IMG/VR virus record: IMGVR_UViG_3300045988_100041
Origin: a virus
Direction: 5' to 3' (one strand)
Length of the DNA stretch: 64,000 bases
Shown here: positions 1 to 64,000 of the stretch, piece after piece
How positions within the stretch are numbered: the first letter of the stretch is position 1
Layout: every line of letters begins with the position of its first letter
The notes under the pieces: model-generated
Told to the model about the DNA's origin: nothing
Databases searched by the model: none
The model's input: only the letters and a program-made list of their open reading frames with translations
Program-made: the position numbers and the translations under genes

Positions 1-243
1 GCGGCAGAAAAACATACGACGGATACGCAAGAAGAGATTGACTTCTGCCTCAACCACTGCCCGTATGCGAACACGGAATGCTGCAACTGCCTGTCCGGAG
101 GAAAACCGGACACCCGGAAGAAGATTGACCTTGACCGGCTCAAAGAGATGCTTACGCTCAAAAGACCGAACGCGGAGATCTGCAAAGAACTGGGCGTTGA
201 CCGGGCGACCGTGTATCGCAACAGGAAGAAACTTGGAATTTAA
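1..243 (+). CDS. 3' fragment of a small Cys-rich protein ending in a helix-turn-helix
   Basis: Frame 1 is open from the window edge to TAA 241-243. Translation has CLNHCPYANTECCNC and ends KRPNAEICKELGVDRATVYRNRKKLGI (HTH-like). The start lies outside the window. Confidence 0.5.
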   Translation, partial: AAEKHTTDTQEEIDFCLNHCPYANTECCNCLSGGKPDTRKKIDLDRLKEMLTLKRPNAEICKELGVDRATVYRNRKKLGI

Positions 244-289
244 GAGAAGAATATATCTTAGCTGCGTATAAAAGAAATAATTTAGGAGA

Positions 290-919
290 ATGAAACGCAT
301 GAAGACGCAGATTGTAAAAATCAAGGGTGACTGGGAAGAAGTCGTATCGGATTGCCGCGCAACGGTCGGAAAGCCGCCGCTCGGGCACGAACCCAGCACG
401 GAGTTCAAGCGGAAGATCCTGATTTCGGAGCACAGTCCGATTCGGGATATTTCGGTCAAGTGGAAGTGGCACAACATCAAAAGCTGGGTTGCGACGCACT
501 GGGTACGGCACAAGTGGGAGTGCTTCGTTAAGACGCAGCGCACAGACCGGACTGGCATTGACCGGGACAAGCTGCCACAGGACGCGCCAGTTGACTTCAC
601 GGGCGACGCAAACGCACAGGCACTGATTGATACCATGCGGAAGCGTTTGTGCCATACAGCCGCGCCAGAGACGCGGGAGTATGCGGAGGACTTTAAACGT
701 GCGCTACGCGCAATCGAACCGGAACTATCAGATGTGCTGGTCCCTAATTGCTGCTACCGTGGATTTTGCCCGGAGATGCAGTCGTGCGGCATGTGGGAGA
801 ACATTGCAAAAAACCTCACGAAAGAGGATCTTCTGAGTTGGGAGAAACGATATGGAGCATACAACGAACGGCTCTGGTACAGAAAGAAGCGGGACGACGG
901 ACAGAATACTTGTCTGTGA
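290..919 (+). CDS. ThyX-like (flavin-dependent thymidylate synthase fold) protein, divergent
   Basis: 209-aa ORF. ISEHSPIRD...SWVATHWVRHKWECFVKTQRTDR resembles the ThyX H-SP-E and RHR-x7-SxRY signatures but with substitutions. NAQALIDTMRKRLCHTAAPETRE resembles the C-terminal ThyX helix. Confidence 0.5.
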   Translation: MKRMKTQIVKIKGDWEEVVSDCRATVGKPPLGHEPSTEFKRKILISEHSPIRDISVKWKWHNIKSWVATHWVRHKWECFVKTQRTDRTGIDRDKLPQDAPVDFTGDANAQALIDTMRKRLCHTAAPETREYAEDFKRALRAIEPELSDVLVPNCCYRGFCPEMQSCGMWENIAKNLTKEDLLSWEKRYGAYNERLWYRKKRDDGQNTCL

Positions 920-1244
920 CAACTGCGGAAGGGAATTTATCCGGAACGGCTCACACGCGCGGAATGCAAACTTCTGCAATCGGGCGTGTTATCGGGCGGC
1001 TATGAGAAGCGGGAAATTTCTGCCGCTGACAAGAGCAAATGAGCCTCTGGGAATCCCGCACAAGAACGTTTTCATCAGAGTTACGCAGATTCTGGACGTG
1101 TATGAGGATTACAGACCGGATGTAGGAAGGATCTATCCGGCGGAGAAGTACGAAAACCAGAAGATTCCGGGATATGTCGTTGTCGTGAACGGACACCGGG
1201 TATGCGTCCGGTACGGAGAGTGTGAAGAGGTGGAGCATGAGTAA
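852..1244 (+). CDS. Small Zn-ribbon protein, paralog of 57996..58346
   Basis: CDNCGREF...FCNRACY, and a C-terminal YPAEKY...GHRVCVR block shared with the 57996 protein (YPAERY...GHRVNIR). The listed start overlaps the upstream gene by 68 nt, so the true start is uncertain. Confidence 0.55.
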   Translation: MEHTTNGSGTERSGTTDRILVCDNCGREFIRNGSHARNANFCNRACYRAAMRSGKFLPLTRANEPLGIPHKNVFIRVTQILDVYEDYRPDVGRIYPAEKYENQKIPGYVVVVNGHRVCVRYGECEEVEHE

Positions 1245-1710
1245 AGCAGTTTTAATTAGCATCCGCCCAAAGTGGTGCGAGAAGATCATAAGCGGAGAGA
1301 AAACGGTCGAGGTGCGCAAGACGCGCCCGAGGCTGAACCTGCCGTTTAAGTGCTACATCTACCAGACGGGGCAGGGCGGGGTTATCGGCGAGTTTGTGTG
1401 CGATGACATCTTTGAGCGAATCGTGCAGGTAGGGACGAGCTGCGAGACGCCGAAGTATTGCCTTTGCGACTGGAACATGGACTGCACACCGCTTGATAGG
1501 ATTCTTTCGGACGCTTGCTTGACGCTGGACGAGCTGGAAAAGTATCTGGACGGCGGCGCAGGCTACGGCTGGCACATCTCCAATCTCAAAATTTACGATA
1601 CGCCGCGCGAACTAAACGAATTTTTCGTCCTGCTGGAGACAAGATTTGGTGCAGAGCCTGTGCCGATCACGCGCCCGCCGCAGAGTTGGCGCTATGTGGA
1701 GGAAATGTAA
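1237..1710 (+). CDS. ASCH (PUA-like) domain protein
   Basis: MSKAVLISIRPKWCEKIISGEKTVEVRK is a typical ASCH N-terminus. ATG 1237 follows GAGGTGGAG and overlaps the upstream stop. Confidence 0.7.
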   Translation: MSKAVLISIRPKWCEKIISGEKTVEVRKTRPRLNLPFKCYIYQTGQGGVIGEFVCDDIFERIVQVGTSCETPKYCLCDWNMDCTPLDRILSDACLTLDELEKYLDGGAGYGWHISNLKIYDTPRELNEFFVLLETRFGAEPVPITRPPQSWRYVEEM

Positions 1711-1994
1711 TGGACTACATTGAGAAAATCGTATGGCATGAGGTGACGACCAGACCACCTACGGAGGAAGAAAACGAGGAATATAAGCGCATATGGGACG
1801 ATGACCTATGTTTTGTGTTTGACTGCACCATGCCGGAAGATGGGCAGGAAATCCTTGTTAAAACCAAATATGGAGTAGACACGGACGTTTGTTGCATTGA
1901 TGGAGGAACATATCTCGAAGATCGCGGCGATTGGGAAGATGTGCTTGCTTGGGCAGAAATGCCGAAGGGAAAAGGAGATGAAGCGGATGGCTGA
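1710..1994 (+). CDS. DUF551-like phage protein
   Basis: TAATG start/stop overlap at 1708-1712. The C-terminus DGQEILVKTKYGVDTDVCC...RGDWEDVLAWAEMP is paralogous to 61283..61774. Confidence 0.6.
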   Translation: MDYIEKIVWHEVTTRPPTEEENEEYKRIWDDDLCFVFDCTMPEDGQEILVKTKYGVDTDVCCIDGGTYLEDRGDWEDVLAWAEMPKGKGDEADG

Positions 1995-2226
1995 AATTGC
2001 TGCGTCGATCGGGTACTGGTTCATGCTTATTGGAGGGTGGCTGATTGCTGCTGCGTTGCTTGGATTCCTTGGATGGACGGTGTGCAAAGCGTGGAGAGCA
2101 TTCAGTAATATGTTCCGCAACGTCTGCCGTGTGGAAAGCCTGATCTATGAGTATAAGTTCCACAAGCAGGAGTTTTTGGAATGGAAAGCGGAAAGAGAAA
2201 GGGGCGAAAACGATGGACGCTGTTGA
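1987..2226 (+). CDS. Small membrane protein
   Basis: One strong hydrophobic helix (IGYWFMLIGGWLIAAALLGFLGW). AAGGAG lies 11 nt upstream of ATG 1987; ATG 1978 is an alternative start. Confidence 0.5.
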   Translation: MAEIAASIGYWFMLIGGWLIAAALLGFLGWTVCKAWRAFSNMFRNVCRVESLIYEYKFHKQEFLEWKAERERGENDGRC

Positions 2227-2599
2227 ATTTTTGAAAGAAGCGAAAAGATATTGCAAGTGGTGCAAAAACACCACGCAAGATGGCAAGAAACGATTGTGCG
2301 AGGTTTGCTATTTCGAGAAGCTGAATGACCTATTCAACCTTCCCCCAATGGCATATCGTAAATTCGTTGAGACAGTCGAAGAATGGTCAAAAGAGAATCC
2401 TGTAAAGACAAGACAGAGTGAATTTTTGAAGATGTTTCCAAACGCAAGAATCGAGAGTGATGGGATGCCTTCCATTTGTCCAATTGTCGTAGATAAACGA
2501 TGCCACAATAAAGACGCCGATGCTCTCTTCTGCCTTGAGAGAGACGAGGAAGAATGCAGAAAATGTCGCCTTGACTATTGGTTGCAGGAGGTGGAATGA
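2213..2599 (+). CDS. Cys-rich hypothetical protein
   Basis: 128-aa ORF with CKWC...CEVC and C...CRKC pairs. The internal ATG 2213 was chosen because the upstream part overlaps the previous gene. Confidence 0.55.
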   Translation: MDAVEFLKEAKRYCKWCKNTTQDGKKRLCEVCYFEKLNDLFNLPPMAYRKFVETVEEWSKENPVKTRQSEFLKMFPNARIESDGMPSICPIVVDKRCHNKDADALFCLERDEEECRKCRLDYWLQEVE

Positions 2600-2778
2600 T
2601 GGGTGAAATCACATATATGGACTGCTGGCATTATATTGCGCCCTTGATTCCCGTGAAAGCAGACACATTTTCGATAGATGTTTATGTGATGGTGTATCAG
2701 GCGCTCAAAGAGGCGGAAGAACGCCGTGTGGGAACGCCTGATAAGAGGCAAAAAGATGCCGGCATTTCGGAGGGATAG
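2596..2778 (+). CDS. Hypothetical small protein
   Basis: ATGA-type overlap with the upstream stop, preceded by GGAGGTGGA. Confidence 0.45.
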   Translation: MMGEITYMDCWHYIAPLIPVKADTFSIDVYVMVYQALKEAEERRVGTPDKRQKDAGISEG

Positions 2779-2780
2779 AC

Positions 2781-2978
2781 GTGACGGGACTGGTTCGCTG
2801 CCCGAAGGGGCATATTGTCGGAGAATGCCGGGATGGGGCGTTTGTTGTGCAGATGAGAAGGCGGCGCGTTGTTTATCGGGCGGAAAAAGCGGAAATTGAG
2901 ATCGTATGCGAGCAGTGCGGGGATAAAATACGGCTTTCTATGCGGAACGGAGTGATTGAGGTGACAGCAGATGACTAA
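2781..2978 (+). CDS. Small Zn-ribbon-like protein
   Basis: GTG start after GGAGGG. CPKGH...CEQCG spacing. Confidence 0.45.
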   Translation: MTGLVRCPKGHIVGECRDGAFVVQMRRRRVVYRAEKAEIEIVCEQCGDKIRLSMRNGVIEVTADD

Positions 2979-3288
2979 AATATATGCAGGTGAACGGCAA
3001 AGCGGGAAAACAAACATGCTCATCGAAAAATCCGCAGAAACAGGAGCAATCATTGTGGCACCGACGCTCAAAATGGCGAGGTACATTCAAGATATTGCTA
3101 AGAAAATGGAAAAGAAGATCCCAAACCCCATCTCAACACTATGCTTTATCCGCATTCTTTCGGACGAGAATATGGGAAAACACAAGAAGTTTCTCATCGA
3201 TGAGGTTCAAATGGTTCTTGACCAAATGAATGTTGAGATCGCTACGGCTGATAACGATTGCGTTAAGCAGGTGACACGCTATGGCTGA
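2971..3288 (+). CDS. Small P-loop NTPase-like protein
   Basis: Walker A GERQSGKT and Walker-B-like FLIDEV in a 105-aa ORF. Confidence 0.6.
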   Translation: MTKIYAGERQSGKTNMLIEKSAETGAIIVAPTLKMARYIQDIAKKMEKKIPNPISTLCFIRILSDENMGKHKKFLIDEVQMVLDQMNVEIATADNDCVKQVTRYG

Positions 3289-3592
3289 CTATGTAAACAT
3301 GATCGATTTTCTCAATTTTCTGACAGATAGAAGAGAATCAGCCGATGACGCCATGATGGGAATATACAGGAAAATGGTGCTTCTGGAACTGTCTCGTGAC
3401 CTCATTCAGATGAAACCACACCACTTTGTACCGATGGATACAATTCCTTTTGTCGGAGAATGTAATGGATGCAAGTGGAAATTGGTGCGGCCGCAGAAAT
3501 GCTCTTGTTGCAGGCGAAACCGCAATTTGAAGGACTGCTACGAGATGGAAGAGACGGAGGACGACGAAGATGACATGGACGAATACTGCTAG
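3281..3592 (+). CDS. Hypothetical protein with Cys cluster and acidic tail
   Basis: 103-aa ORF. CNGCKW...CSCC, then a C-terminal EETEDDEDDMDE run. Overlaps the upstream stop. Confidence 0.5.
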   Translation: MADYVNMIDFLNFLTDRRESADDAMMGIYRKMVLLELSRDLIQMKPHHFVPMDTIPFVGECNGCKWKLVRPQKCSCCRRNRNLKDCYEMEETEDDEDDMDEYC

Positions 3593-3603
3593 GTGGTAAG
3601 AAC

Positions 3604-3807
3604 ATGAAAATGGAATGGCCAGAAAATGAGGAGTTCAGACCGAACGATATGATTCCTGTTACACACAATGGCAAGGTGATCGGACTTTTGAAGGCAATCC
3701 ATGAGTACGGCGTGGAAGTCGTAGTATGGAGAGGAAACGCCGGACTTGAGTTTATCGATGGAAAAGTTGTTGCCTGCGAGATTCTGGACGAACCGCATGG
3801 TTACTGA
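3604..3807 (+). CDS. Hypothetical small protein
   Basis: 67-aa ORF in a compact same-strand array. Confidence 0.45.
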   Translation: MKMEWPENEEFRPNDMIPVTHNGKVIGLLKAIHEYGVEVVVWRGNAGLEFIDGKVVACEILDEPHGY

Positions 3808-3820
3808 GGAAGGTGTGAGC

Positions 3821-4294
3821 ATGACAGTTAGCGAATACAGAAAGTGGCTTTCCGAGCAACAGAAGAAAAGCGACTCGGACGCGCTGGAACATGGAGACTA
3901 TAAACGGAACATCGGAAGAAGGGACGCATTTCGTGAAGCGCTGAAAAAACTGCCAGATTCCTTTGACCCTGAGAAAGAACCGGAAAAAGAGGGGTTCGAC
4001 TGGACAAAGGTTACGATGAACACAATCGTAAAACACAAGAAATACGGGTATGGAATTGTTGAATTTGTAAATGTGGTTGATGTCGGAATAGCCGGAGAAT
4101 ACCACTTTTTAGAAATGAAGAACAATGACATAACCAGGTACAAGCCGGCACTCATATGGAGAACAGAGGCTGGGGAACGCAAAGGCGTGCTTCTGACCGC
4201 AGACACACTCAAAGATTTTGAAAAAATCGGGAAATGGGGGCCAGATGATTTCCCGAAAGATGCAGAAAGATCATTTTGGAGGCGAGAAATATGA
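3821..4294 (+). CDS. Hypothetical protein, N-terminal paralog of the next gene
   Basis: MTVSEYRKWLSEQ...LKKLPDSFD parallels MTVKEYKEWLTDR...FDKCPDSFE of 4291..5067. Confidence 0.6.
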   Translation: MTVSEYRKWLSEQQKKSDSDALEHGDYKRNIGRRDAFREALKKLPDSFDPEKEPEKEGFDWTKVTMNTIVKHKKYGYGIVEFVNVVDVGIAGEYHFLEMKNNDITRYKPALIWRTEAGERKGVLLTADTLKDFEKIGKWGPDDFPKDAERSFWRREI

Positions 4295-5067
4295 CCGTTA
4301 AAGAGTACAAGGAATGGTTGACTGACAGAAAAGAACATTGCCTTGCGAGACTCAGCCGCTATGAAAATGGCAAAGACCGCAATATGGGGAAAGCGGTTGC
4401 ATTTGAGGAATGCTTTGATAAGTGCCCGGATTCCTTTGAAGATGACGCAAGATCACAAGCCGATAGTAGTTCCATTGCGGCGGAGACTGCTTACACAATG
4501 GAAAAAATCAAAGAATTGCGCGAGGATATGGCTTCCAAAATCCAGTCTAACACAGACAAAATGGAAAATCTCAAGAAGCAGCTCAAGGAATCGAAGGAAC
4601 GAGCTGACAACGGCTGGGAGCGGGTTCATTATCTGGAACGAAAACTTAGGAATACAGAGGCGTTGAACGATCAACTGCTACTGGAACTTGCACGCAGACA
4701 GAATGCGGATGAATCTGGAAAAGTGAAGTATATTACAGTCGGAAAGCCGGAAATCTATATCGGCGGTGAAAAGGCTGGAAATTGTACCGTGACATTGCTT
4801 GACCTGAAACAAACAATTCCGCTGATGCAAAGCGAGGACTATAAGGAGCGGTTCATTGCGGAGTGGGCGCAGACGAAAATTCGGCTCAGTAAGCTGAACC
4901 GGATGCTCTTACGGTACTATGATGGGACACTTGATTTCGCGCCGACGTGTCCGACGCTTTTGCTTGAGAAGCAGTCTCTTGCAATGCAACAGTATCTCGA
5001 TATGCTGGAAATCCGTGCAGCGATTGAGAATGTTGAACTTCCGACTGGTAAGCTGATGGACTGCTGA
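4291..5067 (+). CDS. Coiled-coil hypothetical protein
   Basis: ATGA overlap with the upstream stop; GGAGG RBS. The central region is heptad-like (KIKELREDMASKIQSNTDKMENLKKQLKESKE). Confidence 0.6.
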   Translation: MTVKEYKEWLTDRKEHCLARLSRYENGKDRNMGKAVAFEECFDKCPDSFEDDARSQADSSSIAAETAYTMEKIKELREDMASKIQSNTDKMENLKKQLKESKERADNGWERVHYLERKLRNTEALNDQLLLELARRQNADESGKVKYITVGKPEIYIGGEKAGNCTVTLLDLKQTIPLMQSEDYKERFIAEWAQTKIRLSKLNRMLLRYYDGTLDFAPTCPTLLLEKQSLAMQQYLDMLEIRAAIENVELPTGKLMDC

Positions 5068-5137
5068 TAAACTCAGCACTGGAAGGAAAGAACCTGACCG
5101 GTTTAGCTGGCATCAAAGCATAAAAATACAATTTCTA

Positions 5138-5166
5138 TTGCAATTTCATAAAAAGTGTGGTATAAT
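5138..5166 (+). promoter_or_regulatory. Near-consensus sigma-A type promoter of the late operon
   Basis: TTGCAA (5138-5143), 17 nt containing TGG, then TATAAT (5161-5166). First strong promoter upstream of the terminase genes. Confidence 0.55.
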
Positions 5167-5193
5167 CCAGTAAAAGAAAAAGTATGACCACAC

Positions 5194-5242
5194 GCCGTTT
5201 CGGTGTTTTCCCGTATGGGAGGACTACCGGAACGGCTTTTTT
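5194..5242 (+). terminator. Leader terminator between the late promoter and the first late gene
   Basis: GCCGTTTCGG (5194-5203) pairs with CCGGAACGGC (5227-5236) and is followed by TTTTTT (5237-5242). It sits ~20 nt upstream of the RBS of 5261. Confidence 0.5.
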
Positions 5243-5260
5243 GTTTGTCAGGAGGTACAA

Positions 5261-6235
5261 ATGGCGCAGGATAACAACGAGTTTGAACAGCAGGAGTATT
5301 ATAACGAGCTTGCGAAAAAAACGTCGGAAAGTCTTGCGTATTTTTATTGCTGCGTCAAGTATGACGTTCCGTTCGCAAGAGACTGCGTACCGCGCGACGA
5401 AAGCAGGGACCGATGGCTTTCGTATATTGACAATCTGCATCTGAAAAAGCGGGATGTCAACAAGGCAGGACAGCCGCTTGGCTTCCTCGACGGGCTGACG
5501 GACATCACAAAGATATTTGGAGAAGGACTGAAAGACGGGGAGTTTACAAAGGCGGTATACGCAGAAAAGAACGCGCAGAGCGCAAAAGCCGGAACGGTGC
5601 GGCAGCGCAAGGACTGGGGACTGGGAAGCGAAAGCAACCCGTATACGAACGAGGATTACGCAGAGTTTGACCGGATTTACACGATTCTCGTAACTGACCT
5701 CGGCGGCGAGGACGCAGTGAGCGCGAAGCAGGAGCTGATTCTGCGGAACGTTGCAAGGTGGACAAAGCAGATGAATGATGCTTCCGCAGCCGGGAAATTC
5801 GACGCGGCAAAGAAGCTTTCGACTTTAATTCAGGAGAACCTTGCAAGCGACAATCTTCGAAAAAAGGACATCCGGCCGGCAGATATTATCCGAATCGACG
5901 AGATTACGGATAAGCTGGAAAAAGCGGGGCTTTTGAAAAACGGAAAGCAGTGCAGCCCGGATGAAATGTTTGCGTTTTTCTTCGGCAGACCGCCGAAGTA
6001 TCCGTATACGGCAGACGCGGTTGACCAGATGATCTTGATTAACGAAAACCGGATGCGGCAAAATGATGGAATGCCGGAGCTTTCCATGCTGCCGGATGAA
6101 ATGCGGATTCACGACGATCTGGGAGAGTTTGCAGAAGAACCGAACAAGGAAGAGCAGGAAGCCTATGATAAGCTTGGGCTGATCCGGATGCCGCCGGTCA
6201 AAGAGGGCGGAAAGAAAAAGAACGGAGATCAATAA
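5261..6235 (+). CDS. Putative terminase small subunit (by position)
   Basis: 324-aa ORF immediately upstream of the large terminase; strong AGGAGG RBS. No recognisable motif, so the call rests on position only. Confidence 0.45.
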   Translation: MAQDNNEFEQQEYYNELAKKTSESLAYFYCCVKYDVPFARDCVPRDESRDRWLSYIDNLHLKKRDVNKAGQPLGFLDGLTDITKIFGEGLKDGEFTKAVYAEKNAQSAKAGTVRQRKDWGLGSESNPYTNEDYAEFDRIYTILVTDLGGEDAVSAKQELILRNVARWTKQMNDASAAGKFDAAKKLSTLIQENLASDNLRKKDIRPADIIRIDEITDKLEKAGLLKNGKQCSPDEMFAFFFGRPPKYPYTADAVDQMILINENRMRQNDGMPELSMLPDEMRIHDDLGEFAEEPNKEEQEAYDKLGLIRMPPVKEGGKKKNGDQ

Positions 6236-6237
6236 TT

Positions 6238-8088
6238 ATGGCACGACGGGCAGGAAAAGTATGGTCGCCCGGCGTCGGCTGGGTTTCCAAACGGGAAGTT
6301 GAACAGAGAGACTATTCTTCGTTTGAATCAGAATGGTGGGCGTTTCTGGTCTGGGTGATTCGGTGGTATCCGGATAAAGGATGTGACCTTTTCCGGGACG
6401 AATACGCAGATTACGCAAACGAAGAAATCATGCAGCGGCTTATGATGCGGGCGTATGCGCGGTACGCGGACGTCGCATTTACAGGAACGCGAGGCATCAC
6501 AAAGACAAACACGAAATTCAAATATGAGCTGCTGGATGGTTTGGTATGGCCGGGAACGCAGAGCGCGTATTACGGACCGTCGTACAAGCAAATGGCAGCG
6601 ATTGGAAGCAAACAGTTCAAGCAAATCGCACATGACTATCCATCCCTTACAAAAGGATGGCGGATCACGGCAGAGAGTAAGGACGATTTTAAGATCGAGA
6701 CGGATTTAGGGAGTGCATTTTACATCTCCGCATTTCGTGGTGATAACATCCACTGCGTAACGGCGGAAGAATTTGCGCAGGAAGAAAACCCACCGTTTGA
6801 TTTTACGGAATACTCCACGATTGTTTTGCCGGCAGTTCGTTTGCGGCACAACGTAAACGGAAAACCGGATGAAAACTTCGTATCCTACAAAAACCATTCT
6901 ATCACAAGCGCAGGAAGAAAGCAGCACCCGTCGTTCCAGGTACGCTGTGAAACAATGAAAGAAATGCAGCGCGGCGAAAGCGCGTTCGCATACGACATGA
7001 GCTGGGAATGCGTTGTTTTACAGCAAATGCGTCCTTATTCGTGGGCACAGAAGCTGCGGACGAAGCTGACACCGGAGCGATGGATGCGGGAAATGGAATC
7101 GCGCTATACCGGCGCGGACGAATATCCGATCATCTCGGACGAAACGCTTTCGGAGAGCTGCTGCTTGCAGACGATGGAGCGGCAGCACATCTGCAAATAT
7201 CCGGGATACAAGACAGACCCGAAGGACGTTATTTACGTTGTCTGCTACGACGTATCATATGAGGACGCGAAGAAGAACGCAAAGTGCGCGTGCGGCGTGT
7301 GGAAGCTCACGAAGCAGACGGACTTTCTAAAGCGCGACAGGTACTTAAAACAGCTCGTGTGGCTCGATGACTGGCCGCCACCGGACAACGCCATGAAGCA
7401 GGCAAGGCGGCTGAAAGACGTATGGTATCGGTTCTGCTTTGACGGCGGAAATACGACGTATATCGCAATCGACGGATGGCAGTACGGCAAGGCGGTTATT
7501 GAGGACTTGATGAAGGATCTCGGAGATGGACTTCCGCCGCTTTGCGTGTTAGACCACGCGGAATATACGGCGCTGGAACTCGACGGGGCGCTTCCGGTCA
7601 TTTACCCCATCAAGGCGGGCGGCACGGGCGTTACTGACCCGGACGCGGAGATGATCCGGTACGCGCAGATCCAGTTTGACAACCATAATGTGCAGCTTCT
7701 GACGATGAACACCAGAGAGGGCGTTGAAAGTTACAAACGCATGCACAGAATCAAAGACGATGACATGGACTATCAGATCGCGAGACCGTATCAGAAAACG
7801 CGGGAGCTTTCCGGACAGATTCAGAACCTGAAAGCGGTTCCATCCGGCTCGGGCGTCAGCGAGAAACGGATTTCGAAGTCGATACAGCGAGATAGCTGGT
7901 CGGCAATCAAATACGGCTTGCGGCTGGCGCAGAGGCTCGAACGGGCGCTTGCTATCAGCGCGGCGAGAAAGAAAAGCGACTGGGACGAAGAACTCGAAAA
8001 GTTCAGAGGGCAAAGCGCAACGGCGACCGCCGCACCGCACGGAACAGGCCGGATGGTCACGACACGTCGGGGAGGACGATTGTACTGA
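6238..8088 (+). CDS. terL: Terminase large subunit
   Basis: 616 aa, with a deviant Walker-A-like FTGTRGITKT near the N-terminus. Size and position directly upstream of the portal are typical. Confidence 0.75.
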   Translation: MARRAGKVWSPGVGWVSKREVEQRDYSSFESEWWAFLVWVIRWYPDKGCDLFRDEYADYANEEIMQRLMMRAYARYADVAFTGTRGITKTNTKFKYELLDGLVWPGTQSAYYGPSYKQMAAIGSKQFKQIAHDYPSLTKGWRITAESKDDFKIETDLGSAFYISAFRGDNIHCVTAEEFAQEENPPFDFTEYSTIVLPAVRLRHNVNGKPDENFVSYKNHSITSAGRKQHPSFQVRCETMKEMQRGESAFAYDMSWECVVLQQMRPYSWAQKLRTKLTPERWMREMESRYTGADEYPIISDETLSESCCLQTMERQHICKYPGYKTDPKDVIYVVCYDVSYEDAKKNAKCACGVWKLTKQTDFLKRDRYLKQLVWLDDWPPPDNAMKQARRLKDVWYRFCFDGGNTTYIAIDGWQYGKAVIEDLMKDLGDGLPPLCVLDHAEYTALELDGALPVIYPIKAGGTGVTDPDAEMIRYAQIQFDNHNVQLLTMNTREGVESYKRMHRIKDDDMDYQIARPYQKTRELSGQIQNLKAVPSGSGVSEKRISKSIQRDSWSAIKYGLRLAQRLERALAISAARKKSDWDEELEKFRGQSATATAAPHGTGRMVTTRRGGRLY

Positions 8089-8480
8089 TGGGAGATTCAG
8101 AGAAGAGAGCTTACAGGCTGTATGCGCTTGCGGTGTCGAAGCAAGCCGTGGACGAGGCGATGAAGCAGCGGTTCAGCCGGATTTTACCGGAATATATTCT
8201 GATTTATACGCAGGAAGATGCGCGGAACGGCTGGGTAGAGGTTGGAGAAGAAAACCTTTACCGGCTGACAAAAGAGGACTCGGATTGGGTCATGCAGTGC
8301 GCGGCTGCGCTTTTCTTGGAGCGGCTGAAACAGTCTGGCTTCGAGGTATCAAAGCGGCTTGGAGAAATGGTTGATAAGCTTTCTGCCGCGTTGGACGAAG
8401 AGCGCAAAAAACTATCCAGCAACAAGGAGGAAAAGGCACATGGCGATACCGAAAGAGGAACTGAACAAGGTCCAGTATGA
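8088..8480 (+). CDS. Hypothetical protein
   Basis: 130-aa ORF with ATGA-type coupling to terL. Its 3' end overlaps the portal start. Confidence 0.45.
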   Translation: MGDSEKRAYRLYALAVSKQAVDEAMKQRFSRILPEYILIYTQEDARNGWVEVGEENLYRLTKEDSDWVMQCAAALFLERLKQSGFEVSKRLGEMVDKLSAALDEERKKLSSNKEEKAHGDTERGTEQGPV

Positions 8481-10188
8481 GTCTTTTCCGGAGATTTTCG
8501 GTCGATTTCGGAAACTGGCGGCAGAGAATCAGGGAATGCCGATGGCAAGCATTGTATCGGCGTTTGCAGGCATCAACTCCGGGCGCTACGGCATGGCGAA
8601 CCCGTATATCCAGAACCGCCGCGTAAAGCAGATTTCTTCGCTTCCCGCAAACTACACAAAAGACAAGGTTGCGGAAATGCTGACAAGCCCGTATGAGAAT
8701 GAAAAGCCGCTTCGTCAGGTGGGGCATATTCTGGAATATACGGCGTATCCGCTGTTTCATATCCGCAAGACCTATCAGAATCTTTTGACCTACCACAGCT
8801 ATATCGCGCCGAACTTTGTATCGGAAAGCGATATGAAGAAGGACGATTTCTGGCGGGAATACAAGTTGGCAGAAAAGCTCCGGCAGGAGTTTTGCCCGAA
8901 GGAAACGGCACATCAGATCGTTGGGCAGGTCGGAACGGAAGGGAAGGTATTTTACTATCCCAGATACAGCGTAGACAAGAGCCACAACAAGGTTGACTAC
9001 GCATTTTTGCAGCAGCTGCCGTCTGACTGGACGAAGATTACGGGATTCAACAATATTTCGAAGTACACGGTTGCCTTTAACATGATGTACTTCTTACAGC
9101 CGGGATGTGTGCCTGAACAGTTTGGAGATCTGTTTACACCGTATCTCTATGACTTCGCGCAGGTTGTGGAAGCGCCCAAAAAGGCGGACAAGTCGCTTGT
9201 TTTTGCGCAGAAGCGCATTGACATCGGAAAGTTCCGCGCGATTCAGCAGGGACGAGACTTGGTTGGAACGCCGGATGTCTACTATCAGAACGGAAGATGG
9301 TATTATTGGGTGTATCTGCCGCCTGAAAAGGTGTTTACCTTTGAGGCAGACGATGCAAGCAGGACGGCAATCTCGCCGTTTGCAGGACTTTTCCTGAACA
9401 TGATACAGCTGGCGCAGATGGAGCAGATCCAGTTGGAGTTGATTCAAAATCCCCTCGTCAGCCTTCTGCATGGAGAAATCCCGTACAGAGATGAAAAGGT
9501 CGCAACGGACGATGACCAATACAGACTCAGCAACGCAGGGCGGCTTCTTTTTGAAACGCTATGGTATCAGATGCTGTTTGAAAACAACACAAGCGGTATC
9601 GGGCTGTATCTTGCGCCGGTTGAAAACATGAAGCTGGAAAGTCTGTCCGAAGCGCCGTCTGCCATGGATATTGTGAAGCAGGGCTATTCCGATACGATGT
9701 CGCAGGCCGGCATGGGCGCTATTATCCCACTGGGAGACGATACAAGAGCCGCAACGGCACAGATCTCCTTGCAGATTGAAAGCAAGTTCATGGAATGCGT
9801 TTACCGCGACTATGAGCGGATGATGAACGCGATTCTCAAGAGCCTCAACCTCAAGTATGACTTCCGGTTCCGGATGTTTGGAAATCTTGCAGAGGACGAA
9901 AAGACGATGGAACGCGCGATGAAGGGCATGGAGCACGGGATTCTGCCGGATACCTTCTTATACAATGCGCTGCTGGACCGGTCGGTGCTGGATGACATCT
10001 GCTTGTCTGACGCAGTATTTGCAAGCGGCGTGATGGATAAGCGGCTTCCGCTCGTCACATCGTACAGCGCAAAGCAGGACACTTCCAATCTTCCACCGCA
10101 AAAGCAGGGCAGACCCAAAGGGGACGGAGCGGTAACGACAGACGGCTCGGAGGGCGTGATTGACCAATATGGAGCGACAAATGACTGA
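8440..10188 (+). CDS. Portal protein
   Basis: 582 aa. ATG 8440 follows AAGGAGG. Size and position between terminase and scaffold/capsid genes. Confidence 0.7.
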   Translation: MAIPKEELNKVQYESFPEIFGRFRKLAAENQGMPMASIVSAFAGINSGRYGMANPYIQNRRVKQISSLPANYTKDKVAEMLTSPYENEKPLRQVGHILEYTAYPLFHIRKTYQNLLTYHSYIAPNFVSESDMKKDDFWREYKLAEKLRQEFCPKETAHQIVGQVGTEGKVFYYPRYSVDKSHNKVDYAFLQQLPSDWTKITGFNNISKYTVAFNMMYFLQPGCVPEQFGDLFTPYLYDFAQVVEAPKKADKSLVFAQKRIDIGKFRAIQQGRDLVGTPDVYYQNGRWYYWVYLPPEKVFTFEADDASRTAISPFAGLFLNMIQLAQMEQIQLELIQNPLVSLLHGEIPYRDEKVATDDDQYRLSNAGRLLFETLWYQMLFENNTSGIGLYLAPVENMKLESLSEAPSAMDIVKQGYSDTMSQAGMGAIIPLGDDTRAATAQISLQIESKFMECVYRDYERMMNAILKSLNLKYDFRFRMFGNLAEDEKTMERAMKGMEHGILPDTFLYNALLDRSVLDDICLSDAVFASGVMDKRLPLVTSYSAKQDTSNLPPQKQGRPKGDGAVTTDGSEGVIDQYGATND

Positions 10189-10333
10189 GTATGTCAAAAA
10201 AGAGGATCTTTTTCTGATTAACCGCGCACTGAATGACGATAAGGACGTTCGGATTCAGCGAACGAAGGACGGCTACCGCATCGTTGAGGACAGCGTGAAG
10301 GTGATTTTAAAGGCAGTCGTTGAGAAACGGTAA
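10181..10333 (+). CDS. Hypothetical 50-aa protein
   Basis: ATG 10181 overlaps the portal stop. Translates MTEYVKKEDLFLINRALNDDKDVRIQRTKDGYRIVEDSVKVILKAVVEKR. Below the ORF-track size cut-off. Confidence 0.35.
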   Translation: MTEYVKKEDLFLINRALNDDKDVRIQRTKDGYRIVEDSVKVILKAVVEKR

Positions 10334-10444
10334 AAAATCATAGAGAACACCCGCACCGAAATGGCGGAGCGGAAGAGCTAACGGAGCTGACGACACAGAA
10401 ATGTGCCGTTGGCTCCTTTTCTTTTTGGAAAGGAGATGCCTGCA

Positions 10445-10978
10445 ATGGCCCGACTGAAAGAGAAGTTTAATTTTGAAAGCGGCGCGTTTGCCCGTATCCG
10501 GGACGCGGCGAAGGAAGCGACCGGCGCGTATCAGGACGCGGCGCGCAAGCTCGACACACTCAAGGAGTGGGTACTGATCGAGTTTGGAATGCCCAAGACG
10601 GCAGACGTGATTCACAAGCTCGCGCATGCGCAGCCCGTTCGGTTTGACGTGATTGGCGATCTTCTTCACCAGAGGCACATCCTGCAGATCTACCCGGCGA
10701 CCGAGGAATACCGGGGCGAACCGGAGACGCTTGACGATGTGTTTGAGGAAATCATCGACGCGCTGCAGAAGATTGAAAACGCGCTGCATGAATGTGTGAA
10801 GGTATGCGATGAAAGCGGCGTATATCCACTGGGACGCGGATTTGAGAATTTGCAGATGGAAAACAGCGCGAGCTACGAAAAGTTTTTGTATGCGTGGCAG
10901 ATGTATTCCGAGCATGAAATGGGCGCGACGAGCTTTGAGAACTGGATCGAGGATCTTTTTGAGGAAGAGGGTGCGTGA
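10445..10978 (+). CDS. Hypothetical helical protein
   Basis: 177-aa ORF; AAGGAG RBS before ATG 10445. Confidence 0.55.
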   Translation: MARLKEKFNFESGAFARIRDAAKEATGAYQDAARKLDTLKEWVLIEFGMPKTADVIHKLAHAQPVRFDVIGDLLHQRHILQIYPATEEYRGEPETLDDVFEEIIDALQKIENALHECVKVCDESGVYPLGRGFENLQMENSASYEKFLYAWQMYSEHEMGATSFENWIEDLFEEEGA

Positions 10979-10980
10979 CG

Positions 10981-12384
10981 ATGCCGCTTACAAAAACAAA
11001 GCCTTCCAAGTCTTTTGGTCAGATCAGGGTTTTGCAAAAACTCAATGAGTATGAGTTTGGCGTGGAACTCACGATGATGCGAGACGGGCTGAACGAAAAC
11101 AGATGGGAATACCGGAATATCAAAGACCATTATCGGTCGTTTGTCGGTCAACCGATTCTGATTGCCTACGTAATGGGGAAAATCGGAGACGGGCATAACA
11201 GCTCGGAGAAGGTAGACCCTAGGACACGGGAGAAATACTACTCCTACACGGACGGTACAGCGGAGCGGATTGTCGGAACGCTGTCGGATGACATCAATGA
11301 TTTTTCCCTTGTGGAGAGGGATGGTCATACATGGGTTGTGGCGAAGGGAAAGCTGTTTGCATTTTACGCGAAGGAGCTTGTCGACAAGATTGTGCGAACA
11401 GGGCGCATGAGCGTGTCGGTGGAGACCTTGATTCACGAAATGCACAAGGACGGAGATACGGAAGTTTTCACGTCCTGGAGCGGCATCGGTGTCACGATTC
11501 TGGGAGAGGGCGTTGCTCCGGCGATTCCGGGAGCCAACATCGCCCGGTTGTCTGCGATGCAGGATGAATTTAAGACATTGAAACTGCGCGCGGCATCTTT
11601 GCAGAAGTCCCCGGAGAACAACGCCCCCAAGGAAGGGGTAACAACTCGAAAAGGAGTGAAGAAATTGAACACTTATAGCAAGAGACAGCTTACGGAGCTT
11701 TCCGCAAGATTCGAAGGCTACAAGGTTCTGGCTGCCGGAGAGCAGGACGGCAAGGTATATGTTGCACTGCTTTCCAAGGACGGCGCTTTTAAGAGCTACG
11801 TCATGGAAAATGCAGCGGAAACCGTTGTGCCGGAGAAATTTGTAAGCCTGTCTGCAAAAACCGTGGTTCCGTTCGGCGAGGACGCGGAGCTGCGTGTGGA
11901 TGCGATGGACTTTACGGATGCGACAAGCGGAGAGCTGCAAAGCAGACTGAACCACGCAGAAGCAGAACTCAAGACGCTTGGAAAGCAGCTGGAAGATGCG
12001 ACGAAAAAGGTTTCTGACATGGAAACATTTGAAAGCGCACGCCGGCTGAACGCAGCGAAGCAGGCAGCCAAGAACACACTTGCGGCGTTCAACGCGAACC
12101 GCGCAGAAAAGGTTCCCGACAGCGCCATCGACGGCATTCTCAAGGACGTGGAAAGCGGTCTTTATGCCAACTGCATGAAAGACGGCGCTTGGACCGGCGA
12201 GGCAGAGGTCACAAAGTCTGTCTACGCGGTATGCGGCGAGGAAGTTGCAAAGCTGGACGCTGCCGCTGCGCAGAAAAACCGCACGGTATTTGCTTGGGAA
12301 AAGTTCGGTCAGAACGCCCAGCATGACGGCGGCACGATTGGCGACATGCTCAATGGCTGGGGCATCGAGACTGCCAAGGAATAA
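10981..12384 (+). CDS. Putative scaffold / prohead-protease-like protein
   Basis: ~467 aa. Globular N-half, then an Ala/Lys/Glu-rich coiled-coil C-half. Lies between portal and capsid. Confidence 0.45.
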   Translation: MPLTKTKPSKSFGQIRVLQKLNEYEFGVELTMMRDGLNENRWEYRNIKDHYRSFVGQPILIAYVMGKIGDGHNSSEKVDPRTREKYYSYTDGTAERIVGTLSDDINDFSLVERDGHTWVVAKGKLFAFYAKELVDKIVRTGRMSVSVETLIHEMHKDGDTEVFTSWSGIGVTILGEGVAPAIPGANIARLSAMQDEFKTLKLRAASLQKSPENNAPKEGVTTRKGVKKLNTYSKRQLTELSARFEGYKVLAAGEQDGKVYVALLSKDGAFKSYVMENAAETVVPEKFVSLSAKTVVPFGEDAELRVDAMDFTDATSGELQSRLNHAEAELKTLGKQLEDATKKVSDMETFESARRLNAAKQAAKNTLAAFNANRAEKVPDSAIDGILKDVESGLYANCMKDGAWTGEAEVTKSVYAVCGEEVAKLDAAAAQKNRTVFAWEKFGQNAQHDGGTIGDMLNGWGIETAKE

Positions 12385-12401
12385 GAAAGGAGTGAGACAA
12401 G

Positions 12402-12998
12402 ATGTCTTTTACTGCAAAAACCGCGTTTGAAGCGCGTGTAACAAACAACAGAAACAATGACCTCATCAACGTCACCGGTCGGTATCAGGTTTCCCAGAAG
12501 GATGCAGACTGCGACGCCGGCAGACTTGTCATCAGAAACGACAATCTTCCGTGCGCCGGATTTGCGAACGTGAAGAATGAAAACGCATGGTACATGAACG
12601 ACGCGACCTCTACTACGAACGCCGGTGACGTTGTGTACGCGGCGAACACCTATGAGGTTCCGCTTCTTGCAGGCAAGAACGGTCAGCTCTATGCCGTTGG
12701 CACGGAGACGCTCGGTCTTGGCATTCCCGCAGGACGCGACGGCACGTTTACGCAGATCGTCTTTGACGGCACGCATGCGTACCGCTTCGGTATCGGCAAC
12801 GTGACCGGGGAACTCAGCACCAATAAGTTTTTCACCATTGACGCAGGTCAGCTGAAACCTGCCAATGCCGCACCGACCGCGACGGGCGCACTGTACTTCA
12901 AGCTCAGAGGCGAACCCGGCAAGTTCACCGAGGGAACGACTGCCAGCTTTGAATACATCGATGTCATCGCGTTTACGGCTGTTGCCGCAGGCGGCTAA
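12402..12998 (+). CDS. Putative head decoration / minor capsid protein
   Basis: 198-aa Gly/Thr/Ala-rich ORF immediately upstream of the major capsid gene; strong RBS. Confidence 0.45.
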   Translation: MSFTAKTAFEARVTNNRNNDLINVTGRYQVSQKDADCDAGRLVIRNDNLPCAGFANVKNENAWYMNDATSTTNAGDVVYAANTYEVPLLAGKNGQLYAVGTETLGLGIPAGRDGTFTQIVFDGTHAYRFGIGNVTGELSTNKFFTIDAGQLKPANAAPTATGALYFKLRGEPGKFTEGTTASFEYIDVIAFTAVAAGG

Positions 12999-13018
12999 TC
13001 AGGAAGGAGTGAAACAAC

Positions 13019-14257
13019 ATGTCTAAACTGACGCTTAACAGCATTTCCCCGTCTGTGTTTGTTGTGAATGCAGCAGACGGCTCTGGCATCGAACGGCAGC
13101 GCGCCGACATTGTGGCAAAGGGCAGAGTCCTTGCCTATGAGCACGCGGTCAAGGGCAAGAACGCCATGCTCGCGGCAAACGGCAAGGCGGAGTCGGCACA
13201 TTCGATGCTCACCCAGACCGGCTACAGACAGCTCAACGAGAAGTTCCAGCAGGAACACCTTCTGTATGCCGCAAGAATCACCTGCCAGCAGACCGGCGAG
13301 GCGGCTCCGACCGACTTTGACGATTTCCGCCGCAACGGTCAGAGATTTTTCAGAAACAGAAGCTTCTACCGCGTTCTGCAGGGTATCTATCAGGAGATCG
13401 TGACCCCGATCATCCCGGCTGTCTATTCTGAGGCTGTGGATATGTTCGCAGAGACCGTTGAGGTGGGCTTCGGCGAGACGCATATGGTTTCGGTCGGCTC
13501 CAACGACATTCCTGTTTTCCAGGATTCGAGCTGGGGCGCAAGCCGCTCTGTGCCGCGCAACCGCTTCTACAGCAAGGACTACACGCTCAACCCGCAGCCC
13601 AAGACTGCGCAGATCAACGCAAAGTGGTTCCAGCTGGTCGGCAACAATCAGGACTTTGGCGCATTCTTTGCAAACATCGTCGCCGGCATGTATGCAAAGA
13701 CCATGGGCATGTGGAATGCAGCACTGAATGTTGCGAAGGAAGATACAACGCTGATTCCGTCCAACCTGACGTTCTCGTTCGACTCTACGAACTGGATGAC
13801 CGCTGCAAACCGTCTGTCGGCGCTCAACAACACCGGCATCGGCGGCATTTTCGCCACCGGCTCTATGGTTGCGCTGTCGAAAGTTCTGCCGACACAGGCA
13901 AGCGGCTCTTCCAACGTGAACATGGACGCGGCTCTGGCAACGCTTCTTGGCGGCGCTTATAACTCGCGCGGCTATCTGGGCGAGTTTATGAGCATTCCGC
14001 TGCTTCCGCTGCGCGATGTGATCGTTCCCGGTACGCAGAACACCAATCCGGAAACGCTTCTGAGCAACACGGACATCTGGATGATGGCATCGTCCGGCAG
14101 AAAGCCCATGACCATTGCGTACAACGCGGCAACGCCGATCACCATCGAAATCGACCCCGTGATGGACGCGAGCGACTTTGAGATTGCACTCAATCTCACG
14201 ATTGCTCTGGATACTGTTGCAGTATTTTCCAGCAAGATTGCCCACATCACCATCTGA
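13019..14257 (+). CDS. Major capsid protein
   Basis: 412 aa, strong AGGAG RBS, typical size and position, followed by a stem-loop. Confidence 0.7.
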   Translation: MSKLTLNSISPSVFVVNAADGSGIERQRADIVAKGRVLAYEHAVKGKNAMLAANGKAESAHSMLTQTGYRQLNEKFQQEHLLYAARITCQQTGEAAPTDFDDFRRNGQRFFRNRSFYRVLQGIYQEIVTPIIPAVYSEAVDMFAETVEVGFGETHMVSVGSNDIPVFQDSSWGASRSVPRNRFYSKDYTLNPQPKTAQINAKWFQLVGNNQDFGAFFANIVAGMYAKTMGMWNAALNVAKEDTTLIPSNLTFSFDSTNWMTAANRLSALNNTGIGGIFATGSMVALSKVLPTQASGSSNVNMDAALATLLGGAYNSRGYLGEFMSIPLLPLRDVIVPGTQNTNPETLLSNTDIWMMASSGRKPMTIAYNAATPITIEIDPVMDASDFEIALNLTIALDTVAVFSSKIAHITI

Positions 14258-14269
14258 TGCGGGCATCGT

Positions 14270-14298
14270 GGGGAGGGTTCATACCTCCGACCCTCCCC
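14270..14298 (+). terminator. Stem-loop after the capsid gene (partial terminator / RNA stabiliser)
   Basis: GGGGAGGGT (14270-14278) pairs with ACCCTCCCC (14290-14298). Only a weak T tract follows. Confidence 0.35.
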
Positions 14299-14398
14299 AC
14301 ACTTTATATGGCTTGGCAAAGTGCAAGAAGGCGGTGCAAGTCCGCCGAAAGCCGATACGATAACGACAGTGCCATGAAATCTGAAAGGAGTATGAAAG

Positions 14399-15190
14399 AT
14401 GGCTGAAACGAAGAAAAAGACGGGAGAAACGGCAAAAAAAGGCGGCAGACCGCGCAAGGCTGCGGTCGTTCCGGAAACGGCTGCAGAGGATGATTTTTTC
14501 CAGATCGCAGAAGAAGAGGAAAAAATCGAAGTCGACGCGAAGCAGGCAGAAGAAAAAACACCTGAGAAGGAAGCGGAACAGAAAACCTATACCGAAGAGG
14601 ATGTGCAGCGCATGATCTCGATGGCGGTTGCAAAGGCGATGCAGAGCGTTCCCACGCAGCCGGCAGCGCCGCAGATCATTCAGGTTGCAGCGGATACGGA
14701 GAAGGTACATTTTCTTTGGCAGGCAGAGGTTGCAGACGACAACATTGTGCGCTTCGGAGAGGGCGGCATGTATGGGCAGATCGTTGGAAAGACGGGAAGC
14801 TTCTATGTGCCGAAGAGCGAGCTTTCCAGAGTTCTGACAGAGCGCAACCGCGTATTTTTAAAGCGCAGATGGCTGATTGTCGTGTCTGGGCTTGACAAAG
14901 AGGAACGAGAGGCGCTTGGCGTTGATTATCAGGACGGGGAAATTCTCGACCAGAAGGCATTTCAGAAGATGGTAGAGCTTGGAGACGAGCTGCTTGACAT
15001 TTATCCGAAGCTCTGCGAGGGGCATAGAAAGATGGTTGCAAAGAGATGGGCAGAAGCCTATGAGCAAGGAAACCGGAATGTCACAAGACAGCGCACGGTC
15101 AAGCTCAATGATATGAGCAAGGCGCTCGGCGGCGGACGCGGAGATTTTGTCGGAATTATCGAGAAAATGAACGCGCAGGACGCGCAGTAA
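14399..15190 (+). CDS. Hypothetical structural-module protein
   Basis: 263 aa with a charged, low-complexity N-terminus (EEEEKIEVDAKQAEEKTPEKEAEQK). Confidence 0.55.
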   Translation: MAETKKKTGETAKKGGRPRKAAVVPETAAEDDFFQIAEEEEKIEVDAKQAEEKTPEKEAEQKTYTEEDVQRMISMAVAKAMQSVPTQPAAPQIIQVAADTEKVHFLWQAEVADDNIVRFGEGGMYGQIVGKTGSFYVPKSELSRVLTERNRVFLKRRWLIVVSGLDKEEREALGVDYQDGEILDQKAFQKMVELGDELLDIYPKLCEGHRKMVAKRWAEAYEQGNRNVTRQRTVKLNDMSKALGGGRGDFVGIIEKMNAQDAQ

Positions 15191-15220
15191 CAGGAAATAT
15201 GGAAGGGCGGCGGTTTTGTA

Positions 15221-15373
15221 ATGAATGACAAGGAAAAGATCGAGGCGCTATGTGCGGTAATCGAAGAGATTCTTGAGCTGGTTCAGGACGAAACCGCCGC
15301 AGAATGTTACAGGGAGAAATATCGGCAGGCGGTTGCTTGCGAGGATGCGTTTGAGGACGAGAGGTGGAACTGA
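15221..15373 (+). CDS. Hypothetical 50-aa protein
   Basis: MNDKEKIEALCAVIEEILELVQDE... The stop overlaps the next start (TGATG). Confidence 0.35.
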   Translation: MNDKEKIEALCAVIEEILELVQDETAAECYREKYRQAVACEDAFEDERWN

Positions 15374-16086
15374 TGGGAACGCCGTGGAGTGAAATTATCA
15401 CAGATTATGCAATGGTCGTGATCGGCGACACAAGGATGCGAGAGGATCTTGCAACGAACCCGGCACTTTTCTTCCGGAGGATGGCAGGGTGGATGCAGAT
15501 GTCGATTCCGATGTTAAAGTCTCCACCGGAGCTTCTGGTCTATCTGACGCAAGGACTGATACCGCCAGAGTTTTCGGACTTTTCCTGGCAGAGCACGCAG
15601 GAAAGCACGGTGACGGAAACGAGCGTTGAAACGGGGAAAACAGGATTTGAGCTATGCTCGTGCGTGCAGGTGATTCGGCAGAGAAACGGCGATGCGGTGT
15701 ATGCGCCGTACGCGGATTTTACTTACAACGCGGAGACTGGCGTTGTGACGTTTCCGCAGCAGGACAACGCTGGAACGGAATACAGTCTGGATTTTTACAC
15801 AGACGGACAGTTTTTACACGAACTGAGCTTAAAACAGAAGCGGCTTCTGGCGCTGGCAGTTGCGGTGAATTGGGACAACCGATTCAACCGCGAATGGCTG
15901 AATATTCAGCCGAAAATTCACGACAGGAGTTTTAACCCGCCGAACGAGAACACGACGATGAAGGAATCTACGGCGCGGTATGAAAAAAATGCACAGCTAT
16001 TTTATGCAGAGCTGCGCGGATATGAGCAGGAATGCGCGTATATGCGGACGGTAAATCCGGCGCGGCGCGTTTTCCAACTGCTTTGA
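15373..16086 (+). CDS. Putative head-tail connector/adaptor protein
   Basis: 237 aa. Call rests on position in the head-completion region only. Confidence 0.45.
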   Translation: MGTPWSEIITDYAMVVIGDTRMREDLATNPALFFRRMAGWMQMSIPMLKSPPELLVYLTQGLIPPEFSDFSWQSTQESTVTETSVETGKTGFELCSCVQVIRQRNGDAVYAPYADFTYNAETGVVTFPQQDNAGTEYSLDFYTDGQFLHELSLKQKRLLALAVAVNWDNRFNREWLNIQPKIHDRSFNPPNENTTMKESTARYEKNAQLFYAELRGYEQECAYMRTVNPARRVFQLL

Positions 16087-16115
16087 GAGGAAGAAAACAG
16101 GGGGGGTGATACCGC

Positions 16116-17435
16116 TTGGCAATTACAGACAGCATCAAAAACGGCATGATTTCGGAAGGGAAACTGCATCAGGCGGCAAAAAACACCCCGTCAGAATATG
16201 CAGACAGAAAACGGCAGTATCTTTCAGATCCAACGACACAGTTTGTGCATGAGTACGCAAAGTACGCAGCGAACTTCTTCGAGGCAAGGGTGCAGGGGCT
16301 GAATCCGGATGACCCATACGAATGGGAGACGGTACTGATTCGGATGGCAGACATCGCGCCCGACTCTGCCTCGACGCTTCGGAAAAAGGACGATTACAAG
16401 ATCGTTTTGTTTGCTGACGCGAGCATCGATTATGTCCCAGAGGGGGCAAAGATCGAGTGTATTGGTTCAACGTGGCTGGTTATCAATCCGCAGAACATTT
16501 CAAGCGAAACGGCAAACGCAGTGGTTCAGCGGTGCAGGTCGGTATGGAACCATCTGGACTGGTACGGAAATCTTCTTTCCGAACCGCTTTGTGTGGATAA
16601 GGCACTGCTTTTGTCGAACGATTCAGACATGCAGGACTACGCGCTGATCTCGAAGGGATATGTAAACGTTTCGTGCCAATGCAACGAGCAGACAAGAAAG
16701 CTTGGAACGAACAGCAGAATTATTTTGGGGTCCGGGGCATACCGGATCACGGGATTCAGCGATTATTCGATGGAGTTTACGGGGGACTACAGCTCGGTAC
16801 GGATGCTGGAATTTTCCGCGCGGTATGAACCTGCGAACATGGAAATAGACGATATGGAGCGGCACGTGGCAGGCGGCAAGGCGTTTTCCTGGGAAATCCG
16901 GATTACGGGAAACACGGTTATCAAAACGGGCGCAGCAAGCCTCCTCGCGGCGCAGAGCATCCGTATGGGAAAGACGGTAGAGACAAGCTGCGAACGGGCA
17001 ATCGGCTATCTTTGGAAGAGCAGCAACCCGGATGTTTTGGAGGTTGGGCTTGACGGGAGCATCTTCGGTATTTCAGAAGGCGAGAGCGTTGTTACATGCA
17101 CGCTGGCGCAGAACAGGGAAATTCAGCAGAGCGTGAGGGTTACGGTTGTGCCGGCAGAGGGAGAAAACGAGGTCGCTTTCCTCGGAAACATTCCGAAGAG
17201 CATCCGCGCGTATGAGTCTTTGACGCTGGAAGCGGCGTATTTTGAAGGCGGAGAGCAGCGGCTTGATCGGGTCTCGTATTCCCTGTCCGGCGCAGAGCGC
17301 ATGAGCTATTCCTTCGAGGTTTTTGAAAACCGTCTGACTGTAAACTGCTGGGGAGACAGCAAAACGCCGCTTGAGATTACAGCGACGGTTGGAGACTACT
17401 CCACAAGCGTAAAACTCGGATTGGAGGGGCTTTAA
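16116..17435 (+). CDS. Structural protein with Ig-like (Big_2-type) domains
   Basis: 439 aa. The C-terminal half has Big_2-like repeats (SSNPDVLEV...VTCTL...VRVTVVP). TTG start listed; ATG 16146 is an alternative. Confidence 0.6.
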   Translation: MAITDSIKNGMISEGKLHQAAKNTPSEYADRKRQYLSDPTTQFVHEYAKYAANFFEARVQGLNPDDPYEWETVLIRMADIAPDSASTLRKKDDYKIVLFADASIDYVPEGAKIECIGSTWLVINPQNISSETANAVVQRCRSVWNHLDWYGNLLSEPLCVDKALLLSNDSDMQDYALISKGYVNVSCQCNEQTRKLGTNSRIILGSGAYRITGFSDYSMEFTGDYSSVRMLEFSARYEPANMEIDDMERHVAGGKAFSWEIRITGNTVIKTGAASLLAAQSIRMGKTVETSCERAIGYLWKSSNPDVLEVGLDGSIFGISEGESVVTCTLAQNREIQQSVRVTVVPAEGENEVAFLGNIPKSIRAYESLTLEAAYFEGGEQRLDRVSYSLSGAERMSYSFEVFENRLTVNCWGDSKTPLEITATVGDYSTSVKLGLEGL

Positions 17436-17437
17436 GT

Positions 17438-18145
17438 ATGGCAATTTCGCTCATGCAGGGTGACAGCTACCCGCTGCCGTTTGTGCTTCGGATGATGGAC
17501 GGGACGTTAATCACGGAGGACTTGGTTGAGATCGTGGTTTTGAATCTCGGCGGCATGTCTCGGCAGTATCCGGGCGATGTGGAGTACCGGGACGGGAAAT
17601 GGCTGTTTCCGGTGACGCAGAAGCAGAGCTTTTCGCTCAAGGGAAGCGTGGAGCCGCAGGCAAGAGTCCAGTTTAAGGGCGGCAATATCTTTGGAGGAAT
17701 CGGAAGAGCGATTGACGTTTTTTCGTCTCTGAGCAAGGGCGTTCTTCCGCAGAGCGGCGCGGCAGGCGGCGAGTCCGGGACGCAGGACGTGCCGGTGGAT
17801 ATTCCGGCAGTCTGCGGAAATGTCCATGTGACGGTCATGGCGGCGAGCGCGAATATTGCGCTTGGCGCAGTCCGTTATGATATTGCGCAGAATCTGACAC
17901 CGGAGCAGAAGCAGCAGGCGAAGGAAAACCTTGGCATCGGTTCCGGCGATGACCGGCACTTTACATTCACGCAGAGAACTGCGTCTGATCTTTGGATGAT
18001 CCAACATGACCTTGGAAAATATCCTTCTGTGTCGGTGGCGGACAGCGGAGGAAACGAGGTCGTTGGTGAGGTCACATACCTGACAAAAAATAAACTGAGC
18101 ATCGCATTTACAGCACCATTTTCCGGAGAAGCGTATCTCAACTGA
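17438..18145 (+). CDS. Hypothetical structural protein
   Basis: 235-aa ORF tightly packed after 16116..17435. Confidence 0.55.
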   Translation: MAISLMQGDSYPLPFVLRMMDGTLITEDLVEIVVLNLGGMSRQYPGDVEYRDGKWLFPVTQKQSFSLKGSVEPQARVQFKGGNIFGGIGRAIDVFSSLSKGVLPQSGAAGGESGTQDVPVDIPAVCGNVHVTVMAASANIALGAVRYDIAQNLTPEQKQQAKENLGIGSGDDRHFTFTQRTASDLWMIQHDLGKYPSVSVADSGGNEVVGEVTYLTKNKLSIAFTAPFSGEAYLN

Positions 18146-18172
18146 TTTTAACCCGAAAGAGAGGAATTTCAC

Positions 18173-19702
18173 ATGAGCAGAAAAGTTCTTACAAACCTTG
18201 ATTTAAGCAAAAACGAGATCCAAAACGCCGTCATTCAGCCGCTGGCTTCGCCCCCTGCAAACCCGAAGCTTGGGCAGATCTACACAAACTCTGCCGATAA
18301 GGTCATTTACCAGTATGACGGGGAGAAGTGGAAGCCGGTCGGCGTTGTGTATCAGCAGGAAGGAAGCACCGGGGCGGTAATCGTTGGGCTGGACAGCAGC
18401 GGAAACGTTACGACCAAGAAGGTTATTGAGCTGACGCTGACGGGCTATCAGCCGGTAGAGGGCGGATATATTGCAGACGGCGATACGCTCCAAAAAGCGC
18501 TTTCTGCGCTCGATACCGCCATCAAAAACGCGGTTGCAGGAGGCGGCGAGGTAAACCAGAACGCCTTTTCCAATGTTACCGTTCCGCAGCAGAGCACGAA
18601 CGACACCGCCGAAGTTGCAGGTCAGAATGCAGCGGCAACGGTTTCTGCAACCAGCAAGACGGATACCTTCTCGCTGGCTTCCGGCGACAAGTGGATTCAT
18701 GTCAATGCGGATGGAACGACAAAGGTTATTACGTTTGGACATGCGTTCTCCGGTGCAGATGCGAAGAAATACGGCGATGGAACACATGTGGTTTCCTTCA
18801 CGATAGACAAGGCAGGACACGTTGTAGCGGCAGAAGTTGTGGAGATCGCCGGGGCGCAGTATATTGCCGGGCTGACTTCCGACGCGCAGGAACAGCTTAA
18901 TTCCAAGATTCCAGCATCGGAAAAGGGAAAGGCAAACGGCGTCGCAACCCTTGGTGCAGACGGTCTTGTTCCGTCTGGCCAGCTGCCCAGCTATGTCGAT
19001 GATGTCGTTGAGGCGTATATCGTTGGGTCTACGCCGCTTGCAAATGACTGGCTTTCTTTGACGGCAGGGGGCGCGGCACTTACGCCGGAGACCGGAAAGA
19101 TCTACGTCGTTATGACGGAGGGCGCGTATCAGAACAAGCAGTACCGCTGGGGCGGAACAACCTACGTTCTTTGCAATCCTTCGGACGTAAACTCGGTCAA
19201 CGGAAAAACCGGTGTTGTTGTGCTGACACAGGACGATATCGGCGAGGGCGAAACCTATACGCAGTTCAGCAAAGAGGACAAGACAAAGCTGGGTGCCGTT
19301 GCCGAGGGTGCAACCAAGAATACCATTACACAGAACGGTACAGAAACGGCGAATCCGACGTTCTATGCACCGACGACAGGCGGAGAAGTTGGTCAGGTTC
19401 TGACCTCTAACGGCGAGGGACAAGCACCGACATGGCAAGCAGCACCGGAGAATCTTCACAAGTATACCGCGACAAACCCGACGATCACAGCAAATGGAGG
19501 TGCTTTTACATGGACCATCGACGCGCAGGCGAACGGTCCGAAGTATCCGATGCTGGTGCAGGTGTATGAGGCGGCGACAAACGCGATGGTGCTTGCGGAT
19601 GTGGTCACAAACGCAAGCGGAAGCATCGTTATCACGATCAATGACACGGAAAACGCCGGTTCTCTTACAGCCGGAACATATCGGGCGGTTGCAATCGGCT
19701 GA
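18173..19702 (+). CDS. Fibre-like structural protein
   Basis: The N-terminus LTNLDLSKNEIQNAVIQPLASPPANPKLGQIY is of the type seen at phage fibre N-termini. The remainder is Gly/Thr/Ala-rich. Confidence 0.55.
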   Translation: MSRKVLTNLDLSKNEIQNAVIQPLASPPANPKLGQIYTNSADKVIYQYDGEKWKPVGVVYQQEGSTGAVIVGLDSSGNVTTKKVIELTLTGYQPVEGGYIADGDTLQKALSALDTAIKNAVAGGGEVNQNAFSNVTVPQQSTNDTAEVAGQNAAATVSATSKTDTFSLASGDKWIHVNADGTTKVITFGHAFSGADAKKYGDGTHVVSFTIDKAGHVVAAEVVEIAGAQYIAGLTSDAQEQLNSKIPASEKGKANGVATLGADGLVPSGQLPSYVDDVVEAYIVGSTPLANDWLSLTAGGAALTPETGKIYVVMTEGAYQNKQYRWGGTTYVLCNPSDVNSVNGKTGVVVLTQDDIGEGETYTQFSKEDKTKLGAVAEGATKNTITQNGTETANPTFYAPTTGGEVGQVLTSNGEGQAPTWQAAPENLHKYTATNPTITANGGAFTWTIDAQANGPKYPMLVQVYEAATNAMVLADVVTNASGSIVITINDTENAGSLTAGTYRAVAIG

Positions 19703-19761
19703 GAAAACGAGGGTTCACCATCTCAAAACGATGGTGAACCTATAAGCAGGAGGCAGAGGGT

Positions 19762-20205
19762 ATGAAGAACTTAGGCGTATACGACAACAATTTATCCACG
19801 CCACGGAAAAAGGACGTTGACGAGCGGCAGGAGAAAATTCCTGTTACGGCGGCTGACAACGGCAAGGTTATGATGGTTGTTGACGGAAGGTGGACAAAGA
19901 GCGATGCTTCGTCCGGAACGAAGGTTACGCAGTATTCGGGAACTCTGCTGGCAAATAGCTGGGCAGAGGATGCATACGGCTACCAGGCGCAGACGATCGT
20001 GATCACGGGACTGAAAGCGTCCTACGATGTCGACCCGCAGTGGGACGTGGCGCTCTCGGGCACGGACCCGGACGCGGACGCTGCACTTTTGGAGGGCTTC
20101 GCACTCATCCACAACTACGTAACTGGCGCGAACTCTTTGACCGCGCAGTGCATCGGCAAAGCGCCGACGGTGAATATCCCCGTGAAGGTGGTGGTCTTCG
20201 GATGA
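19762..20205 (+). CDS. Hypothetical structural protein
   Basis: 147-aa ORF; ATGA coupling to the next gene. Confidence 0.5.
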   Translation: MKNLGVYDNNLSTPRKKDVDERQEKIPVTAADNGKVMMVVDGRWTKSDASSGTKVTQYSGTLLANSWAEDAYGYQAQTIVITGLKASYDVDPQWDVALSGTDPDADAALLEGFALIHNYVTGANSLTAQCIGKAPTVNIPVKVVVFG

Positions 20206-20885
20206 GCGGAAGGAGCCCAAGATGGTTTACTGGAATTAAGCCTTCATATGAGGCAAATTTTTCGGATAATACCTGGGAACAGATCATTGCTATCTGCCAG
20301 AAAAAGGTTGTCCCCTCAACGTGGAAGATTGGAGATCAGAAGGCGATGATGATTGGCTCCACGGACTATCTGGTTGACATTATCGGTATCAATCACGATG
20401 ACTATTCCGACGGCTCGGGAAAAGCCCCGTTTACCTTCCAGCTGCACGACTGCTACGGCGAACTGAAGAACATGAACAGCTCCAGAACAAACAACGGCGG
20501 CTGGACGAGCTGTGTCATGCGGCAAACGCACCTGCCTGCCATTCTCTCCAAGATGCCGACAGAGGTGAGGAATAACATCCGCGAGGTGAACAAGCTTACT
20601 TCAGCGGGCAACCAGAGTGCTACCATCAACACCACGGCGGACAAACTGTTTCTGCTGAGCGAGATCGAGATTTTCGGCAGCGTCAGCCATTCCAAGAGCG
20701 GAGAGGGCACGCAGTACGACTACTACAAGGCGGGAAACAGCCGGGCGAAGGACGGTGCGGACTCCTGGTGGGAGCGCGGTCCGAATGGCAACGACTCCAC
20801 GCATTTCTGCTTTGTCCTCCGTGGCAACGCCAGCAGCTCCAACGCGAACTATGCAACTGGCGTGGCTTTCGGCTTCTGCTTCTAG
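20202..20885 (+). CDS. Hypothetical structural protein
   Basis: 227 aa from internal ATG 20202, which overlaps the upstream stop. Confidence 0.55.
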   Translation: MSGRSPRWFTGIKPSYEANFSDNTWEQIIAICQKKVVPSTWKIGDQKAMMIGSTDYLVDIIGINHDDYSDGSGKAPFTFQLHDCYGELKNMNSSRTNNGGWTSCVMRQTHLPAILSKMPTEVRNNIREVNKLTSAGNQSATINTTADKLFLLSEIEIFGSVSHSKSGEGTQYDYYKAGNSRAKDGADSWWERGPNGNDSTHFCFVLRGNASSSNANYATGVAFGFCF

Positions 20886-20897
20886 GGGGTGTGGCTC

Positions 20898-21260
20898 ATG
20901 GGAATGTTTTTACGAAGAGGTCCGGCGGAAAAGCCAGTGCAAACAGTAGATGTTATAATTTCAGGAGACACGCACGCGAGCTACGCTTACGTCGAAATTG
21001 ATGGAACGAAATATACTGCAAAAGGTACATATACAATCCCCGTCGGGGTTACTGCTATTGTACACTGTTATAACTTGTTTGGAACATCTGGGGAAATTGT
21101 TAGCAAAATTACGCTTAATGGGAAGACAGTTAAAACAGCAAAGGAGAGTAATTCAACGATAACATATTCTTTTTCTGTCGAATCCAGCACAGCTTTTGCG
21201 TTTAGTATTAAATCTGTATATGGAGCTGCAAACTATTTCTGCGACATCACGACGAGCTAG
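20898..21260 (+). CDS. Hypothetical beta-rich protein
   Basis: ~120 aa. This stretch is visibly more AT-rich than its flanks. Confidence 0.45.
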   Translation: MGMFLRRGPAEKPVQTVDVIISGDTHASYAYVEIDGTKYTAKGTYTIPVGVTAIVHCYNLFGTSGEIVSKITLNGKTVKTAKESNSTITYSFSVESSTAFAFSIKSVYGAANYFCDITTS

Positions 21261-21268
21261 GAGGGACT

Positions 21269-21937
21269 ATGTACATCACACACGACAATCAAACCTACGC
21301 GAACGTCCGGGTATACAGCACCTCCGGCTCGGTCCGGTTTACGGGCGATTCTCTTTCGGTGACAGAACTGACCGGTCCGGTCACGGTCTATGCGGACAAT
21401 GATTTTGAGCTGCGCGTCTACACGCCGGGCAACTTTCTACGGCAAGAGATCACGGACGGCAGCTGGCTACTGACGAATATCCCGCTGCCGGAGCCGCAGC
21501 CGGTTGTTGCAACGCCTGTTGTCTATGATCTGCTGCCATCCACGGCGAATATGGTGCGGATGCTGATGAAGGGCGAGAAGCCAAAGACGGCAGATGAAAT
21601 CATCATGTGCTCAGCACTCTACGATGAATGGACTCCGGGCAAACACGTTGTCGGAGACATTTTCTCTGTCGGAGGAGACATATGGGAATGCTTCCAGAAT
21701 TATGATAATGCTGTATATCCCGATATCGTCCCCGGCAACGCGGCGTGGTTCACGTTCAACAGACCCTACCACGGCACGTCACGCGAGACGGCGCGGAATT
21801 TCGTACACCCAACGGGCGCGCACGACCTGTACAAAGCAGGGGAATGGGCCGTGCAAGACGGTAAGTTCACCAAAGCGAACCAGGATACAGCATATAGTCT
21901 AGCAGAATACCCGCAGGCGTGGGATGTGGAAGAGTAA
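21269..21937 (+). CDS. Protein with C-terminal carbohydrate-binding (CBM5/12-like) motif
   Basis: The C-terminal aromatic pattern GDIWECFQNY...YPDIVPGNAAWFTF...YKAGEWAVQDGKFTKA resembles CBM5/12 modules. Confidence 0.45.
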   Translation: MYITHDNQTYANVRVYSTSGSVRFTGDSLSVTELTGPVTVYADNDFELRVYTPGNFLRQEITDGSWLLTNIPLPEPQPVVATPVVYDLLPSTANMVRMLMKGEKPKTADEIIMCSALYDEWTPGKHVVGDIFSVGGDIWECFQNYDNAVYPDIVPGNAAWFTFNRPYHGTSRETARNFVHPTGAHDLYKAGEWAVQDGKFTKANQDTAYSLAEYPQAWDVEE

Positions 21938-22034
21938 CCGCCAGAGGGAGAGAAAGGAGAACACATATGGCGGACGGGCAGAAGAAGCGGAAGGTTCGGG
22001 AGACTTATCCCGACGAAGAAAAGGAAGCGGAAGG

Positions 22035-22220
22035 ATGAACGGGAAGTGCGAGTACGCTTACCGGAAAAACGGGGACGTTAGCCTTCACTGCCGGTATCTG
22101 ACGCAGAACGGAGCGCGGCACGACTGGTGCGCGCATCAGTATCTTTGTGGCAGAACGAGGCGGTGGGAGGTTTCCGAGGGGGCATACGGGTGCGATGTCC
22201 GAAAGGAAAAGAAGAAGTAA
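22035..22220 (+). CDS. Small Cys-rich protein
   Basis: 61 aa from ATG 22035, containing 5 Cys. Confidence 0.35.
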   Translation: MNGKCEYAYRKNGDVSLHCRYLTQNGARHDWCAHQYLCGRTRRWEVSEGAYGCDVRKEKKK

Positions 22221-22260
22221 GCACAAGACCATGAGAAAATCTGAAAGGAATGGGGAAATC

Positions 22261-22842
22261 ATGGAAAAATTCACGATGACAAAGGAACACTTGATGCAGA
22301 TGCGGGACTATGTGCCTCTGGAAGAGAAGATGAGGTTTATCAAGGAGGCGGCAGACGGCTGCTTTGACCGGATGGAGCTTCGAATTTCCGGCGGCGCAGA
22401 GAGCCTTCCAATGCCTCCCATGTACAAGGACAACACGTCGATCAAAAGCAGGATGCTGATGGGTGCGTTTTCCAGACTGTATCTTGGACTTTCATATGAG
22501 CAGGAGGGGGAAAACCCGTGGCTGATGAGCGTTTGCGACTATGACGCGCTGGCAGGAAGCCATATTTTCAACCAGATTGAACGGCTCAAGGCAGAAGGGG
22601 GCGCGGTGCGCGACAAGGCATTTGACGTGCTTTCCGACTGGCGAGATCTTGAAAAGCGGTTTAACACCGAGGTCTACAATATGATGCAGGTGATGAATGA
22701 GCCGGTGAGCCGGATTATGATGGCGATGCAGATGCAGACGACACCGGAGACCATGCAGGGGCTAAAGGAAGAGCTGGAAAGCGTCAAGAAGGAAATTGAC
22801 AATTATGCCGCGCAGAAGAAAGCGACGGTGAAAGTAAAATGA
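22261..22842 (+). CDS. Hypothetical head-tail joining region protein
   Basis: 193 aa from ATG 22261; ATGA overlap with the next gene. Confidence 0.55.
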   Translation: MEKFTMTKEHLMQMRDYVPLEEKMRFIKEAADGCFDRMELRISGGAESLPMPPMYKDNTSIKSRMLMGAFSRLYLGLSYEQEGENPWLMSVCDYDALAGSHIFNQIERLKAEGGAVRDKAFDVLSDWRDLEKRFNTEVYNMMQVMNEPVSRIMMAMQMQTTPETMQGLKEELESVKKEIDNYAAQKKATVKVK

Positions 22843-23528
22843 GCATGGTTTCGGTCAACTCCGACACATATCCCTATGAGAGAGTGCAGACGGGGTTTAA
22901 CCGGCTCAAGGGTTCGGAGGAAATCCCACTGAAAATTCTGCGGTATCTGATGGACCTGCCGAGCGAAGGGTATACGCCGAAGGACGACAACAGCCGCGCA
23001 CGGGTGAGGCTGATGAAATATCTCTGGCACGACGGGGCAAGACCTCTTGAGCAGCCGCTTCCGACGGCGAAGGAAAAGCTCTCGATGCTGTTTGACGGAG
23101 AACACCCGGCACTCAACACGCAGGAGGAAAAGGCGGCGCATCCGAAGGGGTATCGCATTTATCCGCAGAGGGTGTGGGGGCAGAGCGACACGGAAGCCGG
23201 GGTCACGCTGAAACTCTACATGGGAAGAAGCATTGCGCGGGATAATTTCCACACGATGCTTGGGCTGCAGTTTGAGATTCTTGTGAATGTCAACCTGGAA
23301 AACACGACGAGGACAGATGCGTATGCAAGAAGCTATGACATTGAGCAGTGCATCATTGAGGCTTTGCATGGGGTAAATATTACGGGAATCGGCGTTGTGG
23401 ATTTTTCGAGGATTTCCCACGCAGACAACGGAAGCACAAGCATTTTTGACTACGGCACGCACTGCGGAAGAAAGCTCCATATGAGCGTGATGTGGTGTGA
23501 TTCTGAAATGGATGTGCCGGTGGAGTAA
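22839..23528 (+). CDS. Hypothetical tail/neck protein
   Basis: 229-aa ORF, translationally coupled to the upstream gene. Confidence 0.55.
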   Translation: MSMVSVNSDTYPYERVQTGFNRLKGSEEIPLKILRYLMDLPSEGYTPKDDNSRARVRLMKYLWHDGARPLEQPLPTAKEKLSMLFDGEHPALNTQEEKAAHPKGYRIYPQRVWGQSDTEAGVTLKLYMGRSIARDNFHTMLGLQFEILVNVNLENTTRTDAYARSYDIEQCIIEALHGVNITGIGVVDFSRISHADNGSTSIFDYGTHCGRKLHMSVMWCDSEMDVPVE

Positions 23529-23649
23529 AAAGAGAAGAACAGATTCTTCCGCGAAACGGCGCGGAGGAAACAGCTGGGAGAGCTGACAGGGCATGGGTTC
23601 ATGCACTGCCGGCTCTTTTTTGTTGGCTATCGGAAAGGAAAACAAAAAT

Positions 23650-24486
23650 ATGAACGACCTTTCTTACAGCATGGTTCGGGCAATCGACCGATACCAGACG
23701 ATAGAGGTTGAGGGCTTGCACCTATATCCAATCCGCGTCATGGAACTCGACGAGTTTATGCTGGCGCGACCTGCGATTGAGTTTTTGCAGCAAAGTCTCC
23801 CTGTGACTTTGATCTCCAAACCTCTTTTGCAGGCGTTTTACCAGATGGATTTTGACGCGGCGGCAAAGGGAGAGCCGGGGACGGGCCTTTTCTTCCGGAG
23901 CTTGCTTTTCCTGCTGCTTGCGCTGCGGGCAGGGGAGGGGCAAAGCGCGGAGGAACGGCTTGGACTTGTCTCCATTTTACCGGACGAAAGAAACCAAAAA
24001 AAGCTGAAAAGTGTCCGCATTCAGACCGGAAGCAGAACGTTTGCAGACATTACGCCGATTCAATTTCAAAGGCTTCGCCCAATTTTGGCGGCTCAGAACG
24101 GAATAGAGCTTGTGTCGGAGAGCGCCAACCCTGAACTTGTGCAGGCTGAGAAGGACTTGGCGGAAATGAAAGCGCCGAAGCTTCGGTATGAGGCAGCGTC
24201 TGTGAAAGCGTCTATTTCGCTCATCAGCGGAATATCGGACGTGGAGATGGACGAATGGCCGGTGCTGCGGTTTCAGCGGCAGAAGGACGCTGTGGTGCGG
24301 ATGATGGGGTATCTCAACTGCGGCATGGCGGAGGCGCAGGGGGCAAAATGGCCGCACGGCAACCCGTATCCAAGCCCCCTTTATGACCGGGAAATCGACT
24401 ACTGCGGCGGTGTGATCGATATGGCGTCGTTTGCAGGCGGAGCCGGTATGCGCGCGGTAAAAAATGCGGGCAGCAAGACAACATGA
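23650..24486 (+). CDS. Hypothetical tail-module protein
   Basis: 278 aa from ATG 23650. Confidence 0.55.
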   Translation: MNDLSYSMVRAIDRYQTIEVEGLHLYPIRVMELDEFMLARPAIEFLQQSLPVTLISKPLLQAFYQMDFDAAAKGEPGTGLFFRSLLFLLLALRAGEGQSAEERLGLVSILPDERNQKKLKSVRIQTGSRTFADITPIQFQRLRPILAAQNGIELVSESANPELVQAEKDLAEMKAPKLRYEAASVKASISLISGISDVEMDEWPVLRFQRQKDAVVRMMGYLNCGMAEAQGAKWPHGNPYPSPLYDREIDYCGGVIDMASFAGGAGMRAVKNAGSKTT

Positions 24487-24518
24487 CACTTTAAATCTTC
24501 AAAAGGAGTGAACAAAGA

Positions 24519-25643
24519 ATGATTCAGTTTACCGACAAGAGACTTTACCTCAAGGGTACTTCCGAAGCGATCTGTACCGATAAAGTTACCGGTGACATCG
24601 TGTATTTCTCCAACAAGTTCCAGAGCGGCAACGTGACCACGAGCGTCACCATGGGCGAAATCCGCGCGGGTCTTGGCAACGCTGTTGCGGCGATCATCCC
24701 GTCTGATGCGACGGTCAACGTGGAGTTTGTGGCGGCGGACTTCTCGCTGTTTGCAAAGTCTGCACAGCTCGGCGCAACGCTCAAGTATTCTGCGCCCGTT
24801 ATGACGTGCCAGAATGTCACGGCGGACGGCACTTCCCTCACCATCGACGTCACCAAGGGCACACCGGTTGCGCAGCTCGGCATGGCAAAGCCGCAGTGCT
24901 ATGTGCAGGAGATCGGCGCGGCAAGCCCCATCGCCGTTGGCGGCAAGGCGTATGACATTTCCGCAGCAGGAGAGGTCGCAGGATTTACGGCAGTGTCCGG
25001 AAAGACCTATAAGGTCTGGTATTTTGCAAGCCGCGCGGACGCACAGCTGGCAACCGTTACCACGATGCTTGACCCGAAGGTTGTGCATTTTACGGCGGCA
25101 ATGGCAGTGTATGCAAACGAGTCCGGTTCTGCGCAGAATGAAGGCACCCGTCAGGGTACGCTTTATGTGATTATCCCGTCGCTCAAGTTCGGCGCGAACG
25201 GCGGCGTGACCGGCGATCAGGGCAACAATGACACCACGTCCCTTTCCGGTCAGGCGGTCATCAACGACTCGACCATCATTGGCGATTCCTGCGACGAATG
25301 CTCCGGCGGCGGCGCAGAGCTGGCGTACTACCTGTATGTGCCGTGCAGCTCGGACGCAGAGAGCGTGGAGGGCATTGTTGCAAATGTCGGCAGCATTTCC
25401 GTTGCACAGTCCGGCAAGTATCAGATGCAGCCGAGAATCGTGATGATGAACGGCGAACTGGTCAAGGGCGACGCCAACACCTTTACCTACACGGCGACCG
25501 GCGCTCCGACCGGCACGACTGTCGGTGCAAGCACCGGCCTGATTACCGCCGGCACGACTGCTGGCGATTTCGAGGTCGAGGTTTCCTACACGGTGGGCGA
25601 AAAGACCTTCAAGGACAGCTGCGATGTCAGCGTGACCGCGTAA
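24519..25643 (+). CDS. Putative major tail protein with C-terminal Ig-like domain
   Basis: 374 aa; strong RBS (AAAGGAG). C-terminal Big_2-like TAGDFEVEVSYTVGEKTFKDSCDVSVTA. Positioned upstream of the tape measure and followed by stem-loops. Confidence 0.55.
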   Translation: MIQFTDKRLYLKGTSEAICTDKVTGDIVYFSNKFQSGNVTTSVTMGEIRAGLGNAVAAIIPSDATVNVEFVAADFSLFAKSAQLGATLKYSAPVMTCQNVTADGTSLTIDVTKGTPVAQLGMAKPQCYVQEIGAASPIAVGGKAYDISAAGEVAGFTAVSGKTYKVWYFASRADAQLATVTTMLDPKVVHFTAAMAVYANESGSAQNEGTRQGTLYVIIPSLKFGANGGVTGDQGNNDTTSLSGQAVINDSTIIGDSCDECSGGGAELAYYLYVPCSSDAESVEGIVANVGSISVAQSGKYQMQPRIVMMNGELVKGDANTFTYTATGAPTGTTVGASTGLITAGTTAGDFEVEVSYTVGEKTFKDSCDVSVTA

Positions 25644-25654
25644 ACAGGAAAAAT

Positions 25655-25677
25655 CCCGGAGGGCATAACCCTCCGGG
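25655..25677 (+). terminator. Stem-loop after the major tail gene
   Basis: CCCGGAGGG (25655-25663) pairs with CCCTCCGGG (25669-25677). A second AATGCGCAA/TTGCGCATT helix with a T tract follows by ~25735. Confidence 0.35.
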
Positions 25678-25750
25678 AAATGCGCAAGCGTATCAAGGGA
25701 TAAAGCGTTGGTGCGTTTGCGCATTTCTTTTGAATGAAAGGCGGCTTTCT

Positions 25751-26191
25751 ATGGCAATCGAGGATATTGTGGCGCGGTTCAACACGGAGCTGGACGCGGC
25801 AATCGGGCGAGTGATGGAAAACGATGTTGCGGTCATTGTGCGCGTGGCGATGGCGAATGCGGTAGAGACAGAGGTTTATGACGCTTATACGCCGGTTGCT
25901 TATTGGAGGCGCGGAGATTACGGCGGATTGATCGATCAAAGCCCGGAGAATATGGTTGCGGAGTATGACCCGGAGAATATGCTTTTGACCGTTCAGAACA
26001 TGAACAGGGACGATGACACGGGGAGACTGGTCGCGCCGGTCGTTGAGAGCGGAAAAGGGTATCAGTATCGGTGGTCAGGGCAAAAGCCGCGTCCGTTTCA
26101 CAACGTTGCACAGAAGAATGTTGTAGAGGACGGATGGTTTGAAGGGGCGCTTTTGTCCGGGCTTCGCACGGAAGGGTTCAATGTCGAATGA
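25751..26191 (+). CDS. Putative tail assembly/completion protein
   Basis: 146 aa between the major tail and tape measure genes. I saw no slippery frameshift site. Confidence 0.5.
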   Translation: MAIEDIVARFNTELDAAIGRVMENDVAVIVRVAMANAVETEVYDAYTPVAYWRRGDYGGLIDQSPENMVAEYDPENMLLTVQNMNRDDDTGRLVAPVVESGKGYQYRWSGQKPRPFHNVAQKNVVEDGWFEGALLSGLRTEGFNVE

Positions 26192-26208
26192 TGGGAGGAT
26201 TCTGAAAG

Positions 26209-29200
26209 ATGGCTGGAAATATTGATAAGGTTCAACTACAGGTAGAGGTCGTTCGCAATCAGCTCGACACGCTGATTAAGGACGTAAACAACCTGAAAAG
26301 CCAGAAGCTTTCCATCACGGTAGATTCTACCGGCATGGACGCAATCAACAAATTCAATGCGTCTATGCGGACGCTGACGCAGAATGCGGACGGATTGGGC
26401 GGAAAGTTCACGCAGGTTTGGAACGGCATTGCAGAGGGCGCGCCGGTTCGGACGATTGAGACGGTCAATCAGGGGATTGGAAGAACGACCGAGATCATCC
26501 GGACGCTGAACGAGGAAACGCAGTCGTATTCTGAGGTTCAGACAAAGACGACAACCAACTATGACGCGATTGCAAAAGCCGCGCAGAAGGCGGCAGAAGC
26601 CAACCAGAAGGCGTTTTCTGCGGCGCAGAAGGGGATGCCGACGCTTCAAAAGCAGTTTGCAGATCTGGAACGGCAGATTGGAAGCGCGGTAAGCAAATAT
26701 CCAAGCGGAACATTTGACAAGCTTTCCGGAGAGGTCAAGGGCGCAAGGGCAACTCTTGCTACGCTGGACAGCGATCTTGCAGAGGGGAAAATCGGATACG
26801 AAGCGTATACGAGCGGTGTAGACAGTGCGAAGGCGAGTCTCAAGGAGCTTCAAAGCGAGTTTTCCCAGACGCAGACCGACACAGAAAAGCTCAAAAACTC
26901 CACGAACGTGCTTGGAGACAGCCTTGGCAATATCGTAAAGAAAATCGTTGCATGGCAGGTTATCAACGCCTCGGTTGCAACGGTCATTCGGTCGTTCCGG
27001 GAAGCGGTAAAGACCATGAAAGAGGTCGACACGGAGCTGACCGCCATTCAGAAGGTCACGAACAACACCGACGCGGAGATGGAAAAGCTCAGCCAGCACG
27101 CCTATGAGGTCGCTTCGCAGTATGGCGTGGCGGTGACGGACTATTTGGAATCGACGGGAACGTTCGCAAAAGCCGGCTACAAAGAACTGTCGGAAGACAT
27201 GGCGGAGCTTGCAACAAAGACGCAGCTGGTCGGTGATGTGAACGCGGAGACGGCAAATCAGTTCCTTCTTGCTGCGGACGCAGCGTTCAAGATGAAGGGC
27301 AATGTCACGGAGCTGTCCACAGTTCTCGATAAAGCCAACGTCATTGAGAACAAATACGCAACGTCCATCGAGAAGATTTCAGAGGGATTCCCAATCGTTG
27401 CAAATGTGGCGTCGATGGCGAATATGTCCATTGACCAGCTGATGGCGATGCTCGGAACGATCACGGCTGTGACCCAGGAGTCAGGCACCAAAGCCGCGAC
27501 CGCTGCTCGCGCTCTCATCTTGAATATTATGGGAGATACCGAGACGGAGCTTGAAAACGGCGTTACATGGACGAAGGATGAAATCGAAAGTCTGACGCAG
27601 GTTCTTTGGACGTATTCCGAGGAAGCCATGAAAGCGGCGCAGGCAACTGGAACCATCGTAAACCCGATGGAAGCGGTAGCGGGACTTGCAAAGGCGTATA
27701 AAGAGGGCGTTCTGACGCAGGCAGAGCTTGCGAAAATCGAGTCTGACCTCGGCGGCAAGCTGCGGACGAACCAGTTGGACGCGCTCATCAAGAACTTTGA
27801 CATGTATAGCGATATGCTGGACAAAGTCAAGGATTCTGCCGGCAGCGCCGATCAGGAAGTCAGCATTATGCTCACGAGCTGGGAGAGCAAGGCAAATATC
27901 CTACAGAATACGTGGACGGAGTTCATCTCCAAGACAATCGACACGAGCTGGGCAAAGGGGAGTCTCGATGCGGTCACATGGCTGATTGAGGGGTTCGGCG
28001 ATCTAGGCACTGCAATTACGATTTTCGGCGGTGCGCTTGCTACGGTAAAGTGGAACGAAATCACAACTGGATTTGGAACACTGAAATCTGTTATTTCGGC
28101 TCTCCCAATGCTATTCAGCAAGGCAAAGGGCGGCGCGGAAGGATTCAACAACGGCATGAAGTCGATGAATCTGACGCTCACCAGCACGCAGCTGATTGTT
28201 GGCAGCGTGGTTGCGGTTATTTCGGCGCTTACCATCGCTTATAACCACTACAAGCAGAAGCAGGAAGAATCGTGGAAGGCGTCGATTGAAGCCGGAAATG
28301 CAGCAGTGGAGGAAGCAAGGTCTCTTGAAGAACTCTACGGCGCGTATCAGGGCGCAGACAAGGCAATTTCCGACGGAACAGGCTCTAAAAAGGAATTTGA
28401 ATCTGCAACCTACGATTTACTGAATGCAATCGGATATGAAACGACCGCGCTTGACGAGCAGATCACGCGGTACGGTTCTCTCAAGGCGGCAATCGATGCG
28501 AATAAGGGCGCTGTCACAGAGCTTTTGCAGGCAAAAATCGAGTCTGCGCTATATGACGCGAAAGCGGGCGTAACGGCGGCAGGAGAGCAGCTGAGCAGCG
28601 CAAGCGGAAAAGTCGGACTTGCGGCAGGTTCCAGCGCTGGAACGGTTCTCGATTATTATAACGACCTGGTTCGCCGCAGAAACGAGATGCTGGACAGCGG
28701 AGACGAAGGCACATACCTGTATAAGGAAATTGCAGACAAAATCTCAACGCTTACACCGCTTGTCGAGGAATACAATGCGGCGCTTGAGAACCAGACGTAT
28801 CTTGAAAACCTTGCGGAAGACGCGAAGGACGGCGTGATTGAGAGCTATGAGCGGGAAAACGAGGCGATTTCCGACAACACGGACGCGCTGGATGAGAACG
28901 CGGATGCGGCTTCGAAAAACGCAGAAAAAATAGCGGAAGCAGCAAAAACGCTCAAGCAGCAGGAATCAGACCTTCGGACGGTATCGAAGGCGCTTGCGGA
29001 GTATCAGGCAACTGGACGTATTTCCTCGGCAACGATGAAGTCCTTGCTTGGAATCAGCAGCCAATATATTAACCTTCTGACGGACGAAAACGGAAAGCTC
29101 CGGATGACGGAAGATGGGCTTCGCGGCGTTGCAGAGGCGATCATGGCAGACGTGGATGCAACGGAAGATCTTGTTGGCATCACGAAATCGTCCAGCGGAG

Positions 29201-31221
29201 CGATGGACAGCTTTGTTGCAGGACTGATTGACGCGGCAAAGCAGGCAGGCGCGACAGACAGCGAAATCAACAGCCTTGTTGCGCGCATGATTATCTTCAA
29301 TAACACGGGGCTTGATGTGCGCGGGAAAATCGCCGCATTGCAGGCGCTTGCTTTGCAGGCAGGCGTTACAAACTCCGCCATCGCCGGAATCAGCCTGGAT
29401 GCCATCGGTAAAGACGCCGGAATGACGGTTGCGGATGCGCAGAAGAAATACGGCATGCCTTTAAAGGAGGCAGAGCGGTATGTGGCAAGCCAGAAGAAAA
29501 AGGCGCAGAACAACGATCAGGCGCTTTTGGACTACTGGAACACGCTGGCAGACAAAATTCCAGAGCCGAGCGGAACAAGCTCCGGCGGAGGCGGCGGAGG
29601 ACGCGCTTCTGACGAGATACTTGATTCGCACAAGGAAAGAGTATCGCTTCTTAAATCCGAGCTTACACTCATGGAAAAGCAAGGGGCAAGCGAGGAAGAT
29701 CAGAAGAACAAGATGCGGCAGATCCAGCAGGCGCTTCACGCGCAGGCGGAGTATCTTCGTTCCATTGGCGCAAGTCAGGCGGATATTAACGGACTTTCCG
29801 CAGAATGGTGGGAATGGCAGGAGAAGATCAACGGAGAGCTTAAAAGCGCGGACGATCTTCTGAGCGAGCTGAAAAGCGCATTGCAGGAGTCCTTAGACCG
29901 GCAGTCGGATGCGCTGGATGATGAAATCGCGGCAATCGACGCGCAGATCGAGGCGCTGAAAAAGCGCAAGGAGTCGAAAGACGAAGAGCTGACGCTGGAA
30001 GAGAAGATTCTCGCAGTGCAGCAGGCGCAGAAAAATCTTGCAGACGCGCAGAATGAGCGGACAATCCGGCAGTATAACGCAAGAGCCGGTCAGTGGGAAT
30101 GGGTCGCAGACCAGAAGGAAATCAAGTCGGCAGAGGATGCACTCGACAAGGCGAAAGATGACTTGGAGGACTACAGGGAAAAACTCCAATACAACGCAGA
30201 ACTGGCGGCTTTGGAAGCGCGGAAGGACGCAATCAAAGCCCAGCAGGACGCACTTGACCGGCAGTATAAAAATTTCCTCAACTCCCTCAAGGAAAAGACG
30301 CGCGGCATCGGGGAGATCCTACAGGACATCTGGAAGAACGCAACGCCGGAACTCAAGGCAATCATCTTAGAAAACGCAGAGCTATTCAGGGCGCTTGGCG
30401 TGGATGTGACGAAGCTTGCAGACAGCATCGTAGCGGCATCGAACCGGATTGTGAAGGTTGGAGCGGACGGAAAGGCACCGTCCGGGCTTGCCGTTGGAGA
30501 CAGAGTTGTTACAGGCGGCGGCACTTACGAAATTACAGGCGTCAATCCGGACGGAACGTATGAATCGAAGCTTGTTGATAAGAATCAGACAACCTACAAC
30601 TATACCGGAGGGTATGACAATGCGCCGGGCGGCGGTTCGGGTGGTTCAGGTTCTGGCGGCGGCTCTGGCGGAGGCGGCGGAAACCGATACAGCGGAACCG
30701 TGTATGCAGAGCCGGACGACGGAAAGGGCGGATACTACAAAATTTCCAGCGCGAACGGTCTGAACTTTTTGAACAACGCCGGCGCAGGAGACACGATGCG
30801 AGGCGGAGACGGGTCTTATTGGGTGAAGAACCGGAACGGCACGACATCGATCACGGACGGATACGGACGGAAATTCACGGTATATGACGAGGGCGGTATC
30901 CTTCGGGGGCTTGGCGGTATCAAGGCGACGAGCGCGGACGAGATGGTTTTGCCGCCGGAGATCACAAAGAAGATGCTCGCGCCGATGGCAGACGCGCGGT
31001 TTGAGCAGAGAATCCGGGAGCTGGGTCTTTTGTACGGGGCGAGAAACGATATGCCGCTTGCAGGTGGGGCAAGGTTTGACAACCATGCAATCGGCACGCA
31101 GCACAACGGAAATGTGTATCGGCTCGGCGGAATTTCCATCAGCGAGGGAAAGGCAAGAACGACAAGCGTATATGAGCTTGCGCGGATGGCGCAGACGCTC
31201 ACCATTTCAAGCGGCTCCTGA
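26209..31221 (+). CDS. Tail tape measure protein
   Basis: 1670 aa. Long coiled-coil stretches, hydrophobic segments, and Gly-rich linkers (GGGGGGRASD, GGGSGGSGSGGGSGGGGGN). Confidence 0.85.
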   Translation: MAGNIDKVQLQVEVVRNQLDTLIKDVNNLKSQKLSITVDSTGMDAINKFNASMRTLTQNADGLGGKFTQVWNGIAEGAPVRTIETVNQGIGRTTEIIRTLNEETQSYSEVQTKTTTNYDAIAKAAQKAAEANQKAFSAAQKGMPTLQKQFADLERQIGSAVSKYPSGTFDKLSGEVKGARATLATLDSDLAEGKIGYEAYTSGVDSAKASLKELQSEFSQTQTDTEKLKNSTNVLGDSLGNIVKKIVAWQVINASVATVIRSFREAVKTMKEVDTELTAIQKVTNNTDAEMEKLSQHAYEVASQYGVAVTDYLESTGTFAKAGYKELSEDMAELATKTQLVGDVNAETANQFLLAADAAFKMKGNVTELSTVLDKANVIENKYATSIEKISEGFPIVANVASMANMSIDQLMAMLGTITAVTQESGTKAATAARALILNIMGDTETELENGVTWTKDEIESLTQVLWTYSEEAMKAAQATGTIVNPMEAVAGLAKAYKEGVLTQAELAKIESDLGGKLRTNQLDALIKNFDMYSDMLDKVKDSAGSADQEVSIMLTSWESKANILQNTWTEFISKTIDTSWAKGSLDAVTWLIEGFGDLGTAITIFGGALATVKWNEITTGFGTLKSVISALPMLFSKAKGGAEGFNNGMKSMNLTLTSTQLIVGSVVAVISALTIAYNHYKQKQEESWKASIEAGNAAVEEARSLEELYGAYQGADKAISDGTGSKKEFESATYDLLNAIGYETTALDEQITRYGSLKAAIDANKGAVTELLQAKIESALYDAKAGVTAAGEQLSSASGKVGLAAGSSAGTVLDYYNDLVRRRNEMLDSGDEGTYLYKEIADKISTLTPLVEEYNAALENQTYLENLAEDAKDGVIESYERENEAISDNTDALDENADAASKNAEKIAEAAKTLKQQESDLRTVSKALAEYQATGRISSATMKSLLGISSQYINLLTDENGKLRMTEDGLRGVAEAIMADVDATEDLVGITKSSSGAMDSFVAGLIDAAKQAGATDSEINSLVARMIIFNNTGLDVRGKIAALQALALQAGVTNSAIAGISLDAIGKDAGMTVADAQKKYGMPLKEAERYVASQKKKAQNNDQALLDYWNTLADKIPEPSGTSSGGGGGGRASDEILDSHKERVSLLKSELTLMEKQGASEEDQKNKMRQIQQALHAQAEYLRSIGASQADINGLSAEWWEWQEKINGELKSADDLLSELKSALQESLDRQSDALDDEIAAIDAQIEALKKRKESKDEELTLEEKILAVQQAQKNLADAQNERTIRQYNARAGQWEWVADQKEIKSAEDALDKAKDDLEDYREKLQYNAELAALEARKDAIKAQQDALDRQYKNFLNSLKEKTRGIGEILQDIWKNATPELKAIILENAELFRALGVDVTKLADSIVAASNRIVKVGADGKAPSGLAVGDRVVTGGGTYEITGVNPDGTYESKLVDKNQTTYNYTGGYDNAPGGGSGGSGSGGGSGGGGGNRYSGTVYAEPDDGKGGYYKISSANGLNFLNNAGAGDTMRGGDGSYWVKNRNGTTSITDGYGRKFTVYDEGGILRGLGGIKATSADEMVLPPEITKKMLAPMADARFEQRIRELGLLYGARNDMPLAGGARFDNHAIGTQHNGNVYRLGGISISEGKARTTSVYELARMAQTLTISSGS

Positions 31222-31245
31222 GACGGGAGAGAAAGGAAGAAAACT

Positions 31246-34197
31246 ATGCTTTATCAGCCGACAAACATTTCTCCAAGCATGCTGGGGCCGCTTGGAAACG
31301 GTGTCATTGACGCGAACGAGGATTTTGTGCTCAGTTTTCAGGTAAACGGCAACTCTCCGCTGGTGAGGTTTGGGCTTTTTATCGTAGGGGCTGACGAACC
31401 CTCGCAGATTGTTTTGGGCAGAACGCTGGAACAACCGTTTTATGGGACAGACTACGCAGGAAACGTGCAGATGTTCCACGCGAATCTTGAATCACTCAGT
31501 ATCACAAACGGGAAAAGCTACAAGCTGCGCATCCGGCAGTATTGGAGTGAAACGGAGTATGTTGACCAGCAGAGCCAGAGCACATTTATTACAAGAGACC
31601 GTCCGACCATTTCTTTTCTTGGAGACTTCTACGACGGAAGTTCTTTCAACCAAAAATCCGTTACGTTCCGAGCAAAGTACACGCAGAAGCAGGGAGACGG
31701 AATCAACTGGGTCCGATGGAGAATCGCGGAAGAACCGGAGAATTATAACTACGAGACTGAGCCGGAGAACATCATCCGAGACACAGGCAATATTTACGGA
31801 ACTGCACAGCTACAATACACGTTTGATGGAATTTTCCCCGGAAAAAGGTATCTTGTGCAGTGTATTGTCCAGTCTGAGACGGGAATGGAGAACATACCGG
31901 AATGGTTTTCTTTCAGTGGGGACGACTACCAGGAAGAAATGTTTGAGGCATCCGTCACGGCATGCACGGACGCAAAGAGCAATGGCGTTCGGCTGATTCT
32001 TCCGGAGGCAAGCAGCATAGAACCCAGCGTTTTTGGAACGCTTCCGAGCGAGCTGAACGGAGAACTTTTTGTCGATATAAACGGGAAAACAAAAGACGTT
32101 TCCTGGTATACCGGACAAGGATACAGTGAGAGCGCGAAGGCACCATTTAACTTTGCGTGGTGCGGCAGCACGGATGTGGATTCTGCTCCAATTCATCTTA
32201 TTTGCGAGACGAGCGACCGAAAAAGAACGCAATCGTATTTCTCGCTTTCTTCCAATATGGCATGTGAGGGAACTTATCCGATCTCCGGAAGCGGGACATG
32301 GAGAACGGTTGTTTGCGGCTACGGAGAAGGCAAGTTGTATATGGCGCTTGGGGATGCCGGCGTTGCGTATTCGCGCGATGCAAAGACATGGACAATGGCG
32401 ACAATCCCGGCGGAGCTTTCAAGGAATCTATCTGCGCTTTCTCTTTGCGAGGGATACATCGAAAACGCAAGTCAGTTTTTCCTTGTTTCAAGCGCGACGA
32501 CAGCCGCTGCGTACACAGAAGACGGCGTAACCTGGACCAGCGTTACGATGGACAAGCCGGTAAAGAATGTCTTTTTTAGCTACGGCAGATTCTTTGCAAA
32601 CTATGTGTCCGGCGGCATTTCGTATTCCGAAAATCTGCGCAGATGGTATGAATGCAAGATTGAAGGATACGGCGGAACGGAAGAGATCACCGGAGTTGTG
32701 TATGGAAATGAGATCTGGGTGTGTCTGTACGGAAACGGGAAATGCGCGACGACCGACGATCTTAACAACTGGGAATCCTCCACCGTTGCAGAAGATTCGA
32801 CAACGCCGTTTTACGGGCTTTGCTTTTTGAAGGGAAAGTTTTTTGCAAGGGACAATGGCGGAGAAATCTATGTATCGGAAAACGGAAGCTTTTGGTCCAT
32901 ACGAACAAGCGCTCTGTTTCAGAGTAATGCAAGCGGAAGCAACACGGTAACAAACGATATGATCCTTGCGGTTGGAAGCCAAAACCAGATTCTTATCAGC
33001 GCGGACGGCGGAATATGGAAGGCTGCGGCGGAGGGAACAACCGGAGACTGGAAAAGCGGATGCTTTGACGGGGAAAACTTCGTGTTTGTTGGAGGCGGCG
33101 GAAAGGCGGCAATTTTCCACCTCTGCGTCGATTTTCAGCTGACAAGCGGTCGCACGGAGCTTTGCAGCGGGAAAATTTATGCAAACGAAAGATTCACACT
33201 GATTTTGGACGGAAAGAAGCTCTATACCAGCTCCGGATACGGAAAGCGGAAGGAAGAATATGCAGCGGATTTTCAATGGACGGACGATGTAAGACTGCGT
33301 GAAGTTTTGCTTGCAAACCGACAGACCTGCTACTGGATGCTGGTAAGCAACGGGAATTTGACGGAAAACGAAAGAGACGAGCTTTTGAACGGCACATCGT
33401 ATACAGCGCTTAATTTCCCGACGTATCTTTACACAAACTTCTGGGGAACGGCAAACGCCGGGCAGTACGGAAGAACGGGATACAGCAAGCTCGCGATCTA
33501 CCGGCAGGAGGGAGAAGAGGAAGCCATCCAGCATGTCGGGGACATTACCGTAGATCAAGGGAATGTTTTTGTTGACGCTTCGGCGGTCAATGGAAGGAAA
33601 TACACGTATTACGCATACGGGATTGGAGAGTCGTATTCCGCCGCCATCGTCAGCGGTCAGATTCAAACCTGCGGCTGGGACTGGCATCTGCTGGCTTGCA
33701 CGAAGGATGACGCGGGCGCGTATCATGTGCAAAAAATTTACAGGTTTGGAAAGAATCTTTCCAGCGGTTCTGTCAGCAACAACGCGGTTCCTAGCGTGCT
33801 TCAAAATTTCACGAGGTATCCGGTTGTTCAAAATTCGCCTTGGAACTACAGAAGCGGGATGCTGACAAGCATGATCGGATACACAGAAAACGGCGTGTAT
33901 TTTGACAACACGAAACTCCGAGACGAAATTGCGGCGCTTACCACAAGCGGATACGCACTTTTCCTCAAAAACCGAAAAGGAGACGTTATCCACATTGCAA
34001 TCTCCGGCGCAATCGAAATGGAGACGATGGACAATTCCGCGCAGCAGGCGCAGACGGTGAAGCTGCCTTGGGTGGAGATTGCGGACGCAAGCAGCGCGCA
34101 GATCATCATTACCAAAAACGACGGCGCATTTTTGCAGGAGATTCCGTCTTTGGCTTCTGAACATGGAATCGACACTGCTGCGGTGTACTTTGGCTGA
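31246..34197 (+). CDS. Large distal tail / receptor-binding candidate with beta-propeller-like repeats
   Basis: 983 aa directly after the tape measure. Six spaced Sx(D/E)xxxxW repeats lie in the central third. Confidence 0.65.
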   Translation: MLYQPTNISPSMLGPLGNGVIDANEDFVLSFQVNGNSPLVRFGLFIVGADEPSQIVLGRTLEQPFYGTDYAGNVQMFHANLESLSITNGKSYKLRIRQYWSETEYVDQQSQSTFITRDRPTISFLGDFYDGSSFNQKSVTFRAKYTQKQGDGINWVRWRIAEEPENYNYETEPENIIRDTGNIYGTAQLQYTFDGIFPGKRYLVQCIVQSETGMENIPEWFSFSGDDYQEEMFEASVTACTDAKSNGVRLILPEASSIEPSVFGTLPSELNGELFVDINGKTKDVSWYTGQGYSESAKAPFNFAWCGSTDVDSAPIHLICETSDRKRTQSYFSLSSNMACEGTYPISGSGTWRTVVCGYGEGKLYMALGDAGVAYSRDAKTWTMATIPAELSRNLSALSLCEGYIENASQFFLVSSATTAAAYTEDGVTWTSVTMDKPVKNVFFSYGRFFANYVSGGISYSENLRRWYECKIEGYGGTEEITGVVYGNEIWVCLYGNGKCATTDDLNNWESSTVAEDSTTPFYGLCFLKGKFFARDNGGEIYVSENGSFWSIRTSALFQSNASGSNTVTNDMILAVGSQNQILISADGGIWKAAAEGTTGDWKSGCFDGENFVFVGGGGKAAIFHLCVDFQLTSGRTELCSGKIYANERFTLILDGKKLYTSSGYGKRKEEYAADFQWTDDVRLREVLLANRQTCYWMLVSNGNLTENERDELLNGTSYTALNFPTYLYTNFWGTANAGQYGRTGYSKLAIYRQEGEEEAIQHVGDITVDQGNVFVDASAVNGRKYTYYAYGIGESYSAAIVSGQIQTCGWDWHLLACTKDDAGAYHVQKIYRFGKNLSSGSVSNNAVPSVLQNFTRYPVVQNSPWNYRSGMLTSMIGYTENGVYFDNTKLRDEIAALTTSGYALFLKNRKGDVIHIAISGAIEMETMDNSAQQAQTVKLPWVEIADASSAQIIITKNDGAFLQEIPSLASEHGIDTAAVYFG

Positions 34198-34214
34198 GAA
34201 GGGAGGCGCGGACG

Positions 34215-35480
34215 ATGGCGTTTACGACATATGCAGAGCGGACGCAGGATTATTTCCGGATGCTCCGAAAGCCGTTTACAAAAATATGCCGGCTGCGATT
34301 TTTGCAGCCGGACGGCTCGACGGCGTTTGCCCTCGACAATAACCCTCTGAACCGGAGGAGCGGCGCTTTTTTGCAGGACGGCAGCATCAGCGTGAACCTT
34401 CAAAACGGGCAGAGACGGACGGCAAGCGTGACGCTTTCCAACATTGACGCGGCGTTTGACTACAATGTGAACAAGGTCTGGTTCGGGCAGCAGATTGCCA
34501 TTGACGAAGGGCTGATTTTGTCAGATGGGTCGGAGTATTATCTTCCGCAGGGAATTTTCTACATTGCAGAGCCGCAGGAGACCTTGCAGCCGAATCTTCG
34601 GACGATCACATATCCGCTGGTTGACAAGTGGGCGTATCTGGACGGGACGCTTTTTGGGCGGCTGGAAGGGACGTATGAGGTTCCGGTCGGGACGAATATT
34701 TTTGAGCCGATGCAGGCAATCTTAGACCTTGACCGGGGAAACGGCATGAAGGTTGATGCGGTTCGCCCAATCTTTACGGAGTATTACAACGAAAAGAAGC
34801 AGAAGCTTCCGGACGGAACGACGGTTAGCCTTGTGAAGTCTCCGTATACGCTGCGGGTAGATTCTGACGATGGAACGTATGCAGACGTTATTCTGGGACT
34901 TTCGGAGATGGTAAACGGGCTGGTTGGGTATGACCAATCGGGCGCGCTTCGCATTGACCCGTCTCAAGATGACGTTCTGGACGCGCAGAAGGCGGTTCTC
35001 TGGCGGTTTTCCACAAAGGAAGCACAGCTGCTGGGCGCGACGTATACCGTCAAAAACACAGAGGTATACAACGACTATATTGTGCTCGGAGAACAGACCT
35101 CAGAATATGCACAGGCGGCAGGACGGGCGCAGAATCTTGACCCGGCGAGCGATACGAACGTGTATATCATCGGAAGAAAAACCTACAGAGAGACGGCAAG
35201 CGGATATTACACGCAGACGCAGTGCAAGGATCTTGCAGAGTGGAAACTCAAGCGGACGGCAGTTTTGCAAAAGGCAGTTTCTATTTCCTGCACGCAGATG
35301 TTCCACATTGTTGAAAACAATCTGATTGAGCTGACAAGGACGGATAAGCCCGGTTCTCCCACGGAGCGGCATTTGATTCAGGGCTTTACAAGACCGCTTA
35401 CCTCGACGGGAGAAATGACAATATCGGCGGTATCTGTCGCAGACTTCCCGATTGCGACGATCACCGGATGGCCGGAATAA
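34215..35480 (+). CDS. Tail-tip / baseplate-like protein
   Basis: 421-aa ORF in the position of a tail-associated protein. Confidence 0.55.
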   Translation: MAFTTYAERTQDYFRMLRKPFTKICRLRFLQPDGSTAFALDNNPLNRRSGAFLQDGSISVNLQNGQRRTASVTLSNIDAAFDYNVNKVWFGQQIAIDEGLILSDGSEYYLPQGIFYIAEPQETLQPNLRTITYPLVDKWAYLDGTLFGRLEGTYEVPVGTNIFEPMQAILDLDRGNGMKVDAVRPIFTEYYNEKKQKLPDGTTVSLVKSPYTLRVDSDDGTYADVILGLSEMVNGLVGYDQSGALRIDPSQDDVLDAQKAVLWRFSTKEAQLLGATYTVKNTEVYNDYIVLGEQTSEYAQAAGRAQNLDPASDTNVYIIGRKTYRETASGYYTQTQCKDLAEWKLKRTAVLQKAVSISCTQMFHIVENNLIELTRTDKPGSPTERHLIQGFTRPLTSTGEMTISAVSVADFPIATITGWPE

Positions 35481-35501
35481 TCAAGAGGAAGGGGGAACAG
35501 C

Positions 35502-35690
35502 ATGGACGAGGCAAAGAAGAAGGTCAAGCGCCGCGTGAAGCTCACGTTTTTAAACGGAGATACGCGGTACGCAGTCAAAGAGGACTGGAAATACTGGTAT
35601 TGTGAGGGCGCGCGGTATCGGAAAAATAACCCAGCAATCGTATCGGCAGAAAAAGAGGCGATGCAGAGAAAGGAGAAAGAAGATGCGTAA
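35502..35690 (+). CDS. Hypothetical small basic protein
   Basis: 62-aa ORF with a GGGGGA RBS. Confidence 0.4.
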   Translation: MDEAKKKVKRRVKLTFLNGDTRYAVKEDWKYWYCEGARYRKNNPAIVSAEKEAMQRKEKEDA

Positions 35691-35790
35691 TTTTTCAAAG
35701 CTTGCATGGTGGTCTTTTTACCGGAAGGATGCAAAGGCATGGTTTTTCCCGCTGAAATGGCTGCACCCTCCCGAGTATTTGCAGATCTGA
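35683..35790 (+). CDS. Hypothetical 35-aa Trp-rich peptide
   Basis: ATG 35683 follows AAGGAG and overlaps the upstream stop. Translates MRNFSKLAWWSFYRKDAKAWFFPLKWLHPPEYLQI. Confidence 0.3.
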   Translation: MRNFSKLAWWSFYRKDAKAWFFPLKWLHPPEYLQI

Positions 35791-35814
35791 GGAAGAAGAA
35801 GGACATGAGGACGC

Positions 35815-36252
35815 ATGGGAGAAAGAGATATGAGTGATGCAATGACCGTTTTGGTCGCGGTTCTTGGAAGTTCGGCGTTTTCCATCGTTGTCAAGGAAAT
35901 CATAGACAGCCGGAAGGCAAAGAAGCGCGGCGTGAGCACTGTGGGAGAGAAGCTTGAGCAGCTGTCAAGAAAGATCGACGAGCGGGAAAGAATATTCTCG
36001 GAAAAAATCGACGAGATCTGGGACCGGCTCGACGGCAGAATTGAAAAGCTGGATAAAAAGCTGGACGTTCAGAAGGAGGCTGTTGAAAAACAGCATCTGG
36101 ACATTTTGCGGCTGACAATTATGAGTCCGAATATGCCGGTATCAGAGCGGTTGATTGCCGGGTCTGAGTATATCAAAAAGGGCGGAAACGGGGACGTGAA
36201 GAAATACGTTCATACGCTGGAAGAGCGATGTCAGAACGGGATGGAAAAATGA
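35815..36252 (+). CDS. N-terminally membrane-anchored coiled-coil protein (lysis-module associated)
   Basis: Hydrophobic AMTVLVAVLGSSAFSIVV followed by a charged coiled coil. Immediately upstream of the holin-like genes. Confidence 0.5.
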   Translation: MGERDMSDAMTVLVAVLGSSAFSIVVKEIIDSRKAKKRGVSTVGEKLEQLSRKIDERERIFSEKIDEIWDRLDGRIEKLDKKLDVQKEAVEKQHLDILRLTIMSPNMPVSERLIAGSEYIKKGGNGDVKKYVHTLEERCQNGMEK

Positions 36253-36533
36253 AACGGATCAGGGAAATGGAGTGCAGCAAAAAACTGCTGATTTTTTCCT
36301 ATACGGTGCTCTTGTTTCTGATCCTTGTTTTCCTGCTTGCAAGCGACAAATCCTCTGCGGCGACGGTTCTTTGCGCGTGGATTGCGGAGTGCGGCGTTGC
36401 AACGGGGTTTTATTTCTGGAAGGCGAAGAACGAGAACAGGAGCAAGTACGCGCTGCAATTTGTGCAGGAGCTTGCACAGACGTATGGCATTGACGCGACG
36501 GCGCGGATTATTGAGACAGTTTTAAAAGATTGA
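36249..36533 (+). CDS. Holin-like membrane protein
   Basis: ATGA overlap with the upstream stop. Two hydrophobic helices (LLIFSYTVLLFLILVFLLA; VLCAWIAECGVATGFYFW). Upstream of the endolysin. Confidence 0.5.
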   Translation: MKRIREMECSKKLLIFSYTVLLFLILVFLLASDKSSAATVLCAWIAECGVATGFYFWKAKNENRSKYALQFVQELAQTYGIDATARIIETVLKD

Positions 36534-36547
36534 GAGGGGTAGAGAAT

Positions 36548-36775
36548 ATGAACAACAAATGGTGGCAGGTGCTGATTTCGAATCTTTTCAAGGTGAAGTC
36601 GCTCGTGACGATCATGCTGACATCGGCTTTCGTTGCGATGTCTTTGCGTGGGAAGGTTGAGCCGAAGGATTTCTATTCCATCATTGTGATGGTCCTGACG
36701 TTCTATTTCGGCTATCAGAGCGCGAAAACGGAAGACCAGACGGGAGGTGGCAGCGATGGCAAAGCTGGTAATTGA
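36548..36775 (+). CDS. Holin-like two-TM protein
   Basis: 75 aa with two TM segments and a charged C-tail. Overlaps the endolysin start. Confidence 0.5.
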   Translation: MNNKWWQVLISNLFKVKSLVTIMLTSAFVAMSLRGKVEPKDFYSIIVMVLTFYFGYQSAKTEDQTGGGSDGKAGN

Positions 36776-37439
36776 CAAAAGCATTCGGGCAAGCAGAATT
36801 GGCGGCAAGCGCCCTGTTTCGGCAGTTAAGGCAATCGTATTCCATTACACGGCGAACACTGGGAAAAGCGCGACTGCGAAGGGAAATGCCAGGTATTTTG
36901 CCGCAGGAAGCGAAGGACGCGCCGCCAGCGCCCATTACTGTGTTGACGAGGGTAACGTAGTATATGAGTGCGTTCCGCTCGATACGGTGGCGTGGAGCGT
37001 CGGAGACGGGAAGTCCGGAAAGTACGGAAGCCTATACAGCAACTACAACACAGTCTCCATCGAGATGGTCAGCCACACAGACGCATCAGGGACGTATTAC
37101 ATCCCGGAAAAGACGATGGAAAACGCGGCAAGGCTGTATCAGATGCTTTTGCCGCAGCTGCCGAACGTTCAGGCGGCAATCCGGCACTATGATGTGAGCG
37201 GAAAGCTGTGTCCGCTGCCGCTGATTAACGAGGAAAAATGGGAGAAGTTCCAGAAGCTTTTGAAGGAGGTAGATGAAGTGGTTGAAAAGAGCAAGATCAT
37301 TGTAGACGGAAAGGAAGTTGCCGTTGATCGGATTTTGAAGGACGGCACAAACTATGTAAAGGTACGCGATATTGCGGCGGCGCTCGATCTCAAGGTATCG
37401 AACAAGGGAAATATCGCGGTGCTTGAAACGAAGAAGTAA
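36756..37439 (+). CDS. Endolysin: N-acetylmuramoyl-L-alanine amidase (amidase_2/PGRP-type) with C-terminal wall-binding-like domain
   Basis: IVFHYTANTG...ASAHYCVD...WSVGD...IEMV...HYDVSGKLCP are amidase_2 hallmarks. The C-terminal DGKEVAVDRILKDGTNYVKVRDIAAALDLKV resembles copper-amine-oxidase-N-like repeats. Confidence 0.85.
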   Translation: MAKLVIDKSIRASRIGGKRPVSAVKAIVFHYTANTGKSATAKGNARYFAAGSEGRAASAHYCVDEGNVVYECVPLDTVAWSVGDGKSGKYGSLYSNYNTVSIEMVSHTDASGTYYIPEKTMENAARLYQMLLPQLPNVQAAIRHYDVSGKLCPLPLINEEKWEKFQKLLKEVDEVVEKSKIIVDGKEVAVDRILKDGTNYVKVRDIAAALDLKVSNKGNIAVLETKK

Positions 37440-37445
37440 GAGCAC

Positions 37446-37481
37446 AAAAAGCCGGGGGATCGACAATCCCTCGGCTTTTTG
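37446..37481. terminator. Bidirectional intrinsic terminator where the rightward and leftward gene arrays converge
   Basis: AAAAAGCCGGGGGA (stem 37450-37459), a 7-nt loop, then TCCCTCGGCTTTTT (stem 37467-37476). 10-bp stem with one G-U, an A tract to the left and a T tract to the right. Confidence 0.7.
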
Positions 37482-37494
37482 CATATATTGGAGG

Positions 37495-37785
37495 TTATAG
37501 GTTTGAAAGCGTTCCGTCACCGATGACGACGGCGTTTGTGAGGTCGCTGCCAAGGACAAAGACTGTGACCTGAGAGCCGACAGGCGCACTTGCGATGCTC
37601 GAAACATAGGGAAGGGCGATTTCTTTGTCGAAGGGGCGCTGGACGGTGAGCTTGCCGCCGGAGGCTCTTTTTGTGACCTCGGCGCGGAAGAACCAGACAT
37701 TTGAATGCGTCAGCTCTTCGACCTTTGGCTTAAAATAATCCCAGAGCCTGTCTGCAAAGCGTTTCATTTCCAGATTTTCATCCAT
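37495..37785 (-). CDS. Small OB-fold-like protein (resembles small phage baseplate/spike proteins)
   Basis: 96 aa from ATG 37785 (GGAGGAACTTCCA precedes it). FFRAEVTKRASGGKLTVQRPFDKEIALPYVSS...GSQVTVFVLGSDLTNAVVIGDG is a beta-rich OB-like pattern. Confidence 0.45.
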   Translation of the reverse strand: MDENLEMKRFADRLWDYFKPKVEELTHSNVWFFRAEVTKRASGGKLTVQRPFDKEIALPYVSSIASAPVGSQVTVFVLGSDLTNAVVIGDGTLSNL

Positions 37786-37972
37786 TGGAAGTTCCTCCTG
37801 TTCTGGATTCTTCAATCAGTATCGTAAAGAATCGATCTTCCGGCAGTTTCAGCGCCGCAGAATCAACGCTTTCGGCTTCAACGGTGATGATTTCGTTCGG
37901 TCTGTCATCACGGTAAACGACTTCGAAGGTGTATTTTTGTTTTACTACGTTTGATCTGAGATCCAGCGTCAT
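37778..37972 (-). CDS. Hypothetical small protein
   Basis: 64 aa; ATGA overlap with the upstream stop at 37969-37972. Confidence 0.45.
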   Translation of the reverse strand: MTLDLRSNVVKQKYTFEVVYRDDRPNEIITVEAESVDSAALKLPEDRFFTILIEESRTGGTSNG

Positions 37973-38319
37973 TCTTTCCACACTCCCTGAACGCCGAAGG
38001 TGATGCGCAGGGTTTCTCCGGACGGCGCGGCAAAACTCACATCGTCGGCACTTGCAATGAGGGCAGATAGTCTTTTGCGGACGCTTTCGTTGAAAATTCC
38101 AACAGGAAGGGGAATGTCCAGCATGACCATAGCGTTTCGCGCGGTGTTTTCCGGGGGACGGACGGTAACGGCTGCGTGCATGAGGTGCGCGAGTTCTTCT
38201 GCCTGACGGCGAAGGTCTGCAAAGAGGTTCATTTTCTCTTCATCAACAGAGGTTCCACGGAAGTTTTCATTTCGTTCGAGCATGGCTTCTACCATGGCGG
38301 CGGTTTTGGGATCTGTCAT
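37969..38319 (-). CDS. Hypothetical protein
   Basis: 116 aa; AAGGAG RBS. Preceded by a copy of the GGGACA-N15-TAGAAT box. Confidence 0.55.
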   Translation of the reverse strand: MTDPKTAAMVEAMLERNENFRGTSVDEEKMNLFADLRRQAEELAHLMHAAVTVRPPENTARNAMVMLDIPLPVGIFNESVRKRLSALIASADDVSFAAPSGETLRITFGVQGVWKE

Positions 38320-38365
38320 AATAAGTTCTCCTTTTCAAATTGAGTTTTGATCGTCTACATATTGG

Positions 38366-38394
38366 ATTCTACCGGGAATTTTCAGTTGTCCCGC
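38366..38394 (-). promoter_or_regulatory. GCGGGACA-N15-TAGAAT promoter-like box (copy a)
   Basis: - strand reads GCGGGACAACTGAAAATTCCCGGTAGAAT. It overlaps the 3' end of the desulfurase gene and lies ~45 nt upstream of the 38319 start. Confidence 0.45.
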
Positions 38395-39491
38395 TTTGCG
38401 GAAAGATTTTTCAGTTCTTTCACACACTGCGCAGTGATTTTCACTGCTTCATCGATCTTGGCAAAGTCTTTTTCCTGTTCGGCTCCGAATCTTGGCTGAT
38501 ATTCGTCCATCGGAAGCCGGAGCGTATAGTCAAAAGAAAACCGGACGGCGCTTCGGGCGCGTTCTTCCTGGTATCCAGCGGCAAGCAGGACTCTCGACGG
38601 CTTATTGTCTCCGCTGGAACACGCCGCACCGCCAGACACCATGACATTCTCAGAAGAAAGTCTCAGGACAAGGGCGGTATTTTCAACGCCTGGGAACGAG
38701 ATATTTGCGATATAGGGAGACTGCGAAGATTTGTTTCCTTCGTAGACGCTGCCGTTTAATTTTGCGTCCGGGATCTCGTTCATCATACCATCAATGAGCC
38801 GGTCGTGCAAGCGGCCTGCCATTTCTGCAAACTCCGCAAGATGCTGTGTCCGGAACCAGAGCGCCTGAGAAAACGCCGCAGCGAGTGCGACAGAAGGGGT
38901 TGCGAAATGTTCCAGTTCATAGATGCTTTCCGGATCTTTTGCAATCAGAACACCGATGCCGACGGGCGCGCCGAATTTATGGCCGCCGCCTGCAATGTAG
39001 TCGATTCCGTCCGACTTGTAATTGAGCTGGAATTTTCCCATGGCTGCGGTGCAGTCGGAAAAGCATACATTCCACGCGCCTGTGTTTTCTAGGTCGTAAA
39101 TGAATCCGGTTTCGTTGCAGGTGTGGATATGCGCAAGAGCGGCTTCTTTTTTGCGGGACCTGCTGTGAATCTTACCGTAATCGGGAAGTCTTTTATAGAC
39201 TGCGTCGTGTTCGTAGGAAGAACAAAGCGCGTCTCGATAATCGTTCAGGAGGCGAAGCGCTGCAAGGCGGCAGCTTTCGGTGGCGCTGGATGTGAAGATG
39301 ACCTGCTCCGGTTCGCAGTTTATGCACGCTGCGACGATTTTTTTCTGTTCCTGCAAAAAGGCGTTGTTTCTTGTCCCGCTTGCGTGGATGCTGTTTGGAT
39401 TCCCGACTTCACCACGGCATACCCTTGCAAATTCGCGCATGGATGAGGAAAGCACCGGCGATGTGGCTGCGTAGTCGAGGTAGATCAGCAT
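38382..39491 (-). CDS. Class V aminotransferase / cysteine desulfurase (NifS/IscS-like)
   Basis: 369 aa. IYLDYAATSP N-terminus, PLP-lysine motif GGHKFGAPVGIG, active-site loop SGGAACSSG, and His in SSYEHDAV. Confidence 0.85.
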   Translation of the reverse strand: MLIYLDYAATSPVLSSSMREFARVCRGEVGNPNSIHASGTRNNAFLQEQKKIVAACINCEPEQVIFTSSATESCRLAALRLLNDYRDALCSSYEHDAVYKRLPDYGKIHSRSRKKEAALAHIHTCNETGFIYDLENTGAWNVCFSDCTAAMGKFQLNYKSDGIDYIAGGGHKFGAPVGIGVLIAKDPESIYELEHFATPSVALAAAFSQALWFRTQHLAEFAEMAGRLHDRLIDGMMNEIPDAKLNGSVYEGNKSSQSPYIANISFPGVENTALVLRLSSENVMVSGGAACSSGDNKPSRVLLAAGYQEERARSAVRFSFDYTLRLPMDEYQPRFGAEQEKDFAKIDEAVKITAQCVKELKNLSAKRDN

Positions 39492-40000
39492 GGCGCGGTC
39501 CCTCCGAAGTTTGGAACGAAGGAAGAAAGAAGCTGATGATAGAACTTATTTTGCGCCTGCAGCTCAATGCACCGCTCTTTCAGCGAGGATAGTTCTGCGT
39601 CCGGTTCTTTGGAAACGGGAAGCACGCCGGAAGGCCCCGGATTTTTGGGTTCATTTGCGCCGCTCAGACCGATGGACACCAGAAGGGCGCTGTCTACGAG
39701 CTGCATTTCATGCTGCTCCAAGGTCGAGATATAGCTTCCAAGGCGTTCTTTGCTGACGGTATAGATGTTTTCACACAGGACGGTATTTTTCACGCCTTTC
39801 ATTGTGATTTCCACGTGCGTCGGAAGGGGCTTTTTCTTCTCTGCGGTCGTTAAGTAGCAGATCTCTATGTTCGGAGAAAATAGGTTATTTTTCTCGTTTG
39901 AAACGACAACGGCAGGTCTTGACTTGCGAATTTCACTTCCAAGCCCGTCTTTCCAGTTATCTACCCAGAAAATATCGCCGCGATGGATGCTACGTTCCAT
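39485..40000 (-). CDS. MazF/PemK-family endoribonuclease-like protein with ~60-aa C-terminal extension
   Basis: RGDIFWVD...RKSRPAVVVSN...CYLTT...THVEI...VLCENIYTVSKERL matches the PemK fold pattern. An extra coiled-coil tail (ELSSLKERCIELQAQNKFYHQLL) follows. The stop overlaps the desulfurase start (ATGCTGA). Confidence 0.7.
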   Translation of the reverse strand: MERSIHRGDIFWVDNWKDGLGSEIRKSRPAVVVSNEKNNLFSPNIEICYLTTAEKKKPLPTHVEITMKGVKNTVLCENIYTVSKERLGSYISTLEQHEMQLVDSALLVSIGLSGANEPKNPGPSGVLPVSKEPDAELSSLKERCIELQAQNKFYHQLLSSFVPNFGGTAPC

Positions 40001-40101
40001 TTCTTTCGTCCTTTCTTTCACATTTTTCTATGTACGGCGGCACGTCCGCACGATATGCCGCCTATTCAGTTTAATTGCGTTTGAACTGAATATTGAGGGT
40101 G

Positions 40102-40374
40102 TTATCTCACTGCGTCTTTCAGCGCCTTTGCGGGGCTGAAACGAACGACGAAGTGCTGGGGAACGTCGATGGTTTTGCCGGTATTCGGATTTCTCGACTG
40201 CTTGCTGGCGCAGTATTTCGCGGCGAATTTGCCGAAGCCCGGAACGTTCACGGTGTCATGCACGATGAGCGCTTCCTGCACCGCATCGAACACGGCATTT
40301 ACTGCGCAGATCGCCTGCGTCTTCGGAACGTCCATCCGGTTCGCTACGGCGGTTACGAGTTCGTCTTTGTTCAT
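40102..40374 (-). CDS. hup: HU/IHF-family DNA-binding protein
   Basis: 90 aa. MNKDELV...GFGKF...R.GRNP.TG..I-like pattern (SKQSRNPNTGKTIDVPQHFVVRFSPAKALKDAV). GGAGG RBS. Confidence 0.85.
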   Translation of the reverse strand: MNKDELVTAVANRMDVPKTQAICAVNAVFDAVQEALIVHDTVNVPGFGKFAAKYCASKQSRNPNTGKTIDVPQHFVVRFSPAKALKDAVR

Positions 40375-40401
40375 GATTTTCCTCCTTTCCCGAAAATTTC
40401 A

Positions 40402-40477
40402 TGGTGAGCCGTCCCGGAGTCGAACCGAGATTTTACCAGTTATGAGCTGGTCGCTCTAGCCTTTGAGATAACGGCCC
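40402..40477 (-). tRNA. tRNA-Met/Ile2 (anticodon CAT), CCA encoded
   Basis: Reverse complement folds as a cloverleaf: GGGCCGT / ACGGCTC acceptor, ACCAG-CTCATAA-CTGGT anticodon arm, CTCGG-TTCGACT-CCGGG T arm, ACCA end. No initiator features. Confidence 0.85.
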
Positions 40478-40853
40478 ATCGATTCCGGCTTGACGTACCG
40501 GCCGCGAGGTCTTGTGCACAGACCAACGGCAAATCAGGTGATTGCACACCGTCTCCACCTTGTTATCCTCATGATGGACGATCTGAGTGGGGAGTTCCCA
40601 TTTCGCTTGTTTACTCCCAAACTTCGCTATCGGCTATATCAACCCGACGACACCGCTGCCAGATGCGGAGGTTTCATTCCATCGGGGGAAGTCATCCGAT
40701 GGCGGGCATGGGCGGCTTGGCAGAATCGAACTGCCTCGGGTCAGTTGCTCGTCGCTTCCCTTTACCAAATGCCGCGTGTTGCCACACTGACGCAGTGGCC
40801 GCGGAGGGTTGGCTTTATTTATAACGCGCCACGACTCCCACAAGAGGGCGCTT
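40478..40853 (-). ncRNA. Unassigned structured non-coding segment (candidate large ncRNA)
   Basis: 376 nt with no credible ORF, co-oriented with the flanking tRNAs. Contains a T-loop-like hairpin GGCAG-TTCGATT-CTGCC (40719-40735) and helices GGGAGT/ACTCCC (40590-40618) and TGTGCA/TGCACA (40513-40548). Confidence 0.3.
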
Positions 40854-41012
40854 TGGCGGATGCGGCGGGGATTTGAACCCCGCATGGTGCAGACAGTATG
40901 CGACGAGCTTTATTCCCGTCCGAGGTGGCTGCTTGAACCCCAATAGGTTTGAGTGTGCCGCGCTTTCCTGCACCGCATACCCTTGCTACCTTTTCCATTC
41001 GGCCACGCATCC
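40854..41012 (-). ncRNA. 159-nt tRNA-like RNA: acceptor/T-arm minihelix with a ~120-nt non-tRNA insert, GCCA 3' end
   Basis: - strand: GGATGCG (41006-41012) pairs with CGCATCC (40858-40864). T arm GCGGGG-TTCAAAT-CCCCGC, discriminator G, CCA encoded. The interior has competing helices GTATGCG/CGCATAC and GGTGCAG/CTGCACC, and I found no anticodon arm. Confidence 0.45.
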
Positions 41013-41021
41013 ATATTTTGC

Positions 41022-41345
41022 TCAGATTTTTGCGGTACAGCGGTATTTGCAGGTTTTCCAGTCCGCGAGGCTGCACGACTCGAAGATGCAGGGTGATCCG
41101 GCGTACTCCGGCTTGTCGCAGAATTCGTGGATCAGCTCCGGATACAGGGCGTTCATTGCAAAAAGGTTTCTTGCCGAATCCGGCCCGACAAACATCGGCT
41201 TTCCTTTCGGTGCGTAGTCACGGATCTGATAGGGGATTTCGTCCCGTTCGCTGTAGAAATGGACCGCGACCGGCGTCACGTCCTTCTCTACGACGACGTA
41301 GACATTTTTCGTGCCGTTGGTGAGATAGCGAATGTCCAAGCTCAT
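41022..41345 (-). CDS. Hypothetical 107-aa protein embedded in the RNA island (C-terminal Cys cluster)
   Basis: Strong RBS AAGGAGGAAAACAAATG. MSLDIRYLTNGTKNVYVVVEKD...CDKPEYAGSPCIFESCSLADWKTCKYRC. Confidence 0.6.
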   Translation of the reverse strand: MSLDIRYLTNGTKNVYVVVEKDVTPVAVHFYSERDEIPYQIRDYAPKGKPMFVGPDSARNLFAMNALYPELIHEFCDKPEYAGSPCIFESCSLADWKTCKYRCTAKI

Positions 41346-41713
41346 TTGTTTTCCTCCTTGCTTTGTTTTCTTGGTTTTGTACAGCCTGCCTCCCGGCTCC
41401 GGAGCCGCCGTTACTCGACGCCTAGACGCTCCCGTGCAGAAGTTGGTCTGCGTCGCCACGCCGGTTTTTCTTCCATCCTTTACGCCTCACAGCGGACTGT
41501 CGGAAGGCCGGGAGGGTAAGCCACGGAACTTTTCAGCCCTGCGCCGGTGCATCGGTCGCATCCGTTTTTTCACACATTAAGCCGGAGCCAGCTAATTAAA
41601 TTCGCAATCTGTCGTACTTGCACTACCTACAGATTGAGCGGATGGCCGGATATATCGTTTCACCAAGCCTTTGGAACCTCAAAACTTTCCCTGAGTCCGC
41701 CGCAATACCCATG
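41346..41713 (-). other. 368-nt GC-rich leader/non-coding segment between tRNA-Gly and the 41345 CDS
   Basis: No credible ORF; many local helices (e.g. GGCTCCGGAGCC at ~41394-41405). Function unknown. Confidence 0.3.
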
Positions 41714-41787
41714 TGGAGTGCGTGAGGAGAATCGAACTCCCACCATCAGATTGGAAGTCTGATGTTCTGCCATTAAACTACACGCAC
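41714..41787 (-). tRNA. tRNA-Gly (anticodon TCC), copy 1
   Basis: GTGCGTG/CACGCAC acceptor, TCAGA-CTTCCAA-TCTGA anticodon arm, GGGAG-TTCGATT-CTCCT T arm, U73, CCA encoded. Confidence 0.85.
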
Positions 41788-41794
41788 ATAAATG

Positions 41795-41916
41795 GCTCCC
41801 CGTTTTACTCCGGTGCGGGAGCGTTCTTCCCGAAAACCCATAGCCAGGCTTCCCAGCTTGGAGCACCGGAATCTCTGAAATGTTCCGGTGAGCGCCTTCG
41901 CTTACATGGGTGACGC
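41795..41916. ncRNA. Repeated structured element X, copy 1 (122 nt)
   Basis: ~84% identical to 42126..42239. Shared helices carry compensatory changes; details are in the findings. Strand unresolved. Confidence 0.5.
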
Positions 41917-41927
41917 TTTAAAGAGTA

Positions 41928-42001
41928 TGGAGCGGCATACGGGAGTTGAACCCGCGTTTTCAGATTGGAAGTCTGACGTGCTTCCGCTGCACCAATGCCG
42001 C
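41928..42001 (-). tRNA. tRNA-Gly (anticodon TCC), copy 2
   Basis: GCGGCAT/ATGCCGC acceptor, anticodon arm identical to copy 1, GCGGG-TTCAACT-CCCGT T arm, U73, CCA encoded. Only ~60% identical to copy 1 outside the anticodon arm. Confidence 0.85.
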
Positions 42002-42125
42002 ATAAGGCGCGCATAGGATGGAAGAGGTACAAGACCATCCCATGCACTTCCGGTCTTTCCCGGCTGCCAGAACAATCCCTATGGAGGGGCAGGCGGGAGG
42101 CTCGTGAACCACTGCCTGCATAGAA

Positions 42126-42239
42126 GCTCCCCATTTTACTTGGGTGCGGGAGCGCTCCTACCCAAAACCAACAGCCAAGCTTCCCATCTTGGAGCGCCGG
42201 ACGATTCCGGCGAGCGCCTGCGCTTACGTTGGCGGTCGC
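42126..42239. ncRNA. Repeated structured element X, copy 2 (114 nt)
   Basis: Paralog of 41795..41916, with a shortened hairpin loop and compensated stem positions. Confidence 0.5.
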
Positions 42240-42300
42240 TTTTCTGCACAGAAAGGAGACATTACGCCTCGCCGCAGCAGCACAGAAGGGAGCTGCGGCA

Positions 42301-42371
42301 TGGTGGGAAAATGCGGAATTGAACCGCAGCATGAAGGCTTTATGTTCCTCCCTAGCGCACCTGCTTTTCCC
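42301..42371 (-). ncRNA. 71-nt tRNA-like minihelix RNA or attP-type tRNA remnant next to the integrase
   Basis: - strand: GGGAAAA...TGCGG-TTCAATT-CCGCA-TTTTCCC-A-CCA gives a perfect acceptor and T arm. There is no canonical D arm or anticodon arm. Confidence 0.4.
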
Positions 42372-42400
42372 GCATGGCGTGACGGGTCACGCCTTGTTTT

Positions 42401-43501
42401 CTATGCGATCTCCGACCGGCTTTTTTTGACGGTAGGCTGCGGCCGGAGGTTTGAGAAAAAATCATCGCCCTGCATTTCAAGATACCGCTTGTTGCGGTCT
42501 GCCTGACGGTCTTTTTCTTCCTGCACAAGAAGCGTCTGGCGGCGTTTCCTGCGGCTGGTGAGTTTGCCGGAATAGATCTGCGTGACTTCTGCCGATTCAT
42601 GCCCGAGCTTTGCTTGCAGTTCTTCCAGAGGCATGCCGCCGTTGAGATCGAGCCGCGCGCCGACGTGCCGCAGGTCGTGGGACCGGACATTATCTACACC
42701 TGTCACGCGCTTTACATGGCGGCGGACAAGCTCTGTCAGCCATTGACGGCTGCCGGCGTGCCAGGATTCTGCGTTGAAGTTTCTGGACGTTCTGACTTTT
42801 TCTGCGCAGGTTCCAAAGAGCGGGTCATCGTCTTTTGCATAGGAAGGGCGGATGCCGCTTTTAAGATAGAGCCTTACGGCGGTCTGCGCGATGGGCGGGA
42901 AGTCTACAACGCGGTATTTGTTGCCCTTGCCGTGCTCTACGGTCAGCTCTTCGTTTTCCCAGTCCAAGTCGGCAGGCGTGAGGGCGAGAAGTTCGCAGTT
43001 TCTGATCTCTGTGGACAGAAACAGGACGGCGATTGCATAGTTTCGCTCCCATTCCGGAACGCCGCTTGATTTTGGGGAGTTGTTCCGCCACAAAAGTGCC
43101 GCCTGTTCGTCGGTCAGAATCTGGTCATAGGGTCTTGCATCTTCCTGACGGGTGTCCGGCATGAGGAATTTGGAGACGGGGTTTTTGTCATAAAAGCGGT
43201 AGTCTCCAAGCTGGGGAGACGAGGCGTATTCATAAAATCCGGAAAGAACTTTCAGATACTGCTTGACGGTGGACGGTTTTCTGCCGGTTGCAAGCAGCAT
43301 ATCACGCCACGCCTGAATGTCTGTGAAGGATACCTCGTGGTTCCAGTTGTCCCGATCTTCAATCATAAAGAGGCTGAACAGTTTTATCACGTTGTCGATA
43401 TTTTCAACCGTATTTTCTGAGCGCCCGATGGCGATCATGTTTGAACGGTAGGAACGGTAGGCTTCCATGAACTTCTTTTCTTCCTTGATGGGCGGTGCCA
43501 T
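42401..43501 (-). CDS. int: Tyrosine recombinase / phage integrase
   Basis: 366 aa. N-terminal SAM-like core-binding region, and a C-terminal catalytic pattern ...R...HDLRHVGA...LGHESAEVTQIYSG (R-H-R-H/Y). Confidence 0.9.
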   Translation of the reverse strand: MAPPIKEEKKFMEAYRSYRSNMIAIGRSENTVENIDNVIKLFSLFMIEDRDNWNHEVSFTDIQAWRDMLLATGRKPSTVKQYLKVLSGFYEYASSPQLGDYRFYDKNPVSKFLMPDTRQEDARPYDQILTDEQAALLWRNNSPKSSGVPEWERNYAIAVLFLSTEIRNCELLALTPADLDWENEELTVEHGKGNKYRVVDFPPIAQTAVRLYLKSGIRPSYAKDDDPLFGTCAEKVRTSRNFNAESWHAGSRQWLTELVRRHVKRVTGVDNVRSHDLRHVGARLDLNGGMPLEELQAKLGHESAEVTQIYSGKLTSRRKRRQTLLVQEEKDRQADRNKRYLEMQGDDFFSNLRPQPTVKKSRSEIA

Positions 43502-43524
43502 ATGTATTGCTCCTTTCTGTTTTC

Positions 43525-43555
43525 ACTATATCAAATGGAAAAAGCGAATGTGCAA
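43525..43555 (-). promoter_or_regulatory. TTGCAC-N19-TATAGT promoter-like element upstream of int (family copy 1)
   Basis: - strand reads ATGTTGCACATTCGCTTTTTCCATTTGATATAGT. The same 19-nt-spacer architecture recurs at 44314..44344 and 52558..52588. Confidence 0.4.
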
Positions 43556-43607
43556 CATGGGAATTTATTATCTTCCGGCTATCTTTTCTTCTGCCGGGGA
43601 GCGGGAG

Positions 43608-43617
43608 TTTGTCCCGC
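43608..43617 (-). promoter_or_regulatory. GCGGGACAAA box inside a long hairpin (copy b, no TAGA box at the standard spacing)
   Basis: - strand CTGCCGGGCGGGACAAACTCCCGCTCCCCGGCAG followed by AAGAAAAGATAGCCGG. Near-identical to the element at 44085-44130. Confidence 0.35.
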
Positions 43618-43632
43618 CCGGCAGGAAAATAT

Positions 43633-43800
43633 TTAATACGTCCAGTTCTTTAAGATCTCAGAGCCAAACTGAATGCGCGGACGGAAGCGACCGCAGGTAT
43701 TTTCGTTCATGCGCCGCGCGGCGGCTCTTGCTTCTTCCAGGGTCTGGTAGGTTCCGACGAGAATCGGAGTATCGAAAAATGTATCGTAAAGGAAATACAT
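43633..43800 (-). CDS. Hypothetical 55-aa protein
   Basis: MYFLYDTFFDTPILVGTYQTLEEARAAARRMNE...; ATGA overlap with the upstream stop at 43800. Confidence 0.4.
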   Translation of the reverse strand: MYFLYDTFFDTPILVGTYQTLEEARAAARRMNENTCGRFRPRIQFGSEILKNWTY

Positions 43801-44030
43801 CACAGAACCCCCACACTCTTTGTAATAGCGCAGCAGGCGGCGATTGCGAGGATACAGGCGGCGGCGAGAACGAGGGCAATGAATCTGCGTTCTTTGATTT
43901 TGCGGCGCTTGTTGGCGGCGTAGGCGTTTCTGGCGCGCACCTGATCGGCGTGGTGACAGACGATGTGGCTGAAAACATCCTCGGGAAGAAGCTCCGGGAC
44001 GCAGGCGATGGCGGTACATTTCTTTTTCAT
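43800..44030 (-). CDS. Small C-terminally membrane-anchored protein
   Basis: 76 aa from ATG 44030 (AAGGAG RBS). Hydrophobic FIALVLAAACILAIAACCAI near the C-terminus. Confidence 0.45.
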   Translation of the reverse strand: MKKKCTAIACVPELLPEDVFSHIVCHHADQVRARNAYAANKRRKIKERRFIALVLAAACILAIAACCAITKSVGVL

Positions 44031-44103
44031 TGGTATGGTCTCCTTTTTGAATTTTCTACAGGCGCGGACGCCCGGCATCTTTTCTTCTGCCGGGGAAGCG
44101 GGA

Positions 44104-44113
44104 TTTGTCCCGC
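44104..44113 (-). promoter_or_regulatory. GCGGGACAAA box inside a 13-bp hairpin (copy c)
   Basis: - strand CCGGGGGAAGCGGGACAAATCCCGCTTCCCCGG followed by CAGAAGAAAAGATGCCGG. Confidence 0.35.
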
Positions 44114-44132
44114 TTCCCCCGGAGAAATTGGG

Positions 44133-44255
44133 TCATTTTTTGTTTTCCTGTTCGCGAAGAAGCTCCTGTATCTTTTCTTCGAGAAGCTTTTTCTGCTCGT
44201 CGGTCAGTCGTGAAACAATTTTCAAAAGTTCCACGGTTTCGTTTTCGTTTTTCAT
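44133..44255 (-). CDS. Hypothetical 40-aa helical protein
   Basis: Strong RBS GTCAGGAGGTACGCAGATG. Translates MKNENETVELLKIVSRLTDEQKKLLEEKIQELLREQENKK. Below the ORF-track cut-off. Confidence 0.45.
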   Translation of the reverse strand: MKNENETVELLKIVSRLTDEQKKLLEEKIQELLREQENKK

Positions 44256-44313
44256 CTGCGTACCTCCTGACTTAATCGTTCCTTTTTGTTTGGGGATTCA
44301 TCATCCTATTATT

Positions 44314-44344
44314 AGGATACCAATCGCAAAAAGGAAATGTGCAA
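44314..44344 (-). promoter_or_regulatory. TTGCAC-N19-TATCCT promoter-like element (family copy 2)
   Basis: - strand reads ATGTTGCACATTTCCTTTTTGCGATTGGTATCCT, upstream of the 44255 start. Confidence 0.35.
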
Positions 44345-44353
44345 CATAGGGAG

Positions 44354-44560
44354 CTACGCGGTGACGATTTCGGTCAGTACGTCGATGGATGCGTCTACGT
44401 GACCGTCAACGATGTTGAAGTAGACGGTTTTTATGACGAAGTTTCCGATGCCTTTCATAATGACGGGGCTTGCCAGATCGACATTGTTAGAGCCGCCGTC
44501 CACGCAGACGTGCCAGCGGGTCACATTTAGAGATGTTTCGTATAGTTCTTTGATGGTCAT
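44354..44560 (-). CDS. Hypothetical small protein
   Basis: 68 aa from ATG 44560 (GGGAGGAATCACAATG). Confidence 0.45.
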   Translation of the reverse strand: MTIKELYETSLNVTRWHVCVDGGSNNVDLASPVIMKGIGNFVIKTVYFNIVDGHVDASIDVLTEIVTA

Positions 44561-44581
44561 TGTGATTCCTCCCATATAAAA

Positions 44582-45379
44582 TCAGGCAATTTTTGCTGCC
44601 GCGAGGCTCGCGGCTTTACGCTGGACGATGCTTGTGAAGATCTCGCAGAGTTTTACATCCTGAGAAATGACGGCGAGTTTGCTGACTGCCTGACACTCGG
44701 CATATTTTGCGCCGCCCTGCTTCATGCGTTTGCGCAGGTTGTTCAGGCGCGTGTCAATGTTGCAGTGAGCGGATTCTTCCAGTTCTTTGTAGAGCTGACC
44801 GGTGAAGGTCTGGAAGTTCAGCTCGTATTCCATGCAGAGCTGACGGATTTTATTTCGCATGGCATCCTGCCAGCTGTTCCGGTCTACGGATGGGGCGGCC
44901 AGTTCGGAGAATGCGGTCTGCATGGCACTGTGGATCTGTTTCTGCCCAGATTCCAAAGCGGTCAGGCGGCGTTCCTGTTCTACCATGATTTGCGCTTGCG
45001 CAAGAAGCTGCTCCGCTGGGGTTGATGCTCGCGCCTGTTCCTTGGCGCGGAAGTATCCCTTGACAAGTTCACGCTGCACTCTCCACGCCAGATCGTCCGT
45101 GAAAGACTTTACCAGCATGAGGTATCCGGATTCTGTGATGAGCGTCACGTCTTCCGTAGCCTTTGCCGGAATGTCGTTCCAGTGCGTCCGAAATTCGGAC
45201 GCGCAAATTTTGAAGTAATCTTCTCCGTCAACGAACCGCTCCCGGTTGTCGTTGAAGCGCTTTCTTGCCGTTCCGTCAGGTCTGCCATGCACGGCGTCAA
45301 TGTCCTTGAACGTCACGACACGCTGTCCTTGATATTCCTTCACGGAAATGTCTGTATTGTTGATGGTCTGCAATTTCAT
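44582..45379 (-). CDS. ORF6N-domain antirepressor-like protein
   Basis: EYQGQRVVTFKDIDAVHGRPDGTARKRFNDNRERFVDGEDYFKI matches the ORF6N/KilA-N-type pattern. AGGAGG RBS before ATG 45379. Confidence 0.7.
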   Translation of the reverse strand: MKLQTINNTDISVKEYQGQRVVTFKDIDAVHGRPDGTARKRFNDNRERFVDGEDYFKICASEFRTHWNDIPAKATEDVTLITESGYLMLVKSFTDDLAWRVQRELVKGYFRAKEQARASTPAEQLLAQAQIMVEQERRLTALESGQKQIHSAMQTAFSELAAPSVDRNSWQDAMRNKIRQLCMEYELNFQTFTGQLYKELEESAHCNIDTRLNNLRKRMKQGGAKYAECQAVSKLAVISQDVKLCEIFTSIVQRKAASLAAAKIA

Positions 45380-45432
45380 TTCAAAAATTCCTCCTGTCAC
45401 TTAAAAAAGGGTATAAAAATCCCACGCATGAC

Positions 45433-45462
45433 TTGACATCCGCGCGGCGCTTCGTCTATAAT
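45433..45462 (+). promoter_or_regulatory. Consensus sigma-A promoter firing rightward, antisense to the RHH gene
   Basis: TTGACA (45433-45438), 18 nt, then TATAAT (45457-45462). Confidence 0.55.
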
Positions 45463-45469
45463 TGGGTAG

Positions 45470-45552
45470 ACAAAGCCCTTGCGGTTTTGGCACAAGAGCA
45501 ATCGTAGTGGGTCGCCAAACTTAGCTACGGTTGCTCATTTCGTTATTTATCT
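45470..45552 (+). ncRNA. Candidate ~80-nt antisense/small RNA
   Basis: Predicted start ~7 nt after the TATAAT. A 12-bp hairpin GAGCAATCGTAG (45496-45507) / CTACGGTTGCTC (45525-45536) is followed by ATTTCGTTATTTATCT. It overlaps the 3' end of 45543..45701 on the other strand. Confidence 0.3.
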
Positions 45553-45701
45553 CTTGTTTGGTTGAGATATTCGAGGACTGCAAAGCGAATATAGCCGCTT
45601 ACTGTCATTCCGCGCCGCTTCGCTTCTTCCTTCATTTTCTCAATCGCATCCGGCGGGAAAAACACGGTTATTCGCTCTGTGTTCTCTTTCGGTCGTGCCA
45701 T
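45543..45701 (-). CDS. Ribbon-helix-helix (CopG/Arc-like) DNA-binding protein
   Basis: 52 aa from ATG 45701 (AAGGAGGG RBS). ERITVFFPPDAIEKMKEEAKRRGMTVSGYIRFAVLEYL shows a beta-strand / helix / helix pattern. Confidence 0.65.
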   Translation of the reverse strand: MARPKENTERITVFFPPDAIEKMKEEAKRRGMTVSGYIRFAVLEYLNQTRDK

Positions 45702-45724
45702 ATTCTGCCCTCCTTTCTGGTATA

Positions 45725-45753
45725 ATAATAGCACCATTTTATTATGCTGTCAA
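45725..45753 (-). promoter_or_regulatory. Sigma-A type promoter of the RHH gene
   Basis: - strand reads TTGACA (45748-45753), 17 nt, then TATTAT (45725-45730). Confidence 0.5.
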
Positions 45754-45797
45754 TATCAATTTAAGCAACTTATAGAAATTTCTGATGGGCATCTTTT

Positions 45798-45826
45798 GAT
45801 CTACACATTTTTTCGGTTTGTCCCGC
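45798..45826 (-). promoter_or_regulatory. GCGGGACA-N15-TAGATC promoter-like box (copy d)
   Basis: - strand reads GCGGGACAAACCGAAAAAATGTGTAGATC, upstream of the RHH gene's canonical promoter. Confidence 0.4.
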
Positions 45827-45931
45827 TGGGGGGATATTCGCCCCCGCTTTTTTACAATATCACGTTTGGAAAGCGAAACATAGCGCAAAGAGGCGAAAGC
45901 GTTTCATAATTGATCGTTGGAGGTATTATTT

Positions 45932-47281
45932 ATGCGTGAATCGGAAAGCATTATTATGCAGATTGACATTGTTGATTCCCTGATTCATTTTATTAAGTCA
46001 AAATACGGAGTTAGAACGAAAGCTATCTTAATGTACGAGCGAACCGAACAAATACCTTTGGAACTACTTGAACCATATGTTGACCTTCTGAATAAGAATG
46101 AGATGAAATTCATAGAAATTTTAAGCCGAACTGATGATATGGTTATTATCCGGTATGTTGATAACGCACTCTTGCAAAAAAAACCGTTTTATTTCGCCAG
46201 AAACGACCTGTTCAATAAGTATAAAGAGGAAAATGATTATTTCCAGCTTTCAATAAAAAACAACGTTTGGGGAAACATGTGGGAAAACGAAAAATCCATT
46301 CCATATGTCAGGAAACTAACGTCTGGCTATTCCTATATTTGCTTTGAAAAGAAGTATTCAACCATTGTTGCGTATAATGTATCTCAACAATTTCACTTTA
46401 CCCCGGAAATTATTGACGTGGATGACATCCCAGAAGTTTGTTATATGGTTGAAGAAATTCCTTCCTCACCAATGCCTAGATACTGCAAAGATAACAATGC
46501 GCGTCTCGGAATTTGGTCATATATTACTCAAAATCTTATGATCCCCGCTGTTCAAATAGATGACATCAAAGGGGAAATCAAATTACAGCACAGATCAGCG
46601 GTTTCGGATGAGATCATACAATACAGACAAGGGATGCGTGTCGATATTAAACATGTTGCGCGCAGTTCATGGGAAGCAAACATTTCAAGAATATTTCAAA
46701 AACTTGGCGTTCCGTATGAGTACGAACGGGAAGCATTCAGCTTTGATGATTTCATCTATGTACCAGATTTTTTTCTCCCAAACAATATAATCGTAGAAGT
46801 GAAAGGATTCTGGGATAATAATAGCAGGAGAAAGGTTGTTGCTCTTAAAAAGAATCGACCGGAATATACTATTCTTCCAATTGATTCTGATATGTACGAA
46901 TCTTTGAGGCTGAAATATTCGAGTCAGATTTCGCAATGGGAAGAAAATGTTTCTGTCAGTTGCAGAGATTATGAAGTTAGCATTGTCGGTATGAAATTCT
47001 GTGCAAGCAAAGAGACGCTGCAATCATTAACTGTTGGAGACAATCTGCTTTTAGAGCGAGAACCAAAAAATAGATTTGATAAGAATGCCATTCTAGTAAA
47101 AACAATGAGCGGCGCACCGATAGGACATTTTTGTGCTGATTGGGCTGCTGTATTCGCTCCGAAAATGGACATTGGAATGACTTACCATGCGAAGATCTCA
47201 GACATTCAGCGAAGTGCAATTTGCGCGACTGTGAGAAGAAGCAATTTCGATGCTGAAATTCTATATGATTTTTTCACCTGA
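45932..47281 (+). CDS. Three-part protein: unknown N-domain, PD-(D/E)xK nuclease-like core, C-terminal HIRAN domain
   Basis: 449 aa from ATG 45932 (GGAGG RBS). SSWEANISRIF...YVPDFFLPNNIIVEVKGF gives an E...PD...ExK nuclease signature. VSIVGMKF...GDNLLLEREPKNRFDKNAILV...IGH is a HIRAN signature. The gene is visibly AT-rich relative to its flanks. Confidence 0.8.
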   Translation: MRESESIIMQIDIVDSLIHFIKSKYGVRTKAILMYERTEQIPLELLEPYVDLLNKNEMKFIEILSRTDDMVIIRYVDNALLQKKPFYFARNDLFNKYKEENDYFQLSIKNNVWGNMWENEKSIPYVRKLTSGYSYICFEKKYSTIVAYNVSQQFHFTPEIIDVDDIPEVCYMVEEIPSSPMPRYCKDNNARLGIWSYITQNLMIPAVQIDDIKGEIKLQHRSAVSDEIIQYRQGMRVDIKHVARSSWEANISRIFQKLGVPYEYEREAFSFDDFIYVPDFFLPNNIIVEVKGFWDNNSRRKVVALKKNRPEYTILPIDSDMYESLRLKYSSQISQWEENVSVSCRDYEVSIVGMKFCASKETLQSLTVGDNLLLEREPKNRFDKNAILVKTMSGAPIGHFCADWAAVFAPKMDIGMTYHAKISDIQRSAICATVRRSNFDAEILYDFFT

Positions 47282-47297
47282 AATTCTCCTTCTCGTA

Positions 47298-47332
47298 GGA
47301 AAACCGCTCCGGAGGGAGCGGTTTTCCTTTTT
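47298..47332. terminator. Strong bidirectional terminator after the HIRAN gene
   Basis: GGAAAACCGCTCC (47298-47310), loop GGAG, GGAGCGGTTTTCC (47315-47327), then TTTTT. Perfect 13-bp stem. Confidence 0.75.
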
Positions 47333-47351
47333 CGTGGGGTCACGAAAATGG

Positions 47352-47579
47352 TCATATTTTTATGACGGCGGATTTATAGAGCGTTGCTTTGCCGTCGAGG
47401 GTTGCCGCTTCGCGGTAGATGGACATGACTTCTTTTCCGTAGGTTTCGATGGGGGAAATATCATCCGGTTCACAGTATGAGACAAGACCGACCAGATCTC
47501 CACTGTTCAGTGGCTGACCGGAAGTGGCGGAGAAAAATTCTCCGCCTTTGATTTCGTATTCACCGGGTTTATAAAACAT
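47352..47579 (-). CDS. Hypothetical small protein
   Basis: 75 aa, AAGGAGG RBS. Has its own sigma-A-like promoter: - strand TTGAAA (47636-47641), 16 nt, then TATACT (47614-47619). Confidence 0.5.
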   Translation of the reverse strand: MFYKPGEYEIKGGEFFSATSGQPLNSGDLVGLVSYCEPDDISPIETYGKEVMSIYREAATLDGKATLYKSAVIKI

Positions 47580-47637
47580 TTGTGTTCTGGTTCCTCCTTT
47601 TTCCGTTTCTTTCAGTATAGCAGGATTTCCTGCAATT

Positions 47638-48222
47638 TCAAGCTACGGTGTGAAGCTGATAGCCGTGGTTTTTGACTTGCGCGGTGGTGTAGTAGATGCG
47701 GTCAGACCACGATACCCAGACAGGGCGCTTGCGGCCTGCGATGGTCGCTTTTTGCAGCAGGATTTCTTCGCCGCGCCTGTTCACCTTAACGGTCGCATTG
47801 AGTGGGAGATTTTCCAGACTGTTCGGGTCTTTCCTAGCTGCTGCCTTTTTCGTGGCGTTTTCCAGGCAAGCCTTGCGCCATTCGACGGCGTATTCATATT
47901 CTGTCGTGGACAGCAGATTCAGGATGGATACCGGGCAGTCGCGCTGGAATGGTCCCATGGATTCGTCCATGTCTTTATAGCCGAAGTTGCAGTATTCCTT
48001 GCTGTCGAGCCGTGTCAGGCAGACGCCGGCGAAAACATACGGTTTTTCGTTCGGTCTGGTTCTTTCGCAGGCTCCATACCATGTGGAGCCGACCATAGAG
48101 GATTTCAGGACGCGGCAGGAATCTCCGGTCTGTTCGTTGTTCCAGGTATAGAGCGCGTCGCACTCTGCTTTGCGGTCAATCTTTCCGTTCCATGCGTCTA
48201 CATGATAAAATGTCCATCCCAT
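47638..48222 (-). CDS. Conserved-looking hypothetical protein (MGWTFYH... N-terminus)
   Basis: 194-aa ORF tightly coupled to the upstream gene. I did not recognise a motif with confidence. Confidence 0.6.
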   Translation of the reverse strand: MGWTFYHVDAWNGKIDRKAECDALYTWNNEQTGDSCRVLKSSMVGSTWYGACERTRPNEKPYVFAGVCLTRLDSKEYCNFGYKDMDESMGPFQRDCPVSILNLLSTTEYEYAVEWRKACLENATKKAAARKDPNSLENLPLNATVKVNRRGEEILLQKATIAGRKRPVWVSWSDRIYYTTAQVKNHGYQLHTVA

Positions 48223-48240
48223 GATATGTACCTCCCTCGA

Positions 48241-48462
48241 TTATTTGAACAGCTGGCGGACGTTGCCGCGACTTACGTACCATGTCCAGTCCTCTTTATT
48301 TGTCGTGGGACGAAATGCGTTTTTGCCGGTCTTTTCGTGATACCACTGTTTGCAGATCGCGCAGGCTTCTTTCGCGGTATTTGCTTCGATAACGACTTCG
48401 TTTAAGTATTCCGTCCGGTTCTCCTTCGTGAAGAAGTAGACTGTGTAGTTTTTCAGCGCCAT
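48241..48462 (-). CDS. Hypothetical small protein
   Basis: 73 aa; CAGGAGGTAC RBS. Preceded by promoter-like box e. Confidence 0.5.
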   Translation of the reverse strand: MALKNYTVYFFTKENRTEYLNEVVIEANTAKEACAICKQWYHEKTGKNAFRPTTNKEDWTWYVSRGNVRQLFK

Positions 48463-48506
48463 GTTATGTACCTCCTGAACTGTTTGGGCGTTCTGTTCTA
48501 TATTTG

Positions 48507-48536
48507 ATTCTACCGGAAGCGGGGGTTTTGTCCCGC
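48507..48536 (-). promoter_or_regulatory. GCGGGACA-N16-TAGAAT promoter-like box (copy e)
   Basis: - strand reads GCGGGACAAAACCCCCGCTTCCGGTAGAAT. The -35-like box lies in a hairpin that, read on the + strand, is followed by TTTTTT. Confidence 0.5.
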
Positions 48537-48551
48537 CTCCGGCTTTTTTAT

Positions 48552-48737
48552 TTACTCATTTGCGGCTGCCGGATAGTGCGCTTTGATCTCGGCGTAGGAC
48601 GCTTTCAGGCAGAAACCGTGCGGCGTCTGGTAGGTGATGTTTTTGGGCCCGGTGGAAAGCACGACGCATTTTTCATCGTACCGGACTTTTACGAAATCGC
48701 CTTTTTTGACGTTCTCCCGGCTGTACGGTACGCCGCC
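48552..48737 (-). other. Start-less 61-codon reading frame, in frame with and directly after the TAG stop of 48738..49511
   Basis: After TAG (48738-48740) the same frame stays open for GGVPYSRENVKKGDFVKVRYDEKCVVLSTGPKNITYQTPHGFCLKASYAEIKAHYPAAANE up to TAA 48552-48554. It has no ATG or RBS of its own. Confidence 0.35.
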
Positions 48738-49511
48738 CTACGCGTCGATGCAGGACTGATAATAGCAAGCCCTTGAGATTTCGGATTCGATGCGCTCGGC
48801 GCTGTTTTCCATCCATTGCAGAACTTCGTCGCGTGTGATTTCTGTTCCGTCGTAGCGTTTGAGCGTTTCGCCTGCGTCGAGTTTGGAAAGATATTTGCGA
48901 TAGCTGTCCATGTTTTTATTCTGGGCGCGGATGTTCTTTTCTGCGTCCTGCACTCTGCGATAACAGAAATCCTTGCTCGGTTTTTTCGCGGTATCTGCTG
49001 TTCTGCGGGCGGCTTCGGCACGTTCGGCGTAGTATTCCGATTTTTTGAACTCGTCCATGCCGCGATCAAAGGCGGCAAACATTTTTTCGCGCTGGCGCGT
49101 GAAGGCACGCCCGGAGGATGTGTTGATGTTGGGCTGGGTGAAGAACGCAATATCGCCGCGCCTGGCGTTGATGGGCTTTTGCAGCTGTTCGCCGCGCTGC
49201 TCTGCTGCATCGGCGCGCGCGTCCATGCGCTCGGCTCGTTCTTCCGCGCGGGCTGCTTTTCGCTCCATTTTTTCCTCGAAGGAAAGAAGTTCGCCCGTCT
49301 TTCCCTGATTCTCCGCGCCAAGGCTCTTTGCAACCTGTTCTGCACGCCAGAGGTTCGGGATTTTTGCGCGGCTGACCCAACAGCCGCCGTATCTTGAAAA
49401 GAGGAAGTTGCTTTTGATGGTGGATTTTTGATCGTCAGAAAGCGCCTGGTATTCGGATTTATCAAAATGAAGCTCCAGCTTCTCGGTTTCTCGGTTGATG
49501 ATGTAATACAT
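48738..49511 (-). CDS. DUF3560-like protein (as annotated up to the TAG)
   Basis: 257 aa. The pattern EEKMERKAARAEERAERMDARADAAEQRG...FDRGMDEFKKSEYYAERAEAARRTA is the charged-helix plus YY..RA pattern I associate with DUF3560 (from memory). Confidence 0.6.
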   Translation of the reverse strand: MYYIINRETEKLELHFDKSEYQALSDDQKSTIKSNFLFSRYGGCWVSRAKIPNLWRAEQVAKSLGAENQGKTGELLSFEEKMERKAARAEERAERMDARADAAEQRGEQLQKPINARRGDIAFFTQPNINTSSGRAFTRQREKMFAAFDRGMDEFKKSEYYAERAEAARRTADTAKKPSKDFCYRRVQDAEKNIRAQNKNMDSYRKYLSKLDAGETLKRYDGTEITRDEVLQWMENSAERIESEISRACYYQSCIDA

Positions 49512-49545
49512 GGTTTTTCTCCCTTCTTATCTAAAATCGTGCGAT

Positions 49546-49755
49546 TCAAAGTCTTCTATGGTCACGTTCTTCTTGTGCAACTTGTTCTATGTGCGCCCGG
49601 ACACACTGCGGAAGATCCTGTTTGTAGTAGGTGATTTCTCCGCTAGAGGATATGTGGGCGACCGTCTGATAGTCGTGATTTACCTCTTTCGCCCTGTTCC
49701 ATACCGTCAGCCCATTTCCGAGATACCCAAAGCCGAGTCTGTAGTCATCTTTCAT
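49546..49755 (-). CDS. Hypothetical small protein
   Basis: 69 aa from ATG 49755, which overlaps the upstream stop. GFGYLGNGLTVWN motif. Confidence 0.45.
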   Translation of the reverse strand: MKDDYRLGFGYLGNGLTVWNRAKEVNHDYQTVAHISSSGEITYYKQDLPQCVRAHIEQVAQEERDHRRL

Positions 49756-49951
49756 GGCGGTTTTCTCCCTTCTCATCCTTGCCGAGTTCGTATGCTTCCA
49801 TCAGGGCGTCCCGAAGTCCCCAAACAGCAACATTGAGAAAGTCCTCGCTGTCTGAGTTGCGCGTTTTCAAGTCTCCACGATCTGCAACGGGCGGCATATG
49901 CTGCATGGCAATTTCCAGAAGCTTACGTTCCGTTTTTTTGCTGTATTTCAT
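49745..49951 (-). CDS. Hypothetical small protein
   Basis: 68 aa; GGAGGTGCAACC RBS. Preceded by box f. Confidence 0.5.
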   Translation of the reverse strand: MKYSKKTERKLLEIAMQHMPPVADRGDLKTRNSDSEDFLNVAVWGLRDALMEAYELGKDEKGENRHER

Positions 49952-49982
49952 GGTTGCACCTCCGGTTTCTGTTCTGGTTTTA

Positions 49983-50012
49983 TATCTACGGGAAAAGGCG
50001 GGATTGTCCCGC
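49983..50012 (-). promoter_or_regulatory. GCGGGACA-N16-TAGATA promoter-like box (copy f)
   Basis: - strand reads GGCGGGACAATCCCGCCTTTTCCCGTAGATA. Confidence 0.5.
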
Positions 50013-50023
50013 CATTTTTAAAA

Positions 50024-50665
50024 TCAGGCGCTGAGAATGTCGTAGACCTCCTGCGTTTCGTAGCGGATGACCGCGCGCCCCTGGCTGTCCTCGCCGTCGT
50101 ACATGGGACCGCAGAAGTTCTTGAGCTTCGGCGCGCCCTGCAATTCCGCCCGGCACGATACGCTGCGGAACTCGCCGGAAGTCTCGAATGCTTTTTTCAG
50201 ATCTTCGGCAGATTCAAAGGTTGCGGCATGGCGAAGATCAGACACGACCTTGTAGACCTTCTTTTTGTTTTGCAACTCCGGCAGGTGGACGCGCTCCGAT
50301 TCCTCCGCAAGTTTCAGCTCCTGCGGGAAGCTGTCTGCGAGGGAATAAAACAGGTTTTTGTCGAAGCAAAGGAAGCTTCCGGGCTGCTTCCATGAGGTTT
50401 CCTGCCAGCCGGAGAAAATCGCGATGGGTTTTGTGCCATAAAATCGCATGCCGTAGACCATGCGGCCGCCGCGCTTTTTAAAGCAGATGGTCAGAGCTTC
50501 GTTGTACTGCGCATAGGGCTTTACTTCGGCGGAAACGGCGTTGATGTGCAGGAAATACGCGCAGCCGAGTTCGCCCTCCACGGCGAGGGTCAGTCTGGGG
50601 TTTTTGGATTTTGCCGCGTCGTTCACGGCGAGGGCGATTTTCTGGTAGATTTCGAGCTGTTTCAT
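50024..50665 (-). CDS. Hypothetical protein
   Basis: 213-aa ORF; CAGGAGGCTAC RBS. Preceded by box g. Confidence 0.6.
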   Translation of the reverse strand: MKQLEIYQKIALAVNDAAKSKNPRLTLAVEGELGCAYFLHINAVSAEVKPYAQYNEALTICFKKRGGRMVYGMRFYGTKPIAIFSGWQETSWKQPGSFLCFDKNLFYSLADSFPQELKLAEESERVHLPELQNKKKVYKVVSDLRHAATFESAEDLKKAFETSGEFRSVSCRAELQGAPKLKNFCGPMYDGEDSQGRAVIRYETQEVYDILSA

Positions 50666-50707
50666 TGTATGTAGCCTCCTGTTTTCTTGGTTTTCTCTAC
50701 ACCTATA

Positions 50708-50737
50708 TATCTACCGGCGCAGTGGCATTTGTCCCGC
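50708..50737 (-). promoter_or_regulatory. GCGGGACA-N16-TAGATA promoter-like box (copy g)
   Basis: - strand reads GCGGGACAAATGCCACTGCGCCGGTAGATA. Confidence 0.5.
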
Positions 50738-50752
50738 TGCGCCGGTGATTTT

Positions 50753-51019
50753 TTATTCGACTTCCCGCTGGACGATCTTCAAACTGTAAATCGTGGCAGG
50801 GTTTGAATAACCACGCTCGTCTCTGCCTAAGTAAATCTCCGATGGTTCGTCCCATGTCATATCCTCATCCCAGAAATCTTCGTCAAACTCTTTGCGGATA
50901 GCGTCTGCTTCGACCTCGATCTGCTCACGGGCTTTCTCAAAGTTCGAGTAAACGCCCAAGATTTCGCTGCCCTCGTTGTCGGGCGTGTCCCACGTGTGAA
51001 GGGCAATGTATACGGTCAT
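50753..51019 (-). CDS. Acidic hypothetical protein
   Basis: 88 aa, rich in D/E/W (FDEDFWDEDMTWDEPSE). Confidence 0.55.
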   Translation of the reverse strand: MTVYIALHTWDTPDNEGSEILGVYSNFEKAREQIEVEADAIRKEFDEDFWDEDMTWDEPSEIYLGRDERGYSNPATIYSLKIVQREVE

Positions 51020-51035
51020 GTTCTGTTCCTCCTGT

Positions 51036-51248
51036 TCAGATTATGTAGATGTTGATTTTTTCAAGCTCGTCCTGCTCGTATGCTGCTCCAACAGGCGCGA
51101 GCGCTGCCCATGCCGCAATCTCGATGGCTGTTTCCCAAGAAAAGCCTATCCCGTTCAGATATTCAGCGTTGTACTGTTCGTCGTCGCAGGAATGATAGTG
51201 ATTGATGTTTCCCGTGTTTATGACGAGCGTGCCGTAGTCTCCATTCAT
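51036..51248 (-). CDS. Hypothetical small acidic protein
   Basis: 70 aa; ACAGGAGGCATAAAAATG RBS. Confidence 0.5.
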   Translation of the reverse strand: MNGDYGTLVINTGNINHYHSCDDEQYNAEYLNGIGFSWETAIEIAAWAALAPVGAAYEQDELEKINIYII

Positions 51249-51263
51249 TTTTATGCCTCCTGT

Positions 51264-51428
51264 TCAGATGTAATACCAGACGATAAACTTGTGTTCTGTT
51301 CCGTCTGCCGATGTCCACGGGGTCAGGTACGCCTTGCGGCGCTGCTTTTTGCGAGCCGCCACAAATGCGGCGGCTTGCTGTTCTGTGCTGAAAAATTCAA
51401 AGGTTTCGCGGTGCTGGTTTCGTTTCAT
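51264..51428 (-). CDS. Hypothetical 54-aa protein
   Basis: ATGA overlap with the upstream stop. Translates MKRNQHRETFEFFSTEQQAAAFVAARKKQRRKAYLTPWTSADGTEHKFIVWYYI. Confidence 0.4.
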   Translation of the reverse strand: MKRNQHRETFEFFSTEQQAAAFVAARKKQRRKAYLTPWTSADGTEHKFIVWYYI

Positions 51429-51577
51429 TTATTTCTCTCCTGCGTGATGCGAAGTTCGTGAATCAGATCTTGCAGTTCATACAGTTTTTCAATCTGCGTA
51501 TTTGTCAGGTTCTTGTTGTGGAATTTGAAATAACTGAAAATTTCGTCGATGCTTCGGATGATCTCGCTGTATTTCAT
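51425..51577 (-). CDS. Hypothetical 50-aa protein
   Basis: ATG 51577 follows CAGGAGGG. Translates MKYSEIIRSIDEIFSYFKFHNKNLTNTQIEKLYELQDLIHELRITQERNK. Confidence 0.4.
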   Translation of the reverse strand: MKYSEIIRSIDEIFSYFKFHNKNLTNTQIEKLYELQDLIHELRITQERNK

Positions 51578-51593
51578 GGTCGTGCCCTCCTGT

Positions 51594-51941
51594 TTATGCT
51601 GCTTCCGTTTCCGCGAACTCGGCGCGGATTTTCTCAAGACAGAATTTCTTCACGGCTGCTCGGCTCATGGTTTTTTCGTCGTAGCTGCTCGGCCTGTCCC
51701 AGACGCGGACGCGAAAAACGCCGTTGTCGATGTCTGCGATCTCGCGGTAGATGCAGACCGTCACACCGCCTGAGAAGCAGAGCTTTAAAGCGTTCATGGT
51801 GCTGGCATCGCCCCGGAAGATCTTCATGCCTGCATCAAACAGCTTCGAGGCGGCTTCTTCGGAAAATGCCAGGGCGTGATACTCGACAGCCTCAAAGCAT
51901 CCGAAGATGTTTTTTGCGTCGTGGTGTGCGATAAATTCCAT
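51594..51941 (-). CDS. Hypothetical protein
   Basis: 115 aa from ATG 51941 (GGGAGGACACAAAAATG). The listed longer ORF starts at a TTG. Confidence 0.55.
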   Translation of the reverse strand: MEFIAHHDAKNIFGCFEAVEYHALAFSEEAASKLFDAGMKIFRGDASTMNALKLCFSGGVTVCIYREIADIDNGVFRVRVWDRPSSYDEKTMSRAAVKKFCLEKIRAEFAETEAA

Positions 51942-51955
51942 TTTTGTGTCCTCCC

Positions 51956-52066
51956 TCAAAGAATCAGGTTTACAAGCGCATCCGCGCCGACGATCAGGAA
52001 AAAGACGATGGCAAGTCCTGCGAGCTGGCAGGCGATCTTTGCGATGGCTTTGATGTTTTCGTTCAT
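51956..52066 (-). CDS. 36-aa hydrophobic peptide
   Basis: Translates MNENIKAIAKIACQLAGLAIVFFLIVGADALVNLIL. GGAGGAATCACCCATG RBS. First gene after box i. Confidence 0.35.
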   Translation of the reverse strand: MNENIKAIAKIACQLAGLAIVFFLIVGADALVNLIL

Positions 52067-52105
52067 GGGTGATTCCTCCGTTTCGGTGTTGTCCTCTTGT
52101 CTTTC

Positions 52106-52135
52106 TATCTACCGGGTGGAGCGGGTTTGTCCCGC
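52106..52135 (-). promoter_or_regulatory. GCGGGACA-N16-TAGATA promoter-like box (copy i)
   Basis: - strand reads GGAGCGGGACAAACCCGCTCCACCCGGTAGATA. Confidence 0.5.
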
Positions 52136-52139
52136 TCCG

Positions 52140-52460
52140 TCAGAAATCAATTTCTGCGATAATGGAGCTGCCATTTTCCAGATCTTCCGAAAATTCTGCG
52201 GCGGTATATACGCCGGTGAAGCCGCTGGACGTGTCGCAGTTCGCATACAAATCATCGAAGCTGTTCCATTCCGCGATAGAGCGAAGCCAATTCTCGGCAA
52301 TCGTCTTGCGCTCCGAAGCTTCCGATTCATCCCAATCCGGACTGCTGCTCGGGTAGTTTTCTTCCATACCATCCTGCCACATATAGCAGGCGCGTCCGTC
52401 ATCGCTTGTTGCGACTGTCATATAGCCGCCGTTCGTTTCCACAAAGTACAATTTATTCAT
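52140..52460 (-). CDS. Highly acidic small protein (DNA-mimic / anti-restriction candidate)
   Basis: 106 aa with a dense D/E/S/W composition (SSSPDWDESEASE...FDDLYANCD...EFSEDLENGSS). Confidence 0.5.
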   Translation of the reverse strand: MNKLYFVETNGGYMTVATSDDGRACYMWQDGMEENYPSSSPDWDESEASERKTIAENWLRSIAEWNSFDDLYANCDTSSGFTGVYTAAEFSEDLENGSSIIAEIDF

Positions 52461-52500
52461 AATTCAATCCTCCATTTTCTGTTTTATCTTTACATCTTCA

Positions 52501-52529
52501 TATCTACGCAGAATCTGCGTTTGTCCCGC
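52501..52529 (-). promoter_or_regulatory. GCGGGACA-N15-TAGATA promoter-like box (copy j)
   Basis: - strand reads GCGGGACAAACGCAGATTCTGCGTAGATA. Confidence 0.5.
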
Positions 52530-52557
52530 TGCTTGAGAAATTTTTCTTTCTGTTTCC

Positions 52558-52588
52558 AGCGTAGCAAATGAAAAAAGGAACTATGCAA
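52558..52588 (-). promoter_or_regulatory. TTGCAT-N19-TACGCT promoter-like element (family copy 3)
   Basis: - strand reads GTGTTGCATAGTTCCTTTTTTCATTTGCTACGCT, immediately upstream of box j. Confidence 0.3.
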
Positions 52589-52603
52589 CACGCAGACAAA
52601 AAG

Positions 52604-52631
52604 AAAAGCCGCCCCGGATGGAGCGGCTTTT
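52604..52631. terminator. Bidirectional terminator after 52633..52980
   Basis: AAAAGCCGC (52604-52612) pairs with GCGGCTTTT (52623-52631), with a 10-nt loop. Uridine tracts follow on both strands. Confidence 0.55.
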
Positions 52632-52632
52632 T

Positions 52633-52980
52633 TCATGCTCGGGTGGTCAGCGGCTGGACTTGCGCGGCGGTGAAGAAGTGGGAAAGTTTCAGGCGGCAAT
52701 AGCCGCCGGTTTTTTCGGATTCTTCCGTGTCCGGGAGATCGTCCGCCTCTTTTCCTTTGATATACTTCCAGATCGAAAAGCTCGCGACGGCGTGTTCGCC
52801 CTTTTTCACGCAATAGCCGCGCTGTTTCCAGGCGTTAAAGGTGTGGATTTCTTCCGGGAGTTCCAGCCGTTCGGTGGTTCCGTCATCGTTTTCGACTTCC
52901 ACGAAGCGGCCCGTGCCGGTTAAAACGCCCTCATTCATCAGGCGGAAGGATTCGTTCAGGATAATCGATTCGTTTGTCAT
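52633..52980 (-). CDS. ArdC-N-terminal-like (ssDNA-binding, antirestriction-associated) small protein
   Basis: 115 aa from ATG 52980 (CGGAGGTAAACACCATG). HTFNAWKQRGYCVKKGEHAVASF resembles the W..Q....G..V.KGE core of ArdC N-domains (from memory). Confidence 0.45.
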   Translation of the reverse strand: MTNESIILNESFRLMNEGVLTGTGRFVEVENDDGTTERLELPEEIHTFNAWKQRGYCVKKGEHAVASFSIWKYIKGKEADDLPDTEESEKTGGYCRLKLSHFFTAAQVQPLTTRA

Positions 52981-53135
52981 GGTGTTTACCTCCGTTTTTT
53001 GGTGAGAATTATTTTGAGTTGAAATTTTTGAAGCTTGAAAGTTGAACTCGTTCACAAAAGAAGCACAAATGCCACTCTCGCAAAATATGAGTTTAAGTAA
53101 ATCGACTGTTTTGTGTTTGGTTTGTTCTGTTTTCA

Positions 53136-53162
53136 GTTCTACGGCGTTTTTTCATTTGTACC
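53136..53162 (-). promoter_or_regulatory. GGTACA-N15-TAGAAC promoter-like box (variant copy o)
   Basis: - strand reads CCGGTACAAATGAAAAAACGCCGTAGAAC. A ~150-nt AT-rich leader with four TTGAA repeats follows. Confidence 0.4.
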
Positions 53163-53235
53163 GGTGATTTTTCACTTTTTTTCAGCTTTTTCAGGGCAAA
53201 AAAATAGACCGGATTTCTCCGGCCTTGCGGTTTTT

Positions 53236-53562
53236 TCAGAGTTTTCGCATGAGTTCTGCTATCAGGTCTTCACTTCCGGCGAGAAGTTCCGCGATTTTTT
53301 CCGGCGTGTAGATTGTTTCCGTGTCGCTTTTCAGCCATTCTACGGAGTTGATGTAGTCGCAGATTTTCGGGTTATAGTTCAGGCGCTGGACGTATTCGCA
53401 GAGTTCCTGCTTTACGTCGTTTTCCGTTCTGCAGTCCAGCGCTCGCGTGATGGGTTCGACGATTTCCTGGAAAACTTCTGCGTATCCGGATACGGCGGTG
53501 TAGAAGTCGTGCGCGTTGTACGGCGTGCCGTCGGCGCGGTCTAAAATCAGGTCGATAATCAT
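53236..53562 (-). CDS. Hypothetical protein
   Basis: 108 aa; AAGGAGAC RBS. Preceded by box k. Confidence 0.55.
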   Translation of the reverse strand: MIIDLILDRADGTPYNAHDFYTAVSGYAEVFQEIVEPITRALDCRTENDVKQELCEYVQRLNYNPKICDYINSVEWLKSDTETIYTPEKIAELLAGSEDLIAELMRKL

Positions 53563-53604
53563 TTTTTCAGTCTCCTTTACGGTTTGTTTTGCTTTCTATC
53601 TTCG

Positions 53605-53633
53605 GTTCTACCGGTTTTTTGCGGTTGTCCCGC
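53605..53633 (-). promoter_or_regulatory. GCGGGACA-N15-TAGAAC promoter-like box (copy k)
   Basis: - strand reads GCGGGACAACCGCAAAAAACCGGTAGAAC. Confidence 0.5.
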
Positions 53634-53641
53634 TGACGGGC

Positions 53642-53681
53642 AAAAAAAATCCGGGTGATTTTTCACGTCCCCCGGTTTTTT
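53642..53681. terminator. Bidirectional terminator after 53748..53972
   Basis: AAAAAAAATCCGGGTGA...TCCCCCGGTTTTTT: a stem with one mismatch, flanked by A and T tracts. Confidence 0.5.
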
Positions 53682-53747
53682 GCGAAAATTGCGAAAAGCA
53701 CTGCATATTTTTTGTGAATAAATATGCAGCTGAGCGCGGCGATTGTT

Positions 53748-53972
53748 TCAGCGGTGCAGCGGCAGACCGCCGATGCCGTAGGAATCAAAGGAAAAGTTCC
53801 AGAAAACCGCCGAAATCTTCAAGGAATCGATAAATTTGATGGCTTTTGTGTTGGTTGGGAAGTTCTCCTCGAAGTCGAGAATGTCGCCGGTGACGGACGA
53901 TGGCCAGTTGTAGCGCACAAGGAACCCAGCAGGGGTTTTGCTGAGATTCGCGACGATTTTTGTTTTTTTCAT
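53748..53972 (-). CDS. Hypothetical small protein
   Basis: 74-aa ORF preceded by box l. Confidence 0.5.
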   Translation of the reverse strand: MKKTKIVANLSKTPAGFLVRYNWPSSVTGDILDFEENFPTNTKAIKFIDSLKISAVFWNFSFDSYGIGGLPLHR

Positions 53973-54005
53973 GGCGTTTCGTTCCTTTCTGATGTTCTAT
54001 CTTCA

Positions 54006-54034
54006 AATCTACCGCGTTTTTCACGCTGTCCCGC
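54006..54034 (-). promoter_or_regulatory. GCGGGACA-N15-TAGATT promoter-like box (copy l)
   Basis: - strand reads GGCGGGACAGCGTGAAAAACGCGGTAGATT. Confidence 0.5.
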
Positions 54035-54071
54035 CGCAAAAAAGAAAATTTTTCTGTTCAGGAAATACGAA

Positions 54072-54098
54072 AGCGCCCCGGAAGTCATCCGGGGCGCT
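54072..54098 (-). terminator. Stem-loop terminator after 54119..54343
   Basis: AGCGCCCCGGA (54072-54082) pairs with TCCGGGGCGCT (54088-54098), an 11-bp stem. Confidence 0.5.
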
Positions 54099-54118
54099 GT
54101 TCTGTATTTTGCGGCTGT

Positions 54119-54343
54119 TCAGGCCGCGCGGAACGGCTCAATATCCGTATCGTGCCGTTCCCAATCGTCGCGGACACAATCCGCGCCGCCGCAGCCGCGC
54201 CCGCAGGGGCAAGTAACGCCGCGCCAGACCACTGCGCCGCCAACGTCGACGATCTCGACGTTGCAGAGATCACCAGCCCCGCACGTCGGGTCGTTGCTTG
54301 AAAAGTCTCCAAAGCGGAGACGCAAGCCGTTTTTCAAAACCAT
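54119..54343 (-). CDS. Small Cys/Gly-rich protein
   Basis: 74 aa from ATG 54343 (GGGAGGTAAAATTATG). CGAGDLC...CPCGRGCGGADC. Confidence 0.45.
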   Translation of the reverse strand: MVLKNGLRLRFGDFSSNDPTCGAGDLCNVEIVDVGGAVVWRGVTCPCGRGCGGADCVRDDWERHDTDIEPFRAA

Positions 54344-54401
54344 AATTTTACCTCCCGTTTCGGTTCGGCGGCTGTTCAGGCCGCTGCTGTTCACGGTTTT
54401 A

Positions 54402-54430
54402 ACTCTACCGCTGTTCTGCGTTTGTCCCGC
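54402..54430 (-). promoter_or_regulatory. GCGGGACA-N15-TAGAGT promoter-like box (copy m)
   Basis: - strand reads GCGGGACAAACGCAGAACAGCGGTAGAGT. Confidence 0.45.
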
Positions 54431-54457
54431 TCGCCGGAAGATTTTTTTCGCCGCTGT

Positions 54458-54808
54458 TCAGGGATTTTCAGGCTGTTCAGGAGATTTCCGCGCGGGCTGT
54501 TCAGGCGCTGGAACTTCTGGGGAGTTTTCCGGCGGCTGTTCTGAGCGTGCGCGTTCCGGCTGCTCTGGTTTTTTTGCCGCCGGTGGCAGGCTCCCGCGGT
54601 CCAGGCAGGCGCGGACATACTCCACCAGCGCGGCGTTTACCGTCTGGCCGGACGCTTCGCAGATCGCCCGGAAGCGCTCGCCCGTGGCCGTGTCCACCTT
54701 GGCTGCAAGCGTGATTCGGTTAACCGCCGCCCATGCGTTTTGTGTCCGCCGCGCCGCGTCCGTCCGTCTGCTGTTTGGGTTCTTTGCAATCGACATTTTA
54801 AAATGCAT
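54458..54808 (-). CDS. Ribbon-helix-helix protein with PEQP-repeat tail; first gene of the leftward array
   Basis: NRITLAAKVDTATGERFRAICEASGQTVNAALVEYVRACL has an RHH pattern. The C-tail is KKPEQPERARSEQPPENSPEVPAPEQPARKSPEQPENP. The start is ATG 54808 or 54796. Confidence 0.55.
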   Translation of the reverse strand: MHFKMSIAKNPNSRRTDAARRTQNAWAAVNRITLAAKVDTATGERFRAICEASGQTVNAALVEYVRACLDRGSLPPAAKKPEQPERARSEQPPENSPEVPAPEQPARKSPEQPENP

Positions 54809-54836
54809 CCTCGCTTTCGTTCGCTTTACACTTTTT

Positions 54837-54864
54837 ATTCTACCGGCGCAGGCCGGTTTGTACC
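54837..54864 (-). promoter_or_regulatory. GGTACA-N16-TAGAAT leftward promoter (variant copy n)
   Basis: - strand reads TGGTACAAACCGGCCTGCGCCGGTAGAAT, ~30 nt upstream of the RHH start. Confidence 0.5.
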
Positions 54865-54886
54865 ATCGGCAAAATGAACAAAAATA

Positions 54887-54894
54887 GGTTAACC
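54887..54894. promoter_or_regulatory. Operator-like palindrome GGTTAACC (site 1)
   Basis: AAAATAGGTTAACCGATT. One of three copies in the divergent intergenic region. Confidence 0.5.
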
Positions 54895-54923
54895 GATTCG
54901 TACATTTTTTCATAAATTAAGTG

Positions 54924-54952
54924 TTGAAAATAGGTTAACCAATGATTATAAT
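54924..54952 (+). promoter_or_regulatory. Rightward early promoter with an operator in its spacer
   Basis: TTGAAA (54924-54929), a 17-nt spacer containing GGTTAACC, then TATAAT (54947-54952). Confidence 0.6.
54933..54940. promoter_or_regulatory. Operator-like palindrome GGTTAACC (site 2)
   Basis: AAAATAGGTTAACCAATG, inside the spacer of the rightward promoter. Confidence 0.5.
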
Positions 54953-54965
54953 ATAGATATTAAGA

Positions 54966-54973
54966 GGTTAACC
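54966..54973. promoter_or_regulatory. Operator-like palindrome GGTTAACC (site 3)
   Basis: TAAGAGGTTAACCAATC, just downstream of the predicted rightward transcription start. Confidence 0.5.
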
Positions 54974-55033
54974 AATCAAGCGAAACAACGAACGCCCCGC
55001 AGGGCATAGGCCAAAGGCCGGAAAGGAAAACAG

Positions 55034-55648
55034 ATGAAATACACAATCGAGCTTCAATCGAAAGATATTAGCAGCCTTTGCAGGGCCTGCACACACATCC
55101 AGAGCGATTTTATCAAAGACGCCGACGATCTCACAATCAGCGAGGAACGCCGCGAACAGTGCGCGAGATCGGCGGAATATTGGGGCAGCCTGCGCGCCAA
55201 CATCCGCAAGCAGTGGAACGCAGCAATGGACGCCGCCGACGCCGCACGCGAGGCAAAGCAAGCCGCCAATCAGGAGCAGGAAGCCCCCGCGCAGGACACC
55301 GCCGAGATCATGCAGCAGGCCGTGACGCTCCCGCAGCGCGTCGCCTTGTACGTCCCCGGCACGCAGGGAGCCGACACCGCAACCGATAACGCCGCGCAAG
55401 TCGAGCGCGTCGCGGCGGAGTTCTCCCGGATGTTTGGCGGCGCGACCGCCCAGGAATCAAACGGCTTTTGGATGTCCAATACCGCCGGACTGGTCCGGGA
55501 GACCGTGACCATCGTTTACGCCAACTGCACCGCCGACCAGCTCCGCGAACGCCTGCCGGACGTGCTGACGCTGGCCCAGCAGATCAAGCGCGAAATGGCG
55601 CAGGAAGCCGTCAGCGCCGAGATCAACGGCACACTGTACATCATCTGA
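55034..55648 (+). CDS. Hypothetical protein, first rightward early gene
   Basis: 204-aa ORF with a GGAAAGGAAAACAGATG RBS. A 9-bp hairpin (55661-55682) follows. Confidence 0.6.
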   Translation: MKYTIELQSKDISSLCRACTHIQSDFIKDADDLTISEERREQCARSAEYWGSLRANIRKQWNAAMDAADAAREAKQAANQEQEAPAQDTAEIMQQAVTLPQRVALYVPGTQGADTATDNAAQVERVAAEFSRMFGGATAQESNGFWMSNTAGLVRETVTIVYANCTADQLRERLPDVLTLAQQIKREMAQEAVSAEINGTLYII

Positions 55649-55702
55649 ATTATTGCCATCCCCGGCGGCACACGCCGCCGGGAACCGAGAAAGGAGCACA
55701 AA

Positions 55703-55942
55703 ATGCAGAATCTACCGATCAACATTTCTCCCACCTGCGCGGGAATCTGGCACATGCCCGAAGAGATCCGCGCCGCAGCCGCCGACGGTCTGCGAATCGA
55801 CTACAACGCCGGACGCGGGCACGTCATCCGCTGCCGGAAGGCGGCAAGCGTCGCAGGATGGATTACAGCCGTAACCGTCAGCGGCTCCATTTTGCAGGCG
55901 TGGGCCGGTGAATTTACTGTTGCCGGGGAGGTGAGAGCATGA
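55703..55942 (+). CDS. Hypothetical small protein
   Basis: 79 aa; AAAGGAGC RBS; ATGA overlap with the next gene. Confidence 0.5.
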   Translation: MQNLPINISPTCAGIWHMPEEIRAAAADGLRIDYNAGRGHVIRCRKAASVAGWITAVTVSGSILQAWAGEFTVAGEVRA

Positions 55943-56214
55943 GCACAACCAACCAGCAGGCGCACCGCCTGCCCCTGCTGCACATCAACGCCGACGAACG
56001 GCACGCGCTCGAAAGCTTCGGCGAGTGGTCCCCGGCAATGGCCCGCGCCTGCATGGAGCGAAACCGCCTGAATTTCGACGATGTGGAGCAGATCAACAAT
56101 CACTTTGAATCGCACCGTTGGGGAAGCGATACGGATAGGCGATACCGCAAAGCCGCCGTAAACCGCGCCATTAAAGCCGTAGCGGCCAACCCTGCCGCAT
56201 ATCTGGCCGATTGA
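55939..56214 (+). CDS. Hypothetical small protein
   Basis: 91 aa, translationally coupled to the upstream gene. Confidence 0.5.
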   Translation: MSTTNQQAHRLPLLHINADERHALESFGEWSPAMARACMERNRLNFDDVEQINNHFESHRWGSDTDRRYRKAAVNRAIKAVAANPAAYLAD

Positions 56215-56305
56215 TACCGGCCGCCCCGGACACCCTAGCAGAGCCGCACCGGGCACCAAAGCGGCCCCGCCCCATCAAATAAAACGAAAAAGGAGATCAT
56301 CACCA

Positions 56306-57040
56306 ATGAGAAAATCACAGATCATGCGGCAGGCGTGGAGCCTTTACCGCGCCACCGTCGCGGAGTTCCCGGAAACCCGCAGCCGCGCACAGTTCGCGCT
56401 TTGCCTGAAAGAAGCGCACCGCATCGCAAACACCGCCGCGAACGCCCGCCGCGAGTGGGAGCAAATGACCGGCGCGCAGCAGTTTGAAGCCTTAACGCGC
56501 ATGGCGTGGGCGGTCCGGAAGCGCGCAGAAGCCACCGGGCGCGGAATCGATACAGAGTGGATACGCACCACGGACGACGCGCAGACCGTCGCCGCCGACG
56601 CATGGCCGCGCGTTTTGTCTGCGCTGGACCGCAACGACCAGCGCGAGGACCCGCGCCCCCTTGTGTTTATCCTTTACGCCGCCTGCACCCAGGCAGCGCA
56701 CAGCATCAGCCGCGCCGAAATCCGGCACGTTTCCGCCTGCATCAGCGCAGACGCCATCACCCAAGCCGCGCAGCTTGAAACGGCAGGCGCACAATCCCCA
56801 CTTGATATGCTCCCCAGCGTCACCGCGTCCCGCTTCGGCGGAGACCTGGAAGAAGGCTACAGCATCCGCGCCGCCCTGGACACCGCCGCCGGAGACAAGG
56901 ACGGACGCGCCATCGTCGCAGGCATCGCCGCCGGTTACACGGTCCGCGAGATTGCCGATCAACTAGGCATGAGCAAAAGCGCCGTACAGCGCCGCATTGA
57001 CAAGATACGCGCCGCCTACCTCGCGCAGATGCAGGCATAA
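56306..57040 (+). CDS. Sigma-70-family-like protein (region 2-like and region 4 HTH)
   Basis: 244 aa. The C-terminal AIVAGIAAGYTVREIADQLGMSKSAVQRRIDKIRAAY is a region-4.2 / LuxR-type HTH. DDAQTVAADAWPRVLSAL...FILYAACTQAA is region-2-like. AAAGGAG RBS. Confidence 0.55.
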   Translation: MRKSQIMRQAWSLYRATVAEFPETRSRAQFALCLKEAHRIANTAANARREWEQMTGAQQFEALTRMAWAVRKRAEATGRGIDTEWIRTTDDAQTVAADAWPRVLSALDRNDQREDPRPLVFILYAACTQAAHSISRAEIRHVSACISADAITQAAQLETAGAQSPLDMLPSVTASRFGGDLEEGYSIRAALDTAAGDKDGRAIVAGIAAGYTVREIADQLGMSKSAVQRRIDKIRAAYLAQMQA

Positions 57041-57742
57041 CAGCACCAACGACACCACCAGCCGCCCCGGAACACCCCGGAGCGGCTTAATCATGCCTAG
57101 CCCATCATATCACCCCGCCGCCACCGCCAAAGCCCCCAGCATCCACCAGACAGCCCCCCACGGCGTGCCTACCACGCCACCGCCCCGCCGCCCTCGCGTA
57201 TGCGCGCACACGTACTATATTATAATCGCGTGCGTGCGCGTGCGTTGATTGCCCGCGCAGTATAAAAAGATATACTAGAGTACACCAAAGAGCCAACCAC
57301 CACGCCAAACCAGAGCCAACCAACGCCCACTTGATCAAGAGTTCACCCACTCAAGCAAGCATTCAGCAGGTCAAAAGAGAGGACACAAGGAGGGAGGGGA
57401 GGAAGTGTTCGCGGCTTTGCCGTGTTCAGAACCCCGTGAAACAATGTTTTCCACTGTTTCACGAAATTGCACCGCCGAAGTCGGAGTTTTCCGCATTGAA
57501 ATACGCCAGCTTTAAGCAACCTACCGCAGAAAGCATGTAAAAATCAGATATTTGTTTACATTTCTGTTAGTAATGTAAACGACTGTCAGCCCGTCCGACC
57601 GTCACAGCGGCACAAACGCAGCAGCCCCACCCCCATTTTACAATCCCCGAAGGTCTTTTGTACGCGCTACCGCGCATAGCTCTTCCCCCTCCATCCATGT
57701 TCCACACCTCTCGCCGCGTCAGCCAACAAAGCCACGACCACG

Positions 57743-57772
57743 CCACCTACACAGAAATAGGTGGTGTTTTTT
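57743..57772 (+). terminator. Intrinsic terminator inside the 57.0-58.0 kb non-coding region
   Basis: CCACCTA (57743-57749), an 8-nt loop, TAGGTGG (57758-57764), then TGTTTTTT. Confidence 0.55.
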
Positions 57773-57995
57773 GCGCCTATAGGGGGGTACTTTCTAATTC
57801 CTGCGGGAAAAATTGAATCTGGGGAAACAAAAAGCCAAAAAATAAAATTTGCGCGGTTGCCTTTCGGCAACATAACAGAAGGCCTACGGACGCATAGTGG
57901 GTAAGGCTTGCGTATATGGCAGATCGCAGGCGGGGCGGTGTTGCATGTTTTCTTTGGGCGTTTGCTATGCTGAGAATGTAAGGGAGGTTTGAAGG

Positions 57996-58346
57996 ATGTC
58001 TTTTACATTCCAGTGCGATTATTGCGGAGCCACGGTAACGAGCGAGAGAAGGAACAGGAAATCTCCGCACAGATTTTGTGGGTATTCATGCGCGGCAAAG
58101 TGGAGATCTAAATACGGCTGTGCTCGAACAGGCCCAAGAAGCGCGGCTGGTGGACTTCCACATGAGAATGTGCGTATCCGGATGACAAAGGAATTGGAAT
58201 TATTTCCGGAGTTCCGACCGGAGCGTGGAGAAACGTATCCTGCGGAGCGATACGCAGGGCAGGGCGGAGTAAAAAGAGCGGGATATGTCATATGCGTGAA
58301 TGGGCATCGGGTAAATATCCGGGCGGATGAGTGCGTGGAGGTGTGA
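57996..58346 (+). CDS. Small Zn-ribbon protein, paralog of 852..1244
   Basis: CDYCG...FCGYSCAAKW, and a C-terminal YPAERY...GHRVNIRADECVEV block. GGGAGG RBS. Confidence 0.6.
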   Translation: MSFTFQCDYCGATVTSERRNRKSPHRFCGYSCAAKWRSKYGCARTGPRSAAGGLPHENVRIRMTKELELFPEFRPERGETYPAERYAGQGGVKRAGYVICVNGHRVNIRADECVEV

Positions 58347-58354
58347 GGGTAAGC

Positions 58355-58756
58355 TTGAGGGAGATTTTATTCAGAGGAAAGCGTGTAGACAGCGGCGCGT
58401 GGTCATATGGTTCTTTGGTCATCCGGAAGAAAGACGATGGCGGAAGGAAATACTTCATCAGTGGGTTTGAACCGTTCAGCAAGGCAGGCGAGGTCTTAGG
58501 AGAAACCGTCGGAGAATACACAGGCTTCCGGGACACAAGCGGGAACGCGGTGTTTGAGGGGGATGTTGTGGAAGATCTTGCGTTTGGCGTGTACGATGTG
58601 GTGATGACGATGTGGGGCTTCCGGGCGGTTGACAGAAAGACCGGGGCAAGCTATGGACTGCGGGAGTTTGGCGGGCTTCGGCGCGTTGGAACGGTGTTTG
58701 ATGAACCGTACAGGAAGAAAGAAGAAAATCAGGGTGAAGAAGGGCAGGCGGAATGA
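58355..58756 (+). CDS. YopX-domain protein
   Basis: Starting at TTG 58355 gives MREILFRGKRVDSGAW..., the usual YopX N-terminus. YTGFRDTSGNAVFEGDVV also fits. The listed ORF starts at GTG 58331. Confidence 0.65.
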   Translation: MREILFRGKRVDSGAWSYGSLVIRKKDDGGRKYFISGFEPFSKAGEVLGETVGEYTGFRDTSGNAVFEGDVVEDLAFGVYDVVMTMWGFRAVDRKTGASYGLREFGGLRRVGTVFDEPYRKKEENQGEEGQAE

Positions 58757-59220
58757 ACTGCAAGAAGAAAGACTGCTTCAACTGCCCGTATCCGGACTGC
58801 ATCAATGACTATGTGAAAAAAGAGTATGACCGTCCTGCAGCCTATATCAAAAAGCAGGTGGAGCGGCAGTCAGAGAGAATCCAACAGCGTGCGGAGGCGG
58901 GGCTTTGCACAACATGTGGGAAAAGACCACCGAGGAATGGATACCGAACGTGCGCAGAGTGTCAGGCAAGGAGCAGACGGTATGCAAACCGGCACAACCG
59001 AAGCATCGGGAGAGTACCGGAGAGTTTGCTGGATGGCGTGAGCTTATGCAAGCGGTGCGGAAAAGCTCCGCCGACAAGCGGGTATAAGCTCTGCGAGCGG
59101 TGCTTGGAATCGGCACGAAGGGCGCTGGACCATACACCATCACACAGCGGAATTTTCGTGGATAACAATTTTACGCGGGCGCTTCGCGCCGATGCAGAAA
59201 GGATGAAAGCAAAAACATGA
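58753..59220 (+). CDS. Multi-Zn-ribbon protein
   Basis: CFNCPYPDC, then two repeats C(T/K)xCGKxPPxxGYxxCxxC. Confidence 0.55.
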   Translation: MNCKKKDCFNCPYPDCINDYVKKEYDRPAAYIKKQVERQSERIQQRAEAGLCTTCGKRPPRNGYRTCAECQARSRRYANRHNRSIGRVPESLLDGVSLCKRCGKAPPTSGYKLCERCLESARRALDHTPSHSGIFVDNNFTRALRADAERMKAKT

Positions 59221-59879
59221 GTTATTTCGAGAAATACGACGAGATGTTTTCGGAGCCGTCAAAAGCCGAGCAGATCATTGAGGACGCAAAGGCTGCGCTC
59301 TGGAATGAGCTGACCGAGGAAGTCAAGCAGCTGATGGACGATGCCAACGAGGCAAGTACGAAGGCCAATAAGCTCATAGCAGAGATATCCAGCCTTAATT
59401 TTGAGAAAACGGAGCTGGAAAAAGAAATCAAGCAGCTTCGTGAGCAGAAGGTCTATGTCGAAACGCACGAGGTTCCTGCAAGGCAGGTCAAGGCAATCGT
59501 TAACCATCTGACGAAGGACTTCCGCCCCGGCGATGAGTGCTGGGTGATCGGTGCGGAATACGAACGGCATACTTGCGAGAAGTGCGGCGGAAGCGAGAAA
59601 GTGTCTGCTGTCATTGGCGGGGAGACGTTTGAAATTGACTGTCCCACGTGCAGAGGCTACGGAACAGTTTCAAAATCAACGTATTTCCCCAAAAAGTCAA
59701 AAGTCACGGAAGTCAGGATGTTACTCTGCTTCAATTCTAACAACCGCATGAATGAATGGAGTATGGAAACGTTGAGAGTTGACAGTCGCGATGACTGTAG
59801 CAGAGCGGGTTCCGTATTCAAGACGGAAGAAGAGGCAAAAGCGGCGATCAAAGAAAGGTACGGGGACGAAAATGGATGA
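59217..59879 (+). CDS. Coiled-coil protein with DnaJ-type CxxCxGxG zinc finger
   Basis: CEKCGGSEKV...CPTCRGYGTV; N-terminal coiled coil. Confidence 0.55.
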   Translation: MSYFEKYDEMFSEPSKAEQIIEDAKAALWNELTEEVKQLMDDANEASTKANKLIAEISSLNFEKTELEKEIKQLREQKVYVETHEVPARQVKAIVNHLTKDFRPGDECWVIGAEYERHTCEKCGGSEKVSAVIGGETFEIDCPTCRGYGTVSKSTYFPKKSKVTEVRMLLCFNSNNRMNEWSMETLRVDSRDDCSRAGSVFKTEEEAKAAIKERYGDENG

Positions 59880-60102
59880 TTTTCTGAGATTCTTCGACAA
59901 AGTAAGGTCGCGGATACCGATGCACATCGAAATTGGCTATAGCAGTGTCGTGGACTGGATGATCGTGATTTATGAAGGCCGGTCCTATGCGGAAAGCCAA
60001 AAGGAAATCGTCAACGTGCAAAACTGCGATATGGAGCTGTGCTTTGCAATGGCACAGGTTGAGCTTAAAGAATGGCTGCTGAAAGAATGTGGAGGGTATT
60101 GA
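59872..60102 (+). CDS. Hypothetical small protein
   Basis: 76 aa from ATG 59872, which overlaps the upstream stop. Confidence 0.45.
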   Translation: MDDFLRFFDKVRSRIPMHIEIGYSSVVDWMIVIYEGRSYAESQKEIVNVQNCDMELCFAMAQVELKEWLLKECGGY

Positions 60103-60105
60103 GCT

Positions 60106-60321
60106 ATGAGCTGTGTAAAGAAGGTCAGAGACGTTGACCCAGCCTGCGCGATTGTCGAGGTCACGGATAAAGAAGCGTTTGAGAAATCCGTTGTTTATCA
60201 CGGCACATTCAAATCTCAGACGTTCAAAACTGAAATCACGCTCGGAGAGGACGAAGCTTGGAGTGAAATTCAAGCCATGGATGCGAAAGGTAGAACGGAG
60301 GATAGCAATGGCAAAAGTTAA
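60106..60321 (+). CDS. Hypothetical small protein
   Basis: 71-aa ORF. Confidence 0.45.
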   Translation: MSCVKKVRDVDPACAIVEVTDKEAFEKSVVYHGTFKSQTFKTEITLGEDEAWSEIQAMDAKGRTEDSNGKS

Positions 60322-60451
60322 GTACATCAAGCTTTCCGACACGCTTGAAATGCTACAAAAACTGGATACGGCTGGTCACAATTCTTCTCCGCAATGGTCA
60401 TTTTCAAGTGACGGGGTGCAGCTATGGAGAGCTTACGAGCGACACAGATGA
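60308..60451 (+). CDS. Hypothetical 47-aa protein
   Basis: ATG 60308 follows GGAGG. Translation begins MAKVKYIKLSDTLEMLQKLDTAGH... Confidence 0.35.
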   Translation: MAKVKYIKLSDTLEMLQKLDTAGHNSSPQWSFSSDGVQLWRAYERHR

Positions 60452-61026
60452 TTGGCGGGAATGGTGAACAAGATCGACGCCCGACAGATCTTTATCCTAC
60501 CCCGCCAGATGTCACAGAAGCGCTTTTACGGTTCCTAGATATTCCGTCATTTTTCCGTGTTTGGGACCCTGCAGCTGGTGAAGGTGATATGGCGAGGCAA
60601 ATTGCAATGCATGGTCACACGGTCTATGAGTCTGACATTATGACAGGAACCGATTTCTTAACCGTCGATGGTCCACCTAACGCAGAACTATGGCTGCCGT
60701 GTGACTGGATTATTACAAATCCGCCGTTTGCGCTTTCGGAGCAGTTTATTCGCCACGCAAATGAACTTAGGCATCCGTTCGCTATGCTGTTGAAATCGCA
60801 GTATTGGCACGCATCAAAAAGGCTGAGATTGTTCCGAGAGATACGACCGGATTATGTGCTGCCGCTTACATGGAGACCGAACTTCTACTTCAAGGAAGAA
60901 CACGGAGGCGCACCACTTATGGATGTGATGTGGTGTGTGTGGAGTGCAGAAAACGGGCGGAAATCGCATCAACCTACAATTTTTAAACCGTTGGAGAGAC
61001 CTAAAATGCGAGAGGAGAATCCATGA
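60424..61026 (+). CDS. Orphan N6-adenine-type DNA methyltransferase-like protein
   Basis: YPTPP, motif I-like VWDPAAGEGDM, and motif IV-like ITNPPF. No cognate nuclease is visible. ATG 60448 is an alternative start. Confidence 0.65.
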   Translation: MESLRATQMIGGNGEQDRRPTDLYPTPPDVTEALLRFLDIPSFFRVWDPAAGEGDMARQIAMHGHTVYESDIMTGTDFLTVDGPPNAELWLPCDWIITNPPFALSEQFIRHANELRHPFAMLLKSQYWHASKRLRLFREIRPDYVLPLTWRPNFYFKEEHGGAPLMDVMWCVWSAENGRKSHQPTIFKPLERPKMREENP

Positions 61027-61286
61027 AACAATACTGCCGCTACTGCGTAAATGCTTATCTTCAAGGTGATGACATGATTTGGTGCAAGCCAAAAGACGAA
61101 ATTCGAACTGACCGTCAGATAACGCGGCTGAACCGCTGCCCACACTTCGAATTTTGCTCGATAGACGTTCTTAACCCAGAACGGGAGTACAGGCCGGTTG
61201 AGAAACGGAGGGCGGCGCAGAAAAAGGAACCGGACATGGAGCAAACCACTATGTTCGGCGGCTTGGAATGGGAGAAAAGAAAATGA
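61023..61286 (+). CDS. Small Cys-containing protein
   Basis: 87 aa. CRYC...C...CPHFEFC. Confidence 0.5.
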   Translation: MKQYCRYCVNAYLQGDDMIWCKPKDEIRTDRQITRLNRCPHFEFCSIDVLNPEREYRPVEKRRAAQKKEPDMEQTTMFGGLEWEKRK

Positions 61287-61774
61287 GTAAACCAAAATAC
61301 ATGAAAGGCGATTGCATTCGGTCGCTGGACGATTTGGTTCTGCAAGAAAACATCTATTGGAACGGGAGAATTTGGAATCGAAAGTGGTTCATGAACCTTC
61401 AGATTCAAATGCTTCTGTCTCTAATCAAGCACAAGGCACTACAGTACGCTGTGAGGCGGGACGGCATCACAACGGGAGAGTTTGTCGAGCCGGTGTTATG
61501 GCATAAACTCAACGAACGCCCACTGACGGATGCGGAAAAATCTGAATTTTCCGAGCATGGCTATTCGGATTTTGAAATCCCAGAGTATATGTTCGACTGC
61601 CCTATGCCTGATGATGAGCAGGAAATCCTAGTCGCAACCGAGTGGGGAGTGGACAAGGATGTGTGCTGTGCCGATACCGACGATTGGGGAAACCATTCGT
61701 TTGGATTGGAGGGACGCGGAGATTGGGACGACGTGATCGCGTGGGCGGAAATGCCGAAGTACGATTCTGAGTGA
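61283..61774 (+). CDS. DUF551-like protein, paralog of 1710..1994
   Basis: ATGA overlap with the upstream stop. EYMFDCPMPDDEQEILVATEWGVDKDVCC...GRGDWDDVIAWAEMP. Confidence 0.6.
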   Translation: MSKPKYMKGDCIRSLDDLVLQENIYWNGRIWNRKWFMNLQIQMLLSLIKHKALQYAVRRDGITTGEFVEPVLWHKLNERPLTDAEKSEFSEHGYSDFEIPEYMFDCPMPDDEQEILVATEWGVDKDVCCADTDDWGNHSFGLEGRGDWDDVIAWAEMPKYDSE

Positions 61775-62238
61775 CGGAAATTCCAGCGCGAATGGTGCCG
61801 CCCGATTATCACTGGGAAAAAGTTCAACGAATTTTGGAAGGAGACGACATGACAGACAAGGAAATTATACAGGTACTGCGTATCTGCGCGACGCATATAG
61901 AGAAGGGTTGCGGGCTTTGCCCACAAATGAAGTATGTGCGTTGCACGGAGCGGCTGGCGGATGAAGCTATCACCATGATCGAGCGCCTGACCGCCGAGAA
62001 TGCGGCGCTGCGGGAGAAAGTGCCGCAGTGGGTCAGCGTAGATGACAGGCACCCAAAGCCTGGGACGCGCGTTCTTGCTACGGACGGCGTATTTGTTGGA
62101 GAAGCATACCGAACAAGCGCTGATACGTGGCGCAGATATGATGGCATTGCAATGCGGGACTGCATCGGCAGCGTAGTCACCCACTGGATGCCGCTGCCGG
62201 AAGCGCCGGAAACGCCGGAGGGAGGAGAAAAGGCATGA
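61771..62238 (+). CDS. Protein with C-terminal DUF551-like domain
   Basis: WVSVDDRHPKPGTRVLATDGVFVGEAYR...VTHWMPLPEAP. GTG start listed; internal ATGs are possible. Confidence 0.5.
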   Translation: MTEIPARMVPPDYHWEKVQRILEGDDMTDKEIIQVLRICATHIEKGCGLCPQMKYVRCTERLADEAITMIERLTAENAALREKVPQWVSVDDRHPKPGTRVLATDGVFVGEAYRTSADTWRRYDGIAMRDCIGSVVTHWMPLPEAPETPEGGEKA

Positions 62239-62495
62239 GCAAAATCAAAAAGGTAGGATTTGGGTATACGGTGCCGAAAGAACGGTACCAGGAAGCCGCG
62301 GAGAATATCCAAAAGCTTGGCGCTATGTACGCAGAGTACCTGCAGAAGAAAAATTTCGATGGGCTTGGAGAGCAAGATGCGCAAGAGCTCATGGCCGACA
62401 TCCTGCTTGCCTGCACTGCGCTGCTCTATGTCGCAGAATTTGCGGCAGATAAATGCCATATGGTGCCGCTGCCGGGAAAGGATGGAAAAGCATGA
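62235..62495 (+). CDS. Hypothetical small protein
   Basis: 86 aa; ATGA coupling on both sides. Confidence 0.45.
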   Translation: MSKIKKVGFGYTVPKERYQEAAENIQKLGAMYAEYLQKKNFDGLGEQDAQELMADILLACTALLYVAEFAADKCHMVPLPGKDGKA

Positions 62496-62773
62496 AGATT
62501 TACATCGCCGGTAAAATCACGGGCGATCAGGGGTGTCAGGCGAAATTTCAAAGGGCGGCAGTGGGGTTGCGGATGTGTGGGAACATCGTGCTGAATCCGG
62601 CGGAGCTGCCGGAGGGGATGGAGGCTGCGGACTATATGCGCATTTGTATGGCGATGATCGACGTAGCGGACTTGGCCGTTTTCCTGCCAGACGCGAAGGA
62701 CAGCGCAGGCGCGCGCCTCGAGAAAGCATATTGTGAATACGTCGGGAAGGAGTATGTGACATGGAACGACTGA
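62492..62773 (+). CDS. DUF4406-like (nucleoside 2-deoxyribosyltransferase-like) protein
   Basis: MKIYIAGKITGD... N-terminus and the ~93-aa size match what I recall for DUF4406. Confidence 0.55.
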   Translation: MKIYIAGKITGDQGCQAKFQRAAVGLRMCGNIVLNPAELPEGMEAADYMRICMAMIDVADLAVFLPDAKDSAGARLEKAYCEYVGKEYVTWND

Positions 62774-63240
62774 CTTATTTCAAAGACGGATACTGGCGAG
62801 TAAATTTCAGCGGAGTGCAGTACCAGGCGGATTTTGTTGATCGACTTGCGGCCTATGAGGACACGGGGCTGTACCCGGAAAGCGTAGAGGCACTCAAACT
62901 GTCCATGATGGGCAAGGCAATTTCGGAGATCACGGAATTCGACGGTTTGCCGATTGACCGCCTCCGCGAGCTTGCCGAGGCCGACAAGGACGGGCGCGTC
63001 GTGGTGCTGCCGTGCAAAGTGGGCGATACGGTTTATTTCGTAAACAAGCAGATTCTCGAATTTGCGGTGGTAGGGTACGCGGTGGACGAAACAGGTATCT
63101 CATGGGTTCACAGTGAGCACGTCGATAAAATAGGGAATACGAATGAGCGCACGTTTAGCCCGGATAGATTCGGAAAGACCACATTTTTGAGCCGCGAAGA
63201 AGCCGAGAAGGCTTTGCAGGAAATGGAGGGCAAGGGATGA
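62761..63240 (+). CDS. Hypothetical protein
   Basis: 159-aa ORF. Confidence 0.5.
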   Translation: MERLTYFKDGYWRVNFSGVQYQADFVDRLAAYEDTGLYPESVEALKLSMMGKAISEITEFDGLPIDRLRELAEADKDGRVVVLPCKVGDTVYFVNKQILEFAVVGYAVDETGISWVHSEHVDKIGNTNERTFSPDRFGKTTFLSREEAEKALQEMEGKG

Positions 63241-63404
63241 CGGGAACTATGGAAATTCGCCCTTGCGGTGGAGACTGGAAGTGCTGCGCTGGGGCTTGCA
63301 GCGAGTGCCCAGCCAAGAAAACGTATACGCTGACAACATCGACGGAGAACAAACCGACGTGGATAACGGATGGCAAGAATGATGGCAACGAAACGAGTAT
63401 GTGA
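63237..63404 (+). CDS. Hypothetical 55-aa Cys-rich protein
   Basis: ATGA overlap with the upstream stop. Translation begins MTGTMEIRPCGGDWKCCAGACSECPAKK... Confidence 0.3.
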   Translation: MTGTMEIRPCGGDWKCCAGACSECPAKKTYTLTTSTENKPTWITDGKNDGNETSM

Positions 63405-63567
63405 CCGCTGCGGGGCGGAGATAAACCCCGTGAGTTCTGCGACGTATGTAAACGTGCGAAGCGCGTTCCATGAAGAATCACCTGATATTGAGCTTTGCTG
63501 TTCGTGCGCGATGCAAATCAAAGAATGGCTTAAGTCGCGTGTAGAGGAGGGCAAGAAGGATGGCTGA
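63370..63567 (+). CDS. Small Zn-ribbon protein
   Basis: CDRCG...CCSC. The start is ambiguous (63370 / 63379 / 63382). Confidence 0.4.
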   Translation: MARMMATKRVCDRCGAEINPVSSATYVNVRSAFHEESPDIELCCSCAMQIKEWLKSRVEEGKKDG

Positions 63568-63841
63568 ACTGAAACCGTGCCCGTTCTGTGGCGGTGAAGT
63601 TAGTCTTGTTCCGTGCGATGACGAAGGGAATCTACATGATGAGGCATATAGAGAACATCCATATAGTGGACTTGGCTTTATGCTTCACCATGCTCACGAG
63701 GACAACCCGGAATGCCCGATTGCAAGCTATGAGTGCGATGGCGGGATTTTAGGTGGTGTGTATATTTATGACACAGAAGAACAAGCCACTGAAGCATGGA
63801 ACAAGAGGGATGAAAATTATGATGAAGGTGCATTTTGGTAA
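63560..63841 (+). CDS. Lar-family-like (restriction alleviation) protein
   Basis: The N-terminal LKPCPFCGGEV motif is typical of Lar-like proteins (from memory). Confidence 0.5.
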   Translation: MAELKPCPFCGGEVSLVPCDDEGNLHDEAYREHPYSGLGFMLHHAHEDNPECPIASYECDGGILGGVYIYDTEEQATEAWNKRDENYDEGAFW

Positions 63842-63894
63842 TACGGCAAGTTGATATGTGTCAACTATTGAGGCATGGAACAGGAGGGTAAATG

Positions 63895-64000
63895 ATGGCT
63901 GATTATATCCGGCGCGAGGATGCGCTATTTGCGATACGGAAAGCAGAACGCGGTGGAAGCATGACGGCACTAACACGGTTGGAACGCGCATATGCCGAAA
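63895..64000 (+). CDS. 5' fragment of a hypothetical gene
   Basis: ATG 63895 follows AGGAGGG. Open to the window edge (MADYIRREDALFAIRKAERGG...). Confidence 0.4.
   Translation, partial: MADYIRREDALFAIRKAERGGSMTALTRLERAYAE

Follow-up and report, generated by a model that had tools for sequence, protein, structure and literature searches.

A conserved gene module downstream of phage tRNAs

The locus lies on the minus strand of a 64,000-nucleotide stretch of viral DNA (IMG/VR record IMGVR_UViG_3300045988_100041), referred to here as the window. In the direction of transcription, which runs towards the late operon, the arm comprises an integrase, a tRNA array, an HU gene, a MazF-like gene, a cysteine desulfurase gene and three small conserved ORFs, and it ends at a bidirectional terminator that also serves the lysis genes. 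A preliminary description of this DNA had placed the six ORFs from HU onwards directly downstream of phage tRNAs. The ORF list of the window contains all six at their original coordinates on the minus strand, and a tRNA with anticodon CAT ends 27 nt before the start of HU, in agreement with that description. The lineage that carries the module consists of uncultured temperate phages of the human gut, and the region is best explained as the accessory, lysogeny-side arm of one such phage of about 80 kb. Conservation of this gene set in dozens of contigs is far beyond chance: the genes of the module are real and conserved.

We compared the locus with 38 IMG/VR loci of its own clade (clade A) and 23 loci of a sister clade (clade B). 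The first gene of the arm encodes a tyrosine integrase (42401..43501, minus strand; PF00589, E = 1e-16; phrog_1, E = 3.3e-39), which is 62–82% identical in clade A relatives and about 50% identical in clade B, where it is located downstream of the desulfurase. At the other end, the arm is separated from the endolysin gene by a hairpin (37445..37481) with 16-nt arms that are 94% complementary and T-runs on both strands.

The tRNA array, also on the minus strand, contains two copies of tRNA-Gly(TCC) (41928..42001, 68.8 bits; 41714..41787, 71.5 bits) and, immediately 5′ of HU, the CAT-anticodon tRNA (40402..40477, 51.4 bits), all called by ARAGORN and Rfam. The last of these is probably tRNA-Ile2-like. 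In both clades, almost every locus has a tRNA 25–60 nt before HU, in one case (L047) tRNA-Ile(TAT), and tRNA-Gln(TTG) is found in several of the clade A arrays. Within the array lies a conserved 107-aa ORF (41022..41345, minus strand), whose start at ATG 41345 is suggested by the length of its homologues. Such homologues, 64–97% identical, occupy the interval from integrase to HU in 52 retrieved loci; Pfam, PHROG and PADLOC profiles gave no match to the ORF.

The HU/IHF-type DNA-binding protein (40102..40374, minus strand; 90 aa; PF00216, E = 4.9e-26; phrog_379) scores under the NCBIfam HU/IHF equivalog cut-offs. Of the 61 loci in the two clades, 60 have HU upstream of the desulfurase; the HU sequence is 47% identical between the window and locus L009, and its two cysteines are not conserved. 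Phages are known to encode HU/type II DNA-binding proteins, such as TF1 of SPO1. The protein resembles these in its 90-aa HU fold and its Firmicute-type phage background, but differs in its constant slot between tRNA and desulfurase, near the integrase. Just past the HU stop codon is a GC-rich hairpin (40036..40062, minus strand; intergenic fold −28.3 kcal/mol, z = −3.2). Relatives have a hairpin with a different stem sequence at the same position between HU and the MazF-like gene, and it is possible that this element is an attenuator or processing site preceding the latter.

An orphan MazF-like protein with a conserved C-terminal helix

The next gene (39485..40000, minus strand) encodes an orphan, long-tailed MazF/PemK endoribonuclease-like protein of 171 aa (PF02452, E = 1.6e-23). 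The presence of this gene was correctly noted before, but its start is most likely ATG 40000 rather than GTG 40021, because homologues begin with MERSIHRGD. The protein matches phrog_1936 (E = 2.6e-30; residues 8–166 on profile positions 5–174 of 188), for which the PHROGs name ‘MazF-like growth inhibitor’ is an annotation, not an assayed function. Its closest PDB sequence matches are the MazF proteins of Staphylococcus aureus, Bacillus cereus and Bacillus subtilis (E of approximately 1e-15), and Foldseek aligned its AF2 model (mean pLDDT 81) with Firmicute MazF at a TM score of approximately 0.85 and 34–37% identity over about 113 residues. An invariant Arg and an invariant Thr align with the conserved Arg and Thr of S. 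aureus MazF. The fold, these two residues and the PTHV motifs are common to the phage protein and Firmicute MazF (EndoA/YdcE; B. subtilis 1NE8 and 4MDX, S. aureus 4MZM, B. cereus 7BXY). In contrast to the Firmicute MazEF type II toxin–antitoxin systems, the phage-carried gene is not accompanied by MazE, its product adds a 60-aa C-terminal linker and helix, and its LCE motif carries an invariant Cys at the position of a Leu in S. aureus MazF. The 101-nt gap between HU and the MazF-like gene contains no coding-strand ORF of at least 20 aa, and the original reading of a MazF/PemK fold lacking a MazE gene therefore holds.

The tail had been described as a coiled-coil extension of about 60 aa. Its length is as described, but it is not one long coiled coil: a core (residues 1–112) is followed by a variable linker (113–133) and a single confident helix (134–161; blocks of mean pLDDT 87–92). 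Both the length and the sequence of the linker are hypervariable: its identity is 5–10% even between proteins whose cores are 84% identical, and pLDDT falls below 50 at residues 116–132. The helix motif ERDxYKxLYExL is kept across the whole tailed-MazF family. The phrog_1936 profile spans both core and tail, and other members (for example in Faecalibacterium phages FP_Brigit and FP_Lagaffe, and in Lactobacillus and Coprococcus/Agathobacter phages) are likewise orphans in early or accessory regions; only the clade studied here places the gene between HU and a desulfurase, overlapping the desulfurase start.

The tail of the MazF-like protein, rather than the adjoining gene, is likely to be its regulatory or partner-binding element. 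One possible, if rather doubtful, form of this is a self-contained fused toxin–antitoxin, in which the helix would fold back to occupy the dimer's RNA-binding groove and keep the nuclease off until a trigger, such as a protein of a competing phage or proteolysis of the linker, freed it. If true, the lysogen would gain an abortive-infection-type protection, or the phage a timed host shut-off. A family-wide helix joined to the core by a hypervariable, low-confidence linker is consistent with this arrangement, as is the lack of a MazE-like gene upstream or downstream and, across some 43 other contexts, of a neighbour that stays the same. The catalytic residues are also kept, and a temperate phage would need some control over such toxicity, although a nuclease for lytic growth only would require no antitoxin. 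The profile of the tail, however, matched no MazE and no PDB chain, and the tail could instead serve oligomerization or target binding. CapRel(SJ46) is a prophage-borne, fused toxin–antitoxin defence protein with no separate antitoxin gene, and provides an analogy in the way it works, with a toxin domain and a C-terminal extension in a single polypeptide. The toxin folds are unrelated (RelA/SpoT-like in CapRel(SJ46), MazF here), and autoinhibition by the tail is here only proposed.

A cysteine desulfurase with an intact active site

Downstream is a group-I (NifS/IscS-like) class-V PLP cysteine desulfurase of 369 aa belonging to a phage-specific clade (38382..39491, minus strand; PF00266, E = 2.6e-30), with IscS-type enzymes as its closest PDB matches (3e-31). 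The PLP lysine and catalytic-cysteine loop reported earlier are indeed intact: 20 homologues all retain Lys172 (GGHKFGAP) and Cys291 (SGGAACSSG), along with His95, Asn126, Asp146 and Arg317. The phage enzyme shares with IscS/NifS (Escherichia coli IscS 1P3W, Mycobacterium tuberculosis 4ISY) its class-V PLP fold, a long SxGxAC loop for catalysis, the PLP lysine and the active-site His, Asp and Arg. It differs in being only 25–31% identical to the cellular enzymes among the matches listed, in having an invariant Ala for IscS Gln183, in missing about 20 large-domain residues between His95 and Asn126, in an unrelated C-terminal segment, and in having no IscU, NifU or SufE-type partner gene nearby. 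These differences suggest that partner specificity, and even substrate, may not be those of IscS. The clade appears to be phage-borne, as its homologues are named Caudoviricetes proteins in the source databases and no listed match from species-representative cellular genomes exceeds 31% identity.

The preliminary description had raised a DndA/SspA-like role, in which the enzyme would supply sulfur for phosphorothioation of phage DNA, with HU as DNA-binding partner, and so allow restriction evasion. We consider this the least probable of the readings discussed here, and hardly credible. DndA and SspA belong to the same enzyme superfamily, and the PADLOC models for SspA (3.3e-53) and DndA (9.9e-51) do match, but these models would be expected to match any IscS-like enzyme. 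The desulfurase falls below all NCBIfam equivalog cut-offs, including that for DndA (TIGR03235; 118.6 bits, cut-off 480), and neither DndBCDE nor SspBCD, the partners that define these systems, turned up among the window ORFs scanned or in the roughly 10 kb past the window's end in relatives. The PAPS-reductase family (PF01507) includes DndC and SspD, and some relatives carry a gene of this family with a C-terminal Cys cluster, in a slot occupied in other relatives by a DNA methylase; in a distant viral locus (L070), such a gene lies less than 1 kb from a desulfurase. Against this, the window ORFs scanned include no PAPS_reduct or other Dnd/Ssp partner, and the desulfurase shares a contig with PAPS_reduct in only 4 of the 55 viral loci that have the latter. 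More broadly, neither the window ORFs scanned nor the genes called in the first 10 kb or so past the window's end in close relatives yielded a phage-encoded sulfur acceptor or sulfur-using enzyme, or a match to Dnd/Ssp, PP-loop or radical-SAM genes.

We infer a generic role in sulfur supply as the default assignment. As a catalytically competent PLP enzyme, the desulfurase would draw sulfur from L-cysteine, hold it as an enzyme-bound persulfide on Cys291 and hand it to host acceptors, which may be Fe–S scaffold proteins or a thiouridylase (ThiI or MnmA, for example). Sulfur supply would thereby rise during infection or lysogeny, the presumed times of expression.

Since the desulfurase lies constantly behind phage tRNAs, tRNA thiolation is a reasonable sub-option within this role. 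A stricter version, in which the enzyme is dedicated to thiolating phage and host tRNAs through ThiI or MnmA-type enzymes of the host and thereby ensures full modification of the tRNAs just upstream during infection, seems unlikely to us. The order of array, tRNA(CAT), HU and desulfurase is kept in both clades despite desulfurase identities of 35–37%, although common descent of these phages can explain such synteny. Firmicutes possess dedicated desulfurase–thiouridylase pairs, for example YrvO–MnmA and NifZ–ThiI, and would offer a precedent, but no phage thiouridylase or PP-loop ATPase was present in the gene sets surveyed above. tRNA-Gln(TTG), an s2U34 substrate, occurs in several clade A arrays, whereas neither Gly(TCC) nor CAT, the tRNAs called in the window, is a classical substrate of this kind.

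The MazF-like and desulfurase genes are separable

The junction between the two genes reads GCGCCATGCTGATC. The ATGCTGA overlap is real, and the translational coupling proposed from it is borne out by this sequence. The Shine–Dalgarno motif of the desulfurase, GGAGGG (39500..39505, minus strand; read from the sequence), lies inside the last MazF-like codons, which encode FGGT. Clade A relatives have equivalent motifs within their MazF tail codons; in clade B the motif is in an intergenic spacer. The clade A pair always overlaps or abuts, mostly by a start/stop overlap, which is typically 4 nt and is 7 nt in the window.

Whether the pair occurs together elsewhere received a divided answer. The order HU–MazF–desulfurase is found in all 38 clade A loci from IMG/VR. 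All 23 clade B loci have instead tRNA(CAT)–HU–desulfurase with no MazF, and no MazF remnant was found when the gap between HU and desulfurase was searched. Conversely, tailed MazF (phrog_1936) occurs in the 43 or so other phage loci surveyed without desulfurase or HU, next to early or replication genes that are unrelated to it (for D5 primase, SSB, dUTPase, ThyX, a sigma factor or HNH proteins), and a start/stop overlap with whichever gene follows is also common there. The two genes are therefore separable. Given that clade B lacks MazF and that tailed MazF exists elsewhere without desulfurase, the deeper linkage is that of tRNA, HU, desulfurase and orf116, the first small ORF downstream, and MazF is a clade-specific, fast-evolving insertion. 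These phages are all related (integrase 50–82% identical, terminase 66% identical to that of clade B record MT835520), so that shared gene order may reflect ancestry, and the link between tRNAs and desulfurase is weakened likewise.

The explanation we favour, at somewhat better than even probability, is that the MazF-like and desulfurase genes are independent cargo, co-expressed only through tight packing of phage genes. The MazF-like protein, with its Firmicute-type core bearing the catalytic Arg and Thr, its flexible linker and its conserved amphipathic helix, would act alone as a sequence-specific endoribonuclease, in host take-over or the exclusion of competitors. A fused toxin–antitoxin would concern the tail only and is compatible with independent cargo. 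As a counterpoint, the clade A pair is never separated, as a functional pair would also show.

Such a functional pair might be a reversed toxin–antitoxin system, in which the desulfurase or its product neutralizes the toxin, or might use MazF as an adaptor that binds RNA and directs sulfur transfer to it. We judge it very unlikely that the two genes form one unit of this kind. That the genes are neighbours in every one of the 38 clade A loci, and overlap at start and stop in most of them, would fit a unit, but each gene is widespread without the other. Desulfurase-linked MazF proteins do have their own distinct C-terminal motif (FGGT, WPKG); this motif overlies the desulfurase Shine–Dalgarno, however, and so reflects a nucleotide-level constraint. 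The genes do not co-vary: comparison of the window with L009 gives 91% identity for the desulfurase and only 60% for MazF, which disfavours the earlier suggestion that the desulfurase controls the toxin. Furthermore, retention of the MazF catalytic residues would be unexpected for a mere adaptor, and an enzyme of 369 aa that conserves its active site would be an unlikely antitoxin.

Small conserved ORFs downstream of the desulfurase

The three ORFs that complete the arm are on the minus strand, and these neighbouring small proteins are without Cys. The first, orf116 (37969..38319), encodes a small acidic α/β protein (AF2 pLDDT 80.8) that is the most constant protein neighbour 3′ of the desulfurase, being present in clade A and most clade B loci. 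The versions from the two clades are related by hhalign (97.7%, E = 1.9e-12), distant members are found without a desulfurase, and a fold search gave no informative match. The second, orf67 (37778..37981), is a small conserved phage protein with 41–75% identical homologues in clade A loci and no match in Pfam, PHROG, NCBIfam or PADLOC family searches. The third, orf106 (37495..37815), corresponds to the N-terminal domain of a tail fibre encoded on its own, and is 72–80% identical to residues 1–96 of Gly-rich, repeat-containing tail-fibre-like proteins of 269–594 aa that are encoded on the late strand in relatives. Its true length is probably 96 aa, from ATG 37785, and its counterparts in other relatives are stand-alone ORFs of 97 aa.

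Organization of the accessory arm

The window is phage DNA throughout. Its late genes end with an Amidase_2 endolysin (36747-37439, plus strand), and between them and a convergent minus-strand accessory arm lies a hairpin (37445-37481) that has T-runs on both strands. This arm starts with a tyrosine integrase (42401-43501), downstream of which lie two tRNA-Gly(TCC) genes and then a conserved 107-aa ORF. They are followed by a tRNA with anticodon CAT (40402-40477), an HU gene (40102-40374) that begins 27 nt after this tRNA, a 101-nt spacer with two hairpins, the tailed MazF-like gene (39485-40000), the overlapping cysteine desulfurase gene (38382-39491) and three small ORFs of 116, 67 and 106 aa (orf116, orf67 and orf106). 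Profile and structure matches of HU, the MazF-like protein and the desulfurase showed that the coordinates and gene identities in the preliminary description were correct. A DNA-level search of GenBank phages returned no match to the region.

In the CAT tRNA, C4 pairs with G69 and C5 with G68, and the GGG/CCC anticodon stem that marks initiators is missing. In L047, one of the IMG/VR viral loci that we compared with the window, the same slot holds a tRNA-Ile(TAT) (3397-3472). On account of these two features, the CAT tRNA may be of the AUA-decoding tRNA-Ile2 type rather than a tRNA-Met. Each tRNA-Gly(TCC) gene is preceded by a similar unit of roughly 100 nt with hairpin potential (41790-41925 and 42005-42140, minus strand), as read from the sequence. 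ARAGORN at a lowered threshold also called three insertion-bearing tRNA-like sequences on the minus strand that default settings missed (approximately 40710-40802, 40854-41012 and 42301-42403). One contains an insert of 8 nt and another an insert of 74 nt, and the middle one ends with a canonical T-arm, acceptor and CCA. The third lies directly downstream of the integrase and might be an attP-borne tRNA fragment.

The MazF-desulfurase pair is specific to one clade

In the protein database, homologues of the MazF-like protein and the desulfurase repeatedly occurred on common contigs, and the contexts that we fetched showed the order HU-PemK-Aminotran_5 with a 4-nt overlap on contigs of 65-100 kb. 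We then used profiles of both proteins to survey IMG/VR, where 287 contigs bear the desulfurase, and looked for all three genes, HU included, in each fetched locus. Clade A, to which the window belongs, comprises 38 loci with desulfurases 51-91% identical to that of the window; the MazF-like gene is directly upstream of the desulfurase in all 38, and HU is present in every locus but one, whose contig is itself truncated. The sister clade B comprises 23 loci with desulfurases 35-37% identical to that of the window. Here HU is directly upstream of the desulfurase in 23 of 23 loci, none contains MazF, and the HU-desulfurase gap holds no MazF remnant. More distant viral desulfurases have neither HU nor MazF as a neighbour. 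Conversely, a tailed MazF without HU or desulfurase was found in approximately 43 further viral loci, followed by genes for a D5 primase-helicase, SSB, dUTPase, ThyX, a sigma factor, HNH, Lar and others, and these genes often overlap the MazF stop codon too. The co-occurrence in other phages on which the proposal of a MazF-desulfurase partnership depended thus holds across clade A but fails in clade B and in the desulfurase-free MazF loci.

Other parts of the arrangement are shared more widely. A tRNA(CAT) lies 25-60 nt upstream of HU in nearly all loci of both clades, with other tRNAs before it, and the orf116 family is found downstream of the desulfurase in both (hhalign probability 97.7%, E = 1.9e-12). 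Because the tRNA slot, HU and orf116 are kept in both clades, the stable core is tRNA(CAT)-HU-desulfurase-orf116, close to the integrase, which in clade B lies downstream of the desulfurase instead. MazF is either a clade-specific insertion into this core or was cleanly lost from clade B. As all of the phages concerned are related (integrases 50-82% identical; terminase 66% identical to that of a clade B GenBank record), the shared gene order may reflect inheritance rather than functional constraint.

A probably phage-private cysteine desulfurase

The desulfurase matched PF00266 (E = 2.6e-30) and IscS-type structures (3e-31), consistent with a class-V aminotransferase fold, and its Lys172, within GGHKFGAP, aligns with the PLP lysine of IscS. 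In an alignment of 20 homologues reaching down to 35% identity, His95, Asn126, Asp146, the PLP-binding Lys172, the catalytic Cys291 and Arg317 were invariant. Cys291 sits in an SxGAAC loop (SGGAACSSG) and, like His95, Asp146 and Arg317, aligns with its IscS counterpart, whereas Gln183 of IscS is replaced by an invariant Ala150. The preliminary description of an apparently intact enzyme, with both the PLP lysine and the catalytic cysteine loop, was therefore borne out by residues conserved in all 20 sequences. Scores against curated models were far below their cut-offs (in bits: NifS, 146.9 versus 530.75; IscS, 104.3 versus 643.2; DndA, 118.6 versus 480; PRK02948, 111.3 versus 304), which places the protein, as judged by these profiles, in the superfamily but outside every named subfamily. 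The PADLOC SspA and DndA models also matched it, an outcome to be expected of any IscS-like enzyme. All its closer relatives come from metagenomes, the few named ones being labelled Caudoviricetes. A search of bacterial genomes, one representative per species, revealed no prophage copy or close cellular homologue among the matches listed, the best of which had 31% identity. We consider the enzyme most likely to be private to phages and, by its residues, catalytically intact.

We then asked which partners might receive its sulfur. A DndA/SspA-like role in DNA phosphorothioation had been one suggestion. Dnd and Ssp systems combine the desulfurase with DndC/SspD (PAPS-reductase-like), the DndD/SspC ATPase and DndE/SspB, but Pfam scans of 49 window ORFs detected neither a Dnd/Ssp partner nor a PP-loop thiolase or radical-SAM enzyme. 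In close relatives about 80 kb long, genes called over roughly 10 kb past the window end lacked the same classes, apart from a variable PAPS_reduct cargo gene that lies upstream of the query gene in L246. A tblastn search of the window with the PAPS_reduct protein of a relative was also negative. With the DndA cut-off also missed, the phosphorothioation role is very improbable. Linkage to PAPS reductases was rejected, as desulfurase-bearing contigs hold only 4 of 55 viral PAPS_reduct loci. A variable cargo slot upstream of a DUF551 gene (approximately 60400-61800 in the window; 8005-8838 in L245; 8235-9104 in L246) is occupied in one close relative by a C5 DNA methylase and in another by a protein of the PAPS-reductase family that has a cluster of cysteines at its C terminus; the window ORFs in this slot have no Pfam match to either family. 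Transfer RNA thiolation, in which IscS works with ThiI, MnmA or TtcA, requires a thiouridylase or PP-loop ATPase; none is phage-encoded in the ORFs scanned, but a host enzyme of this kind could serve the phage desulfurase.

Candidates within the arm were also considered. The small neighbours were ruled out as sulfur acceptors because none has a cysteine, and the HU cysteines were ruled out as persulfide acceptors because neither is conserved. AlphaFold2 modelled orf116 as a small alpha/beta domain (pLDDT 80.8). A frataxin- or IscX-like regulator of the desulfurase was not recovered: no PDB match was better than E = 4e-3, TM scores were low, and the remaining matches were uncharacterised viral proteins. 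At E = 0.001 or better, the orf116 family numbers 157 representatives; the members listed are nearly all short, none of them has an informative domain fusion, and two distant members that we looked up both lie in unrelated early-gene arrays. A broader scheme would unite the phage tRNAs, HU, desulfurase and orf116 in a sulfur-modification module, with the small acidic orf116 protein as adaptor and the phage's own tRNAs or HU-bound DNA thiolated; clade A would have recruited the tailed MazF as a nuclease against unmodified (host) RNA, the modification marking self. We consider this scheme very improbable. In the most likely reading, the desulfurase would hand sulfur to host acceptors, with Fe-S assembly or tRNA thiolation as alternatives.

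In anaerobes, Fe-S enzymes and tRNA thiolation depend centrally on sulfur mobilisation. An abundant, uncultured lineage of temperate human-gut phages has long kept a private, intact desulfurase, and although the enzymes of the two clades are only about 35% identical, the gene is placed in the same way behind tRNAs and HU. That a phage carries a desulfurase of its own points to a bottleneck in the host, one that has so far gone unstudied.

An orphan MazF with a tethered helix

The MazF-like protein matched PF02452 above cut-off (E = 1.6e-23) and phrog_1936, a PHROGs family annotated 'MazF-like growth inhibitor' whose profile extends over the tail (residues 8-166). Since homologues begin with MERSIHRGD, its start is most likely the ATG at 40000, giving 171 aa. 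AlphaFold2 predicted the core (1-112) with confidence (pLDDT mostly 84-95), followed by a linker with a low-confidence stretch (116-132) and a confident helix (134-161). Foldseek matched the model to Firmicute MazF structures (E = 2e-12, TM approximately 0.85), in agreement with a PemK/MazF SH3-like barrel. In the alignment with Staphylococcus aureus MazF, Arg35 and Thr58 (178-aa numbering) fall on its conserved Arg and Thr. Both are invariant or nearly so in 25-58 homologues; we take them to be equivalent to the catalytic R25 (beta1-beta2 region) and T48 of Bacillus subtilis MazF. PTHV and LCE motifs are also invariant. The tail helix has a family-wide motif of roughly ERDxYKxLYExL, and the linker varies in length, with only 5-10% identity even when the cores of the two proteins compared are 84% identical.

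A MazEF type II toxin-antitoxin system has an adjacent, co-transcribed cognate MazE/PemI-like antitoxin gene, usually upstream. The MazF-like gene has none, and its lack upstream had been stated in the preliminary description: the upstream gene is HU, and the coding strand of the 101-nt HU-MazF gap contains no ORF of at least 20 aa. With HU upstream and a 369-aa enzyme downstream, its neighbours are unlike those of a MazEF operon, and no neighbour of the tailed MazF is constant across the other phage loci surveyed. A search of the PDB with a tail profile retrieved neither MazE nor any other solved chain, so a relationship of the helix to MazE was not upheld. Taken together, the protein is most likely an orphan tailed MazF endoribonuclease, with its own C-terminal helix as the best candidate for control. 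The large phrog_1936 family, without an antitoxin gene and with a conserved tethered helix, exists so far only as an annotation. Should this helix prove to be a built-in antitoxin or a trigger sensor, these proteins would be MazF-based single-chain toxin-antitoxins, with a bearing on phage-phage exclusion in the gut.

MazF and the desulfurase appear to act separately

The preliminary description had also raised functional coupling of the two proteins, which our data do not support and which is improbable, though conceivable, within clade A. When the window is compared with its closest IMG/VR relative, the desulfurases are 91% identical, the MazFs 60% and the HUs 47%, and both these unequal rates of change and the separability of the genes argue against a single machine. 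The only sequence feature specific to desulfurase-linked MazFs is their extreme C terminus (FGGTAPC or WPKGAA), which coincides with the desulfurase Shine-Dalgarno sequence (GGAGGG, AAAGGAG, GAAGGAGG); in clade B, that sequence lies in the intergenic spacer. A further argument is a GC-rich hairpin directly 3' of the HU stop codon (40036-40062, minus strand), which is kept at the same position in clade A relatives with differing stem sequences. The hairpin may be an attenuator, terminator or RNA-processing site before the toxin gene, and suggests attenuated read-through as an ordinary means of holding toxin levels low. HU itself has a full-length Bac_DNA_binding fold (PF00216, E = 4.9e-26, residues 1-89 on 1-89 of 90) and scores below the HU-alpha, HU-beta and IHF equivalog cut-offs.

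We conclude that MazF and the desulfurase are most likely two independent accessory functions in a lysogeny-side arm. As the survey makes clear, neither the adjacency of two phage genes nor a start/stop overlap between them is more than weak evidence that they work as a pair. In the literature on phage cysteine desulfurases, tailed or fused MazF and phage MazF-like genes, we found no description of the module, the desulfurase or the tailed MazF.

Other elements of the window

The last small ORF of the arm, orf106 (37495-37815, minus strand), shares 72-80% identity with residues 1-96 of tail-fibre-like proteins that are 269-594 aa long and have Gly-rich linkers and repeats. Full-length homologues are encoded in L003 (12040-12849), L022 (7562-8737) and L042 (7275-9059). 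In some relatives, these proteins lie on the late strand after the lysin, whereas the window and others have the 96-aa domain alone on the opposite strand. No convincing inverted repeats flank orf106, which does not favour an invertible segment.

A low-GC patch (45917-47281, plus strand; 42% versus approximately 52%) encodes a 454-aa fusion of phage endonuclease I and a HIRAN domain. Weak or partial matches to the ArdC N terminus and Lar, and a DUF4406 (nucleoside deoxyribosyltransferase-like) protein, were found at 52633-53055 (minus strand), 63560-63841 (plus strand) and 62453-62773 (plus strand). They suggest a set of anti-restriction and nucleotide-metabolism genes in the early region. Finally, an Rfam RAGATH-5 RNA match (56226-56281, plus strand) scored 54.2 bits against a gathering score of 50, and directly downstream of it is an ORF with a sigma-70 region-4/HTH-like C terminus (56306-57040).

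Follow-up and report, generated by a model that had tools for sequence, protein, structure and literature searches.

The 2-kb island at positions 40402-42400 of a 64-kb window of human-gut phage DNA (the window being the whole stretch that was analysed) carries one real protein gene alongside three tRNAs, a pair of tRNA look-alikes and at least three non-coding RNAs with a folded structure. We consider it probable that the island represents an operon of stable phage RNAs in which tRNAs and tRNA-like units separate at least three unrelated structured RNAs and a small protein gene. One of these RNAs, RNA-B, is, judged by sequence, a class absent from Rfam and from the papers that could be searched.

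Organization of the island

As the earlier note had described, the island is an RNA stretch co-oriented with its flanking genes and carrying a single small ORF (Table 1). The neighbours are also those it had named, namely an integrase, HU, a PemK/MazF-like gene and a desulfurase, the last being a class-V aminotransferase, and tRNA-Met is followed, 27 nt further on, by the start codon of HU. One tRNA-Met and two tRNA-Gly genes had been placed correctly; all three fold as cloverleaves with a 7-nt anticodon loop and are called by both ARAGORN and RF00005. The ORF is a real gene, with 45 homologous clusters (58-95% identity) and four invariant Cys in its 107-aa product. No Pfam or PHROG family was found for this protein, and its AlphaFold2 model (pLDDT 78) had no PDB fold match at E<0.7 (best E = 0.76). 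Other ORFs within the island all overlap structured RNA or tRNA genes, and the one that was checked, 41805-42332, had no PHROG match.

No sigma-70-like promoter was found on the minus strand from 43362 to 38464, in agreement with the earlier note. The terminator-like hairpins on the minus strand inside the island are all weak, and two of them are helix P4 of module A.

Across related phages, the RNA segments are 85-94% identical, whereas the integrase and the 107-aa ORF are 73-75% identical. Together with covariation in three segments, this difference indicates that the features exceed chance. The non-tRNA segments are conserved and structured in homologous loci, contrary to the possibility that they were unconserved spacer. 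The same holds for two blocks of 368 and 376 nt that had seemed unexplained, although neither is a single RNA of that length: the first resolves into the ~335-nt RNA-B and the leader of the 107-aa ORF, and the second into the tRNA-like region T2, module C and a conserved tRNA-Met leader. Among annotated phage records, only two share non-tRNA parts of the island, both of them unannotated fecal-phage contigs.

Table 1 Features of the RNA island, listed from the integrase side towards HU.
Feature	Position	Strand	Details and basis
Integrase-module A1 leader, non-coding	42235-42400	-	includes hairpin 42376-42393
Module A copy 1	42126-42234	-	~110 nt; four-way junction P1-P4 and hairpin P5
Segment X	42002-42125	-	GC-rich predicted-structured spacer; reaches 5' end of tRNA-Gly1
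tRNA-Gly(UCC) copy 1 (tRNA-Gly1)	41928-42001	-	encoded CCA; ARAGORN; Rfam tRNA 68.8 bits
Module A copy 2	41795-41912	-	ends 7 nt before tRNA-Gly2
tRNA-Gly(UCC) copy 2 (tRNA-Gly2)	41714-41787	-	encoded CCA; ARAGORN; Rfam tRNA 71.5 bits
RNA-B, complex-folded RNA	41713-41379	-	~335 nt; family alignment, covariation
RNA-B variable 5' domain	41634-41713	-	
RNA-B hairpin Hb	41608-41633	-	loop GUGCAAG 41617-41623
RNA-B hairpin Hc	41580-41593	-	
RNA-B three-way-junction core	41523-41565	-	hairpin loop AUGCAC 41547-41552; GAAA tetraloop hairpin 41528-41537
RNA-B closing stem, 5' strand	41490-41516	-	
RNA-B invariant GAGGCG	41483-41488	-	
RNA-B hairpin Hd	41416-41456	-	
RNA-B closing stem, 3' strand	41389-41410	-	
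RNA-B tail	41379-41388	-	CAGGCUGUAC
107-aa protein gene	41022-41345	-	RBS AGGAGG 41353-41358, 7 nt upstream
T1, tRNA-like RNA	40854-41012	-	159 nt; MFE fold, homologs
T2 region	40709-40853	-	two hairpins 40776-40853, then 67-nt degenerate tRNA-like unit 40709-40775
Module C, structured RNA	40589-40708	-	~120 nt; four hairpins; begins directly after T2 CCA
tRNA-Met leader	40478-40588	-	three predicted hairpins (single-sequence folding)
tRNA-Met(CAU)	40402-40477	-	encoded CCA; ARAGORN; Rfam tRNA 51.4 bits

Structure of RNA-B

In RNA-B we identified one each of a three-way junction, a multi-helix 3' domain and a loop-loop pseudoknot. Its helices comprise 38 pairs, in which 98.4% of cells are paired and 12 pairs (82 cells) are altered on both sides; with the partners slid as a control, 30-50% were paired and at most 3 pairs were altered on both sides. 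The closing stem, a long helix that bounds a second domain, occurs in 17 sequence classes, and the native duplexes have a mean of -30.7 kcal/mol, compared with -19.5 kcal/mol for shuffled partners. The pseudoknot, which links the core to the neighbouring hairpin through 4 bp, appears as GUAU/AUAC, GUAC/GUAC or GUGC/GCAC with 0 exceptions in ~160 distinct sequences. The core, a three-way junction with a GNRA tetraloop, is nearly invariant (GUAA is the only variant of the GAAA tetraloop), and covariation therefore cannot test the helices within it. Frequent G-U pairs place the RNA on the same strand as the tRNAs.

The alignment is poor over the 5' domain and the junction strands, and the secondary structure is known in part. 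A mutual-information scan for further long-range pairs yielded the loop-loop pair as the only convincing one, the remainder being alignment or phylogeny noise. We also considered a T-box-like pairing between a conserved UGG-N after the core and the upstream NCCA and rejected it, as N does not covary with the discriminator (judged by eye).

RNA-B directly follows a tRNA or tRNA-like unit

In the window, RNA-B starts at the very next base after tRNA-Gly2, and the same junction recurs throughout the family. Of 204 distinct copies, 183 were assigned automatically and the other 21 by eye, and in all of them a tRNA or tRNA-like unit ends in NCCA immediately before the first nucleotide of RNA-B. The upstream units are diverse: 64 are canonical tRNAs with 14 anticodons, 119 are units with a T arm and CCA that ARAGORN does not call, and the remaining 21 have NCCA ends too.

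The downstream side is variable. In phages of the window type, RNA-B ends ~33 nt before the ATG of the 107-aa ORF, with a strong RBS between; in the type represented by phage L002 it is followed by another RNA module, and elsewhere by terminase or methylase genes, including ~40 other phages in which it lies just upstream of terminase and portal genes. A tRNA-Gly or tRNA-Gln is found downstream, at +179 to +233, in ~35 of 120 loci. No conserved protein partner of RNA-B was found, and RNA-B has neither the one downstream gene family nor the conserved expression platform that mark a cis-regulatory leader.

Distribution and novelty of RNA-B

The exact 43-nt pattern of the core matched at least 117 IMG/VR contigs, and an independent pattern for helix Hb matched at least 120. 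RNA-B was also present in at least 119 metagenome contigs, mostly ENA assemblies, of which the descriptively named ones are from human gut, and in 3 of 185,579 species genomes, all of them gut MAGs (Oscillospiraceae, Oscillibacter or Eubacteriales). The human-gut phages bearing RNA-B probably have Oscillospiraceae hosts. In total, 259 copies were collected, of which 202 are distinct; as they were gathered by exact-match patterns, this set is biased to conserved cores, for which the Hb-based search compensates partly.

In 27 representatives, no reading frame was open across the element on either strand, and stops recurred within ~60 codons of the core. According to this frame analysis, the ORF "families" that ORF clustering had produced inside RNA-B on both strands are artefacts of conserved GC-rich sequence. 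Real coding frames within the non-tRNA RNA segments, a possibility raised earlier, are thus not found in RNA-B.

A search of positions 40000-42800 with Rfam 15 at E<=10 returned only tRNA and chance matches, with no GOLLD, ROOL, raiA, HEARO, tmRNA or RNase P, and the T-box, riboswitch, self-cleaving ribozyme and group I/II intron models had no island match at E<=10 either. Among related loci (16 searched at E<=10 and 17 at the gathering score), there were only tRNAs and chance matches, and none of these models recurred over RNA-B. The earlier note had asked whether the locus encodes a GOLLD or ROOL RNA or something new; no Rfam model match speaks for the former, and the latter fits. The core sequence was not found in the literature that could be searched. 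IMG/VR has also yielded a catalogue of 8,495 candidate RNAs without names (Fremin et al.; PMC10690425), and the RNA-B family may be partly contained in it.

When the whole 64-kb window was searched at the gathering threshold, the lone ribozyme-type Rfam match was RAGATH-5 at 56226-56281, outside the island.

tRNA-like units T1 and T2

Two CCA-ending minihelices had been proposed in the earlier note. Both exist, with ends near 40854 and 40709, but they are not free-standing RNAs; they form the T-arm and acceptor ends of the larger tRNA-like units T1 and T2. At default settings, neither unit is recognised as a canonical tRNA.

T1 has a 7-bp acceptor stem (GGAUGCG/CGCAUCC), U8, a D arm with GG in the loop, a 5-nt variable loop, a T-arm loop UUCAAAU and a G73-CCA 3' end, and the position of the anticodon loop is occupied by a three-way junction of 74-90 nt. 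Its homologs are 92-97% identical, with sharp boundaries at GGAUGCG and NCCA; the pattern was found in 23 IMG/VR contigs, and relatives carry A73 in place of the G73 seen here. ARAGORN calls T1 only at the 85% threshold with introns allowed, as a tRNA-Gly(gcc) with a 74-nt intron, and the Rfam tRNA-Sec model matches it weakly (18.9 bits).

T2 retains an acceptor stem together with a T arm (GGCAG-UUCGAUU-CUGCC), finishes in CCCA on its 3' side, and is similar to tRNA-Gly1 at its 5' end (repeat D3). ARAGORN did not call it at the default threshold. The T2 region is 89-94% identical across 33-35 loci. In phage L001, a real tRNA-Gly(tcc) stands at the T2 position, directly upstream of module C, and the final ~28 nt of this tRNA, which cover the T arm, the 3' strand of the acceptor stem and CCA, fall within a BLAST match that runs into module C.

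No tmRNA was detected by ARAGORN, including at the 90% threshold, and the sole tmRNA signal from Rfam was a 17-nt beta_tmRNA fragment of 10 bits. The tRNA-like units, whose anticodon arms are degenerate or replaced, would not decode but act as handles for processing or as scaffolds.

Modules A and C and the remaining segments

The duplicated element of ~120 nt with compensated helices that had been noticed in the island is real. The two copies of module A form a direct repeat with 84-86% identity and an indel in one hairpin loop. In the family alignment, 9 of 31 pairs are changed on both sides, and 98.5% of cells are paired, compared with 32-42% after sliding. A conserved motif of the module was found in 32 IMG/VR contigs.

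Module C is represented by an exact 33-mer in 50 IMG/VR contigs, and 3 of the 18 pairs in its alignment are compensatory; in a third phage group, its first hairpin is swapped for an unrelated stem. The tRNA-Met leader is ~87% identical in ~30 loci. The leader between the integrase and module A is ~75% conserved in ~41 related loci and has an MFE z of -3.3 (mononucleotide shuffles); its hairpin scores as a terminator on the plus strand only. Segment X (MFE z = -3.75) is nearly private, with matches in 2-4 of 318 loci.

Possible processing of the island and roles of RNA-B

If the island is a stable-RNA operon, it would be transcribed leftward as one precursor, which the shared direction of the genes and the lack of signals for promoters and terminators suggest. 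The host tRNA-processing machinery would then cut this precursor at the tRNAs and tRNA-like units, with the 5' ends of the units cut by RNase P and the CCA ends by enzymes that mature tRNA 3' ends. Such cuts would free the structured RNAs as discrete stable molecules, together with the mRNAs of the 107-aa protein and HU. RNase Z acts poorly on tRNAs whose CCA is encoded, which is a difficulty for the proposed formation of the exact 5' end of RNA-B. More generally, the arrangement suggests a phage design in which one transcript yields unrelated stable RNAs and some mRNAs, with tRNAs and their look-alikes as cut marks. If true, it would alter the annotation of phage "tRNA islands".

As for the role of RNA-B, we tentatively propose a trans-acting stable RNA that, in infected cells, might target translation or the tRNA machinery of the host, as a protein- or RNA-binding scaffold or as a decoy; binding or activity would then reside in its near-invariant core. 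A role of this kind is also suspected for GOLLD and ROOL. A further reading, which we regard as speculative and rather unlikely, holds that RNA-B is a new RNA class tied to tRNA 3' ends and that T1-type units are natural tRNA scaffolds or decoys. RNA-B might then be a ribozyme cleaving between NCCA and the following N, or else form the RNA core of a particle by which tRNAs are captured or protected, and gut phages would deploy T1-type decoys against host nucleases targeting tRNAs.

Five other explanations of RNA-B or of the conserved segments as a whole were weighed. That RNA-B is a cis-acting leader (riboswitch or attenuator) for the gene downstream, here the 107-aa ORF, would agree with its short distance from the start codon and the strong RBS in the window-type phages, and a highly conserved pseudoknotted core is typical of aptamers. 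However, the downstream neighbour varies among the 107-aa ORF, a tRNA, an RNA module, terminase and methylase, the 3' tail is followed by no conserved terminator or RBS-sequestering helix, and no riboswitch model matches, which leaves this explanation quite unlikely; a cis role may exist in the window-type phages, in which RNA-B immediately precedes an ORF. We think it very unlikely that RNA-B is a self-processing ribozyme that cuts its own 5' end after NCCA and so frees the upstream 3' end without host enzymes. The start directly after NCCA regardless of the upstream tRNA, the ultra-conserved core with its tertiary pseudoknot and the poor cleavage of CCA-encoding precursors by RNase Z would suit such an activity, but the first nucleotides past the CCA are not conserved, the RNA far exceeds known self-cleaving ribozymes in size, and no ribozyme model matches it.

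The conserved blocks could in principle act as DNA, either as an attP recombination site beside the integrase or as a pac/cos packaging site beside the terminase. The integrase gene is the immediate neighbour of the island here, terminase and portal genes closely follow RNA-B in the ~40 phages mentioned above, and phage attP sites often include tRNA 3' ends. Nevertheless, many G-U pairs in the helices would be A-C mismatches on the opposite strand, the loop-loop pseudoknot covaries, and RNA-B keeps both the tRNA strand and the fixed NCCA junction. Furthermore, in four scans, the 3' ends of T1 (G73 and any-N73 forms), tRNA-Gly2 and tRNA-Met occurred in 0 of 185,579 species genomes, and none of them therefore copies a host attB. 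A DNA site is accordingly highly improbable.

Scarcely any weight can be given to the proposal that the non-tRNA segments are remains of a decaying tRNA array (pseudo-tRNAs and spacer) without a function of their own. T2 is indeed a degenerate tRNA whose place is held by a real tRNA-Gly in L001, many tRNA-like units neighbouring RNA-B are non-canonical, and a recent duplication, confined to the source phage, seems to have given rise to segment X and tRNA-Gly1. Yet RNA-B and modules A and C contain no tRNA-like sequence, are better conserved than the protein genes, show compensatory changes and occur in hundreds of contigs; decay is thus contradicted for these three and possible for T2 and segment X. 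A very divergent GOLLD or ROOL missed by the Rfam models would share the niche of RNA-B in phages, next to or between tRNAs, but is just as improbable given that neither model matched positions 40000-42800 or 16 diverse loci at E<=10, nor 17 further ones at the gathering score, and given a length of ~335 nt against a mean of 581 nt for ROOL and often >800 nt for GOLLD (PMC5737381, PMC12286853).

Comparison with known RNAs

ROOL and GOLLD are Rfam families (Weinberg et al. 2009, 2017) with structures determined by cryo-EM (PMC12286853). Both are non-coding RNAs of phages and prophages, large and with complex folds, that typically lie beside or in tRNA islands and have neither an assigned function nor an obligatory protein partner, and RNA-B occupies the same niche; for GOLLD, this shared location in phages near tRNA genes is context and not membership. 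The combination of a conserved domain with a variable periphery in RNA-B also recalls the conserved 3' part and variable 5' part of GOLLD. On the other hand, RNA-B has no detectable sequence or structure match to either family and is about half the length of ROOL, and the primary sequence of its core is much more conserved, as ROOL has few invariant nucleotides (PMC5737381). Unlike ROOL and GOLLD, it has a 5' end fixed at the NCCA junction.

To our knowledge, only a handful of large complex-folded bacterial or phage RNAs exist (GOLLD, ROOL, OLE, raiA and HEARO), each of which spurred research into new biochemistry or architecture of RNA. RNA-B is an added candidate, abundant in the human gut virome and tractable owing to its modest size, almost invariant core, covariation-proven pseudoknot and strict tRNA CCA junction.

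Phage T4 makes RNAC and RNAD ('species 1/2'), whose genes lie within its tRNA cluster and which mature alongside the tRNAs. RNAC and RNAD are small stable phage RNAs without an assigned function (PMC9697503). They are ~120-140 nt long, belong to a lytic phage of Gram-negative hosts, and have no sequence relationship to the RNAs of the island.

The junction between NCCA and RNA-B and the flanking tRNAs, seen here as genomic junctions only, fit the logic of tRNA punctuation. In animal mitochondria and at MALAT1-mascRNA, tRNA or tRNA-like structures serve as RNase P and RNase Z cleavage signals that set the ends of neighbouring RNAs. We know of no case in bacteria or phages in which such punctuation is established for making large non-coding RNAs, and the CCA of the island is encoded, which disfavours RNase Z.

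T1 resembles two further designs. Ponchon and Dardel reportedly used, in 2007, an engineered tRNA scaffold that stabilises recombinant RNA in E. coli; like it, T1 keeps the acceptor, D and T arms and the CCA end, with a foreign structured RNA in place of the anticodon loop, in a natural molecule of only 159 nt. In tmRNA, too, a large insert is joined to a tRNA-like module of acceptor and T arm; T1 differs from tmRNA in having neither a tag reading frame nor a series of pseudoknots.

RNA-B is a compact structured RNA conserved across human-gut phages

RNA-B is an RNA of about 335 nt in the minus-strand island between the integrase and HU genes. Its conserved stretch opens with the first base past the CCA of the preceding tRNA and closes, about 335 nt further on, with an invariant (C/U)UGU. 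It makes up most of a 368-nt block that the earlier note had left unexplained; covariation and recurrence on many contigs identify the block as structured RNA rather than spacer. RNAalifold was applied to 26 representatives, whose identity outside the core is only about 40%, and returned three hairpins (Hb, Hc and Hd) and a three-way-junction core with a GAAA tetraloop hairpin. Across 38 of the pairs of this fold, 98.4% of cells were paired, and both-side changes occurred in 12 pairs (82 cells). When the 3' partners were slid by 1-3 columns, 30-50% were paired and at most 3 pairs had both-side changes. In addition, a long closing stem joins the segment right after the core to that right before the 3' tail. 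There are 17 versions of this stem, quite different in sequence, and its mean duplex energy is -30.7 kcal/mol for native partners versus -19.5 kcal/mol for partners exchanged between sequences.

The best single evidence for the structure is a loop-loop pseudoknot, in which 4 nt of the Hb loop pair with 4 nt of the core hairpin loop. Two of these pairs covary, giving three combinations: GUAU with AUAC (Hb loop first; about 65 distinct sequences), GUAC with GUAC (about 45) and GUGC with GCAC (about 30). About 160 distinct sequences were covered, and none broke this pattern. Because G-U pairs are abundant, RNA-B can be placed on the tRNA strand.

That the core helices never vary was partly built into the pattern used for searching. 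A second, independent search that started from helix Hb recovered 124 copies, whose cores differ only by GAAA to GUAA (still GNRA), a small number of substitutions of one base and indels of 1 nt, except for three copies that lack about 20 nt of the core 3' half. As cores are thus nearly uniform in an independent search, their extreme conservation is real. The possibility of genuine coding frames, raised earlier, did not hold for RNA-B: no reading frame is open across it on either strand in 27 representatives. ORF "families" that clustering had produced inside RNA-B were artefacts by the same frame analysis.

BLAST against 50,697 phage records found non-tRNA sequence in common with only two unannotated human-fecal phage contigs, as a sharp 85-nt block (41603-41515). 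At least 117 viral contigs of IMG/VR contain an exact 43-nt pattern from this block. A relaxed form of the pattern matched at least 119 metagenome contigs. Most of these come from ENA assemblies, and the descriptively named ones are from the human gut; many are 40-110 kb long and some have very high coverage. Among 185,579 species-representative genomes, only 3 carried RNA-B, all gut MAGs of Oscillospiraceae, Oscillibacter or Eubacteriales. In total, 259 copies were collected, of which 202 are distinct. In human-gut phages, RNA-B is a widespread RNA that is compact, highly conserved and has tertiary structure, and the structural and distribution claims are very likely to hold.

Coordinates of the main features (window positions unless a locus is named)
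Feature	Position	Strand	Source or remark
tRNA-Met(cat)	40402-40477	-	ARAGORN; Rfam tRNA model
tRNA-Gly(tcc), Gly2	41714-41787	-	ARAGORN; Rfam tRNA model
tRNA-Gly(tcc), Gly1	41928-42001	-	ARAGORN; Rfam tRNA model
RNA-B	41713-41379	-	
Module A (direct repeat), copy 1	42126-42234		84-86% identity between copies
Module A, other copy	41795-41912		
Segment X	42002-42125	-	GC-rich
Module C	40708-40589		begins right after the T2 CCA
T1	41012-40854		159-nt RNA
T2	40775-40709		degenerate tRNA
107-aa ORF	41022-41345		
Tyrosine integrase	42401-43501		Pfam
HU	40102-40374		Pfam
PemK/MazF-like protein	39485-40021		Pfam
Class-V aminotransferase	38382-39491		Pfam
Amidase_2-domain ORF	36747-37439		
tRNA-like unit just 5' of RNA-B, GCAGACG...CGTCTGC-A-CCA family	L001 2820-2909; L002 2823-2904		also in related phage loci L120, L121, L011 and L079

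tRNA and tRNA-like elements punctuate an array of RNA modules

The 64-kb window has exactly three tRNA genes; each lies on the minus strand and within the flagged region. They are those named in the earlier note, and they score 51-72 bits with the Rfam tRNA model. The two acceptor/T-arm minihelices with encoded CCA fared differently: the CCA ends are there, but both are parts of larger units. The first is the 3' end of T1. The acceptor stem of T1 spans 7 bp and is followed by U8 and a D arm whose loop contains GG; the variable loop is 5 nt long, the T arm is canonical, the end is N73-CCA, and a three-way junction of 74-90 nt sits at the position of the anticodon loop. ARAGORN called T1 a tRNA-Gly(gcc) with a 74-nt intron, solely at a relaxed threshold that gives false calls too. 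T1 was found in 23 IMG/VR contigs; relatives match it at 92-97% identity, and its boundaries are sharp. The second minihelix is the end of T2, whose position in phage L001 is taken by a genuine tRNA-Gly(tcc).

The duplicated element with compensated helices, module A, was borne out. It occurs in 32 IMG/VR contigs, and 15 distinct sequences share a fold with a four-way junction of P1-P4, in which P4 bears a GNRA loop, and an additional hairpin, P5; 98.5% of cells in its 31 pairs are paired, with both-side changes in 9 pairs versus 0-3 with slid partners. Module C, an RNA of about 120 nt, has a 33-nt signature in 50 IMG/VR contigs and one compensatory pair in each of three hairpins; in a third group of phages, an unrelated stem takes the place of its first hairpin. 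The island holds no fewer than three RNA families that are supported by covariation and lack an Rfam entry. Unusual tRNA-derived units are set among these modules, so that the array is punctuated by tRNA and tRNA-like elements. Such an arrangement might be read as a decayed tRNA array, which fits T2 and perhaps segment X, but does not fit module A, module C or RNA-B.

Segment X folds well alone (z = -3.75). It is near-private to the phage of the window (2-4 of 318 loci), as are tRNA-Gly1 (6 of 318) and module A copy 1; 42002-42234 and tRNA-Gly1 resemble a recent duplication or insertion at this site. The earlier note had allowed that the non-tRNA segments might be unconserved spacer; instead, RNA segments are 85-94% identical in nucleotide sequence in relatives, versus 73-75% for the integrase and the 107-aa ORF in the same relatives. 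This ORF, which the note had also seen, is the sole conserved protein gene inside the island, with homologues in 45 clusters and four invariant cysteines (C76, C86, C91 and C99). Its product matched no Pfam or PHROG family; the N-terminal beta/alpha part was predicted confidently, and no fold relative was detectable in the PDB. Downstream of RNA-B, L002 (3085-3300) and relatives have a further conserved GC-rich block (…CGCCCAAUAUGGGCGGCGUUGUAGCCCUUCGGGGCGGGUA…), which may be another structured RNA module.

The border of RNA-B and its genomic neighbours

We classified the unit directly 5' of RNA-B in 204 distinct copies. It was a canonical tRNA in 64, with 14 different anticodons, and a T-arm-plus-CCA unit not accepted by ARAGORN in 119; the remaining 21 also had an NCCA end. 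Many rejected units have conserved acceptor, D and T arms (GCAGACG...CGUCUGC-A-CCA) and wildly varying anticodon arms. The anticodon arms of this family are phage-specific and often non-canonical, with 8-9-nt loops and long inserts. On the other side, a tRNA (Gly or Gln) starts within a few tens of nt past the 3' tail in about 35 of the first 120 loci.

What is kept at the border is "tRNA-ness", not one particular tRNA, as expected if tRNA-processing enzymes set the ends of RNA-B. Judging from the genomic junctions, such enzymes would define both ends, a model that we consider plausible and somewhat favoured. An encoded CCA is normally unfavourable to RNase Z, which is a difficulty for this processing. 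A self-cleaving ribozyme that would cut at the CCA junction is an attractive idea, but the nucleotides past the junction are not conserved. Any specific function for RNA-B or the other island RNAs would be a guess.

A role as cis-regulatory leader is unlikely to hold in general, because what follows RNA-B varies (ORF, tRNA, other RNA, terminase, methylase). In L016, L063, L110, L116 and about 40 other loci, RNA-B is directly upstream of apparent small/large terminase and portal ORFs, identified from reading translations only; in the window it lies next to the integrase, unlike in these other phage groups. The evidence also speaks against the conserved blocks acting as DNA (attP or pac): G-U pairs are strand-specific, a pseudoknot is present and, for attP, the 3' ends of T1, tRNA-Gly2 and tRNA-Met matched no host genome among 185,579 species.

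Known RNA families and flanking genes

Above the threshold of Rfam 15 (4,227 models), the covariance-model search proposed earlier gave tRNA only over the island. Relaxing the cutoff to E≤10 (40000-42800) added only chance-level matches, none of them to GOLLD, ROOL, raiA, HEARO, tmRNA, RNase P, T-box, riboswitches or self-cleaving ribozymes; these were also absent from 17 related loci (gathering score) and 16 more (E≤10). RNA-B as a divergent GOLLD or ROOL is accordingly not supported. The earlier observation of an RNA island is confirmed, and its cautious interpretation was half right, in that the locus is an RNA island but neither GOLLD nor ROOL. ROOL and GOLLD, phage/prophage RNAs "often near tRNA islands" and of unknown function, now known as homo-oligomeric cages (PMC5737381, PMC12286853), are nearest in kind to RNA-B; they have a common niche but differ in sequence, size and architecture. 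For stable RNAs of unknown function in phages, T4 RNAC and RNAD offer another precedent (PMC9697503). A literature search did not find the core sequence. The 8,495 candidate structured RNAs from IMG/VR that PMC10690425 catalogues without names may already include fragments of the island modules, without description. Outside the island, a RAGATH-5 RNA match (56226-56281, +) scored 54.2 bits against a gathering threshold of 50.

Pfam agreed with the flanking genes proposed earlier, with the desulfurase-type gene as a class-V aminotransferase. Large ORFs at about 5-37 kb are mostly on the + strand, including one of 1670 aa (26209-31221); this layout, the Amidase_2 ORF and the integrase suggest a phage or prophage genome. 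In the region 38382-40374, which directly follows the island downstream, the PemK/MazF-type endoribonuclease could bear on RNA cleavage and the aminotransferase, which is cysteine-desulfurase-like, on tRNA thiolation; the HU gene also lies there. In a consensus scan, the island had no minus-strand promoter-like site and only weak terminator-like hairpins, two of them a helix of module A. Just past the integrase stop, a GC-rich hairpin (42376-42393), followed by TTGTTTTCT, scores as an intrinsic terminator on the + strand only and could block antisense transcription entering the island.
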